Origin: Lytechinus pictus
Taxonomy: Eukaryota
Assembly: GCF_037042905.1 (NCBI RefSeq)
Contig: NC_087251.1
Location: 37,512,001 to 37,576,000, forward strand
DNA: 64,000 nucleotides
Reading direction: 5' to 3'
Part shown: positions 1 to 64,000 of the stretch, in pieces
Position numbering within the stretch: the first letter of the stretch is position 1
Layout: every line of letters starts with the position of its first letter
Notes under the pieces: generated by a model
Database searches by the model: none
The model's input: the letters and a program-made list of their open reading frames with translations, nothing else
What the model was told of the DNA's origin: nothing
Position numbers and translations under genes: made by a program

Positions 1-1429
1 CAAACCCCTTTGGTTTTACTATCAGTTTGGTATAATTACTGTTGGTCTACACTACACTCATGGGGTGTGGCAAGAAACTTGCAATAGATTGCAAGTCATT
101 TTCAGGTCAAAAAATCAATTTGAAAGTCTTGCATTTCATTGCAAATTTGCAAAATATTTTAAGGGGGCTTGATATAGCATATCGCGTAAAATTAAAAAAA
201 TTTGAGTGTAAATATTTCTACTACAAAAATCCAAGTTTGTGATATTTTGACATAATATTCAGAAAATGATATATTTCACTTTTATCCCTTTCCTTTTGTT
301 TCTTCTCATTTTTTTCCTTGCCATGAAAATTTTCTGGGGGCAAGACCACAAGAGCCCCACCCCCCTCCCATCTGTACGCCAGTGATTTCCACACAAACAA
401 TCAGGAAATTTGGGTTTGTATCAACATTACTACAAAACAGTTACTTCAAATCAGAGGCTGGTGTAACAATTAAACAAATATAATTGGCATTCATAGGTCA
501 ACATAACTTCCTTGACAATGCACTTATTGTAATTTTATGGAAAGTAATGTTAATTATACAGCCCCCAACCCCCCCCCCCCCTCTCGCTTTCCCTTCCCGG
601 CCCCCTCTCTCCATTTATATTTCTCCCCACCTCTTCTCCCATTCTATCTTGTTCTCTCTTCTTTTCTACAAAAACCATGCCCCATACTTAGCAAAAACAT
701 GAGAAGATATTCATTTTCATTACTTTGTTAGATTGATGCATGTACACCAAAAGGGTTGCGGTATGAATGATATAAACTAAAAATGTGTTTTATTGAGTAA
801 ATCTACCAATTTCAAATTAGATTTTAATGCGATCAGAATCATCAGATGCCCGATCAAAATAGAATATAAGCATATTTTTGTCCTTTTTGGATAAAACATC
901 ATGTGCAAGCACGAAATGGTCTGAAAAATTCAAGATATAATTTTCGTAAGAAGCTTTCTAGTATCCAATTAATGAATATGTAAATTAAATGTTTAAACAT
1001 TAAATATAAATATTACAGAGAGAGGGCTTTAAATTCAAATACTAACAGGTGAAAAAGATGCCATATTTAAATTCTTATTGATAAAAAATGCATTCAATGA
1101 CTACTATGCTTGTATATTAGTTCACAATATTGACCCTTTAACCTAAATAAAGACAGGCTTTGATTACTTAGCATTCATTTTAATGCCCTGAAATAAGTAG
1201 TTATTACATTATTTTCCCTAGTTCTAGACTAGATATCATCCTCTAAGGTTTTGTTTATTTTTTTTAATAATTTATGTGTGTTTAGATGCTTCGATCCCTG
1301 GTTCTAGCTGACATAAGACATGAAAACAAACCCTGCGAGATTAGTCAAAATTCCATTTCTCCAATTTCAATTATCAATGAATATAGATCTAATCATGAAG
1401 CTTATTTCCCAATTGTGAATAAACCCCAT

Positions 1430-1719
1430 CTACAGTCGATATTACTGACATGAGCGAACAAGCGACGAAATCCCTTCCGAATCCGCTCGGTTCTCGCTTC
1501 GGAAATTATAAGCCTGCCGAACATATCCGAACTAATTATAACTGCTTTCGGCCATCTTTTCACAAACAGATGTGGATCATGAAGGAACTCGACATTTTGG
1601 TGCCGATTTAGGACTAATCTGGGAAATGTACATCCAGAAGATTGAAGTAGATTTAAGCTACGTTTTTTCATAGCTGTACACGCGAAATTTGGAGTGCTGG
1701 TTCAGTTGTTGAAACCCTG
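1430..1719 (+). promoter_or_regulatory. Putative promoter and non-coding first exon of the MARK gene
   Basis: Locally CpG-rich island in AT-rich DNA, ending in a consensus donor CTG|GTAAGT (GT at 1720-1721) and followed by GT/GA-rich sequence. The first coding exon has an acceptor, so an upstream exon must exist. The 5' boundary is approximate. Confidence 0.45.
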
Positions 1720-2568
1720 GTAAGTAAATTTATTCTGGCCTTGCAATATGGGTGTTGGTGAAGTTTTTGGTCGCACTGGTGCAGTACACGTAGTGTTGAG
1801 TGCAATTCAGCCCGACATGGCCCGTCTATCCATTGACAGGCGCAGGCGTTGTGTGGAATGGAGTTGTGTACAGCGTGTGTGCAGAGATCTGTGACTGTGT
1901 GTGTGACTGCACTGTGACTGTGACTGAGAGATCGAGAGAGGCTGTCATATTTTTTGGTCAGATTGAGAGTTCTTGACATTGGCCCAAATGTAAATCACAA
2001 GTTATAAACCTTGATAAACTGCTAAATATTGTGAAAACTAGAAAGAGTGTAGTCAGAACTCTGATTAATTTCCAATGCCGGCAGCCAAGTTAACCTGGCA
2101 CAACACGAGTGACCTGTGCGATGTGTGAGAGTGAGCCAGTGTGACGAATCTGTGATACAAAAATATGACAGACTGTCACTTTGTGTTTTAATCGTGACAT
2201 ATTTTATTTTGTCACATTTCTGACCATCTTTTACAGTATCCCAGGTTAAATTTTTAAAAGTATCATAAACCATGTAGGCTTAAACTACTTTATTCAGCTT
2301 GGAATTTTTGGTTGGGCAGGGGGCCTGGCTTAATCAAGTGTCTGTCACTGATTATTTGGTATGATTTTCAGGTCATATAATCAAGGTCAAAGGTCATGTG
2401 GTCAATGAACTTTGACCTTGTGTCAATATAAAACATAATATTGAACAATAGAAATCTTTAGGCCTACATTTTTTGTGACTACTATAAAAAATACACCTAT
2501 CAGAATGGAATAATAACGTGGTTTTTTTTTTAAGATTGAAATTTATAAATAATCCCAGTTAGGTTTAA

Positions 2569-2973
2569 AGGGGAAATCCAACTACAGTTACGTGTGAGAG
2601 GATAAAAAAGTTATGGAGAAAGTTTAAAATAAATCAGATAAGCAATAAGAAACTTATGACTCTTTCAAAATCGAGATCCCTAAAGAGAAAGAAGAAATTT
2701 TTTTTAAATAAAACTTGAAAAAATTACAATTTAAAAATTTTATGTATTTGAGTAAATGGGAGAGTAGTCCTTGCCATGCCTTACATCACTATGACATTAC
2801 CAGTGTAGCCAATTTGAAGTCTCCATGGTATAGCGATTACCTTTTTTTACAACTTTTAAAAATTCATAACTTTCTCAGAGTTTGTCCAATTTTGTCAAAA
2901 CTTTCATCTATGTACTAAATCTGATTTTTCACTTTTTCGATAAAAACAACTTTTTATTTGGGTTGGATACCTC
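2569..2973. mobile_element. Degenerate Kolobok/T2-type MITE
   Basis: TTAA|AGGGGAAATCCAAC ... GTTGGATACCTC|TTAA; subterminal motifs resemble the 603-bp TTAA family. Confidence 0.5.
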
Positions 2974-3489
2974 TTAAACATAAGTTTAAACTAAATGAAT
3001 ACACGTATATTAAGTACTGAGAAGTTCATTCATTCAGATTAAAATCATACTTTTGAAAAATAACCTCTGATTCTCATCGTAAAAAAAATAAATGTTTTTA
3101 ATATTTGGGGAAAAAAAGAAGGAAAGAGTTCCATATGCACCCACCACCAAAAATAAAAGGAATGTTGACACTTCCGGCTTATTCGCTTCAATTTCTTTTT
3201 TTCTGTTACTTACCGTAGTCGGAACTCAAAGTTGCCTCGTAGTAACTGCAGATAAGATCTCTTTTCACTATGGTAGCGGAAGTGGTTTTTAGCGATTATG
3301 AGCCAGTGGTGGAGCATTCAGTTCATATACAAAATGTACCCAGCCCGTGAAAATCATTATGTAGATTATTTCATTATCTTATATTTGTATAATGGACATT
3401 CAAGGAAATTGTATATTTTGTGATTAGGTTTTTTTTATTATGGGAAATTATCTTTCCCCTTTCTAAAAAACCTGGGTGATTGCATACTG

Positions 3490-3670
3490 CAGGGAATAAT
3501 TGTCCTGGTATCGCATCGCAATTTGCTATACATTTTTGAAAGACTGCTATGCATAAAGTCTTATATAGCATATTTTTTACATAGGACTGTACATTACTTA
3601 GTTGAGAGCTTTTCTCTTATGACCAAAAATGCTACCAGTATTCAAATTTGTAAAGCAAAATTATTCCCTG
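3490..3670. mobile_element. ~180-bp MITE, copy 1 (5-bp TSD family)
   Basis: TIR CAGGGAATAAT/ATTATTCCCTG; flanks TACTG/TGCTG; body closely similar to 48411-48587. Confidence 0.75.
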
Positions 3671-4618
3671 TGCTGTGGTTTAGGAGATCATGTGCTATCT
3701 CCTCAGAGAATACCTATGCTATCCATAAGATTTGGAATTGGGACAGAATAGTGTGTTAGTGAAGGGTCATTGTGTCTTTCTTTCCTCCAGCTAATTGTGT
3801 GGCTTCCTGTTTATGCATGTAATACATGTATGTAGGGCTGCTGCTTTTACGTGGACAGAGATGTACGATTCGCGTACATGTGTCTTTGCACACCTGATAA
3901 TTATGAACTGCTTTAATGGAGTGTACATGGACTTTCTTGCTCTGTGTTGTACTTGGTTAATTAATGATTGGAAATTCATGGGGGAAAGTTGTGAGGTGTG
4001 AATTTTCAGCGACTTTTACTTTATACACTGTATGGCCTTTATGGGACATTCCCCCCTACCCCTGCTGCTTAACCCTTTAAAGTAGCTGCACATTTGTAAA
4101 AGCATTTGTTCTTCTAAAATTAATGTTAATGACTCATATTTTTATTGATACATGTACAGTCTACATGTATTTCAAGCTACCCCGGAAAAGAAAATATGCA
4201 AAATTTATGGTTCTGTTTTAAATGCCCCTGATGAATATTTTATGTTAGAAATGAATACCATGACTATTGTTGTTGCTGCATGACAGCTGACCTTATTATG
4301 CATGGCTATTCATACTAAGGTGTGACTCATCAGCAGGCATTGTATTCTTTATTGAACGTCAGCTGTAGAAGGCTCCCAAGTACAAGTTCATCACTTTGTG
4401 AAGTGTAACAAATGGCTAAAAATAATTAAATTCTGTGTTGACATATGGGCGAAAACATTTGCATAGTATAAATCGAGATTACACTTAAAACACACTCTGA
4501 GATAAATTGCACGTACATGTAGGGTAGGTACTGTACATCATGGTATTAAAGGTTTACGGTCACATGCAAATTTGGTTGGTGATATGACCAGTTTATGTAT
4601 TCAAAGCTTTAAAGTGAT

Positions 4619-5819
4619 CAGGGCGCGACAAACCCGCTTGCCCGGGGCAAGTGAAAATTACGTGCGGGCAAGCATTTCTCAAAGTCAATTGCCCGATCGG
4701 GCAAGTGGTTGTTTTGAAAATAAAATATCAGTAGACCCTCTAAATCTCAATATCTTTTGGATAATCACAACTATCTCTCACATTATGTCAAACCAGTAAA
4801 AAAAAACAGTGGAAACTGATGTAAAATCAGCGCCAATTACCAATAAATTATCGCCGGGTACCTCGTTCGAAAAACCGTGCCATCGCATCTTACGTTCTAT
4901 GTGTGCAATGACTGCGCATGCGCTACTTGAGCAATTTGCCGATGCAAAAACCACCAAAAGTGGCTAAAATTTCACATTTTGCAAAAATCCATGAAATGGA
5001 CATCTATTTTCCACACTACCTTGAAATTGTTTTGATTTAGTTGGAAACTACAGAAAAAATGAAGAATATTCAGCTCTTTCTTGACTCTCTTTCTTTACTC
5101 TGATTTCTGACGATTACATTCGGTAAATGTTTTTTATTATTGTGGTCCCACATGTAGACTTTCATGTTGACCAAGTGTAAAACGATCAAAACGATTAAAC
5201 GATACGATCAACGATCAATGCTCCAACACCATGAAAAAAAAAAACCCATGAAAGTCTACATGCGGGACTACAATAAAAAAAATATTGACCGAGTGTAACA
5301 TCATGAAATGATGAAGAAAAGACAAGAGAGAGGTGAATATTCTTAATTTTCTTGATAGTTTCCAACTAATTTATGAAAAATAAATGACCGTTTCATGATG
5401 CAAAATGTGAAATTTTAGCCACTCCACTTTTTTTTTACATCATAAAACGATCTTTTTCAGAGTCAATAAAGAGCTGAATATTTTTCACTGGTTTTCTTTA
5501 TAGTTTCCAACTAAATCAAAACAATTCTAAGAAAAAAAATATAGCAAACAGATAACCATTTCGTGGATTTAAAGATGCAAAATATAAAATTTTAGCCCCA
5601 TTTATAAATAGCGAAAAAAAAATCAAAATAAACGTAATGACTCAGGCCTACGTTGCTGAAAATATACTTTCAAATGTGTGTTCTTTTATACTGTACATGA
5701 TTCTCAATTGTTGTTATTTTGTATGACCTTTAAAAATAAGAGTAGTGCCATCATAATAAAAAAACAAATAGGGCAAGCAGTTTTTTTTATCGGGCAAAAA
5801 AAGTTTTTGTAGATGCCTG
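4619..5819. mobile_element. 1.2-kb non-autonomous DNA transposon (hAT- or P-like) with a long internal palindrome
   Basis: CAGG...CCTG ends, flanking direct repeat AAGTGAT (4612-4618, 5820-5826), subterminal GGGCAAG/CTTGCCC motifs at both ends, imperfect internal inverted repeat about 4950-5600. Confidence 0.6.
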
Positions 5820-6422
5820 AAGTGATGATGATATTGTTTATTTAGACCTTCATGTAGTCTGTTGCTTCCCTTTTACAAGAGGTTTTAGGTTGGTTGTGCA
5901 TGGCGATTTTCCATTCCCGCGCGTCTGCCGTGACATAGAATGTCCAGTACATATGCACAAGAGTTGACACTTTATGCCAATCACACAGGAATGGGAATTT
6001 ATTGTATGCGTAATTCCTAATGTCCTTCTGCCAGCCATCCAAGAGTTAAAGTAATCTACAAATAAATGAAATAACCTCTTTTATTTATTTATGGTGATCT
6101 GTAAGATTATGTCTCACAAATATGGATAACGTACACTGTAAACTCATAAGCAGAAATCTAATACCACATTTATTCTGATGATTCACTTTGAGATTGATGT
6201 TCATAGAAACCATTCCTTTTTAATTGCACTCACAGTAAGAGATTTTATTACATTTTATCAAATTAATCTACTTACTTGACCCAACCAAGAAGTAAAGCAG
6301 TGTCTCTTCATGACCTGATCAGTGAATGAAATGACTGGAATTAATCAGGATGGACATGCATAAACAAAGCTATGTAAAGTAATAGCTGAAGCAAGGTTAT
6401 TTGTGTTTTAGGCAGTGGCATG

Positions 6423-6853
6423 TAATATGCTTTTCACACTGCATTTCCTTAACCCCATACTATCCTTAACCCTGGACTTAGCCGGGGTTAACGCCTTAAC
6501 CCCGGGCAATCACACAGCTCATGAATATTGATGATTTTACCATACAGAGCGCGATTAACGTGCAATTTCGACTTCTGTGATTGGCTAATGCCCCGCTTTT
6601 GCTTAGCCCTGTTTCGTTTCACACTGCATCTCTTAGCATCGCAATTGTGGTGCTAGCACCACAATAAGCCGGCTAACCCTGCTTTTTTGCAGGGCCAGAT
6701 AGTACCGTACTATTTACCGTGCTAGCCCACTTTGCTAAAACGTAGTGTGAAAAACGAAGTGGGCTAAGCTTAACCCCGGGAAATTGGTGGGGCTAAGACC
6801 CCCCCTTAGCTCCACCAATTTAGGACAAAAAGTGCAGTGTGAAAAGCATATTA
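6423..6853. mobile_element. PIF/Harbinger-like MITE
   Basis: 21-bp perfect inverted ends TAATATGCTTTTCACACTGCA/TGCAGTGTGAAAAGCATATTA; internal TAACCCC/GGGCTAAG repeats shared with 22506-23054. Confidence 0.75.
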
Positions 6854-7730
6854 GTGGCAACTACCCCTCATCAGCTAAGGAGGTGCTTCAAATATAATTG
6901 GGGATTGGAGTTTACCATAGATGTTTAATTAGAAATTATTCTTAAAAGTTATGATCAGGCAAAGTTTTATTTATTTATTTTTTATTTACGGGGGGGGGGG
7001 GGGGGGATACTTTTCACAAATTGCTGCCTAAATCTGAACATTGGATACATTGCTATGAATGGGGATTTCCAGGGATCTTTTGAACATTGGGCTTTTCTAT
7101 TGGGCATTTTTATTTATCCAGTGTGATGGAAATTTTGCCCATTCTAAAGTAATTGCTACTTTTTTTAAACCTTACTGGACAATATGCTTCCCGCATTGGC
7201 TAAAATACTGCCCAAAATTGGTTGGACACATAATAACCCTCGTGGTGGTAAAAAACTTACCCAATACTTTTTACAGCGACTAGGGCAGCAAAATTGTTGC
7301 TGAAATCAACATGGTTATGAACAGGTTCAATACTTTGATTGGGCTTGTTTAGAAAACTGTCTTGAAATACATAGCCATATTATCAGTACATGTATGGAAA
7401 CAAGGAAGACAATGATGATCCACACATACATGTAGTTCGTGAAATATTTAGGCTTAAATTTAATGTACAGATATTTACATGAATATTTTTATGTTAATGA
7501 GGAATTTTGATTTGATTTGGCAGGTGCACATTGTATATTTTTTGCAGTTTATCAGACAAGCCAATCATACGATCGTGCGTCTGTCTGAAATGTAATTTTC
7601 TCATGATATGACATTGGGTGAGGGTTGTCTGTTATGACATCTGTAGCTGCATTATTTCAAGGATAAATAAAGCCCTTTCAATTGCATCCTGCTAATATTT
7701 CATGATGGCTGACCACAGTTTCATAGGAAT

Positions 7731-8467
7731 TAATGCTGGGAGCCGGGCCTGGCTGGAACTCGGAACCTGGCGAGTTAGGGGGATTTCCGCCGGGTCAAGC
7801 CGGTCCAGGTTGAGAGCTAAAACAGCAGAGATTGGAAGTTGTAATATTAAGTCAAATAAACAGCAAGATAGTGTAACTTTTTACCTCCATGGGTGAACTG
7901 AGCTCATATTTACTCCCAAATAATCTAACTTAATTGATCTTTAACATGAATTTAAGCCAAATCTAGTTTTGGAAACGGCCTTATTTTAAATGCGATCATG
8001 ATGTCTTCGTTCAAATTCTTAGTTAAATTTCGCCAAACAAACATAAAGGGCAGCAACACTGTTTGTTGACTTCGTGTTTGCTGGTTGTAATCGCTTACTT
8101 CAGCACATATCCAAAAAAATATATGGCGGAGTACCCTATTAATCTGATCATTCGAACGATGAAATCAAGATCGAAGCCAGAATAAACCTGTTCCTGATGC
8201 TCAGTGAGGTTGAAACTCGGGTTAAGATTGTTACTTTGGAATTGATTCGGACAAAACTTTCTGTTAATTTAGTTCGCTAACATTGCGGGGTACGAAATTG
8301 CATTCAGGCCTAGCATGCACCTAGCGAGGCCAGGCTTCTCTAGGGGCTGCAGCGGCGGTGTTGAGCGGTGGCTCCGAGTTCCGAGCCGATCCAGGACCCA
8401 GAATTTGTTATGGCTAAACCTTCCGGTCAGGGCTCAAGCCGGGTTTTCCCCCCATGCCCCAACATTA
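7731..8467. mobile_element. 737-bp hAT-like non-autonomous element
   Basis: Exact 8-bp TSD ATAGGAAT (7723-7730, 8468-8475); TIR TAATGCTGGG/CCCAACATTA; GC-rich subterminal AGCCGG repeats. Confidence 0.8.
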
Positions 8468-8654
8468 ATAGGAATTTTTTTGATTTTTTTTTCAAAAGAA
8501 TTGCTTTCCACTGTAGATATGTTATACATGTAAAGTTGGAACCTCAGAGATAGATGTACATAAATTCTTTAAGGGATACTTGCACGTTCTTGTATTTAAT
8601 GTGGTGAATTTAATTCTAATAAACAAAATATTAGAATAGATGATGTTAGAAACA

Positions 8655-8760
8655 TGCTTTGCGCGGGAGGGGGGGACACCCCCTCCCGAACCCTCCCCCC
8701 ATGCTTGCTTTACACGCACCGAGGCCGCTATGCATCAGAATGAACCTGGCGAGAACGTTG
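8655..8760 (-). mobile_element. Solo terminus of the CAACGTTCTCGC transposon family
   Basis: Reverse complement reads CAACGTTCTCGCCAGGTTCATTCTGA...GCGGCCT(C/T)GGTGCG...GGGGGGAGGGTT, matching the left end of 54823-58289. Confidence 0.75.
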
Positions 8761-11700
8761 CATGTATTTAAAAAAATATTGTTTATTTTTAATTTGTAAA
8801 TGGCCACTACTACTACTGGTAAATCGTATTCACATGTTGTTTGTAAGAAAGTAGTTCAGTAATAAAGCAGATTTTCTATCCTGTATATGATATCCGTCTC
8901 TCATTGCAACTCTTGTCAGCTATCACTAGTGTCATCCAGCCCAGGCCTGATAAAATCCAAATTCTAAGCTGGCAGAGACATAGGGATTCGTTATTCAATA
9001 ATGCCTGTCCCTTTGCGCACCTTTTCAGCTGTCCAGGGTTGAGTTAACACTTCTTTCTTTTCTAAAATGACTTTGCAAGTCAATCTGGATTGGTATTTGG
9101 AAAATAAATTTTTGTGTTCCTTTTGTTTTCAAATAACAAAGTTTTTTTTTAATAGAAAACAGATGAATATCCAAGTTAAAGAACAGAAAATTATTGAATT
9201 GGACCCTGTTTACATTTGCTTTCCCGGACTGATCTACACTTGACCGATTCAGACTGTCTGGTCCATTGTGGATGTGAAAGCTCCTAAAAATCCTCTAGAC
9301 TGCATTGAGCAATGCTACTCTGGAGTGCTTCAGAAATGTATTTCTGTAGTTAATAATTAATTTGTCATTAATTACCAGCTTGAAAACATACAACCTAAAC
9401 CTCCCCTTTTGTTTTTGTTTATAACATGTTTCAACAATAGACTGTAAAAAACACAGGAAACAAAATATGCAGATTTGACATGGTGGGAATCATGTACATG
9501 TATGGTACTGGCCATGGTTTGTGGTAATGCACTCTTCTTAGTGTATTCAGACCACCTCAAATTCAAGAATACCAGGTATTCTCTGATTGGGAAATTCACC
9601 CTGATCTACATGTACCCTGGTCTGAAAATACCAAATATCTTTAGCAGTATGAAAACAAATTAATGTAATATTTTGGAAGAAAATACAAAAATAAGAAAAT
9701 TAGTAGGTACGGTTGCAGGGCCTGCAATGTACTTGTCAAAATTGCGTGAATATATCGCTGGGATTTTACCGAGGGTGTACATGTAGGTATTTGTGCAGTG
9801 TGAATGCGTATGACAAAGAACTTTCTGGACCCAGTGAATTTAGTTGGGCACAGGCGCAATGGGCTGCTGAGCTAGCGATTTTGAATATCAGACCATATTG
9901 CGCATGCTCGTAACTTCGAAAACATACTCCCAAAGGTTCTGCTTCAGGTTGGTATGGACATGAACAAGTTCTTGAAATTTAACTGGTATTCTGGTGAAGA
10001 AGTCGGTCTGAAAACACCTAGGTAGGCAAAGGTGTGTGACTGAGGTACCCGGAATAGACAGGGGTACATGCATTTATATAAATTGCTTTTAGGGTTCAGT
10101 CAATTGTATTATTTATTAATTTGGGGTCTTGCTTAAATTAATGGGAGTATCTGGAGCTGAGAGATACCAACCCATTTAATATTTAGAGACACAGTCATGT
10201 ATGTACATGTATAAAATAATGAAGTCTCAGGCCATTTTATATGGTCTGTAAACTTTGCTTGAAATTGATATTACATGTACTTCTGAAGTATGGACTTAAT
10301 TCTTTTAATTTTGAATTACATAATGGTTTGTTTTATTTATTTGTTACATTGTTAGTCTTCAGACTTTATTTTGAAAATATGATAAAACCTCATGTAATTG
10401 AGTGAATGAATTTTCATTTGAGTATTTGGTTTCTTTTAGCATTGCTCTCACCTAGACCATTAGACCTACGGTATATACGTGTACATGTACATGATATTGG
10501 AACACAACACTTCATACAGATTTATATTGAATTCTCTATTAGTATTAGGCTGTACTTGAAGACTAATGTCCATGATATACTGTAGTAAGCAAATTAAAAT
10601 TGTGAGATGGGAGTGAACCTCATTGAATGATACCAGTGTTGGAGTGCTGCTGTGAGTCATATTCATACATAATGTACATGTTCAATTCATTGCGGTAGAA
10701 TAGTAATACTACCTTGTTGCATGTTGTTGGCATGGATGGTAATGTACATCTGGCTTGTAAGCAGTTGTTCTAATCAGAGTGCCTAATGGGAAAAAAAAAG
10801 GAGATTGGATTCAGCCTTCAAAAGCTAATGAGGAAATGATGTAATAGAGATATCATTGGCAAGTATACCATATGTTGCGTATGATAGTCACAAGTTCATT
10901 TAACTCTCGTCATGATGCTGTTTGGCTTAAAATACAAAAGAACTAATTTTCTGCTCATTTTGTGAGTACTTTTAGTTATAGAGCATGTAGTCACTGAATA
11001 ACATCAAAAGAATAATTGTCCATTGCACCAAATTTGGTTTGTCTTGAGATGAGTGTACTAATTGACCATGCATACTGTAAAAAAAATCTACAATGTAAAC
11101 GCAATGAGGGATTCATTTTATCCTTCTAATGATACAACTGTTTATGCTCCATACTCTACATGGATTTTACTACTCTTTCCACAGACAAACTCTCCATGTA
11201 CATGTAGATCCCACAGTACCGGTACCTTTTAATTGTACTGTTAAACAAACTGCATAATACAATCTCACTATTGGAGCAGACATGTTTGATGATATGAAAA
11301 TCATGTTGACTTTCAGCTGTCTATAAAAGGGGTACATACATGCATAATGCCTAGCAATATCAATTGTGTGTGTGTGAGCGAGAGAAAAGAGAGGAGGATA
11401 TAATCGCTTCAATGAACCTTGACCTTAGGCATAAATACTCGCTCCTGTTCATTGTACATTGTGCTGTTCATCAACTCAAATGCATTAGGAATATTTCAAT
11501 TCTGTTCTTCTTGAGCACATTATCCATTAGTCTCAGAGTATATCTTGGTGATTAAAAAGATCAATTTGTTTACAATGTGAAACTTCTTTTAAAAGTAAGA
11601 TATATATACATGTAAGACTTCTGATTCCATTTCCATATTATGTCAGACAGTAAAATTCATGATTTTACACATGTTTGCTTGCTTAAAATGTATTACATGT

Positions 11701-12407
11701 AGGGCCTATAATGTACGAAGCATGAATGATAATGATCACATACAAGTACATTGTAGACCTACATGCATTACATGTACATGTATCTAGATAGTACAATGTA
11801 CTCTACATGTACATGTTTCGGTCTCTCCACTACAACCCCATTTTAATTTCCATTTAATGTACGTCTTTTCTTGTCCATTGAATGACAGTGAACAATGATT
11901 CATACACTCCACATTGTTCACTCAATACTTCCAAGTACATTACAAGTATGAACTGTGGTTTGATGGAATTGTGTGATTGAGACATTGTTGTTAGATTTTT
12001 TTTTAGAAAGCAAGAAACCAATGAAAGAAATCAATAGTCAGTGATTTTAATGACTATTGTTACAAGCTACTAAAATCCTTGCCTCTGATTGGCTCAGGTC
12101 AATTTTGTCGGGAACAATCACCAACAAAATGCATCATGAAAATTTCATTTCCCCCTGCCTTTCATTGAATAAAGAGAGATCTCTTAAAGACAGATCCCCC
12201 ATTTATGCTGGAATATTGAGAATATTTATGATAATACTCTCCATGTATAAAGAATGAAGAATCATATATAGAAACCAGGAAGAGATAAACAAAGCTTTTG
12301 CATGCAATCATCCATTGAAGAAAACTGTACAAATGTTCATGGATCCACACTGAAGCAATGAAAATTATAAAGTAATATTTTGCATCTGCCTTTATTCGTG
12401 TATCAAA

Positions 12408-12697
12408 CATGGCCCTAGGAAGCAGGGGTGCTGTGTGTATTATTTTCCATAGACAGTGAGTACCTCCAGGTATTCTGGGAGGTATGTGAAAATGAAAAAA
12501 AAAATGAAACCAAAATGACATTCATTTTTTGTGAAACCCTTTTTCCTTTTTTTAATATATATATATTTTTTCTTTTTAAATTTTTCGGGAGCAACCAATT
12601 TGACCTCCATTTTGTAGTGAAAACTTTTTTTTTTTTTTTTTTGCTTTTATAAATTTACATCAGCACCCCCAGTGAAAATATTGTTCCCAGGGCCCTG
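12408..12697. mobile_element. Degenerate small MITE
   Basis: CATGGCCCTAGGAA ... TTCCCAGGGCCCTG inverted ends with an internal GGGGTGCTG/CAGCACCCC pair. Confidence 0.5.
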
Positions 12698-12870
12698 GTG
12701 GGTGTTTCTTAAAGCTGTTCGTAAGTTAAGAACGACTGGTGATCCTTTCTTATGCACAAAACCCTCGCCAACAAAGGTTTTTGTGTATATTATTAACCCC
12801 CAATAAAGGATCACCAGTCGTTCTTAAAGTCGCTCTTAACGTACGAACAGCTTTATGAAACGGCCCCCTG
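12698..12870. mobile_element. Palindromic MITE (GTTTCATAAAGCTGTT family)
   Basis: GTTTCTTAAAGCTGTTCGTA...AAGAACGACTGGTGATCCTTT pairs with AAAGGATCACCAGTCGTTCTT...TACGAACAGCTTTATGAAAC; relatives at 24150-24856 and 47175-47345. Confidence 0.7.
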
Positions 12871-13823
12871 GTATCTAATTCACCTTAGATTCTTAAAAAG
12901 AAAAAACAAAAGGTCTATTTTATGTACACTTTTCTCCATTAGAAAAGACTGCAAGGTTTGTAATGTACCCTGCGTGTTATATTTCATACTTGTATACCAG
13001 TAAAACCTCTTACAGCAGATCAATTGCAGTGTCTGTTTTATGCCACATGTGTGTATGCTCATAATAAAGAGAGATTTATATGCTAATGGGACATAATAAC
13101 AAAGCATGGGATGATTAATTTGAATTGTGTTACCTGACAAAATATTTGTTTATGAAGCCCCTTGAGAGTGTTTAGTGTGTCAGTGTAAAAGCAGAGGTAA
13201 TGAAAATGAAACCTGCTGAATTAGCTCTTATTACTTTCCAATCTATTGTATGTTTCATTTTTTTTGCGGTGTTATGAAGATTTGTATTAAAAATAGTATA
13301 CAGTCCTTTTACTTTTGAGAGATGTTTGCCTGCCTACATACATGTATGTACATGGCCTTCCAGTGTAAAGATATCCATATACCAGCCATGCACTTTTGAT
13401 ATATGTACTTTTATGAGGCCTGTCTACATCGGCCAATGATTTCAAATTATATCATGCCTCCTTTTTTCCGGAAAACTATCCTGATCAGAATAATATCAAG
13501 ATTATTTGTAATAAGCCAGATATACCATGAGTTCGAGTCAACTTTCAATATTTTTACTGTGAAATTTTTATTGGGATTTATCCAGCTACATGTAATTCAC
13601 AAGTAAAGACGCAATCAGGGTTTTGGCTCTGAATAATTCATCTGTGATACTATTCCGGGAAAAAGACAATATTTTCTGAATGAGTCAGTGGCTGCTATTC
13701 GAGCCATAGACTGGTAGCAATTTATGTGCATGCGGGCTTTTAGAAATTTTGATACACTTTCAACATTTTCCATGTTTTTTGTTATCTATACAGGTTTCCT
13801 TTTAATGTGATTGGACAAGAGAG

Positions 13824-13913
13824 ATGTCCAGGATGCCCAACCTGACTACAGTCCACGAGACTGGGTCCCATTCTCATGGACACACTCATTCTCGAGTTAG
13901 CTCACGGTCACAT
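13824..13913 (+). CDS. MARK: PAR-1/MARK kinase, first coding exon (MSRMPNLTTVHETGSHSHGHTHSRVSSRSH)
   Basis: Acceptor TACAG| at 13793, in-frame stop TAA at 13803-13805, ATG at 13824, 30 open codons, donor CAT|GTAAGT in phase 0 matching the next exon. The N-terminus resembles the MARK 'MS.R.PL.T..E' start. Too short for the ORF track. Confidence 0.8.
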
Positions 13914-14156
13914 GTAAGTTCAGCTTTATAGCCTTCTATCGTGGATATTCACCATTCAGAGGAAATAAATCATGGCAATTGTTTCACAAAGAGTTCAGTG
14001 TGACTTAAGCTCATGCCTAATCGCCATCATGTGTACAGTATGACGTCATTGTGTGTGTCCTCTGAGCATTTTCTCACAAATGTGATGTTGTGCCATATAA
14101 GGAATTTAAGTTTGAACATTTAGTTGTACTTCAAATCTTTGTGAAACAGCACCCAG

Positions 14157-14680
14157 TTTTTTTGTCTCGCCCACCAGAGGTGAAGGCGAATCTAAGGGAT
14201 CCAAATGTTGCCCATCCGTCACAAACATTATGACACATAACTCCACAACCATAAGTCACTTTTTAACCATACGGTAGATGTACAATGGGGACTTGCATAT
14301 GCTGCAGTCGGAGGTCACATGGTAAGGTCAAAGGTCATTTTCAGGTCAACGTTAAAGTTTAGTGCTAGACTCTCTTATGACACATAACTTCGCAACCGTA
14401 AGTCACTTTTCACCCAAACTTGGGTTGTAGATGTACTGAGGAGACCTGCATGTCATGGGGCAATCAGAGGTCACATGGTAAGGTCAAAGATCATTTTGAG
14501 GTCAATTATTATGACACATAACTCTGCAACCGTAAGTCACTTTTATTTTGTTATTGTGTTTGGAGGTCACATGGTAAGGTCAAAGTTCATTTTGAGGTCA
14601 ACATTTCAGTTTACGTGCAAGACTCTTATGACAAATGAAGTTTTGATACAATTCTCTTGCATGCCCTCTCAAGTAACAAA
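14157..14680 (+). mobile_element. Helentron-associated (HINE/DINE-1/Tsp-like) element, family 2, 3'-truncated
   Basis: T-run then GTCTCGCCCACC with adjacent hairpin, tandem units containing GAGGTCACATGGTAAGGTCAAAG; homologous to 40151-40671 but lacks its 3' subterminal repeat. Confidence 0.7.
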
Positions 14681-14849
14681 GGGACCTTCAGCTCTGATTT
14701 CTTTAAAAATATCAAATCAGTGTTGACCAATGCCTTTAAAGATTTCAGAATGTCTTCATCTTCAATACTGGGCTGTATTTCCTGGAAGCAGAATTGTTGA
14801 TGACATTTCAACTTGGCCACATTTGTTTTTTTCTATCTTGATTGTGCAG

Positions 14850-15002
14850 GGAGATGATTCAACTAATTCCAGCTCATCAAGGAGTAGGAGTAGAACAGGT
14901 GATGATCAACCTCACGTTGGGAAGTACCGCCTCATCAAGACCATTGGCAAGGGAAACTTTGCCAAAGTCAAGCTGGCCAAGCACATCCCGACTGGCAAGG
15001 AG
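14850..15002 (+). CDS. MARK: PAR-1/MARK kinase, coding exon 2 (subdomain I, Gly-rich loop)
   Basis: TGCAG| acceptor, GAG|GTAAAC donor, 153 nt: [51 protein letters not shown]. Confidence 0.97.
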
Positions 15003-16345
15003 GTAAACTACCATCGTCTATCATGTTTAGTTTTGATTCTCAGTTTAGTCTGTAGTTCATTGATGGGCTGTTAAAACCTCTCAAAGTTTGTCATTTGAGG
15101 ACAGGTCAGAAAAAGAGGTTATCTAGAATTATTTTAGTGTTAACAGTGGTAACCTCATATTGTCTAAAAACAGTCTCCTTAATATCCATCGAGAAATATT
15201 TCTAGGTAAAAGAAGGTTGCTTCTTGAATAAGTTCTTCAAAATAAAGCTTTTTCTGAATTGTCCTCATTTTTTTCATTTTGAGATAGAATGATATTTTAA
15301 TAGCCCACCAGCATTTTTTTATTAACCATCTAGCTGCCTGAGTACATTATACCACCTCCTCTAAAAGATTATTTTATTTTTATGTTTTTCCTATTGTCGT
15401 GTCTGCTTTGTAACCACATTGGAGGGTTTAAAGGGAAAAAAAAAGTTGTAAAGTGTGAAGAACTCTTACATACAAGCACACCTACAATATGCAACGATAA
15501 TGACAAAATCCAGAGTTGATTCTTATTTTCTGGAGATGTCCAAGAAATATAGACAGGCTCATATATGTGATATAAGAAGTATGAAAAATAATTCATGCGC
15601 AAGCTCAGTTGGCTTATATTTGTAAATTTATATACACCGGTAGCTCATAGGAACACAATTGTTTTCCAATATTATCTCAAAGCTTTCAAGATCTCTGACC
15701 CAGAACAAATACATAACAAACAACCTACCAGTAATTCTACTTAGGTGTAATATGTCTGTCTACATTATCAGGGTGTTTTCATATCTGGAGAGCATTTCAT
15801 AAAGAGGTTTGTCAGTGATTTTCACTGAAAATCCTCACAACTGATTGGGTAATTGCTAACTAGTCAATGAAATCACCGATAAGATTGTTTGTGAAATGCT
15901 CCATGGTTATTACTCAGTATATCTTCAATAAACTGGAGTTGCAGTCTTGACTGCATATACTGATTTACGTCTGTCTTTAGCCTCTAAATGAAGATGGACT
16001 TCCCGTTTCAGGCCCATAAAGAATGTAAACTGATAGAATTTCAACTATACAGTCAATCTTCCAACTCCTGCCACGATTTCAGCTCTTGTAATTTCTCCCG
16101 GATAGACGACAGATAATTGTACCGTGAATCCTGGGGGGGGGGGGAATGATACCAAGAATTATTTTTTAGGTGAACACATCTATTCAGTTTTTATATATCA
16201 ACATATATTTGAATTTGTAAATTCTGTGTGCAAAATACAACCAAAATAGTGCAGAAATTCTGTTTTAATTGTTTTTATAATATTGTAGATATTTTAGCAC
16301 AGGTAATGTTTCCAGAGATTGTTTCTCTGTGACACTTCAGGATAA

Positions 16346-16570
16346 CAATACTAATAGGCATTTGTGCAATGTATAACACCATCTATGTAGAAATAATCTG
16401 TTCCAATGAGCGCGATGGAGCTTGAGCTTGTGCTGCCATTTTCAATGCTCAGTGCATTCAAGGAATTGATATTACCAGGTACCCATGTACCTCATCTGGG
16501 TTTTAAACAGGCCATGGCTAGGACTTTAAAGAAAAAGAAGAGATGCTGAACCACTAGACACCAAGAACCC
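16346..16570 (-). mobile_element. Degenerate tRNA-derived SINE
   Basis: Contains GCATTCAAGGAATT and GGTACCCAT.TACCTCA.CTGGGTT, the reverse complement of the core of 45388-45673; head partly deleted. Confidence 0.6.
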
Positions 16571-18419
16571 CTCTTATAAAATACATATCCTCTGATACAT
16601 TTGAAGCCTGCATGTAGCAAAAGTGATTTTCTTTCAGTCAGTCAAAGTATGAAAACAAGTACATTGGTCATCAAGACACACTTGAATTAAGATCCATGGT
16701 GGACGTTGGACTTTGGTCTGTATAAGATCATCGGAGCAACAAGTTTATTGGTTTAGAGTCAAGAGTTCATATTTACTCAGCCCTGTTGTGCAAACCAGTG
16801 TTGATTACCAGGGCCTAATCCAAGCTGGACAGTGGTGGACTGCACTTTGCATTTACATATGATATTGGTGGAATCTAAATTTGATTAGGAGACGAGGCAT
16901 GCTAATGAGTTGGAGTACTCTCTTTTTTCCCCTCCACTTTTTCCATTCATGCCTGTGGGCCGACTGTTAATAAATCAACTGTCCATTTCAAATTACGCAC
17001 TACAGCCACACCAGCAAAACTCCACACCGGTCAATGGTATTAGAGATAACGTAAAACTTGGGTCGTTCTAGAGTCAGATTTGTCAGTGTGACTGTAACAT
17101 TACATCCCTATACTTGTATATGTTTAGTATTAGGCAGCTCCAGGATTATAGATTGGTAATGCAAAGTGATGGTATTTTGTTTTCTCAAAAATATAAAAAG
17201 ATTTATTCAGTTATTGATGATTGTGACCTAAAACTACCCTATCCCCTTTCTTGCTCTCATAGAATTGTTTGATTTTGCCTTCCATATGCTGTACATTTCA
17301 TACATCTCCATTATGTCCATAATGTATGAATAAAATACATTCATTGCAAATAACATTTCACATTTATTCAGTTATTTTTTGGTTCATCTTTAAAAAATGA
17401 AATATGATATGTACAAAGCATTTTCAAAGTCAAGGTAAACAAACCTCACAAACCTGTCCTGCAGTATTACAATATTCTTGCATTGCTTTAAGAAAAGAAT
17501 ATAGAGTGAGCAGGAGAGATGTTAGAACTCTAAGAAGATTTTTGTATGGAGTATGAAATACCCAAAATATCCAAAGTATGATCCTGTTATGCTAACACTC
17601 ATTCATGTATTCACTCGTAATACATTCCAAAATGCATGTTCATTCTTGCTGCATGCCTGACATACCGACTCCCACTGGCCCAATAACAATGAAACAAGAT
17701 GCCAAATCCTAAGCCTCCACCTCCCATAAATGTGGACACAGACACCTTTTTTATTCATGCGTTAGGATTCCCTGTCATTTTCCTCCAAGAATCTCATGAC
17801 AGAGATGAAAAATCCAATTTCGTCTAGAGAATATGTTGGCAGCCGAAATGTCACACACCAAGCTTGTGCTCTAGTCACAATGCAAGACTTGGGGGTCACT
17901 GTAGCAAACCTTCCTCCCAGCCTACGGGTCCATCTGCACTGTACAAAGGATGGTGGCGCTCCATTATGTTATTCCAGATGGATAGGAAATAAGGCTCTCC
18001 ACATGAGTCGATAGCAATCTTGCAAGAGATCTTTAAAGGGTCTTCGCCGTCGGTCATCCCAATATTTAAATATTGTATCCAACAGTTGATCAATAAGATC
18101 TAATTACATTTTCAAGATCTGAATCTGGAACCATAATTGTCCATGTACAATGTAGTTTCATTTACCAGTATAAAAAAATGACCATTCATAATAGGAAATG
18201 TATGTGATATTCTACTTAGTAAATTCTGATCATTATCAGAAATCCTTCATCTTTGTATCCCAAATTTCTTGTGCATTAAAATGATCTTTAAGTGCAGCAA
18301 AATCCCACTCTTTATTCTTTTAAAATAGATCTCAACAATTCTGAGAAATCTGCATAATAGAAATGTGCTATTTTATAATACAGGGAGTGGTCAAATTTTT
18401 CTTATTTGAATTAAGGGAG

Positions 18420-19410
18420 TAGGGGAGAGTGGGGGTAAATGAGGCACCCCTTTCATGATTCTATTTATATCTTTTTAATGCCTAGCACTACAAACATGAT
18501 TAAATGTCTTAATACTAGGTCTACAGTTGATCTACATTATCCAATAGAAATATGAAAACGAATCAACTTCATTTGCATATTAATGAGCATTAAACATTGT
18601 CAGGGGGCCTTATTTGCCCAACTGAAATGGGGCAAATGAGGCCCATTGATCAAAAACTATTTTTATTGCTATATTCAAGTAAAAATAGTTCATTTGGTTT
18701 GATACAATCATTGAACATTTACTAGTAACAATCACAAAATATTAAATTATTTTTTCAAAAGCCCCTATTTAAGGATTTATTTTTTAAATCCTATCCAATA
18801 TTATGAAGAAAAATGATTGGGGGATTGTTTTTTCAACTGTCAAAGTTATATCAATTTTTTATCATTATGTTTCTACATGTTCTTTTGGAAATGTATACTT
18901 TTAGTGTATGTAAGCAAGTGTGGAGATGTATACACTGTATTTTACTGTTTTAACAGATCTTACCATAGAGTGATTATTATGTTTTAATCCAGGGGCCTCA
19001 TTTGCCCCATCAGGCATGTTAAGATCATAGGCTTCCAGTAAGAAAAAAAAGGGAAAGTGGGCAATTTTACTACAGTATTGGCATGTAAATTAATGCCATG
19101 TAAATTAATGCCTTACAAAAGTAAACTACTGGTAAGATATTAAAAAGTTAATTCACATTTCTGTAAAGTGGTCATGCTACTTTCAAAATTTTGATTTTGA
19201 GGTGCTGCTAGTTTAGTTTTGTGCTTCTCATGGCCAGTTATGTGCATTGGACTACGGGACATTGTTTATGCTCAAGATATGTGCAAAGGAACTGTCTCAA
19301 ATACCACACAAACAGCCATCCCCTTGACTCTGGTAAACTTGAGAAGTGAGCACCAAACTAACTGGGGGCCTTATTTACCCCAAGGCCTCAACTATCCCAC
19401 TCTCCATTAC
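18420..19410. mobile_element. ~1-kb Tc1/pogo-like MITE
   Basis: TAGGGGAGAGTGGG ... CCCACTCTCCATTA inverted ends; repeated GGGGCCT(T/C)ATTT(G/A)CCC motifs near 18603, 18991 and 19364. Confidence 0.6.
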
Positions 19411-20968
19411 ATTTATGATATATGTAATAGACATTTGAATTATATTCATGTGGATAAAATGTAATGTATGGGGATAAAGTACAATGGTTCTAGTCTAGAC
19501 CGAATTGATACTCTAACGCAATAAGGTAAACTTGACCTTTAAATACATCCATTTGTGTAGAACTCTCCTGCAATTGCTTTTCCATGCATATTGCATGCTG
19601 TGTCCCATAACTCTATAATGTGGTCATCTGACCATGTCCACATTTTCCTTCGTCTCCATTTCTGCCAAGTTTGTCTCTTTTTACCCTTTTTTTACCCTTT
19701 TTGTCTCTTTCTCCTTTTGTCTCTTTCCCTTTTTGTCTCTTTATTCCGTCTCTGTCTCTGTCTTTCTGCAGTCTTTTCTCTTGTTATTTCTTTTAGATTT
19801 GTATAGTAATTGCACAGCGTATAGACAGACACTCGGCCTACGAAAATAAAAGGTCACACTTGCTGTTACTTTGAATATGAATATGAGTTATTATTTTATA
19901 AAGTATTTTTCTCAATTATTTTTTCATGAGAAAGTAATTGTCTTTATCAATGAAGTGATAGAACCCTTTGCCAAATGAGGGGTGAATCAGCTCTCTGTCT
20001 GACACTTGATCCTTTGCAATTTTTTTGAAGTTCAAATGAAATTACTAAAAGGTCATGCCAGCCCAACAAAAGTGAGTTTCGATCCATAGAGAAAAATAAA
20101 ACAATTATAACACAGAAAATTCCAGTGAAATCTGATTGTAAGAGCGATGCCATATGAACGTTCAACTGCCATTTATAAAGCAACCGCTAAAGAGTATAGG
20201 TGGTGCGCCATGATGTCAAGCCATTTGACAGTTTGGAGAAGAAAAAAAAAACCTGCACGAAGTGTTTGAAAATTTACAGCCACGAAATACATAGATCCAT
20301 CGTCCATATCTAACTGATGTTTTATTTATTTGGAAAATACCAAGAAAATGAGGAATGTTTCCTCTTTTCTTGATTCTTTAAGTCTAAGATTGATTTCTGG
20401 ACATTTCAGTTGCTGTTGTGTTAGACTACTAACATCAATTTGTACATGTGGGACTGGTTCCCGTTCTCAACGATCAGTGATTCAAGATACAAGTACATAC
20501 AAACCTGTACACACAATTCAGCTCAATCAGTTTGCCTTATGAATACCTGGGCAGTATACTGGCACCTCCCTTATCACAAATTTACCTGGTACATGTATTT
20601 CAAAATGGGTGTTTTGCCCAGTTAAAAAAAAATCTGTGGGAGAACACAGTATCTTTTTTAATGATGCATGCTTCGATTAACTTTTATCCTCATGGTGCGT
20701 TCTTTGCTAGATACCTCAATGCAAAATCATATGCAGGTATAAATGGAGATACCAAATAGACATAGGATAACGGACTATTGCTTTAATGGTCCTAAGTTTT
20801 TTTTTATAACCATGTATTAAGTAGGTGATGATTGCTTTTCAGCACTGAGGATTAGTTGTAAACATGATTTTAGTCCTGTTCAGTGCTCTTTGGATGTGTG
20901 ACCTTTGGGCATTATGGTTACAGTGTCAAAATTTACATTAGGCCTGAAAATAGTTTGTTCACCTTTAA

Positions 20969-21552
20969 AGGTCAAGTCCACCCCAGGAAAATGCTGACTT
21001 GAATAAATAGATAAAAATCAAACTAGCATAATGCTGAAAATTTCATCAAAATCGGATGTAAAATAAGAAAGTTATGATATTATAAAGTTTTGCCTATTTT
21101 TCACAAAACAGTGATATGCACAACTAGGTGAGTCAGTCGATGATGTCCATCACTCACTTTTTCTTTGGTTTTTATTTTTGAATTATACAATATTTCATTT
21201 TTTATAGATTTGACAATAAGGACCAACTTGACTGAACCATATCTATTAAACAATGCAAATTCCACATGTTCAGTGAGGAATTAATGTATCACTTGACAAT
21301 GAGGAAAAAATTAGAATATTTCATATTTCATATAATGAAATACAAAAGAAATAGTGAGTGGATGACGTCATAGTCTCCTCATTTGCATACCAGCCAGGAT
21401 GTGTATGTGACTGTTTTGTGAAATTAAGCGAAACTTTAAAATGTCATATCTTTCTTATTTTACATCCGATTTTGATGAAATTTTCAGTGTTATGCTTGTT
21501 GGATTTTTCTCTTTTTATTCAAATCAACTTTTTGTTGGGGTGGATTTGTCCT
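20969..21552. mobile_element. Kolobok/T2-type MITE, diverged copy
   Basis: TTAA|AGGTCAAGTCCACCCC ... GGGGTGGATTTGTCCT|TTAA; long imperfect TIRs; same family and orientation as 29262-29864. Confidence 0.85.
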
Positions 21553-22505
21553 TTAAAGGAGAAAGAAAATCAGGGTCACAGTAAGTTGAGATTTTTTGTT
21601 TGTTCATTTTATTTTGTATTTTTTTATAGATATGATGTTCATATAAAAGTGCCTCTAGATCTGCCTTTATTTGGAGATTGAGGGTTGTTCAGATAACAGT
21701 TGTCTTGTACTTTAATACAAAATGGACAATGTTACACTGTACCTTTTGCCAATTTTTTTAAACAACATTTGTCTTTTTTGAAGAAAAAAAATTGTAAAAA
21801 ATAATTTTTCTAAATCAATTTTTGAGGGGACAAAATTTAATTAAAAGTAAAAGTTGGCAGGGAGGGGGGGGGGCTTATTTTCAAGGAACTCGAGTCAAGT
21901 ATCTTGTATCAAATGTATGAAATAAAATATTGAATCTATTTGTCATATTCGTCTCATGGAGGGTGACACATGAAAGATTTATTTTAATCAAGTATGATTT
22001 AATCAATAGGATTAGATAACGACCATGAGAAAGATAGAGAGAAGACAATAGTAGGGGGTGACATTGAAAGATCTTCATCAATATATCATTCAAGAACTCA
22101 ATTGAAAGGGTGCGCAGATAATGTATGCATTCTATCCTAAGCCAATTATGATTTACTCTAATTACGTATTGGCTGGGACTTTTTCTCTTAACTCAATTAC
22201 GGGTGTGTAGCTGGCAGCAACTATCTAATCTCATTTGGTGATGAGTTCATGAGAAATAGACCTCAGGTAGATGCCAATACTGTGTGTGTTTGTGTGGATT
22301 TATGCGTAAGGCGAAATCCAAATCAAGGTGGCTCCGTGGAGTTCCCAGATTGAAGTGATAATCTTCTGACAGAGGATGTTTAATCAGACCCTGTGACATC
22401 AATTCCATGATCAGTCTTTGCGATTGATTGCGGGGCTGATTTTTATAATGAACTATAATCAATAATAATCAATGACAATCAATCTCAGAAATCAGCCCTA
22501 CACTC

Positions 22506-23054
22506 ACCTTTTTACACAGGATTTTCTTAGCCCCGGACTATCGCTAACCCCGTACTATCCTTAACCCCGTACTATTTTTTTTCCTTTTTACACATGCCAA
22601 ATTGTTATTGCTAACCCCGGATAAGGATTCCTTGCTTTTCACACACGAAACTCGCTAACCCCGGACTAGTGGTTTTTGTCGATCATTCGTAGTACAAGTA
22701 CTTCACTCGTACCTTTTTACACACGCTACAATTTCCTTAACCCCGTACTATAGGTGGGGCCAAATTGCCATTTAGCCCCACCTATAGTACGGGGTTAATC
22801 TTAGCCCACTTTCGTTTTACACTAGCGATCTTAACCCCGTACTATCGCTCTTAGCACCGCAATTGCTGGGATAACCCTGCTTTTTTGCAGGGCCAAATAA
22901 TCCCGTACTAAAGGTGGGGTTAGCCCACTTTGCAAAAATGCTGTGTAAAAAGAAAGTGGGCTAAGCTTAACCCCGTACTATAGGTGGGGCTAAATTGCCA
23001 TTTAGCCCCACATATAGTACGGGTTAAGGAAATTTTAGCGTGTGTAAAAAGGGT
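22506..23054. mobile_element. PIF/Harbinger-like MITE with duplicated internal hairpins
   Basis: CCTTTTTACACA/TGTGTAAAAAGG ends; TAACCCCGTACTAT repeats; the hairpin TAACCCCGTACTATAGGTGGGGC...GCCCCAC.TATAGTACGGG occurs twice; related to 6423-6853. Confidence 0.75.
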
Positions 23055-24149
23055 ATATGGGTCCAGAGGTTTGCATTGCATCTATGGTTTTGTAATGAGA
23101 CATTTTTCCATGGATCTAGTAGCATGAACCCCCTCCCCAGAATTGATATAACAAGTATGTATTTTTGTTGATTATCAGTGCATTCTGATCAACAAAATAG
23201 TATTTGGGAAATATTATCTATATTCAATTAACATCCATTTTCATGTAGTTTGTTAGCAATCCTTAAGAAAAAAAATTGATGATGAAATTATTTTTTACTT
23301 GTTGATTAAAAGGAACAGTGAACGGATGTTAAGTGCCTTATAACAATACTAGTCTGGGGGTTAGGTCATCATCTCTATACAGACTCCCTATACATGTAGA
23401 TGCTCACACACCCATTATTAGGCATTGAAGCCTAACAATGGTGATTTCTGTGAAAGGAGCTGGCTTCAAAAGCCCAAGCTCCAGGTATTGAGTTCATACC
23501 CCTGTTATTGAGTGCATTGATGTCAGTTATTGTCACCCTCCTTGCCATTCACATCAAGGGAAGGAACCTTCACACGCTTTTGTGTTGCGATCACAGAGAA
23601 CCGAACAGTGTTCAACTGCATTACACGTATGTGGGATAGTACAATTGATTCCGTGGAAGAAAGTTTGTTTACTTCCCAATATTGTCCAAATTTTGGTCAG
23701 ATGTGGTGTTGCAATCCGATGACCCCCAAAACAACAAACTAACACAACATTTTGACTTTTGTTGTATAGCTTGGACCAGGATACCCTCAAATTTACATAA
23801 CATGACTTACAACACTACTGACCTCTTTTAACATGATAGAAAATATAAGCCTACCAAGGAGGTTCCATTTGTTATCCTGTTATTTATTAAAAAACACACC
23901 AATATTGGCAACTGTGTAAGGTCAAACTATGCTTGACCTTTTGGGCTTAGTATAAAGAAACCTGTAGTGTACCCATTGACATCTTCTTATTTGCCTGATT
24001 ATGATATGTAACTTAAGATATTCCTATATTCAAAGCAAACATAGTGGTTATAAATGATGAATTAAATCATTGAAAAAATGATTTTCCTGAAATTTCTTAT
24101 TTGCATAATGCATACCATTTATAAAAAAATAAAAAAATAAATGAAAGAG

Positions 24150-24856
24150 GTGGGTGTTTCATGAAGTTGGTAAAGTTATGGAAGACTTTACTCAAGAGTG
24201 GAACATGTTCATAGGTGCAAAGTCAGCTACATATACATTATTCACTACAAGAAAGGATCATCTGGCCCTGTCTTACAAAGAGTTACGATTGATCCAATCA
24301 ATCGTAACTATGGAAATCCATCAGTGTCATAATTTTTTTCTACAGGAAATATACACAATGTCTTTGTAATTAAAGACAAGCACAGTGAATTTTCCAGAAA
24401 GCAATGAATTCATGAATATACATCATAGTTGGAAAATATTTTAAGCAAACATGGATAATAGATGTTGACGTTGCTAGCCGGCCATAGTTATGATTGAATG
24501 GATCAATCGCAACTCTCTGTAAGATGGGGCCCTGGTTTCTGTCTTACAAAGAGTTGCAATTGCTTAAATCAACCACAACTATGGAAAGCCAGCAACATCA
24601 ACATCCTATAAAATGCATGTCTGTTTTTTTTTAAATAATTTCAAGATATGCTGTATATATTCATACATCGATTGTCTTCTTGAAAAATTTATTCTCTTTG
24701 TTTGCAAAGGACATTGTGCAAATTTCGTGTAGAAAAAATTCTGACCTTGATGTAATTCTGTTGAAGTTGATCAGATCAATCGTAACTCTTTGTAAGACGG
24801 GGCCAAGTTGTGCATAAAGTCATTCGTAACTTACAAACAGCTTTATGAAATACCTG
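24150..24856. mobile_element. Nested MITE cluster: a GTTTCAT...ATGAAA element interrupted by two tandem ~270-bp MITEs (24264-24531, 24534-24804)
   Basis: Inner copies have TIRs GTCTTACAAAGAGTT(A/G)C / G(C/T)AACTCT(C/T)TGTAAGA and opposite internal orientation; the outer halves match 12698-12870 and 47175-47345. Confidence 0.7.
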
Positions 24857-25516
24857 CTAAAAAAGGATTGGGATAACATGTACATGTCGGGCTCCATGTA
24901 TCCGTTATGAAGTGACAGTCATGTAGTCGTGGGGAGTCGAGTAATAATGTAAGCACTTGTCTTGGAGGTGCATGACTCTGTGTTTCCACCTAGTATGCAA
25001 ATGAGGCCTGCTCAATCAGGGCCTGCTGCTTTCTCCATAAGGCTTGTCAAAGCACATGAGAGCGCAACAACATTTGCCATGTCGACTGCAATCACTGAAG
25101 AGTCAACATTAGGGATCTTGTGAGAGCACTTTGGGTATTGTAAATCATTGCTGTGACAAGTTAAAGTACAATAGTCATTTAGCTTGCTATCTCTCCCCCC
25201 CCCCTGCCATTTTAAAGAAGTAGCTATTACATATTCCCTATACAAGGCATTTTGGTAGATAAATCAATGTCATATTTTGTTCCGTACTTTCAATCCATGA
25301 CCAACAGGCTAAACATTTGCCATGTCGCCTTCCCCGGGCTTTGCCCATGGGAATACTGTACAAAAACAGAAGGCAACATTGGCCATATTTCTGCTAGTGC
25401 ACTTGGTGCAGTAGGAGCCAATTTTGGTCGCTAAATTCAGTATTCACGAAATCTGGTTGGAACCACTTTGTGAACCAACGCATTGTAGATAATGCGCGGC
25501 GCAGCTAGTGCATACG

Positions 25517-26319
25517 TAGGGACAGTGATTTTCCGTTTAAAAAAATTGCCTTTTCCGTTTCAGAAAATCTCAAATTCCGTTTCAGCATGTCAGAAAACAA
25601 AAATTCCGTTTCCCCATAGACTTTGTACACATGGAAAAGTGACAATTCCGTTTACACATTGAATAGCAAAATCACAACACGCACACTCGCACTGGTCAAA
25701 ATTTGTATCTGCTACTGTACCAACAACACAATAAAATCGGTTCTAATCGGATCTATGCGGGTGCATAAAATATTTTTACACACCCATTTTGCATGCATAC
25801 ATCCTCACCTTTCATATTATTACCATTATTTCACGGTGAAATGATATTTCATCGATAATTTTGGGGGTTTTTGGACATCGTTATCATCAGTCAACGGCTT
25901 TTGCCAATCCGCCATCTTGGATTTTAATACCACGATATCGTGCTGTTACATCTTCAAACGTAGAGGGCAGCAACACACGACCGTGTACATGAAGTTGAAC
26001 GATATGTGTGCATGTGAAGCCCAACCCGGCCGGCCGGGTACGGGCCGCGCCAGGTACGATGCGGGGTACAATCGAGTGCGGTCACGATGTGTGAATTGTC
26101 ATGATATTAGCGAAGTGAGATCGTGTTTTCTGGGGTTTTTTGGCCATTTAATATTCTCATTTTGTTGTGATTTTGAAGTAATTTCTGTTGCTATTCTGTG
26201 TATTTTGAGGGAAAATATATTTTCCGTGATTTTCCGTTTGAAATGCCACTTTCCGTTTCAAAAGGCCCTTTCCGTGAATTCCGTCCGTTTTCCGCGATCG
26301 CGGAAAATCACTGTCCCTA
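25517..26319. mobile_element. 803-bp MITE with 6-bp TSD, nested in an older element (about 25438-26468)
   Basis: 19-bp perfect TIR TAGGGACAGTGATTTTCCG/CGGAAAATCACTGTCCCTA; TSD CATACG (25511-25516, 26320-26325); many subterminal TTCCGT motifs. Confidence 0.85.
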
Positions 26320-26535
26320 CATACGCATTCCCAGCTGATCAAACCCAAGTGCAAGATTTTTACACATTAAGTGTATGTGCGCGCCATGCATGATACTCGA
26401 CTGCGTGGTAACAATTTACGTCACAATTGCCTAGCAAGGATTACTTCGCTAAGTTTGCGAATAACCTGACATCAGAAGTAGTGATAAACAAACAGGCTTG
26501 TAAAATGACACATTATACAGCTGTAGGTAATGATA

Positions 26536-26680
26536 ATATTGACTGGCTCTTCTTTCGGGGGAAACATCAAATATATTGCCCTTGAAAGAACCCTATTGTC
26601 CTTGTCTAATAAGACTCAGGAAATAATTATTCTGTTTCGGGCAACATATTTGATGTTCCCCCTCAAGGCCAGTCAATATA
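26536..26680. repeat. Short palindromic element
   Basis: ATATTGACTGGC...GGGGGAAACATCAAATAT.TTGCCC pairs with GGGCAACATATTTGATGTTCCCCC...GCCAGTCAATAT. Confidence 0.65.
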
Positions 26681-26887
26681 TAAATATGTGCAATTAAAGA
26701 AATGACAATGATCATGTAATTCATTTAATGTGTAAATGTCATGAAGGTGAATATCAACATTACCGACACACACTTGAGTCCGGTCTCACCATATGGCAAG
26801 AGTAGTAAGGGAAGACATGTATCCTGCATGTACTAATTTACTGCATTATACTTGTAGATGTTGTTTTCTTCAGGTGTACATGTTAAT

Positions 26888-27295
26888 CAGACCTGCCAAC
26901 CAGTACGTTTTTGGCGTATTTAGTACGTTTTTGCAACCAAATAGGGCAGTACGTTTTTTCTTTTAAAAAATAAGTTTGTAAACGAAAAAAAAAAAAATTG
27001 TCTCTATATGTCTCTATTTCATAAAACTTACACAAATATGGTTATTAGATCAATGTTATTTCAGGTAACTTGTTTTTTTTCAATCAATTTGTTAAAACCT
27101 GGGTGAGATATACACATGTTTAAATGTTTTTTTTTCATCTGCAAGAGCAGTGCGCATTTTAGCTTGCATGCAGCTTGAGCGCCGTGATGAGCATGTGCGC
27201 CACGCATTTTATTATGAAATACACTCTTTTGGGGAAAAATACACTTTTTTTTATCACAGAATACAATTTTTCATTCCCAGAGGTTGGCAGTTCTG
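26888..27295. mobile_element. 408-bp MITE with 6-bp TSD
   Basis: TIR CAGACCTGCCAAC/GTTGGCAGTTCTG; left TSD GTTAAT (26882-26887); the right TSD is split by the TTAA insertion at 27301. Confidence 0.8.
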
Positions 27296-27300
27296 GTTAA

Positions 27301-27903
27301 AGGACAAGTCCACCCCAACAAAAAATTGATTTGAATAAAAAGAGAAAAATTGAACAAGCATAACACTGAAAATTTCATCAAAATCGGATGTAAAATAAGA
27401 AAGTTATGACATTTTAAATTTTCGCTTCATTTCACAAAACAGTTATATGCACATCTCGGTCGGTATGCAAATGAGGGAGCTGATGACATCACTCACTCAC
27501 TATTTCTTTTGTATTCTATTATATGAAATATGAAATATTTTGATTTTCTCGTCATTGTCATGTGAAATGAAGTTTCATTCCTCCCTGAACACGTGGAATT
27601 CCATTATTTTAACATTTTGTGCTTCAGGCAAGGAGGTCCTAATCGTAAAATTCGTAAAAATTGAAATATTGTATAATTCAAACAATAAAAAACAAAAGAA
27701 ATAGTGAGTGAGTGACATCATCGACTCTCTCATTTAGATGTAACTGGCTCGTTCATATAACTATTTTGTTGAAAATAAGCGAAACTTTGAAATGTCATAA
27801 CTTTCTTATTTAACATCCGATTTTGATGAAATTTTCAGCATTGTGCTTGTCTGATTTTTCTCTATTGATTCAAATCAACATTTTTCTGAGGTGGACTTGA
27901 CCT
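27301..27903. mobile_element. 603-bp Kolobok/T2-type MITE
   Basis: TTAA|AGGACAAGTCCACC ... GGTGGACTTGACCT|TTAA; long imperfect TIRs. Confidence 0.9.
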
Positions 27904-29261
27904 TTAATAATACTTGTAGATGTAGATTTCTATAGGCCGATATGTTGCACATATAGATGTAGATTTCTATCTGAATTTTTGGGATGTAATTTCTTCATCA
28001 CAGTCTCTCAACAGTGTATTACAAGTAAGATCCTCAGAAAATAGTGAGGTGTTTTTTTTTGGTAATTTTGATTTCAGTGTCAAATTAAGGTCAGAGGCAA
28101 GTGCCAACTTTGATTTATTTCCCTCTCGAATCCCACGGTTTCTGCACTGGTGCTATCTTTAACGCCATAACCTCACTTCAAAATTACTATCACATTGTCC
28201 GCAGGGTGTTTATAATTGAAAACATCCATGGTAGTGCTTAATGCACCCCCCTTTTCCTGCCGATTACTTGATGCATTCACACTGCTTCAGTGTGCATACT
28301 GAAAGAGCTCCTGTTTGATTTATTATAAGAGAGATGCCTGGGTTGTGTTGGGCCATTATTGGGCAGTGATTGATATTACACACAGAAATTTCTACACGTT
28401 TATTTGATGGTGGACAATCCGACTGCGATCAAAATTTAACTTGTCTGCTGGGTTTTATGTACATGTACCTTTCTGAAGGGTATTATTGTTAAAATTATTT
28501 TGTCAATCGTATTCAGAAACATACATATAGTGTGGAGTAGTTAGGGTTAGTAGCATGAGGGGGGGGGTACATGTAGAAGACTTCATTGCTTATAGTACAT
28601 TTTCTTGTTATCAACATTTTACTAAATAATCATAGAAATGGCCAATATATCCATATCAGATAAAATTAAATATTTGATCAAGCATGAAAGTTCAAATTTA
28701 TGAGAATCGGGTGTGAAACAAAAATTTGTTTGATTGGTTAAAATAAGTATGATAGATTATCATTTTCTTTTCATATGTCAGGTTATTATACGTATGTTAT
28801 TCAGTTGCTCTTAACATCACTTTGAATGTGATTTGTAATTGGTGAAACAATTTGTGAAAATTGATTTTAAAGGTTACTGTTTTTTTTTAATGATTGGGAT
28901 TAACTATAACCCTACAATGTGTTTGTGTTTGTTAATGGTCACGGAAGACAATGTCTAGACTAGTCAGCCAAACTAAAAAAAAATATAACCCTCAGTCAAA
29001 ATTGTTTTCAAAGAATATTCTGGTTGGTTTTCTTACAAATTTTCTGGGTCAGATTGAGTTCACAAAGATGTACTGCTCTGCTTAAGAAAGCATGATCAAC
29101 TCAATTTTCCTGTTGATAAAAGCATGCCTGATTACCCTATCACTTTGTGACATTTACTTCTTTTTATGGCAGGTCAAAGGTCAAGTGCATATCCAGCTGC
29201 TTTATGATGTAGATAAATGCATTTCATAATTATCGAATGGAATTGGGAAGATATATTTTAA

Positions 29262-29864
29262 AGGTCAAGTCCACCTCAGAAAAATGTTGATTTGAATCAA
29301 TAGAGAAAAATCAGACAAGCACAATGCTGAAAATTTCATCAAAATCGGATGTTAAATAAGAAAGTTATGACATTTCAAAGTTTCGCTTATTTTCAACAAA
29401 ATAGTTATATGAACGAGCCAGTTACATCTAAATGAGAGAGTCGATGATGTCACTCACTCACTATTTCTTTTGTTTTTTATTGTTTGAATTATACAATATT
29501 TCAATTTTTACGAATTTTACGATTAGGACCTCCTTGCCTGAAGCACAAAATGTTAAAATAATGGAATTCCACGTGTTCAGGGAGGAATGAAACTTCATTT
29601 CACATGACAATGACGAGAAAATCAAAATATTTCATATTTCATATAATAGAATACAAAAGAAATAGTGAGTGAGTGATGTCATCAGCTCCCTCATTTGCAT
29701 ACCGACCGAGATGTGCATATAACTGTTTTGTGAAATGAAGCGAAAATTTAAAATGTCATAACTTTCTTATTTTACATCCGATTTTGATGAAATTTTCAGT
29801 GTTATGCTTGTTCAATTTTTCTCTTTTTATTCAAATCAATTTTTTGTTGGGGTGGACTTGTCCT
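29262..29864. mobile_element. 603-bp Kolobok/T2-type MITE, inverted twin of 27301-27903
   Basis: TTAA|AGGTCAAGTCCACC ... GGTGGACTTGTCCT|TTAA; reverse complement of 27301-27903 in every segment compared. Confidence 0.9.
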
Positions 29865-30206
29865 TTAAGTAATCAGTTATTATCATTTAATGAAAAAATT
29901 CTTCATATGGGCTTGAAATTTTCCCAAATGAGAGCTCTTTTCTGAAGAATTCAAAGTGAATGATAGCCTTTCAAAATGCCTCCATGGATATAATTTGTTT
30001 TTAACCAGTACCAATCAATTAACAAAAACTGTTGATAAATACATGATGGTACTATACAGTATTATGATTATGACTTAGCAAGGCTGAAGTTTTCTGTCTA
30101 AAGTGCATTGTTCTGTCATTAATAATGACCTTTGTACTTTCGAAAGGATGTTTGTGTGATTAGCACATGACAAATGAAATGGAAATGACAAATGAAATGG
30201 ATACAT

Positions 30207-30612
30207 CAGGGTTCCCAGCCCATCAGGGAATTCAGGGAAAATTATTCAACTTTTTTTCAGTCATGGAAATTCAGGGAATTTGATAAAAAAATACCTAAAA
30301 TCAGGGGAAAATGCTTCAAATGAGGGAAAAATCAGGGAATTTTGATCGGCCCAAGAGTCGAAAACACTTTCATCAGTCAGACTCTGTTATATTTTTCTTG
30401 CATATCAAAACAACATCCATTGAATGACTGGTTATGGTGGTACTGATTAGTTTTACATTTTTGTTTTTATACTGAAAATACATGTAATTCACTGCAACAA
30501 CTTAAGAAAACATGCGAAACTGGGAATGGGTTTAAATAATTATCAGGGAATTTTTTAACTTTATCAGGAAAAAATCGGGGAATTTTGTTTTCTTGAAAAG
30601 CTGGGAACCCTG
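30207..30612. mobile_element. 406-bp MITE with 6-bp TSD
   Basis: 13-bp TIR CAGGGTTCCCAGC/GCTGGGAACCCTG; TSD ATACAT (30201-30206, 30613-30618); repeated TCAGGGAA subterminal motif. Confidence 0.85.
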
Positions 30613-33600
30613 ATACATTGTATACATACATGTATGATAATGATATTGATGATATTGATATAATCTATTGATGGTTTGATTATTGTCTTTGAATTGAATT
30701 TTATTTACTGCCAGAGATTTAATCTCATGTGTTGCTCTGTTTATTTTTTGCTTTGTTTTTGTCCCTTTACATTTTTAGTTGAAATAAATGATTAAACAGT
30801 AGTATAGCTTGCAGATAATGTTGGAAAAAATATAAGACTTGGAACATAATAAGAGATTGGGTCACTGAGTGGCCAACATATTTATGTTTGTTGAATATGA
30901 GTTATGAGTATTAGAATTTGCCTTTTTAATCGCAGTATGCATGTTTTTTGTTTTTTGTTTTGTTATTAATGATTTTTGTTTATTCATAGAGTCAATATTT
31001 GATTACAAATAAGTTTGACCTTTTTGCAATGAGAAATATTCCAGACACAGTCAAATCAAGTATTGGAATAAATAATGACATCTAAGACTTTTCAAGAAAT
31101 GTGATCTAATCTTGTTTATCCTTGTAACATTCACAAGATTATGATTAGTGCAGGCACACAAGCCGAGCTGCGTAATTATCATCCATCTAGAATTTGTGTT
31201 TCTCTCCTGCTGGATGTATCATTATGGCTGTGATAGGATGGGATGATAACAATGCAATCAATATTGAACCTGAGTTATTCAATCAATCATGCCGCTCATA
31301 CATGAATCATACATGGCAGTGTCAATATAGCTGCATATCTAGCCTATTATTCCAGACACCGCAGTCTCATTTTATGTTGAACATATAAAGACTAGATCTA
31401 GATCTAGATAATGTAATGTAGATAATTTGTGTAACCATGGACCTACATGTAGTAGTAGGTCCATGGTGTTACTGTATAACAGTTGCCATGTTCTTCATGG
31501 GGTGGGGGCATTTTTTAAATTAACTGAATATAAGAGACGAAGGTGTTGGACTCTGGTTAAACTTTCGATTTTTTTTCATTTATAAACTATTCTTTGTAAA
31601 AAAATGTGTTTGTATAGGAACAGAGCTTAGTTACAATATAAGTTGCTTGGTTCTTACTGTCTTTCATTTTTTTTCATTATTCATTTAGTTATATATTTTG
31701 TAATACAGTTGTATTTCGGTAAAGCTTGATGTCTTGCAAGAATTTTTCATAAAATTAAGACAATTCGAGACCCTTTTTAATCAGTTTCATACCATTATTT
31801 CATTTCTCAAACAACCACTACACTCAAAACCTTTATATGTATGTGTATGTTGTTTGTGCATTTCATGTGCAAAACGTAGTTGGGTACATCACTGCATAGG
31901 TATGCATAGACCCCTCCTGTTCCACAGTATCGTCTGTCTGTGAATCCGCAAGCCACACTCGAACAACGTCAAGCACAAGATGCATGAGGCATTAGTAATG
32001 TTGTAGTGTTGGACATGCTTCTATGCTTAGGCCATTGGACCGGTGCTGGAAACCGTTGAGCAGGTTGACCTATCAGGTACATTTATGGCTGGTAAAGGTT
32101 CGCTCGTTCAGCGTTCACTACAGTGGCTAAGGCAGGGGAAAGGCTGCATGTTACCTGAGCATTGTAATTACTTTTAAAGGGAGAGAACACCTCTAAATTG
32201 AAAACTCTTCTACCTTTTTGTGATAGAGTACATACAGTAGTCATGCCATTGATACAACTTGGAAGGGATCCTTTACTTGAAAGAATTTAAATCAGGAATG
32301 TACAATTTGTTCCATTGTTATATTTGTAACATTCTTTTAATTATTTCTCAAAATGAATAACCCTTTACTTTTTATGGTACACAAGATTGTGGCCTACAGG
32401 CTACATGTGCCTGCATGAAAGTGTCGTTTTCACTATTCATGTAAATGTACTGTTTGTTCAAAAATGCAATTTGAATACATTGAGAATTAAAACCTCAATC
32501 TTTCAGCTTTCTTTACACACGTAATATACTTGATTAATAGTATAGGAATGTCTTTATCTCGTTTGAAATCTGAGTAAGATCCAGAGTTTGAATACAAATT
32601 ATACACTTAGGCCTACATGTATACAACATAGGAGTGATAATTACTAGGCCCTTATAATTACCATTGTTTTTATTACTTAAGTATTTGGAATGCAATATGC
32701 ATGAATGATATAAAACTGAACATAATGTTGTTGAAATTAATGATTGATATTCTTTATTGTTTATTTATATGGACAAAAATTTTAATATACCAATTGTTTG
32801 TGTTGATATTTTTCCTCTCTATTTCATGCCCTTTACCTCACGTTTTTCTCCTGTCTTGTCTCTTTATGTCAGGTTATATTCACACCCCCGCACATTGAGC
32901 CAAAAAAAAAATGCCCTCTGACAAAGTTCTTCTCGGCCTCTGACATTTTCTAACAAATCCATATTTCGCTGTCCTCAGAACTCAATATAACCAAAATGAA
33001 GCGCCTGATGAGTGTGTCTCAGGGGAAAAAAATTAGAAAAACAAAACCACCATGTTCTGCAAGGGCTTTTTTTTCCTTTTGATCAATAATTGACAGGTCA
33101 TTTGAATGCAATCTGTATCTTGGATTGTGTATGTTGTCATCTGTGCTGCCTGTGCACCTTTATAGGGATATATTTGTTAGGGGTTTTTTGCTGTAAAATA
33201 GTCTGAAAAAATAGGTGTGATTAAACCACATTAGATTGAAGGCAATATGTGTAGTTGAGATCAATTGTAGTGCAAGGGGTCAAACATCCATGGTTAGTTC
33301 ACAATTAAAAAAAAAAGAAGAAGAATGTAATAGTTTATTTCTAGGTCTGTAAACAACAACTGTTGTTTCATATTATGATTCTGTAAGATTCAGATCATCA
33401 TACATCCAAATGTGTATCTTTTTTTTAATATATTTATTTTATTTATTTATTCATTAATTCATTCATTTATTTTAGTTATTTATTTTTTAAGGGGGGGGGG
33501 GCATAATTTTGGTCTTTTGTAGACCTGTATCTTTTTTGTAGAATATTTTAATCCTTTGAATCCATTCAGTGACCCTTATATCTTGAAGGCATTCAGCTGG

Positions 33601-34002
33601 CATGTAGAGTTAAAAGTGTGCCTTACTTTGTACGACCCGTGCTGTTTAGTTGTGTTTCTTTGGTCAAGGTAAAATGAATATAAAGAAAGCAAGAAAGTGA
33701 TCCATTTGTGCCACGAGCACTTGAACTATATTAGATCAGACCAAGCAGAGATTATTTCTGTTCGCTGCAAGACTTTATTGAGTTCATAAAGAAATATGCT
33801 CGTGACCTTTCGCTCACTCCAGATTTGTGTAATGTGATTGATTCTTTTTTCTCTTTTGAATATATATTATTGTTTGTTCTTTATGAGAGTTCATTCTGAT
33901 TTCAATGTCTACAAATCATGTCATCAGACTGCTAATCCCTGGATTGGGTCTCAATATTTGTTGCATTAATTGTATTATCTTGTTTTGTTTTGTTCTTTGC
34001 AG

Positions 34003-34056
34003 GTTGCAATCAAGATCATAGATAAAACACAACTGAATCCAAGTAGTTTACAAAAG
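34003..34056 (+). CDS. MARK: PAR-1/MARK kinase, coding exon 3 (VAIKIIDKTQLNPSSLQK, catalytic Lys)
   Basis: Polypyrimidine tract and TGCAG| acceptor, AAG|GTGAGT donor, 54 nt, phase 0/0. Confidence 0.97.
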
Positions 34057-35254
34057 GTGAGTGTGTTTGATTATTTTGAATTATCGTAAAAACAGGTTGG
34101 AGGAAGAGGGATGGTTGATAAATTCTTGACCTTAATAAGATTTTATTCTTACATGTTAGATCCAAGATAGATGCATATTTGCTCAGATCGTGATGGATTT
34201 ATATAGGGGGATTGTGTATAGGCCTACTTGTTGGATGTTTAGCAATAGTTATTAAAACTGGGGTAAAGAAAAAGCATGGAAAAAAAATGCAGACAAGCTG
34301 TGTAAATTCGATCACTGCAATAATGAACAGTTTATTGCATGATTTAGGATGTCAGAAGATACAAATGTCAAGTGAGTATGCGGATTAAAGTGTGGGTGAG
34401 ACCGCCCTCTAGAATCTTAGCAGCTTTCCTTCATTTTCTATATTCAGCTCAATATCTATTCAAATCCAATGTTATAAACAGAATTAGTGTACCAGTAGGT
34501 GGAAATATTCAAGTTGAAGAAATTATTCAAGCCTAGTTTTATGTATTTTTTCGTCTCTACTGGCAGTTCTGAGGCAGATTGCTGACATTCAAGAAATTAT
34601 GTATTCTATCACAACAGAGGGTGTTGGACCTTTATTGTGTTTTTCCCCCCAGAAATGTAGGAAATCTTTAAGCACAAAACTTGTTTATGTTCCACTTTGA
34701 AAATATTGAGGTGGGAGGGTTAAAACAGTTTACTGACATACAAAGAAGGACCTTAGGATGAAGACATGAAAATGAAATACATCTTGAATGAGATGCTTTG
34801 TCTCTTGGTATTTGCCCAAAAGTTACCCAAACATTTAAGGAAACAGAAAGTAAGATGTAGTTGGGGAATATATCTTTTGCTATAAATAATCCCATTCTGC
34901 CTTTGCAACAAAAAATATAGAACAAAACATTACTCATTTAACAACAATGTGATGTGATTATAAAGACTAAAATATGACTATATAAAGACTTGAAAAATTA
35001 ACATCTTTAAAAGTGATAAGACATTTACAATGAACATACATAATATATAATGATGAAAAAAAGTACAATCAATATAAAGGACAGGTGATACTGACACTGA
35101 TTCATTATGTCTCGCCTTAGAATACAGCTATGAATATAGAAAATGTTTTCTTCATGTCATTACATCCAAGTCAGAATACGAAATTCTACAAATGATATTT
35201 TATCATGTAGTAATTGTGTGTATTTGAATTTTGTCAGACATTTATCAATCAGAT

Positions 35255-35391
35255 ATGATTATTTACGTCTGGGACCGACCTTTAACGTCACCATCCGAAA
35301 GACGTGACCAGGGCTCGAACCTCGAACCTCTGCATCAATTTGTAACTTCCCCACATAGCTTGGATTACAGGCGCACGCCACAACGCCCAGA
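35255..35391 (-). mobile_element. SINE-like element with a 7SL (SRP RNA) Alu-domain head, B box and Deu-like core
   Basis: Minus strand reads CTGGGCGTTGTGGCGTGCGCCTGTAATCCAAGCTATGTGGGGA...GGTTCGAGCCC...CGTCTTTCGGATGGTGACGTTAAAGGTCGGTCCC. Single copy in the window, no clear TSD, 3' end uncertain. Confidence 0.6.
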
Positions 35392-37152
35392 TGAAATTTA
35401 ATATTTTAAAATAGGTGTTTAATAAGTTATCTAATGAACATCACGTCTTAACGATGACATTGAAATCAATCTACACCATGCAACACTTCGTAGTCATAAC
35501 ATGTACCTTCATTTCTGTTGGTAATTGAAATATTCTGAATTTCATCGGCAAATATGTGACTCTACGTCTAACCTTTTCCAGCATGATATTGTGACACATG
35601 GGAGTATCATCTTTGAAATTGATGAAAATTACCAGGGTTGTAAAGCTTGAGTCATTCCCAAACAGTCCGGTTAAAGCAGTGAATGTTTTCAGTCCCACAT
35701 GAATAATATGACGTCAGTACAGACCTGGCTTTTTATGCTTGCTCTTGCCTGTCGGAGCACACCCCTCATTGTCATTGTTTGATGTGACTGTCGCTCATGC
35801 AGTGAAAGTGGGATCACCATAGTTCAAGGGAGCATTTCATCAAACAAATAGTCCATAATGTTGTTATAAGCTACTGAAATCCTTGCATCTGATTGGCTCA
35901 GAACAAAATTGACAGTGAAAATAATTGACTGTGTTTAATTGATCCCCCCGTAGTAGAGGGCGAAGTGGTGTTGTACATGCACCTCTAATAGGATTCATTT
36001 GTATTAAGTCATCTGTCAAAGAAAATAGGTTAATGTATGTCACTTACGTTAATTTTTACTTGTGAAAGTCGCTTGAAGTGGGTCAGATGTCCAACCATGC
36101 CTTTTCTGTCACTCAATAACAGGATGTGGTCTTCCTTGAACAGTTCCTTACCTGAAGTTCTGAACTCTTAATTTTTATGTCAGACAGTTGTAGTAACACA
36201 GTGCTTGCGTGTTAGATGATACTACCTGTCTACTTGATACCCCAATCATATTAGATTTACCACTCATTGTCTGATAAGACAGTAAAAATGCCAATGCCAT
36301 GTGCGAACACGAAATTTGTGATTGGTTCATAGTGTCTGGGAATAAGGCAGACCCCTATTAAAGTTATAGACAAGAATTTGTATTTGATATTTGAAAAGAA
36401 ATAACTTTAGAATTCAATATTTTTTTGGTTTGATACAAATAGCATTCCCTGTACTATTATTTCTTTTGACGTCTAGGATGTTATTCTGTCTGTGCCCCAT
36501 AGTGTCGAGCTGTGACATTTATATTCTTGAACTATTTCTCTTAAATGCATTGTTTCATCTATGTCTTTGGTCACATCCTAGGATATCGAGGAATGAAAAT
36601 GGACGCGATTTACACTCTATCTTGTCTCGTTCCCCCTTCATTTATTGCTCTTCTACTTCATTTCCCTTCTCCCATCAAGAAATGACCGCACTGCCAGCTG
36701 TTTCTACATTTCACCACTCTTAACCCATCTATTTCTGGAATGACAAAATTTTGTACTACATGTATAAATAAGCGAGGTCCCTGTTCTTGCTTTGATATAG
36801 CCACATTCTACAGGAGGCAGTCCTGTGTTTTTGTAACCCATTTCAGTCGCAAGTTTGTTGTCACGTTTGACATTGTATGGTGAACACTTTGAATGGCCAG
36901 CCTGCTTTAATTTTTTTTTTTGAAGGATTCCTATTTGCATTTGCCATGGAGGACATGAGACCTTTGTTGCTCGTAAGAGCAAGTCAAAACAAGGTTTGTT
37001 GATCATTTACATTGTAAGTGAATACAAACAATATCTGCAGGAAACAGATTCATATTTAAACATATTGAATTAGAATTTGTATTTGAAAAATGAACTGTAC
37101 AGTATGCCAATGTATAGATAGGCCTATGTGGATCCGGAAGGTACATTAGGAT

Positions 37153-37345
37153 ATTGAATTGAATTGAATTGAATTTATTTTCATACTTCACAAGATAGCA
37201 AAATAATAACATAATACAATTGAGAAATACATTTGATTACATACAAAATACAAAATATAACATGTATAACGGCAGTAAATAAAGTGAAATATGAAGGAAC
37301 CTGCATAAAAAGCAGAGCTTGTAATGTCTGCAGGTTCCTTAAAGT
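37153..37345 (-). mobile_element. 3' end of a CR1/L2-type LINE
   Basis: Minus strand: 12-bp stem AAGGAACCTGCA/TGCAGGTTCCTT (37294-37305, 37329-37340), then AATAAA and an (ATTCA)n tail. Confidence 0.6.
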
Positions 37346-39183
37346 AATTATGAAATTAGTAATCAAGGAGATCGGACACAAACAAAAAATCAGACTACAA
37401 AGGAAAAGCCAAAGATTAGCGGAAAATCGCGGGGTAAAGAATGAGAGGAAAAGTGGACAAATGTGAATAGAAGGGGGGATGAGCGAAGAATGAAAAAATT
37501 CAAACTAGGCAGTATACCTTTAAAAAGGTACAAATCAAATACATTATATATATTCAGCCAGTGCGTCTTAATTGCAATTATTTCAGTGGTATATTGCTCT
37601 TCTGTAGTCCTTATGTGTTGAGCTTTTTCCGATAAATTAGAATACAAATAGTGATTTTATAATGATCTATGATTTCATGAAAAAAATATGAGAATATTCA
37701 CATATTCTGTTGAAATAACCAAGCTATATGCAAAGCCTACGCTGAAGTCTACAGTATATCCCCACCTATATTATAAAGAAAAGAAGAACTTGTAAATCAT
37801 ATGCGAAAGTACAAGCTATGTTTAACAGTTTGTTGATGATGTCAACAAACAAACAAAAATAATGACTATGAGGGATATCCTGAAATACTAGGCTCTACAG
37901 ATATTGATGTTTATGATTCATTACTGTGGGGGTGTTTCGGAGGTGGATATGCAACGATTATCATGATTGATACATTGTACATGTACTCGTCTTATAGTAC
38001 TCAACCATTGACATTTTGATAGCATACAATGCACATGCATCGGGGCTGAGTCATTTAAGTTGTAGGGGGTTTTCCGAATTCTTCAGCAGTGCATTGAGAA
38101 ATAAGTTTCTGTCTATCAAAGGAAAGCCTTCACCAACATTTTAAAAATTTGCATTTCACATGGGCTGTGAACTGCCCTATTGATATATTTACATATATTT
38201 CATTGAAAGTAGTTATATTTGACTGTTAGTGTTAATTACCTTTTTTTTTACATATATGAAAAATCACTTTTTCAAATGCGAAAGGTTCATGTAGCCTATA
38301 TGTTTGTATTGGTACAGGTGATGCAAGACATTGAACCATATGGACCCATGAATACATGCCAAACTGTGTACACACATGTACTATATACGAGCACCAGGGT
38401 TTGAACGTTACATGTAGCAGTCGGCATGGAGGAGGCATGTTTATGCATGCCTCGTAGTCATGTGTTGAAGTACAAATGACATTTGCCCAAAATTGTATGT
38501 GCTTTCATGTGAACTGTGCCCTCTGCAAATTTGCAGAGGGTCGCCTGAAATTTGTTTTTGATCGGCAATTCCGGCATCCCTCCTTATTTGTGGACATCCC
38601 ACACAAGGACAGGAGGGAAGAAGAGTGCCCGTCTGAGAGACATGCATAATTTGGCGGTGGATGCCATAACATTAGATGTGTTGCTGCGAATGGAGGAGCC
38701 AAGCATACCGTGGCCGGATGATGGTTTTCTGCAGGAATTCAAGAAAGGAATGTGGTTATAAATAATATTTCTCATGCAAGGAAGGGGGGTAAATAATATT
38801 CAGGATTCCATTTGCCTTACAAGGAGAAGCAAATGGTTTTTTTTTTAAATATGAATGGACTAGTCTTCATGTATATTTTAGATTTAATAGAATGGTAATC
38901 AATTCTTTTGAAAGAATTGTTTCTCTTTTTAATCTACATGTAAACTTGTAAAGCATGTCTACAATTATAACTTTGGTCACATTTATAGTCAAATTCTTAG
39001 GCCCCCGTAATGCTCAAAAGAGCCCAGAAATCCCCATTCATTACTTGAAACTTATCAAATTTTTAAGATTTAGGCTGTAGGTTTGGGAAAAGTAGCCCCT
39101 TTAAAACAATAATTTTTTGCCTGAAACACATAGCATAGTTATATTGGCTTCGCATTCAATCGCACGGTTCCCCCTCTTTTTAA

Positions 39184-39962
39184 CCCTATCTAGGCTGGGG
39201 TATTTTGGGAGTTCCCACACCCCCCCCCCCCCCCCCCTCCGTGAGGTCTCGGCCGTTAATCATGCAAACGCGCAAAAAATTGGCACGCAGGTTGTCTGGG
39301 ACATAATCTACAAAATTGTATATTTCATGCAAATCGCTATTAAGTGATTATGCATGCTAATTTATACGTAATTAGTATTCCAAATCATACTTTTTCCTCT
39401 AACTCCCTAAATAAAGCTCAAAATGTTCTACATGAAAAAAATTGTGATATTAGATCAATTTCTTATGTATTATATTGTTTTTTGCAATTTCTTATTTATT
39501 TCTTTTTTTTTTGACCTTTTGTTTTTCATTGTTTTTTTGATGAACTTTTTCGGGAACTCTTGAGATCATAAACAGCATTAAACAAATCCATTTAGACCAG
39601 CAAAACTCAAAATAATCATACATTTATGATTTTTGGTTTAAAACACAGAACATTGACTTTGTACACGAAATCACGTTTTTGAGCAATTTTGGGTCTGACA
39701 TGCACTTACAAAATGTTGCATAATTTTGGAACCGCGTACCTGGGTGTCGCAAAATTGGTCTCAAAAGTTGCACAAGACTTGAAAATAAAAAGTTAGTGAG
39801 CGGCGCGGCCAGAAAATTTTGTGCGGCAAAAAATATTGCACAAATCGTTGAGGGGGGCCTGCGAGTCAGTGGGCGGCGCGGCCAGAAAATTTCGCACGGC
39901 GAAAAATATTGCACAAATCGGTGAGGGGGGCCTCCGAGGCCCCCCCCCCCCCCTAGATAGGT
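39184..39962. mobile_element. piggyBac-like MITE
   Basis: TTAA|CCCTATCTAGG ... CCTAGATAGGT|TTAA; internal tandem duplication of GCGGCGCGGCCAGAAAATTT...GAGGGGGGCCT. Confidence 0.8.
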
Positions 39963-40150
39963 TTAAGCCGACCCATAACATCGCACATCAACTGGTGCAT
40001 TTGACCCAGGATGGAAAGGTCATCCATGGATTGTATGCCATACATGTCTAAACCAGAAGAAGGTACATTATTGAGATCTCTGTTGTATGCATTAGACTTT
40101 TGACATCCATGAGTCTGCAGAATCTTCTTTGAAAATGCATCTTTTCAGCA

Positions 40151-40671
40151 TTTTTGTCTCGCCCGCCAGAGGTGAAGGCGAGACTTAGGGATTCAAATGT
40201 TGTCCGTCCATCACAAACATTATGACACATAACTCCACAACTGTAAGTCACTTTTCAACCAAACTTAGATGGTAGATGTACTTAGGGGACCTATATGTTA
40301 TGCTGCAGTCAGAGGTCACATGTTAAGGTCAAAGGTTATCTTCAGGTCAACATTAAAGTTTACATGCAAGATTCTTATATGACACAGAACTCTGTAACTG
40401 TACATGTAAGTCACTTTTAAACCAAACTTGGGTTGTAGGTGTACTCAGGAGACCTGCATCTTATTGTGTTCGGAGGTCACGTGGTAAGGTCAAAGTTCAT
40501 TTTCAGGTTGACATTAAATTTTACATGCAAGACTCTTATGACAATGTTATTCCATTCCAGTTATTTCATAATGAAGTTTTGATACAATTCTGTTGTGTGC
40601 GCTCGCAAATCACGATATTTCTGGATATCTTCATAAGTGGGCGAGACACACAAAATCGCTTATGCCTTGTT
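40151..40671 (+). mobile_element. Helentron-associated (HINE-like) element, family 2, complete
   Basis: T-run, subTIR GTCTCGCCC with nearby GGCGAGAC hairpin, GTCC microsatellite, tandem units, 3' GGGCGAGAC, ends CTTGTT. Confidence 0.75.
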
Positions 40672-43597
40672 ATGCTTAATAGCATAATTTTGAAAGATGT
40701 TTGTGTTTACATGAACATTCAACTGCATGTAAAATTCATTGAATGTATTCACATATTTACAGTAAACACTTGTAAATTAAATGCAACCTCGGATAAGTAA
40801 AAATAATTTCATTGCTAATGAATGTTTATTATACTATAATACTAGGACCCCATTGGAAATTAGCTTTTTGGCTTTCATGGGTTATCCTGTCAAGGTTTTC
40901 TTCCCATTTATTGTAACTTATCTTGTGTTATTCTTGATTAATAGAATGAATAAATCAATTAATTTTGAGAAAGACGTTGATCAGGCCCCCTTTCTTGCAT
41001 CCAGACACTCAACCTCAAAGACCGAAAGGCCACCCTGTTGGCTTGTATTCATCTGGCTGGCGAGTGATGTGTATATCTTGTGTATCTATGTCGTAGAAGA
41101 TGAATGTACCTATGAGCTAATCGGCATGTTGACATTTGGTAGCGCTTAAGTCTCATCGTCTTAGGCAGATTGATTATAGGCAAGGCTCGTGTCATCATTT
41201 TTGCTGTGCTATTAGTTGAGATTATAGCGTCCTTATACATGCACAGTTTTCATTAGAATGCTTCTCAGTGATTATATATCTCTCTACCTAAGCCCCTCCA
41301 TCCCATCTCATCAAGAAGCGAGAAAAGCAAATGTCAACTATGAATTATGAAATAGCTTTTTAGGACTATTTTGATTTCTGTCATGTCACATTGCATGTAT
41401 TTCAGCATAAAAGATAAGCAATTGGTAACGGAATTTGCCTTCAAACATGATTCCAAGGAACTGCTTATTTGTATGTTATATCTTTAAAGCTATATATTAA
41501 AGCAGAATGTTATTAATATTTTGCAAAAGATAGCTGCAGGTCGAACAGTACATACTGTTTTTTTTTGGTGATTCTGCATATAATGTCTTTCAAAGCACTT
41601 CGTTTTCCAACTTTCATGTTTGCAATTTGAAATATGTTTACTTTTACTGTTGATTTAACGCAACCTTGATGCAGAAAACATGTTTTGAAAAGTGTTTCAA
41701 ATCATAATGCTCATGTAAAAAAAGTGATGACTTTAACGCACCCTAATAGACCTACATGTATTTCAAGGGATCAACTCCCTGCATTCCTTGAAGACTTTGG
41801 GCATGTACATGTAGTTTATTACGTGTTCTAGTAAAGACATGAAGAATGCAATGTATTTAAAGGCTAAGTTATTAAAGTTTTAAGCCTTGATAGAGATTAA
41901 AAATTTAAAAATTGTTTGATGAAGTAAATAAAGGTATTGCCAAATTTCTTTCAATTTACAAAATAATGCCAAGGATAGACTTGCGTTGTGAAGTTAAACA
42001 ATGAACACTCAATGTTTGTGATCAATCAGGTCTGAATGAACTGTAGTATCGAAGAATATATCCTGTAGCGTTATATTTGATTTGCATAAGTCTTAATTAG
42101 GTGCTTGGCATTGACGATACAATAAGCAGTGAAGAGAGCAAAGGGCAAAATCTGAATGTTATTGATAATGAGTCAGGAAATGGGACAATCACACCTTTGT
42201 AGGTGTGGGTATACAGGCCTACATGTAATATACACTACCTTTCTTTCCATTGATATTCTATGGGATTCATACTACAATGTTGACATGTCTGAGTACTGGC
42301 TTGAAGCTTGGAGTGAAAAAAAAGGAACATATTTCTTCTGTTTGAACATTTTTTTAGTCTTGAATCTTGAATGAAAAAAAGCTATACCATCAGCTGTCCA
42401 GGGGGAAGCAATGATTACAATGTATGTGCATATTATGATGTGCGAGTAAACTATAAAGGAAGCCAAGCATTTGTATCTCAATGGTACAAGTTGCTGGAAT
42501 AGTATTACTTGGGTTTCAGTGAATTTACCTTAAGGCCTATATATTCTTTCATTGCTGATCATGGTTTATAGCTCATGTATGATTTCAGTAATTGGAGTAC
42601 TAGAAAGCAAAGGAGTGTACTGTGTAATGATATCTATTTTTGACATTTTGTCGCGTCTCATTGTCATAACTTAGGTTTCAGTAAATTCACCTAGATATAT
42701 TAATTATGTTTTATAGCACTTGTAGGATTTCAGTACAAGGACACAAAGGATTACCTTCTGTGTAGGTGATAGCAATATCATCATCTCCCTATTTGTACTT
42801 GCTCTTGAAAGTAAGTTGCATAGCTTCGATACAAAAATGTAAATGTATAGAGTTTTGTTGAGCACTGTAAGTTCCAAAACTGTAAAAAAATGGAAAATTA
42901 TATATCAGACTTATGTCCTGACTTCCAAGACATACATGCAGAGACACATGACATAGACCACTTGCTGCCAGCCATGCCACATCTGAGAAATTCAAGGGGG
43001 GTAGTGGAGACATTAGAGGGGAACCCCCCCCCCAAAAAAAAAAAAAAAATGTGAAGAATAGAATTGCATGTAGTCCCCTCTTCATTCACATGAACAATCA
43101 CAGGTTGTATTTCATCTTGTACATAAATTAATTGGGCCAGGAATGCACAGCGAACACATTCTGTAGACCAGTTGCTGCCTAGTCTTCAGACACAGACCCT
43201 AATTGAAACTGATCAACAAGTGGGTCTTTGCACAAGACTAACAAATACACCCTTGCTTTTTAAATTTCCTGAACAAGAGGGGCCTTCTGTCTGTGCACAA
43301 GCTATTAGTAGAGACTCCAGGTTGCATATATTTATACCACTTTCCTCAAGAGAAGGGTTTGCACAGCAGACTACTTGCTGCCAGCCATGCTTCATCTTAG
43401 AAATTCAAAGGGGGGGGGGGATAGGAGACCAAACATTCAAGGGGAAACCCTTTACTCACATTTATGATTTTCAGCTGATGAGTCATAGGGGCCCTATTCC
43501 TCAGGGAAAGGGGGTAGGGAATTCCAATACATGAATGAAATACTTACTTCAGATGTGTTGGCACATCCATTCTATATGAGTGAAAAAAAAGACTGAT

Positions 43598-43837
43598 GGC
43601 TTGGTCCCACTGCACATGGAAAAGAATCTTGCCATCCATTAGAAAACGTTATGTATCCGTTGTGAACTCTTTGCATACATGTTTCATACACTCTATCCGT
43701 CCACTGTGATTCCATTGTTCGCCCATTTTGTCCACTGTCTGGAGCGGATGAAAACGGATGGAGCCACCCCAAAATTTTGCTTGTCCGCTGTATCCGTTTT
43801 AAGAATATTTGGGTCCGTTTGCCAGTGGGACCAGGCC
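43598..43837. mobile_element. PIF/Harbinger-like MITE
   Basis: GGCTTGGTCCCACTG/CAGTGGGACCAGGCC inverted ends; internal ATCCGT/ACGGAT repeats. Confidence 0.65.
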
Positions 43838-45015
43838 TTTAGCAGATAATCTCCAGTGTGTATGTACTTTAAGTAGTACCCCCCCCCCAATTCATTCAAT
43901 ATATTTGTAAAATGCTTTGATTACTTGGAATTGAAGAAAAGTATCTAGATGTACAAACTGACGCTGTATGAAAAGTCATGATTCTCACTCAAAGGCAACT
44001 TAAGGGGGATTTCAATAATTTAATGAAATATTCTACATCAGATGTGTTGGCACATCCATTCTATTGTGTAAAAAAGACTGGGCATATTTTCTCCAGTCTA
44101 TTAACTGTTTTTACACACTGCCTAAATAATTTATGTTGAAAGTCGAAAGTTAAACAGGGCAAAATGTTTGTATATTGTCTAGGTGAATTTGAAAATGAAT
44201 GAAAGTATTTACGTACACAAAATGTAAGAATATGACAAATCATGATTCTCAATGAAAGGTAACTGTCAAACCCAAATTGTTCATGGCATAGAAATTCCCA
44301 AAGTGGATTTAGATTTTCATTGATAGTGACTAAACATGCCGACATCATTTTGGGTACAAATGCACATCTCATTGTTCGGATGAGAGAGTAAGCAATTGCC
44401 CGGCATGGCACATACTGGTATGCAATATTTTGTCAAGGGTTCTTTATTGATTGTTCCAAATCTTATGGAGGTCTCTGCTCTGCCTTCGGGGCAGTTTGAA
44501 ATCACCCAGAGATTCGCTCACCTTTGAAGCATGAGCATTGAGGTCATAATCGATACAGTGATCACTGGGGATTCATGATACCCTGCTCCTCCACTTTGTT
44601 TTCCTGTCTTCCAGATTCATATCCAGAATATGTTAACCCTTTCACTTACACCCCTTTCATACTGAGCTGAGCGGCACTTCCCTGTTGAACTTCAGCGGGG
44701 AAAGGCGGTGAAGGGTGCAGTGTGAAAGAAACCAGTGGAAACTTCCGTGCAGAACTTCTGCAGGACCTTTTTTCGCGTCATGAAGATAAGCGGGGAAGCG
44801 GTTTACCCACTTAAACTTGGCACTGTGAAAGGGATAGTACAACCTTACAAACTTTTCAGCTTAATGAAGTCTGAGGTCAAATCAACCCGCATCTCCCTGC
44901 AATCATTTTTTTTTTATATGCCCTTAAAGACCCCAGTCTACTCCTTTTTCGACAGAGCTCCATCACATGCCTTGCACTTGCCAGCGAAGAAAAGGCAGTC
45001 TGTAATGGTTCACTA

Positions 45016-45724
45016 AGGGTGTGTCCAATGTTGGTTTCCAAATTTAAACGGCAACATGGATCTTGATTAAAAATGTGATTACAAAACATGGACATAGTGA
45101 GAAACAAAAGGTGTTCAATGTCCTCTATTCCCGGTCATAAAAGTAAACGTCTTTCAAATCATGATATGGAGGAAAAATCAAACGTCGAAAAAGATGCGTT
45201 TGTAAACGCGATCAGTTCAAATTTTATGACCTTGAGCATTCCATCATTAAATACGTCATTAAACATAATTGAGTTTTGAAAAATCTTTAAATTTGCTCTT
45301 GCGGTGGAAGCCTACACAAACAGGTGCCAGACCTGACCTTTCTTGTGATGGGTTATACTGCGCTCTAAAGCAGCGCTAACGAAAGCGTGGAGCGTTGTGG
45401 CCCAGTGGATTACTCTTCTGACTTTGAAACAGAGGATCGTGGGTTCGAATCCCAGCCATGGCGTAATTTCCTTCAGCAAGAAATTTATCCACATTGTGCT
45501 GCACTCAACCCAGGTGAGGTGAATGGGTACCCGGCAGGATTAATTCCTTGAATGCATGAGCGCTGAAAGGCAGCTCGAGCTAAAGCCAGGGTAATAATAA
45601 TAATAACATCGCGCCTCAGAATAGAATATTTCTAGATAGGTGGGGCTATATAAATGCCTATTATTATTATTATGAAAGCGGGAAATTTAATACAATCAAC
45701 ATATATCGACATTGAACAAACCCT
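45016..45724. mobile_element. MITE hosting a SINE insertion
   Basis: TA|AGGGTGTGTCCAATGTTG ... CGACATTGAACAAACCCT|TA imperfect TIRs around the SINE at 45388. Confidence 0.6.
45388..45673 (+). mobile_element. Full-length tRNA-derived SINE
   Basis: A box TGGCCCAGTGG, B box GGTTCGAATCC, core CAACCCAGGTGAGGTGAATGGGTACC, tail GCTATATAAATGCC(TAT)n; 7-bp TSD GAAAGCG (45381-45387, 45674-45680). Confidence 0.9.
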
Positions 45725-46161
45725 TAATTATTTGCTGGTGAAGTAAGGAATGCAAAGTGGTAAACTTCAGCAGCGAATTTCAACATGTAAACAGGGAAGA
45801 GCACACTATAAAAGGGGTATAAGCAAAGGGTCTCCAGATAGTGCAGTGGAAAATTAGTCACAGTGGAAATGATCGAGGATACATGAAAAAAAAATGTAAG
45901 GGTAATTAAATTTAATTGATATTAAAAATGTTTTGTTTTTCTTGATGAGAGCAGATACTAGATGCTGGTACTGTAATGTAGGCAGTGGCATCTGATCTGA
46001 TATGCTAGAAGGTCATCGATTGAGACTATACAGCTTTACTGCCTTTATCCTTCTAGGCTTATCTCCAGGTGATATTGAATCTTCTTACAGATCACTTTTG
46101 ATTTAGTATAATGCATGTATACTTTGTCATTTATAATTTGTTCTCTTTTGTATCTCAACAG

Positions 46162-46210
46162 GTGTACAGAGAAGTTAAAATTATGAAATTACTAGACCAT
46201 CCAAATATAG
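46162..46210 (+). CDS. MARK: PAR-1/MARK kinase, coding exon 4 (VYREVKIMKLLDHPNI, alphaC helix)
   Basis: AACAG| acceptor, TAG|GTAAGT donor, 49 nt, phase 0/1; G plus TG of the next exon gives Val. Confidence 0.95.
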
Positions 46211-46251
46211 GTAAGTACACAAGATTCCCACTGTCTCAGTAGCAACCTTTA

Positions 46252-46670
46252 AGGCCACTGCACACCTTACGACCCGACTGGTCGGCGACTGGCTTGCGAC
46301 TGAGTGAGGGGAGATAAATCGCAAGGTAGTCATAAGCCTCGGCACCGCACACCTTGCGATCCGATCTGCGACTCACGCATGCGCTTTTTGCTTTTTGGCA
46401 TTGCAACTGAGGAAGTGCGCTTACTACTGCATAAGCGCGTTGTTTATCATATACGCGTCGTGCAACTCTGCTGTCTGATTGGCTGGAAGTTGGATTGAGC
46501 TTGCGATTTTGTCATAAGGATTCGACATGTCAAATCCTTCCGATTTTCCTTGCGACTTGTCTCTGACCGGTCTGCGACTCGAAGCTGACAAGAGCTGTGA
46601 CGTCACATTTCCCCTCACCCAGTCGCAAGCCAGTCGCTGACCAGTTGGGTCGCAAGGTGCACGGTGGCCT
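46252..46670. mobile_element. PIF/Harbinger-like MITE
   Basis: ~60-bp imperfect TIRs AGGCCACTGCACACCTT.../...AAGGTGCACGGTGGCCT, TTA TSD on both sides, TGCGAC/GTCGCA repeats. Confidence 0.85.
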
Positions 46671-47174
46671 TTACATGTAGCCTGTATTATAAACCTTCAT
46701 TATGTAACCATTTATACATGGCTACATGACCAAAGTTCTACATCTGGAAGTGCTTCTCAGAGGGTCTTTCAGGAGTCGGGCTGCTTTTGATATTTTTTTC
46801 TAATTTATTTTTTTCCTTCATTTCTGTAATAAGAGCCAGAATATATTTCTGTTACCCATTCATAATTACAATCTATTGTTAAAAGCCACAAATATTGCAG
46901 AATATAATACCACAAATTATCGCAGAATGTAATACACAAATTATATTCCTCTTTGTGGTATCTAGCATATTGTGAACTATATTTGCTTTTTCATGTTTTT
47001 GCATTGTAAATGGGTTTTGAGAGGGAATGGTACTAAAAGAATATGAATATAATTTTCACTTATCAGCCATGAAACTAGGCCTACAGAACAATTTTTTTTT
47101 TACTAAATGATAAAATCAAAAGAGAAACGGAAACTATTATGTGTTGTGAAATGCAATAGGGCACTGCATACTTT

Positions 47175-47345
47175 CTGGGAGTGTTTCATAAAGCTATCTA
47201 TAAAGTCGCCCATGATGGAAACATGTTCTCATGTACCAAGTCAGCTACATAGGGATGTAGTAGCATTAAGTACAAAAAAGGGTAACTACCTGCCGTGCTT
47301 TAAGTTATTTGTAGCTTACAAATAGCTTTATGAAACAGTCTTCTG
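47175..47345. mobile_element. Palindromic MITE (GTTTCATAAAGCT family), degenerate
   Basis: TGTTTCATAAAGCTAT ... ATAGCTTTATGAAACA inverted ends; interior similar to 24150-24260. Confidence 0.65.
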
Positions 47346-48410
47346 GTGTAGAACCCTGATATTCCCGTATTCTGAGTGAAACCCATTGATATACATAATA
47401 TACATCTCTGCATGACTACCTTATCTGCAGTTATGCTGTATTTGGGGGCATATCCAAATGGGTGTTTCCGAAATCGCTTACAGATATCCATCAGTAATAT
47501 TGTCTCCCGTAAGGAAATCTGAAGGAACGTTTATTTAAGCTACGGTGCAAATATGCCTGATTCCACCTCATGTGGTAAACCCTATTACACCTACATGTAT
47601 ATGATGAAAAACATCAAGCCAGAAGCGGGCAACTCGGTAACTTGAGGATCCCACCTAAATGAGTTACCGCGATGGTTTATTAAGATGATGACATCAACTC
47701 TGCATTGTCTCCATGGTGACCAAGCTTAGATGTTTCAAAAGCATCATCTCACCATAGCTACGGTAGGGTTAGTGATTAATCTCATAGAAAAAATGAAGAA
47801 ATTTCCACTAATCTTTTTCAATGCTGTTTGTTAGCTGAATTTACTGCTATGCCTCTTGATTATTTCTTTCCTCCTCTTTGATCCACAAATATTCTTATTT
47901 ATATCAAAGACTGTCACTTTATTTATATCCTCTCATTCTTCAAGCTCATGCACTGCTTCAAATAAGCCTTGTGTTTTTTAAACCTCTAAAACGGGTTTGG
48001 TATAAACTAATTAAGTCATTCTTCATTTTTATGGATGTTGATCACTGCCAACATAAAGTGACTTACATGCATCCTGACGCCATAACTTGTGATTGCTGTA
48101 TATTCTATATCAATCTTGATTGGTTAATATGGTTATTTTCATTCGCGATGGACTCTCAAGAAATTGGATTGTTGATAAGTGCTTGAAATAGTTGATCATA
48201 TTTTCTTTTTTAGTTTCTGGCAATAATCATGTTATTGAATGTATAAAAATCTTATCTGAGTTATATTTGGATAAGTATACATGTAACTATTGAACATATA
48301 TAGTTTAAATTGGCGTTTTGGTTATTTTTTTTCATTCCTGTATTAAAATAAAAACAAGTTGATGTAATGCAACGATGCCTTATTTCTTTTTACATTATTT
48401 GATGATCATA

Positions 48411-48587
48411 GAGGGAATGATTTTCTTGGTATCGCATGGCAATTTGCTCCACATTTTTGAAAGACTGCCATGCATAAAGTCTTTTGTATAGCATATTTTT
48501 ACATAGGACTGTACATTACTTTAGTTGAGAGCTTTTCTCTTATGACCAAAAATGCTATTCAAATTTGAGAAGCAAAATTATTCCCTG
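48411..48587. mobile_element. ~180-bp MITE, copy 2 (5-bp TSD family)
   Basis: GAGGGAATGAT/ATTATTCCCTG ends; exact 5-bp TSD TCATA (48406-48410, 48588-48592); homologous to 3490-3670. Confidence 0.75.
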
Positions 48588-49412
48588 TCATATTACCAAA
48601 TTTCTTTAAAACCAGTTTATGGTTATCCCACAAATACAAATACGATGCAAGATGCATATCCATAACAGACAAACTAGGAAATTAAATATGGGAATCTTCT
48701 CTTTTTAGTTTATAGCTTTGCTGATATAGTTGGGATTATATTTCTTATGCCTGAGAGCATGTCCTTTCTGATTATGTTCTTGTAGTTTGTTCAAGGTGCA
48801 AAGGGATTCACTGGCTTTGTTCATGTTTTACACTCAGTTTTCTGAAGGCTTGATTATTATTCGGTCTTTGTACCATCAAGAAAAGTGCAATTTTCTCTTC
48901 ATATCACAAGTAAAGGAGTGTGCATACCCATCATAATCATATTTTCAATTTGGTAGGAGCACCTGTTTTCTGTCAAAAAGAAGTAGTAACTTCTGTGAGA
49001 TGAATTCGATTTCAGACCACTGTAATCTAGGCGGCCATAACTGGTGGCTTTCAAAGAAGAACAATTGCACTTTCAATAGATGAGCCAGGTGCGATGCTAT
49101 GTCAGTGTATTTTTATTAGGCATACTTAAAGCCCTTTTTTACAAAGTACTATAATAAAATAATAGCACCCAAACCAAATTTGTCTACATAAGAAAGGAGT
49201 TTTATTTGTACTCCTCTAATATCTTAAGAAGATATGAACTTAATCATATGTGATGTATTCTCTTCTGATACAAATAGTAATTTAATTTCTTTTTAATTTT
49301 CAAATTGCATGTTACTTAAAAGGTTGGGATTTTTTAAGCATCATTTCAGGTACAAGTACAGTGCACATAAATTAATGCACATTCTTGTTTTAAAATGGTT
49401 TTCCTGTCACCA

Positions 49413-50371
49413 TTTTTTGTCTCACCTGCATAGCAGAGTGAGACTATAGGCGCCGCTTTTCCGACGGCGACGGCGGCGGCGGCGTCAACACCAAATCTTA
49501 ACCTGAGGTTAAGTTTTTGAAATGACAGCATAACTTAGAAAGTATATGGACCTAGTTCATGAAACTTGGCCATAAGGTTAATCAAGTATTACTGAACATC
49601 CTGCCTGAGTTTCATGTCACATGACCAAGGTCAAAGGTCATTTAGGGTCAATGAACTTAGACCATGTTGGGGGAATCAAAATCAAAATCTTAACCTAAGG
49701 TTAAGTTTTTGAAATGTCATCATAACTTAGAAAATATATGGACCTAGTTCATGAAACTTATACATAAGGTTAATCAAGTATCACTGAACATCCTGCATGA
49801 GTTTCACATCACATGACCAAGGTCAAAGGTCATTTAGGGTCAATGAACTTTGGCCGAATTGGGGGTATCTGTTGAATTACCATCATAACTTTGAAAGTTT
49901 ATGGATCTGATTCATGAAACTTGGACATAATAGTAATCAAGTATTACTGAACATCCTGTGCAAGTTTCAGGTCACATGATCAAGGTCAAAGGTCATTTAG
50001 GGTCAATGAACTTTGGCCAAATTGGGGTATTTGTTTAATTACAGCCATAAATTTGAAAGTGTGTTGGTCTAGTTCATAAAACTTGGACATAATAGTAATC
50101 AAGTATCACTGAACATCCTGTGCGAGTTTCAGGTCACATGATCAAGGTCAAAGGTCATGTAAGGTCAAAGAACTTTGGCCACGTTGGGGGTATTTGTTGA
50201 ATTGCCATCATATCTCTATAAGTGTATTGGTCTAGTTCATAAAACGTGGAAATAAGAGTAACCAAGTATCACTGAACATCTTGTGCGAGTTATAGTAGTT
50301 TTCAAAATCAGCACTGCTGCTATATTGAATCGCGTGATGCAGGTGAGACGGCCAGAGGCATTCCACTTGTT
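49413..50371 (+). mobile_element. Helentron-associated (HINE/DINE-1/Tsp-like) element with internal tandem array
   Basis: T-run, subTIR GTCTCACCTGCAT with adjacent GTGAGAC hairpin, (CGG)n microsatellite, about 4.5 tandem units of 162-192 bp, 3' ATGCAGGTGAGAC, ends CTTGTT; fragment of the same family at about 2365-2420. Confidence 0.85.
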
Positions 50372-50749
50372 CAATGATGACATGACAAAAATGCATAAAG
50401 GATCTTGTGCAGTACTGCACAATTCCATTTCCAGTTCACAGAAACATTGAACGAATAGTCCCATTAATGACTTGGTGTACTTGCTTGGTACAGGAGCCGA
50501 AATCTATGTGTGAAAACCGCATTTTCAAGTTTCTAATATCAGTGGTGGCCTCTGATCAATAATGCGCATGAGGCACAGGGATATTAAGGATAATGTAATT
50601 CATTTTTGTTCTGTGATGGATTCTTTAGTGTATGGGTGTGACATCGCTAGGATGCGATCCGTAAGGTCCCTGTAGGAAGGAACGTCTGTTACTCTTTTTC
50701 ATTGATGATGGGTTGTAGGATGAATGTCTTTTTTAAAATAGTAATTCAT

Positions 50750-50960
50750 TGGTGATACAACATTTGCTCCAGCGATGATTGCTTCCAGCTTTGTTTCGTC
50801 AAAGATGTAGGGTTAGCGCTGCGATATTTCTCCATGTTAGATTTAGGGTTAGGTTTAGAGTGAGTATCGTATTAAATCCAGGATTGAAGTTGAGGCATTC
50901 GTTCAGTGTATGGCATTTGTAGCGGGGCAATTGTCCTCATAGCAAATATCATGGAATCAA
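50750..50960. mobile_element. Degenerate MITE with central (TTAGGG)-like repeats
   Basis: ACATTTGCT...ATTGC versus GCAATTGT...AGCAAAT inverted arms around TAGGGTTAG repeats. Confidence 0.45.
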
Positions 50961-51348
50961 TTCATTTTCATTCTGTATCTCCACGATGGGAGTCTTTTAT
51001 AACGGTGTGATAAGCTAGGATGCAATCTGTAAAGTCCCTGTAGGAAGGAATTTCTGCAAGTCTTTGATGATGGGTTGTAAGATGAATGGTCTATGTCCAC
51101 ACACCACCTTTTTATTTACCAAGAAGTGCATCACCTGCCTCAGGGTTGTAGGAAGCCTGTTATCCTCTACCCGATGCGCATCGAAGCTTGCATAGGCAGG
51201 AGGCAGATAAGATGGAGGCAAGAAGATGCCACAACACACTTTACCACGCACAGAAATTACATTCCCCTTCTTTAGAGCTTCCCTCATCTTCTTCCTCTCC
51301 TCTCTATTTTCCTTCTCACTTTGTATTCTAGTTTGCAGGCATAAAACT

Positions 51349-51515
51349 TAGTCTGCTGTGCAAAACCTTCACTGGAGTTAACGGTCTCAATGTGCAAGCC
51401 TACTCATGCCTTTTGTACTGAAGGCCGTCTCGCACAGCAAGTTTTGTACGTGCTAGTCTTTGCGTGGAGACACTTGTTGATCAAAGCTTCAATCAGGGTC
51501 TGAGCCTGCAGACTA
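51349..51515. mobile_element. 167-bp Academ-like MITE
   Basis: TIR TAGTCTGC/GCAGACTA; 9-bp flanks CATAAAACT/CATAAAACC (8/9 match). Confidence 0.65.
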
Positions 51516-51649
51516 CATAAAACCTAAGTCTGTCAAAGCATGCTGATGTGACTTGACTGGTAGACGTAGTACCCTCTCAGTTACAAGTATACCCATGAAT
51601 TATGGGAGTTTAGACCACAAAATGTAGGATGATTAACTTCGTGTGATTG

Positions 51650-51920
51650 ATAATACTATACAACTTTTATAGTGCTTAATACTATTTTTCTAAGCGCTAC
51701 ATACTAATACCCCAGCTCTAGTACAACTACCCTGATAAGGTGCTTGATCATTCAAGGAATTCCTTCCTAGCGGGTACCCATTTACTACACCCGGGTGGGG
51801 AATGATAAATATTGTAGATGAATGCTTTGCTAAAGGATGCAAGGGCCATGATGGGATTCGAACCTCAGACCTTGTGTTTCAAAGTTTGGAGACGTACTAT
51901 CCACTGAGCCACAACATGTC
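51650..51920 (-). mobile_element. Diverged tRNA-derived SINE
   Basis: Reverse-complement A box TGGCTCAGTGG, B box GGTTCGAATCC and core AAATGGGTACCCG; related to 45388-45673. Confidence 0.75.
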
Positions 51921-52409
51921 TAGATGATTACACCAACCTGATCCAAATTCAGTTTGTGCAGTTATAAGCCAATATGGGAAAAAGTATGTAATATAAATAT
52001 TAGGTATTATCATCTGTGTAGTGTTAAAGTGATATTTTGGTCTGCATCAATTGCATGTGTAGTATCAGAGCGTATCCTAAAAAGGACCAAAATCCAACAA
52101 ATATCCCATAGGCTCCTGTACAAAATTTGCCGGTGAATATGAGACCTTATTCAACAGTCTAGTGCCCACGCGTGAATACATGAAATATACAATGCGTGCA
52201 ACAATGAAAGTAATGCAATGCGAAACATAAAGCACAACTACGCTCCATGACGTCATAATAAACTACATGCAAGTCCCATGTCAATGACCAAATTCGATCT
52301 TATGAAGTGATGATGCCATAATGTGATACATGTAAGTGATACGACTTGTTCGATCAAATTTATCCCTCATTTTTTTGGAGGGGGTGGGATACATGTAGAT
52401 GATAATAAC

Positions 52410-52548
52410 TATATTGGATGGCTTTATTCATGGAATACCAGAAATATTCCACTCATTAGGGCCAATATTCCACTCATTTTTGAATCGTGGAACATTTGCC
52501 CAAACTCTTGGAATATTTCTGGTATTTCATTCTGAGCCATCCAATATA
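52410..52548. repeat. Short palindromic element
   Basis: TATATTGGATGGCT...ATACCAGAAATATTCCA pairs with TGGAATATTTCTGGTAT...AGCCATCCAATATA. Confidence 0.7.
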
Positions 52549-54822
52549 ATATAATTATTATTTTAATGCCAACACTTTTTTTTTATTTTCACAAGATTAC
52601 GATCTTGTCCCACATCTTGATGTTAGTGCTCTATCATCAACTGAAATCGATCTTCCAGAGTCAAGAATGAAGGAAATTTTCTCATTTTCTTGGGAGTTTC
52701 CAACCAGGCATATTGCTTTAATTTAAATATGGCCAACGAATAGCTTTTTAGAGGTACAGATGTGAATTTTTAGAACTTGATGGAAAGGGGTTTGTGCAGA
52801 GAATTCACTTTTTTAATAATAATGGCACATGTAGTAGTGTAAAAGTCCATTCTGCAGAGAGACCAAGTTGTGTGGAAAAAATACTAATGCTAGCATACAA
52901 TTCTTCATGTATTTTGTACATAGTTCCACAATGAAACTAATTAGGGCATATTCATTTGGAAAAAAATCACTAAGAGTTGTGACGCATGTAGTGTTTTCTT
53001 CACCAGCCATTCCTTTTTGCTGTTTGCAATCAACTACAAGGTAATATTTCATTTCAGTATTTCTGGTTTTTGTGCTTAACCTGCAGGGGTACATGTATTT
53101 CTACTTGTAAATTGACATAGGCATATATTTATAAAATTAGTAAAGTGACATAGGCCTTCATGTTTGTAGTGTTGTATTCATGTAGGCCTACATATAGCTG
53201 GATGTGTGCATTGAATTCCAATAATACCACTAGCGTCGTTTTTCTGAACAAGCTGACGTCATGGCAAATTGACCATTGATTACCGCAGATAGGAAGTATC
53301 CAGAGGCTCATTGCATTCTCATTATCTTCTGGATTTATGGCAAGCAGTCTGAGATGATCGTTGTAAGGATGACGAACATGTGCACTCCAATTCAATGTTA
53401 ACTCATATTCAAGGTCAAGCGATCATGATTTATTCATTGAATACATTGTCTCTGCCCAATAGCAGTGCCTCAGGGGGAGCAACCTCCCCACTATTATTTT
53501 TTTCAAGTTAAAAAAGGGGAAGAAAGATTGTAATAAAAGAACTACAGGAGGAAAGGGAAGGAAGAGGGAAAACAAGATTTTAAAGAGTGGTATGACCCCC
53601 CCCCCCCTTCTAATGAAACATTCTGGTGCTGCCCCTGTCTCTGCATATGATCTAGTTCAGACCATTGGATCCAGTACAAAACTGATTTATACTAGAAGTA
53701 ATGCTGAGCTGATCCCTAATTGAATGGGAGGCCCATCCGTCATGATTTCTATGAAATCAGATGGTGAATTCCTATCTGCTATCAAACAACACATGTAAAG
53801 ACCATAAGATGAGAGATGACACTGTTTTATAAACAAGGAGAGAAGAAGAGAAGTTGATACAATTATTAACAAATAATCAATTAGATGTGATATATGTGAA
53901 ATGAACATGAGTGTAAAAAAAGCTGACTAATTCTAAGAATTGTTTTTGTTTTAAGGCCTAATTTACATGTGTCTCTCTCAACCCCCCCCCCAAAAAAAAA
54001 AAAGACATATCTCCTTTCCAATTCATTACTAGATTATCTTTATATGATTGTGTATGCCCTGAAATGGTTATGATGTGGAAGATATAAAATAATAAGAAGT
54101 TATTTTATTTAGGGCCCAAGAATGGATTGGAAAGAAAGAAATAAATCTACTTTGAACAGATGTGTATTTGATTTAAGCATTTGAAAAGATTTGGTAAAAG
54201 GACTTGTCATATTTTCAATCCTCGTTGATGTAGAGCTCCTCAATTTCCTACGATTTAGAAATCAGGTCCCTGCAACAGTCAGACAAATATGGTCTACATA
54301 ATACCTACAATGTATTTGGGAAACCAACATGCACCAGGTTTCTCAGTATGTGTGATGTACGTCATGTATATTTGCCAACTTCCGGCTGTGTCTGCTTGAT
54401 ATTGTTCAAGCGTGAGCGAGAGCAGTCATTTTCCGACTCAAGTTTATGGTGAACAATGAAGATGATTTATCAGTCTGATGAGGAGAGTGAAACTAGATAG
54501 ATGCAAATAGTCATTTCGTTTAAATGTCGACTTGGCATAATTGGATCGGGGGGAGCATTTCATGAAACAAATAGTATGTGATTTCCTCTGACAAACGTTG
54601 TAAGCTACTGAAATCCTTGCATCTGATTGGCTTGGAGCAAATTTGTTTGAAAATCACTCTTGAGGTGCTTCAGAACACATAATAAATAGTGTCTACTTAA
54701 TCATCCTCCCTGTTTACCTAATCCATAGAATCTTGTCCTGTGTGTATATGGTTTTTCTTCATTTGGTCTTCCAGTAGTTGGCCTACTTCTCATAATATAT
54801 AGGCTGAACCCATATGGTCAAC

Positions 54823-57800
54823 CAACGTTCTCGCCAGGTTCATTCTGACGCTTGGCGGCGCGAAGCGATGATACGCAAGCCGCGCAGCGGCCTTGGTGCG
54901 AGCAAAGCACGCACGGGGGGAGGGTTGCGGGAGGGGGGTTTCCCCCCTCCCGCGCGGAGCGCGGTAGCTATCGAAAATATCAATATCGACGAGCTTAGAT
55001 TGCTGCTAAATGCACCACATTTTATGTCTATTTAATGCTTCTCCGGCCACACAGCCGTAACGGTTGCGCGAATTGCGATCGATTGAAGCAGAAAGGCAAG
55101 TACTGATGAAAAAGGTCAAAAGAAAAGATTTAAATTCAATCTCATTTTATACTTACAGTTTATAGATTTATTCACATCAATGACATCGATAATGTACTCC
55201 ATACTTTCCAATGTCTAGATCGCTACGTCCTTAGAAAGTGCGATTCATTTTGTGAATGCGTGTCAATGACCGACTACATCTACGGACCGCATGTGCGCCG
55301 CGCCACGCCCTTACTCAATCCAAAGATTGTTCCGACTTTGTTTGGAAGCCTCGGAAGAAAACTTCCAAGGCTTCCAAATAATGGGCATCGGTATTCATGA
55401 GACGATATAATTTGCATGTTTGTTTTGTTTTCAGATACTCACTGAAACTATAACTCTCATAATTAAGACTTCTGCTGATGTTGTAAAATACTAATAATAT
55501 CCAATCAAGATTCGTTTATCACTGTCAATTATTGCTATGTTCATTTGTATTGTTCTATACTCGCCTATAAAATAATGAACGTGTCCATCACGAGCAGGAG
55601 AAATATTTTTAGTCATTCATCATACTTTAATATTACGATTTTGTTCTTATTATAATTAATTGCGATTTAAAATGTTTTAAAAGTAAAGCTTAATTGACAG
55701 GAAAGCAGATTTGTATTTTTAAATAATGCACTATGTAGGCCTACAAATACAGCGTGTGTGAAAGAGAGGAAGAGGGGGGGGAGGGTTGTAGCTAGGATGG
55801 TCGAAGGGGGAGCGCGAAAGGAGAGGGGTCGTGGCGTGGACAATGACAAGGGGATGTTGAGATCGTACGTGTGTGTGGGATTGGTGAAGAAGTCAATATT
55901 CGAAGCGAATGCATATTTATAGACATGTCTATACTTCTTCTGATGATGACGGCTGAATAATCTTTCTTTACATGTATATTTTGGCGATTTTGAATTTTAA
56001 AAATATTTTCTTGCACCATGAGTGGGAAGATCGAGGTACGTGATTCAATAAATTGCATCAGTTTTCAAGTTACAGAAATTCACGAACAGATTATTATAAT
56101 TGAAAAAAAAAAAGAGTCAGAAAGATCTTTTTATAGCCCCCATCCAGCGTAAACAACATGAAGAATATTTGAGGTCACGAAACCAGCTGATTCGCATTCA
56201 TACAACAGGTTAACAGGTCACGCACATGGTACACAGTCATTCCAAGGGCGGGAATTCGGGGAAACCCGTTTTCAAGCACAATGATTGGCTCAACCCAGAA
56301 AGTGAATACTAATTAGATCACGTGCCATCGGCTTTGGGGCGTCTCGTTCACATTCCAACTCATTTCATAAATATAATCCACTCGCAGTAATTAGGCTAAC
56401 GACGTTGTAAAGATAACTCTATATACAAAACACAATTCCGATATAAAACATATATAACGACATAAGTGAAATTGAAAAATTCATCCAGCGATATTCAAAT
56501 TATACTAGCGACTCATGTGGGCGTGGGCAAACGAAATACATATCCTCTAAAACGTTCACACATATCAACTTCAATAATTCGTACTTGAAATGCAGGGGCC
56601 GCGGAAAGGTCTTGAAAGTGGGGGGGGGGGGCTGACCATCATGCAAAAAACGCAATCAGGTGGTCCTGTTTTTGTACACGGTTTTGGAAAAAAAAGTGGG
56701 GGAGCTGAAGCCCACCCAGCCCCCCCCCCCCCCTGTTTCCGCGGCCCTGAAATGAATATCTGTGAATGAATTGTCAATTCCACTTTGTTGAATGTGTACT
56801 TTTATTGAAATCTATTGAATCACGTACCCCTCCCGACCAAGTCCAAGGGTTAATTTTCCACTCGCCATAAAGATTATGCAGCCACAATCACAGTAGACAC
56901 ATCCATAAAAGAATATTGATTTAATTCGCTCCGAACATTGACTTCTTTTCGCCAATCCCCTCCCCCACAAAGTCACAAACATCCCATCATTTTCATTTAT
57001 ATTGCCCACGACCACCTCCCATTATTCTCTTTCTCTTTTACACAAATTAATTTCAAATAATATTTTATTTTAAATCGTAGTTGTTACCGGGAGTTGTTAA
57101 GCAATTGTACAACAAATTCATGAAGCATTCACTGTAATGACTAAAAACATTTCTCAGGACGGTGACAGGTGCGTTCATTAATTGGCAGGCAAAGAGTAAT
57201 AAAGAACAATACAAATGAAAATACACTGTACGTATAACTCACATTAAAAAATGAGTCGTAATATGATAAAAAGCGTGAATAAAATTAATAAAGATTATTA
57301 CTTATGAAAATTATAACAGATTCAATGAATATCTGAAGAAAAAAAAAACATTCAAATCGGTTTTGGATCCCATCTAATTTTGGAAGACTCGGATAGATTT
57401 TGATGCCATGTGCGATTTGTATTATGTATGTGGCCATGGCGAGCGCTAGTGCAGTGACAGAACTTGGTAGACACACCGTCGCGAAATTAATCAACACTTT
57501 CAAAAGATCGATGTAGAGATCAAGACTTTGGAAATTATGGAGTAAAATTGGAATATAAATGTGAATAATCATTTTGCTGTAAGTAAATGAGTTGGACATT
57601 ATATCAATCCATTCCTGTGGCTGTGGCTTTGTCATTATTAACGTGATCTTTTAATAATTTTCTCAATTCGTTCTACGGCAGTGTCATCAGAAATGCATTC
57701 AATGAATTCATGTAGATGTAGCTATAATAAGGCTGGGGCCTGGGACGAGATGAAACTAAATTTCGATCGAATTTTTATATTATTTTTTGACACACTTTAC

Positions 57801-58289
57801 TTTTGACAAAATAAATGACAATATCAACTGAAATTCGTAACATCTAAATTACATTGCCCAACCCAGTAACCCACGGTACCCCTCTCTTCTCACTTTATTT
57901 TTGAGCGTATTTTACTACCATTTTAAAGACGTAAATAATGAGAGCAATGCGATACGCAAATGCGAGGTAAACATCTTCGCACTTCCCACATAAGAGAGAG
58001 AGAGTTAAATTGGGCCTCGAGTCGAGGTCGTATCGTATACAGCATAGTAGCGAAGCAAAGAAATCCCGGGAAGAAATCGTGGAAGAAATAATCGACAAGT
58101 TTATTTTAGGATCTGAAAAGCAGATTGTTTTTATTTTAAATATATTATTCAGTTTTTTGTGTGGATCTAGGCCTGTTTTACAGTTGTCGGCCACGGTTGT
58201 CGGGGAAGTTCACGGTTGGCGGATTTGCCCTGAAAATTTTCAGGGTTGTCGGCGCCCGCCAACCGTGACGCGTGGTAGCGAGAACGTTG
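54823..58289. mobile_element. 3467-bp non-autonomous DNA transposon (P- or hAT-like)
   Basis: 12-bp perfect TIR CAACGTTCTCGC/GCGAGAACGTTG; exact 8-bp TSD TGGTCAAC (54815-54822, 58290-58297); no transposase ORF; inserted in an older TAGACCA/TGGTCTA foldback repeat (about 54690-58590). Confidence 0.85.
56593..56749. mobile_element. 157-bp MITE with 5-bp TSD, nested in the 3.5-kb element
   Basis: CAGGGGCCGCGGAAA/TTTCCGCGGCCCTG ends; TSD AAATG (56588-56592, 56750-56754). Confidence 0.8.
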
Positions 58290-58609
58290 TGGTCAACATC
58301 CATTTGGTCTACACTGAACTTGATCTAGTACCCAAGTAGTCTAATTGCCATTTAGTCTTATGCCCAGATGGTCTGATATCCACTCTGTCTGCTTAATATT
58401 TTAACTTTATTAAATGAAAATTTGGTTCATAAACAGATCATCAAATCATATAGACCCATTGGTGTTAGACTATTGGTGGATATTAGACGAAAAAGGTATA
58501 GTGTCACTAAAAATGGTCAAGAGGCTAGATGGCAATTAGACCAAATGATTAGTAGACAAACTCAGATTAGACCAAGTGGGATGATACAAAGTTGGTGTAG
58601 ACATAGTGA

Positions 58610-58840
<231 letters not shown>

Positions 58841-58868
58841 TGACCATCATTTCTCTATGCCTTGTTAT

Positions 58869-59545
58869 AGGCAAGCCCCCCCCTAAAAGTTTATTGGAAT
58901 AAGTCAAACCAGCTTTACACTAAAGATTCAATCAAAATTGAATGTAAAATATAAAAAGCTATGTCATTTTAAGTTTTGCTTAATTTCACAAGGCAGTTAT
59001 ATGCAACTCTTACTGGAACTACAGCTACCATGAAAATTCTGTTTCCTGATTGGCTCTTCCAATTAAAGTTGATATTCCAGCAAGAGGATCCATTATAGCA
59101 ACTTTTTATGAAATTGGTAGGCAAATGAAGGAACCAATGACATCATGTAAATGAGAAAGTCATTGATGTCATTCTATTTCTTTTGTATTTTATCATATGA
59201 AATATTGTTTTTATTTACATGTTAAAATGGGAAACAAAATTGATTCTTCCCCTACCACGTAAAATTGCCATTAAAGTCACCTGTTATGATTTGATAAAGA
59301 GTCCCTTAATTGTCAAATATGAAAAAAGAAAAATAGTGTAGTTCAAACATTGAAATACCAACAGAATAGTGAGTGAGTGACATCACCATCTTTCTCATTT
59401 GCATATTGTGTTATGCATGTAACTCTTGTGACAAATAAGAAGCAATTGAAAATGTCATGACTTTTTTTTTTACATCCATTATGCTTGTTTTATTATCCTC
59501 TTTTTATTCGAATCATTTTTTTTTTTGGGGGGGGGGACTTGACCT
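58869..59545. mobile_element. Highly degenerate Kolobok/T2-type MITE with an internal insertion
   Basis: Shares ATAGTGAGTGAGTGACATCA, CTCATTTGCATA and the GGACTTGACCT|TTAA end with 27301-27903; begins about 30 nt after the exon 5 donor. Confidence 0.65.
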
Positions 59546-60104
59546 TTAAGAAATCCATGCACAATAAATATTAGGCAAGAATGGCCAACAGTATTGTTTA
59601 GGCGCAGTAAGACATTAGCCTATTGTTCACAGTCACATCATTTTAACGCCACCCCCCCCCCCCAAAAAAAAAGAAGAAAAAAAAAGAAAATAGTATGAAT
59701 TAATTAAAATAAAATAAATGAACATAAAAAAATATTGAAATAAGGAAAAATTGTAAATTTATTATCCATCATATTACATTTGATAATTTTTCATATTCCT
59801 TGCATAATACAAAACCATGGGATTTCAGACTGGGTGCCAATTTCTTTGTAAATGAAAATATTGTCAGTTATTAATAGGGTGAACATTACACATGTCAGTG
59901 GATGAATAAGTGCTCATTGTCAGATTCTGTATGGCATCGATACCCGTTGCTCTATGGCCACAGGCTCTATGGTCAAAGCCATTGAACCATTACGCCACAG
60001 AACTTGTCAATAATACTCCAGTGTGATATTTACATCTTTGTATTATCTGTATGCGTGCACTAGTGATTAGTGTGATTAGTCATTATTGGGAGTGAAGTAC
60101 AACG

Positions 60105-60185
60105 GTGCATTATTATCATTATTACAATTATTATTATTATTATCATCATCATTTTAATTATGTTATCATTTATGATGATTATCAC
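60105..60185. repeat. (ATT/ATC)n low-complexity microsatellite
   Basis: Imperfect ATT/ATC triplet run. Confidence 0.6.
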
Positions 60186-60294
60186 AAAGGTGTATCATAT
60201 ATACATCATTCCTCTGCGCCTATTCATAGTCAACTCGATAGAAGGCCTACCTATTATTAAAATCTGAGCTTTTAGTGTTAAGATCATGCAATGT

Positions 60295-60594
60295 AATGAT
60301 ACAATAATATCATGGTCCCTTTATATAGCGAAGCTTCTATGATTGCATATTATACTCTACTGAGCTTGATACTTGGTATCATATTATTACCGCGGCCGTA
60401 GCTGAGCCGCTGTATAGGCGCTAAAGCATTCAGGAAATAAATCCAACTGGGTACCCATTCACCTCACCTGGGTTGAGTGCAGCAAAATGTGGGTAAATAT
60501 CTTGCTGAAGGAAAACACGCCATGGCTGGGATTTGAACCCTAGTCCCTCTGATTGAAAGACGAGAGTCGTAACCACGAGACCACGACGCCCCCA
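60295..60594 (-). mobile_element. Full-length tRNA-derived SINE
   Basis: Reverse-complement head GGGGGCGTCGTGGTCTCGTGG...GGGTTCAAATCCCAGCCATGGCG; core GCTGCACTCAACCCAGGTGAGGTGAATGGGTACCC identical to the 45388 copy; tail CGCTATATAAA. Confidence 0.85.
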
Positions 60595-62399
60595 GTATGG
60601 TTTGTCATTTAGTGTCAGTCAAATATGAGATGATGATATAGCTTTTTGAATATTCATAAAATCAAATAAGACATTCATTATTTATACAACATATTATTAC
60701 GATACATTTTAGGATAAAGGTTCAGGGAAAAGAACTCATAATGTGCGAATAGGATTTAGGGTGTATTATAGTCCCAAGCATTGCACATGAAACTATGTAA
60801 GAAAGTAAAACCCCAATAACGAACTGATGATCAGTGCCTCTCATGGAGGAATCGTTCAATGTCACAGTCGCAGATGCACTTTGAAGCATCCTTATTTCCT
60901 TCAATTCTATTCCGTTGGCAATTGTGATCGTTTAAAGTATAAAAGGTGCAGTGCATCCCACAAAGCAGCTTATTCTCGCATTATTGAGAGAAGGAGAGAG
61001 CACACAAGATGAGGCAGACTGAGAGATGTGACGTCAAGAGACTTGGTTTCATCAAGCAATTTATGTTTGGCTGTGGATAGAATCATGCCGTGGGATTTCA
61101 TAATTTCTTGTTTCGTCTCTAAAGCTTTTTGGATATTAAATTACACAGCGTACAAACATGTTGTTTAGACACGCTGTGTCTGATGCAGTCACTAGTAGTG
61201 GCTACAAGGGAAAGTCTCCTTCTATTAATGCATATTGACATTCCTTCCCAAACTCATGATATTTTTAGTTAAAGGTAAAGGCTGCCCTAGAACTGTATTT
61301 AGTGATGAAAGACTACCATGCAAAGAATTAATAATGATATGGATTTGTATCATGTTTATTCGACAGCCTTTGATACAGGCCTACACTTGGGGCATGTGTG
61401 TTTAGGTACATATTCAATGATCATTTGAACTCATGCATAGTTGAAGATATGACAAATCTAATAACCTTCCCACTAGTAATATTTGCAGGTTATTTGATTA
61501 TAAAATAGGGACTAGTGCAATATTTGACAAGGGTCACTTACAGATTCAGTTAAAGAGGAAGGTTCTGTAAGAATGATTAACTATGCTAATGATGCATTGA
61601 TTATCAAAATAGCAATTAATTTCTCTTAATTTGGCAGATTATTGGCTTAGGTTGTGTTAAATACTCTTGACCTGATATATACTTCACCCTTTGAAACAAA
61701 TGCATTTCAAAGTAGAAGTGATAGACTATCCCTTTAAGACTTCGGAGATGTAATAAACTAAAAGTCCTTAGGCCATGTACATACATTGTCAGTGTTCATT
61801 CCGTTTTCTCTCGTCGTCTGAATTGAAATGTGAAATTTTGCCTTATTTCGCAGTAAGAAATTGTTACTTTTATGGTTGCAAGAAACAGAAACCTGCTACC
61901 CTCCCGCCTTCTAATGGCATTGATGAATTGCTTTCATGGCCCCATGCTTCCTGCAGAGAAAAACCATTATACATGCAAATGTTTCTTGCCCACTCACTGT
62001 CTATTTGGATAATGAAATTCTTGGTTTTACTCAATTGTTACACATGTGTAGCATAATCATTCACAATGAGGTCTCTTATTTCCTTACAGCCATCCTACAT
62101 GTATTGATAAAAAGGGAAATCAGTGGTATTATTTTGTTATCAAGCCCAAGTAATTCATAGAATGCATAGTCTTTTTCTGATTTTTGTATTTCTTTTTTAG
62201 CAATATTATTCGTGATTAGACGTTTTGCCATTCTGCAATACTGCTTGTAGAAATCAGTGATATTAGTAGACAATATCAGATATCAAGCCAAGTAATTTGT
62301 AGAATGCATATGGGTTTTTTTCCCCCTTCTTAACAGTGTACGAAATTCTGTTGCCATTTTTAGATTTTATTTTTCTACTAGTGTTTGATTAAAGTATAT

Positions 62400-62710
62400 G
62401 GCCCTTATTCTGAAGTCGGGTTTAACTTAAACTCAGGTTTAAAGTTGTGGTTTAAGTATGGATAGCCAATTGTTACATAAATCATTAACGGTAGAGATAT
62501 CATATTTCAGCTCATTTGGTTCTCAAATCATTCATAATTGTCTAGGAAGTATAAATAGAAGATTGTCCTCGCCATAGATGAATCAGGAAAGAGCACAGTA
62601 AACATAAGAAACATACAACTTAATAAAAATTTTGACACTTTTGGCTTCCCATAATTTTAGCACAGAGTTAGACCATGGTCTAAGTTAAACCTGACTTCAG
62701 AATACGGGCC
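62400..62710. mobile_element. 311-bp MITE
   Basis: ~30-bp TIR GGCCCTTATTCTGAAGTCGGGTTTAACTTA/TAAGTTAAACCTGACTTCAGAATACGGGCC; AT (or TA) dinucleotide flanks. Confidence 0.8.
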
Positions 62711-62757
62711 ATAGTGTTTCATTTTTTAGACTGTTTTCTCTCTTTTTTTTCTTTTAG

Positions 62758-62814
62758 ATTGTGTCTGCTGTACAGTACTGTCATCAAAAACGAGTAGTTC
62801 ATAGAGATTTAAAG
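62758..62814 (+). CDS. MARK: PAR-1/MARK kinase, coding exon 6 (IVSAVQYCHQKRVVHRDLK, catalytic loop); gene continues beyond the window
   Basis: Polypyrimidine tract and TTTAG| acceptor, AAG|GTACGT donor, 57 nt, phase 0/0. Confidence 0.97.
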
Positions 62815-64000
62815 GTACGTATTTTTCTGCCTCGAGTGCCCTACTTCTCATTTCTGAGTCATTTGTTTTCTTCTTCTGCTCATGTGAGTTGTTTACAGTG
62901 CGTTTCAGAACATTGTTCTTCTGATGTTATTCTATTTGAGCGACTCTCAATACATGATTGATTAACCATTGTTACCATTGAATGGTCGAGTTATCCGAAG
63001 AACACGGATTACACATCATTTGCTTTTCCATGATATTCTTTGAATTCATGGAAATGTATGTTTCATGAAAAGAAAATAACTGCGTCATCATAGTCCTTAG
63101 AAGACTACTCAAGCATAAAAGCACTAGAGGAGATTAGTCTAGAAAATAGACAAGTTGAAACAGAAAATAGTAAATTATTTATCGAATAAATTTCAATATC
63201 ACACCATTAGTTTGGAAAAGAAAATGATGTTTGTGAAGCAGGGAAAAAATTACACAAGAGCTCAGGCTGATCCCCCCCCCCCCCCCCCCCCGGAAATGCT
63301 TAAAAGAGAGAGCCCAGAAAATTAAAGACAAAAAACACCCTGTGTGAAAGCTTATGCAATGATATCAGATTTAGGCAGTAGGCTGTGAGAAGCAGCCCTG
63401 AAACAAAAAATAATTTCTTGCCTGTGGTAAAGGCTTTAGCACATGTGACTGAATTTGTTGGGTAGAGCAGTTTTAAACTCTTTCGAGGCAAAAGAAGGTT
63501 GCTACCCATGTTGAAACACTAAAATCCAGCTTATTCTTAGCCGTCACCAAAATATATAAATTTTGGGATACAAGGTTTTGTCAGCTCAGCAGTGATACCG
63601 TATATGTTATGCATATTCTGCTCTGAAAAAAATGCCAAGTATTAGGAGAGTATTCAACAACAAAGTTGACTTCTTCAAGATTGTGCATGGTATCTGTAGA
63701 AGCCGTACGTGTGGTTCTACATGATGATGGGAGGGCCTTGACTGTAAATAGATAAACAAACTGCTCGGCCATGGGAGCATTGAGGATTGGTTTAAGAGGA
63801 AGAGGTTAATGATGTGGCACCCTATCTCATCCTTAGGGGATTTCAGACCGAATCGAAAACCAAGAATACCAGGTATCCGCTGATCGGGATATTTAATCTG
63901 ATCTACCACATAGTTTTGCCAGTATGGAATCAAATTTTACGTGTAATATCCCCACAAGCAAACTCTGGCTAATTAGTAGGTACTAATCGAAATTAAGAGA

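Follow-up and report, generated by a model that had tools for sequence, protein, structure and literature searches.

A sea-urchin SINE that probably joins the 5' end of host 7SL RNA to a short Deu-type core

In a 64,000-nucleotide stretch of the Lytechinus pictus genome (hereafter the window), the minus-strand segment 35391-35215 is, with a probability that we put at about 0.85, one copy of a sea-urchin SINE family of about 1,400 members, in which a 47-nt head from the host's own 7SL RNA precedes a B box and a short Deu-type core, and the 3' end consists of a hairpin and an (AC)n tail. On this reading the family would likely be transcribed by polymerase III and copied by a LINE, and its head is predicted to bind SRP9/14. 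The parts of the window copy are given in Table 1. An initial annotation, made from the letters of the window, had described the segment as a 7SL-like head on a DeuSINE-like body. The minus-strand letters in the window agree with that reading and its 5' end at 35391 stands, but the 3' limit of its range (35255..35391) was set too early: half of the hairpin and the (AC)n tail were missed, and the true end lies at 35215. We placed the ends of the element by aligning 30 + 20 other copies together with their flanks.

Table 1. Parts of the SINE copy in the window, in window coordinates.
Feature	Coordinates	Strand	Description	Basis
Full-length SINE copy	35215..35391	minus	177 nt; belongs to the subfamily with the 7-nt duplication	Copy alignments
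Head, corresponding to the 5' end of host 7SL RNA	35345..35391	minus	47 nt	Rfam SRP model, 7SL genes
Linker	35329..35344	minus	16 nt, between head and B box; unlike 7SL	
GAGGTTC tandem duplication	35311..35330	minus	Terminates in the putative B box GGTTCGAGCCC at 35321-35311	
Short Deu/Nin-type core	35271..35308	minus	Blocks GTCACG, TCTTTCGGATG, TTAAA and GGTCCC	By-eye comparison
3' stem-loop	35235..35271	minus	Outer stem of 7 bp, inner stem of 6 bp	
3' end	35215..35234	minus	13 nt ACAAAATTCAAAT, then a short (AC)n tail	

When 35150-35500 was searched with Rfam under permissive thresholds, eight weak matches were returned, and the metazoan SRP model was the best of them (25.5 bits, E 6.3e-05), with model positions 1-48 aligned to 35391-35344. 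This check, which the initial annotation had proposed, came out in favour of its 7SL reading. The match falls below the SRP family cut-off of 70 bits, and at Rfam's own thresholds no family matched anywhere in the window; the score is low because only 48 of the 299 model positions are present. A second Rfam match, mir-1268, lies on the same Alu-like stretch of the head.

The comparison with the host's own genes is closer. The genome holds seven full 7SL genes, at 272-283 bits, and among 18 weaker SRP hits all 13 that were fetched are copies of the SINE. Over bases 4-30, the majority form of the head and the host 7SL genes have the same letters. In local alignments of the head, 34/35 columns from base 1 are identical to the chromosome-12 7SL gene (score 63) and 34/36, also from base 1, to one of the chromosome-10 genes (score 60); the highest score among 1000 shuffles was 28. 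The likeness extends to base 47, which bears out the earlier estimate that it ends after about 45 nt, and a 27-nt core that occurs once in the window is found in none of 100 shuffles. The letters of the head are those specific to sea-urchin 7SL and not those of vertebrates. The derivation from 7SL is thus supported, with the host genes providing a better fit than the vertebrate sequence used in the initial annotation, and because the head fits the host's 7SL better than that of vertebrates, an independent origin within the lineage is supported as well.

These observations leave hardly any credence for a head that is derived from a tRNA or resembles 7SL by chance, or for a stretch of contaminating primate Alu DNA. 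Such readings could draw on the B box downstream and on a bit score far under the SRP cut-off. Against them, no tRNA was matched by Rfam in 35150-35500 up to E 10 and ARAGORN found 0 tRNAs in the window, so that a head closer to a tRNA than to host 7SL, which the initial annotation had named as an outcome against its reading, is not what we see; the 7SL letters are the host's; and the copies are embedded in unique flanks on chromosome-scale contigs.

Within helix 2, the SINE and the chromosome-12 gene have a paired change in common (ACU...AGU), whereas the other six genes have ACC...GGU, and a chromosome-12-type 7SL gene is therefore the likely source. The 5' start coincides with the exact first 7SL base in 12 of 20 copies; in four the first 1-2 letters differ, and in four 5-9 nt are absent. 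The head contains helices 2-4 of the Alu 5' domain, the UGUAAU turn and a stretch corresponding to box A of 7SL and Alu, the position of which we assigned by analogy with the available text of Kojima 2020 (PMC7245038). Both helices proposed in the initial annotation (helices 3 and 4) are recovered in the minimum-energy fold of the 49-nt head. In folding energy the head does not surpass shuffled sequences (z 0.24), and neither do real 7SL 5' ends (z 0.10-0.55); for the whole element, z is -0.64. The suggestion that the Alu-domain fold is kept consequently holds in part: it applies to the 5' domain of the Alu fold, whose 3' part is missing from the element.

These features determine how the element compares with the recognised SINE classes. 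Its 5' part is homologous to 7SL, as in SINE1 elements, but the other SINE1 feature, the retention of both 7SL ends after a central deletion, is not present, as the 3' 7SL part is absent. The tRNA-like head of SINE2 elements is likewise not found, the B box and a weak T-arm remnant being all that is present, and a score of 25.5 bits, against 272-283 for the true genes, with alignment confined to the ends of the model, does not correspond to a full-length 7SL with an S domain. Judged by the homology of its head, we would class the family as 7SL-derived, lacking the both-ends feature and carrying in addition a Deu-type body and a LINE-type tail.

Downstream of the head, we take GGTTCGAGCCC to be the putative B box, on the basis of the consensus GGTTCGANNCC. 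At the level of motifs both internal Pol III boxes are present: the box A stretch is the same as in the host 7SL genes, and GGTTCGAGCCC lies about 50 nt downstream of it. The doubled GAGGTTC that the initial annotation pointed out is real, yet it is a subfamily trait, being doubled in 7/20 sampled copies (including two variants with changed letters) and single in the remaining 13/20.

The Deu-type core was compared with the Deu part of BivaMD-SINE1 that Nishihara et al. 2016 (PMC4824008) show in their Supplementary Fig. S1B, and about 30 of 42 columns, counted by eye, are identical. It covers only the first 38-45 nt of the BivaMD-SINE1 Deu domain; the published length of Deu domains, from the available part of the same source, is 70-330 bp. 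The earlier recognition of a Deu core therefore stands at the level of a by-eye count, with the qualification that only the start of the domain (about 40 nt) is present. A different origin for this body, as diverged 7SL, was rejected: its alignment with 7SL from base 48 to the end scored 15, which is no better than shuffles (equalled by 553-568 of 1000). No tRNA-headed parent SINE with the same linker and body was found at up to 2 mismatches, nor any abundant family with another head, and at two loci where a different head had been suspected, the SINE copy is in fact truncated.

The 3' hairpin is stable. Its family form has a folding energy of -13 kcal/mol (z -4.43), which none of 200 shuffles equalled; in the window copy, two changes in the 3' arm weaken the outer stem. 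The same fold is found in a second element, a small one that has the hairpin alone and an (AAC)n tail (a search gave 368 first-look candidates), which keeps it by way of two pair changes affecting both sides and whose copies sit inside a larger repeat. Since the fold is kept through paired changes, the RNA structure of the hairpin is suggested to be the selected feature.

A hairpin with a microsatellite tail is typical of a 3' end shared with a LINE. Four pattern searches restricted by context, among them searches with hairpin patterns that exclude the SINE's own upstream letters, did not find the partner LINE and yielded only truncated or mutated SINE copies, the hairpin-only mini-element and three copies without the 7SL head upstream of the linker. 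When the 3' terminus was sought next to a different stem, 5 hits were obtained, each of which lacks the hairpin, is mutated or matches the terminus only in the flank, and none was identified as a LINE; no linked reverse-transcriptase ORF was found at 14 + 7 loci with 4.5-6 kb of upstream sequence. An ORF with a LINE-type C-terminus 2.3 kb away (RVT_1 16.7 bits, below cut-off), which belongs to an abundant LINE-type ORF family, was considered as the partner and rejected: the hairpin is present in 0/30 fetched loci of this family, and 16 of these 30 end in (TAT)n.

To the initial annotation the element was a single copy with no clear target-site duplication (TSD) or tail. The first half of that description does not survive a search of the genome (811.7 Mb in 368 contigs). 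With 35230-35400 as the query there were 1,837 first-look candidates, and scoring 40 of them gave 48 matches of 89-100% identity on many contigs. The 38-nt 3' hairpin has 1,430 genome matches at up to 3 mismatches (717 and 713 on the two strands), and the 32-nt joint between head and body, with as many as 2 mismatches allowed, has 759, of which 365 are forward and 394 reverse; the control gave 0 in each case. Twenty perfect hairpins without a perfect joint were inspected, and 18 have the 7SL head with small joint variants and two are 5'-truncated. Linker and body behind sequence other than 7SL gave 3 hits, compared with the 759 joints. Because hairpins nearly always keep the head and other upstream sequence is rare, we regard the joint as a fixed feature of a family of about 1,400 copies.

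Members of the family are 170-181 nt long plus a tail. As expected of a SINE, common ends were seen in 30 + 20 + 20 sampled loci, and the (AC)n tails vary in length among copies. The search that had been proposed for copies thus returned a common 5' boundary and tails, and the single-copy outcome that would have spoken against a SINE did not occur. Flanks are unrelated at most of the sampled loci, which are spread over many chromosomes, and some copies are 5'-truncated. Exact flank repeats of at least 8 nt were found in 13/65 copies, against 3.0% in a control with mismatched flanks, and repeats of at least 10 nt in 7/65, against 0.4%. Among the 13, three are artefacts, due to a tandem array, to a poly-C run and to a non-adjacent word at the window copy. 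Most copies have no clear TSD, with 52/65 lacking any exact flank repeat of at least 8 nt. TSDs are therefore a feature of a minority of copies. At the window copy itself no convincing TSD was found, which upholds that part of the earlier description; the sole word shared by its flanks is 8 nt long and not adjacent to the element.

It is also conceivable that the family spread mainly by duplication at the DNA level, through tandem or segmental duplication or co-amplification with a satellite, instead of by retroposition. Some copies are indeed arranged in tandem, with 2-4 units per array, both flanks are common to six loci, and four copies lie at one position within a satellite-like unit roughly 150 bp long, and because of these arrays and duplicated segments not every copy counts as a separate insertion. 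As the main route of spread, however, DNA-level duplication seems very improbable to us, given the unrelated flanks on many chromosomes, the varied tails, the 5' truncations, the excess of TSDs and the equal hits on both strands for hairpin and joint.

In twenty sampled copies, departures from the majority were counted at 57 of 2,938 non-CpG sites (1.94%) and at 8 of 360 CpG-site positions, and the window copy departs from the family majority at 2/144 non-CpG sites and 1/18 CpG-site positions. A divergence of about 2% between copies and majority agrees with the youth that had been read from intact CpGs. Much older, decayed copies of the family are also present (two loci).

Public sequencing runs provide evidence of a different kind. 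Four runs of the same species contain 98-99% of the words of 34800-35800. That the host is a sea urchin is supported by a bindin gene (Pfam PF02084, 236.7 and 53.1 bits), bindin being a protein of echinoids. In runs of a second species, 12-27% of the words of 34800-35800 occur, which is about the share of the SINE. Contigs of the second species cover the SINE part alone (8/29 bins); 903 of 2,113 are at least 99% alike, and one enters the last bases of the head. The family is present in the second species.

Reads from two rRNA-depleted stranded RNA runs of the same species were mapped to 34800-35349, which spans the body and its flank. RNA depth is about 1,600 over 35237-35293, and in the flank at 34800-35198 each of the 21 bins has a depth of 0. 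First mates fall about 27 times more often on the plus strand than on the minus strand, which in most stranded libraries indicates RNA from the minus strand, that is, in the sense of the SINE. At three sites where the window copy has letters of its own, nearly all reads carry the letter of the family (for example, 1,607/1,609 at 35242), and since they show the family's letters, the RNA derives from other copies.

About 60% of the reads run on past the tail into one and the same flank (1,065/1,745 and 1,060/1,787 in the two runs). A 30-mer of this read-through flank occurs once in the assembly, on chromosome 2, and in the reference no SINE adjoins it. The expressed insertion is absent from the assembled haplotype, as seen at one junction, and most RNA reads of the family stem from this insertion that the reference lacks. 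The first run of four T is found 66 nt into its flank, a position that would suit read-through by Pol III. The family RNA could instead be part of a polymerase II transcript; no sharp RNA starts or ends were reported in the mapped 34800-35349.

How such an element might be propagated can be sketched from its parts. The box A stretch from 7SL and the B box about 50 nt downstream would form an internal polymerase III promoter, and because the element is without a run of four T, its transcripts would extend into the flank. The head may fold as an Alu 5' domain and is predicted to bind SRP9/14, which would bring the SINE RNA to ribosomes that are making the LINE protein, where the 3' hairpin and (AC)n tail could be recognised by the LINE reverse transcriptase. 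Polymerase III transcription and SRP9/14 binding are what we infer from these motifs; the head likely serves as the promoter and would act as a ribosome handle. The predicted SRP9/14 step leans on two published arguments, as given in the available parts of the sources. Moldovan, Yin and Moran 2025 (PMC12199147) report that Alu retrotransposition requires a 46-nt 5' Alu domain, which associates with SRP9/14 and is able to promote retrotransposition, and Kojima makes a corresponding argument for the hagfish element (PMC7245038).

A fair rival, which we consider rather unlikely, is that the 7SL piece provides only a Pol III promoter or 5' end, with SRP9/14 and ribosomes uninvolved and copying achieved through recognition of the hairpin and (AC)n. 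The 3' hairpin is indeed stable and has been kept through compensatory changes in a second element family; such a kept hairpin marks LINEs that recognise their own tail, which may need no ribosome handle; and Deu SINEs with tRNA or 5S heads have spread without any 7SL piece (PMC4824008, PMC3747384, from the text available). Yet about 15 nt would suffice for box A alone, whereas the whole 5' domain and nothing more has been kept here, its end differing by no more than one or two bases from that of the 46-nt domain to which SRP9/14 binds in human cells (available text of PMC12199147), and bases 4-30 of the majority form are identical to host 7SL. The hagfish element has a LINE-type tail too, and in the part of Kojima 2020 available (PMC7245038) the same case is argued for it.

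As to the origin of the chimera, we infer that a 7SL head was fused onto an older DeuSINE. The reverse transcript of an older Deu-type SINE may have switched template onto 7SL RNA, and the 7SL copy involved was probably of the chromosome-12 type. Template switching is the model given for 5S-headed Deu SINEs in the available part of PMC4824008.

According to the available parts of Kojima 2020 (PMC7245038) and Kosushkin et al. 2026 (PMC13023118), supraprimates, hagfish and a shrew mole are the only animals from which 7SL-derived SINEs are known, and all those known keep both 7SL ends after a central deletion of about 183 nt (PMC13023118). The bivalve SINE survey PMC11481361, in its available part, has tRNA-related heads only. 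Our search of the full-text literature, outside which Repbase, Dfam and SINEBase lay, returned no report of a 7SL SINE with a Deu domain or of one in a mollusc, an echinoderm or another invertebrate.

The closest counterpart, from the available text of PMC7245038, is the hagfish SINE1-1_EBu (Ebu1-1, Eptatretus burgeri). As in that element, the head comes from the host's own 7SL and is combined with older SINE/LINE modules, the 3' end is of LINE type with a microsatellite tail and not poly(A), and the family is young, with copy numbers on the scale of a few thousand. SINE1-1_EBu, however, keeps the first 96 nt and about 44 nt of the 7SL 3' end, which amounts to the whole Alu domain with a central deletion; it uses 7SL's own box B and has an identified RTE partner. 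The sea-urchin SINE has 47 nt of 7SL only, a B box from elsewhere, a Deu-type core and an invertebrate host.

Alu, FLAM, B1 and Tu and the shrew mole Urop, as described in the available parts of PMC13023118 and PMC7245038, share with it the start at 7SL base 1, the Alu 5' domain with the UGUAAU turn and the internal Pol III boxes. These elements are made up entirely of 7SL sequence, have a poly(A) end and depend on L1 for their movement (PMC13023118), unlike the sea-urchin SINE, which has no 7SL 3' part, has foreign body modules and ends in a hairpin and (AC)n. In extent, its 47-nt piece is nearly the same as the 46-nt minimal 5' Alu domain of HeLa assays (PMC12199147, available text). The latter was engineered by deletion from human AluY and assayed with L1, whereas the sea-urchin family is natural and known from sequence.

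On the side of the body, AmnSINE1, SINE3 and OS-SINE1 also place a small-RNA head on a Deu-type body, and in some cases part of a tRNA is left between head and body (PMC4824008 and PMC3747384, in the parts available). Their head is 5S rRNA, not 7SL, and the vertebrate Deu domain is about 330 bp, as opposed to about 40 nt here. A Deu/Nin-type core in an invertebrate deuterostome or mollusc is also a feature of the sea-urchin DeuSINE SINE2-3_SP and of BivaMD-SINE1/BivaDeu-SINE1 of bivalves, the likeness of the present core to BivaMD-SINE1 being about 70% by eye and SINE2-3_SP having been compared by description only; according to the available parts of PMC4824008 and PMC3747384, these have tRNA heads.

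The family may already be in Repbase or Dfam as a sea-urchin SINE with a tRNA or unassigned head (for example, as a SINE2-n_SP), in which case only the reading of the head would be new. This is quite possible, if on balance improbable. SINE2-1 to SINE2-8_SP were curated early and include the Deu member SINE2-3_SP (PMC3747384, PMC4824008, parts available), and a family that is present in a second species may sit in the library of a model species. On the other hand, a Repbase curator stated in 2020 that well-defined 7SL SINEs are limited to Euarchontoglires and hagfish (available part of PMC7245038), the available part of the 2026 paper agrees and adds the shrew mole (PMC13023118), and our literature search found no 7SL SINE from an echinoderm or any other invertebrate.

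Independent births of 7SL-derived SINEs are very rare, and those of hagfish in 2020 and of the shrew mole in 2026 each prompted the question of why the Alu domain is kept. It is tempting to propose, tentatively and at a little less than even odds, that an echinoderm independently built a currently active SINE on a minimal 46-47-nt 5' Alu domain, fused it to a Deu-type body and has it moved by a non-L1 LINE. If true, the family would give the first example of a 7SL-derived SINE from outside the vertebrates, and also the first that does without the 3' half of the Alu domain, and hitch-hiking on SRP9/14 at the ribosome would be a general strategy, open to any LINE clade and for which a small fold is sufficient. 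The sea-urchin family would extend the comparison of 7SL SINEs beyond vertebrates and serve as a natural deletion experiment, as the 5' domain that it solely keeps is the piece used in the 2025 cell-culture assays, here with a LINE-type tail instead of poly(A). Sea-urchin embryos are easily injected, and at present the family seems both transcribed and polymorphic, so that the help of SRP9/14 for non-L1 LINEs would be directly testable.

In both rRNA-depleted, stranded RNA runs from this species, reads run into adapter at two points of the SINE, given here in window coordinates: about 50 at the boundary between its 7SL head and linker (35345-35346) and about 50-60 at the start of its tail (35217). 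These short inserts may represent an RNA species that lacks the head and measures about 130 nt, or may reflect a stop of reverse transcription at the folded head. The site to which RNA reads assign an expressed insertion (listed in the table) lies 15 nt upstream of a splice-acceptor-like TTGCAG, and the first TTTT is found 66 nt downstream of the site.

Diverged copies of the SINE also accompany some of the host's own 7SL genes. In the chromosome-10 cluster, all three genes have such a copy about 35 nt upstream, positioned between two blocks, the proximal one and a conserved distal one that is promoter-like; no upstream copy was present at any of the three chromosome-1 genes or at the chromosome-12 gene. 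Beyond the T-run terminator, six of the seven host genes have a B-box/T-arm-like piece, GGTTCGAGTCC, possibly the remnant of a tRNA or an additional TFIIIC site. Its resemblance to the SINE B box is confined to the box itself and extends no further.

A mini-element of about 60 nt, for which a first look gave 368 candidates, consists of the hairpin only, followed by an (AAC)n tail. Two compensatory pair changes preserve the SINE fold in this hairpin. The sequence directly 5' of the hairpin varies among the fetched copies, except where copies lie within shared host repeats, which suggests that mini-element copies are extremely 5'-truncated.

Two copies of one host repeat have the SINE (L151) and the mini-element (L128), respectively, at exactly the same site, and in a satellite-like unit roughly 150 bp long the same spot holds the SINE in four copies on different contigs (L020, L049, L052 and L112). 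Such recurrence could be due to a target-site preference of the partner LINE, or to co-amplification. The SINE also forms arrays in which 2-4 units follow one another head to tail, with (AC)n plus 2-4 nt at each joint, and one array has a 2.5 kb period with a SINE in every unit. A LINE-type ORF family (loci L077-L106) is very abundant, with 7,870 first-look candidates and open frames of up to 1,141 aa. It ends 3' in a (TAT)n run, 103-160 nt beyond the ORF match, in 16 of 30 loci, and the SINE hairpin was not found in any of the 30.

Locations of SINE-related features in fetched loci (L, local coordinates) and in contigs (C) of the L. pictus assembly
Feature	Locus	Contig position	Remark
B-box/T-arm-like piece	L031:1815-1845; same place in L032-L036		just beyond 7SL terminators
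Diverged SINE copies near 7SL	L031:877-1050 and 1290-1466; L035 and L036:1315-1466	C10, ~7.91-7.92 Mb	
SINE arrays		C19:10865260-10865949; C2:17634186-17634686; C8:17842739-17843089; C1:22736819-22744448	
Mini-element copies	L058:293-331 (minus); L066-L076; L128-L134		
Strongly decayed SINE copies	L061, L062	C12:1.19 Mb, C13:27.5 Mb	
Site of expressed SINE insertion	L107:1480-1570	C2:8300326-8300416	insertion absent from reference; placed by RNA reads

In two strongly decayed copies of the SINE, the 7SL head, Deu core and hairpin are all still recognisable. The SINE lineage is therefore much older than its young burst.
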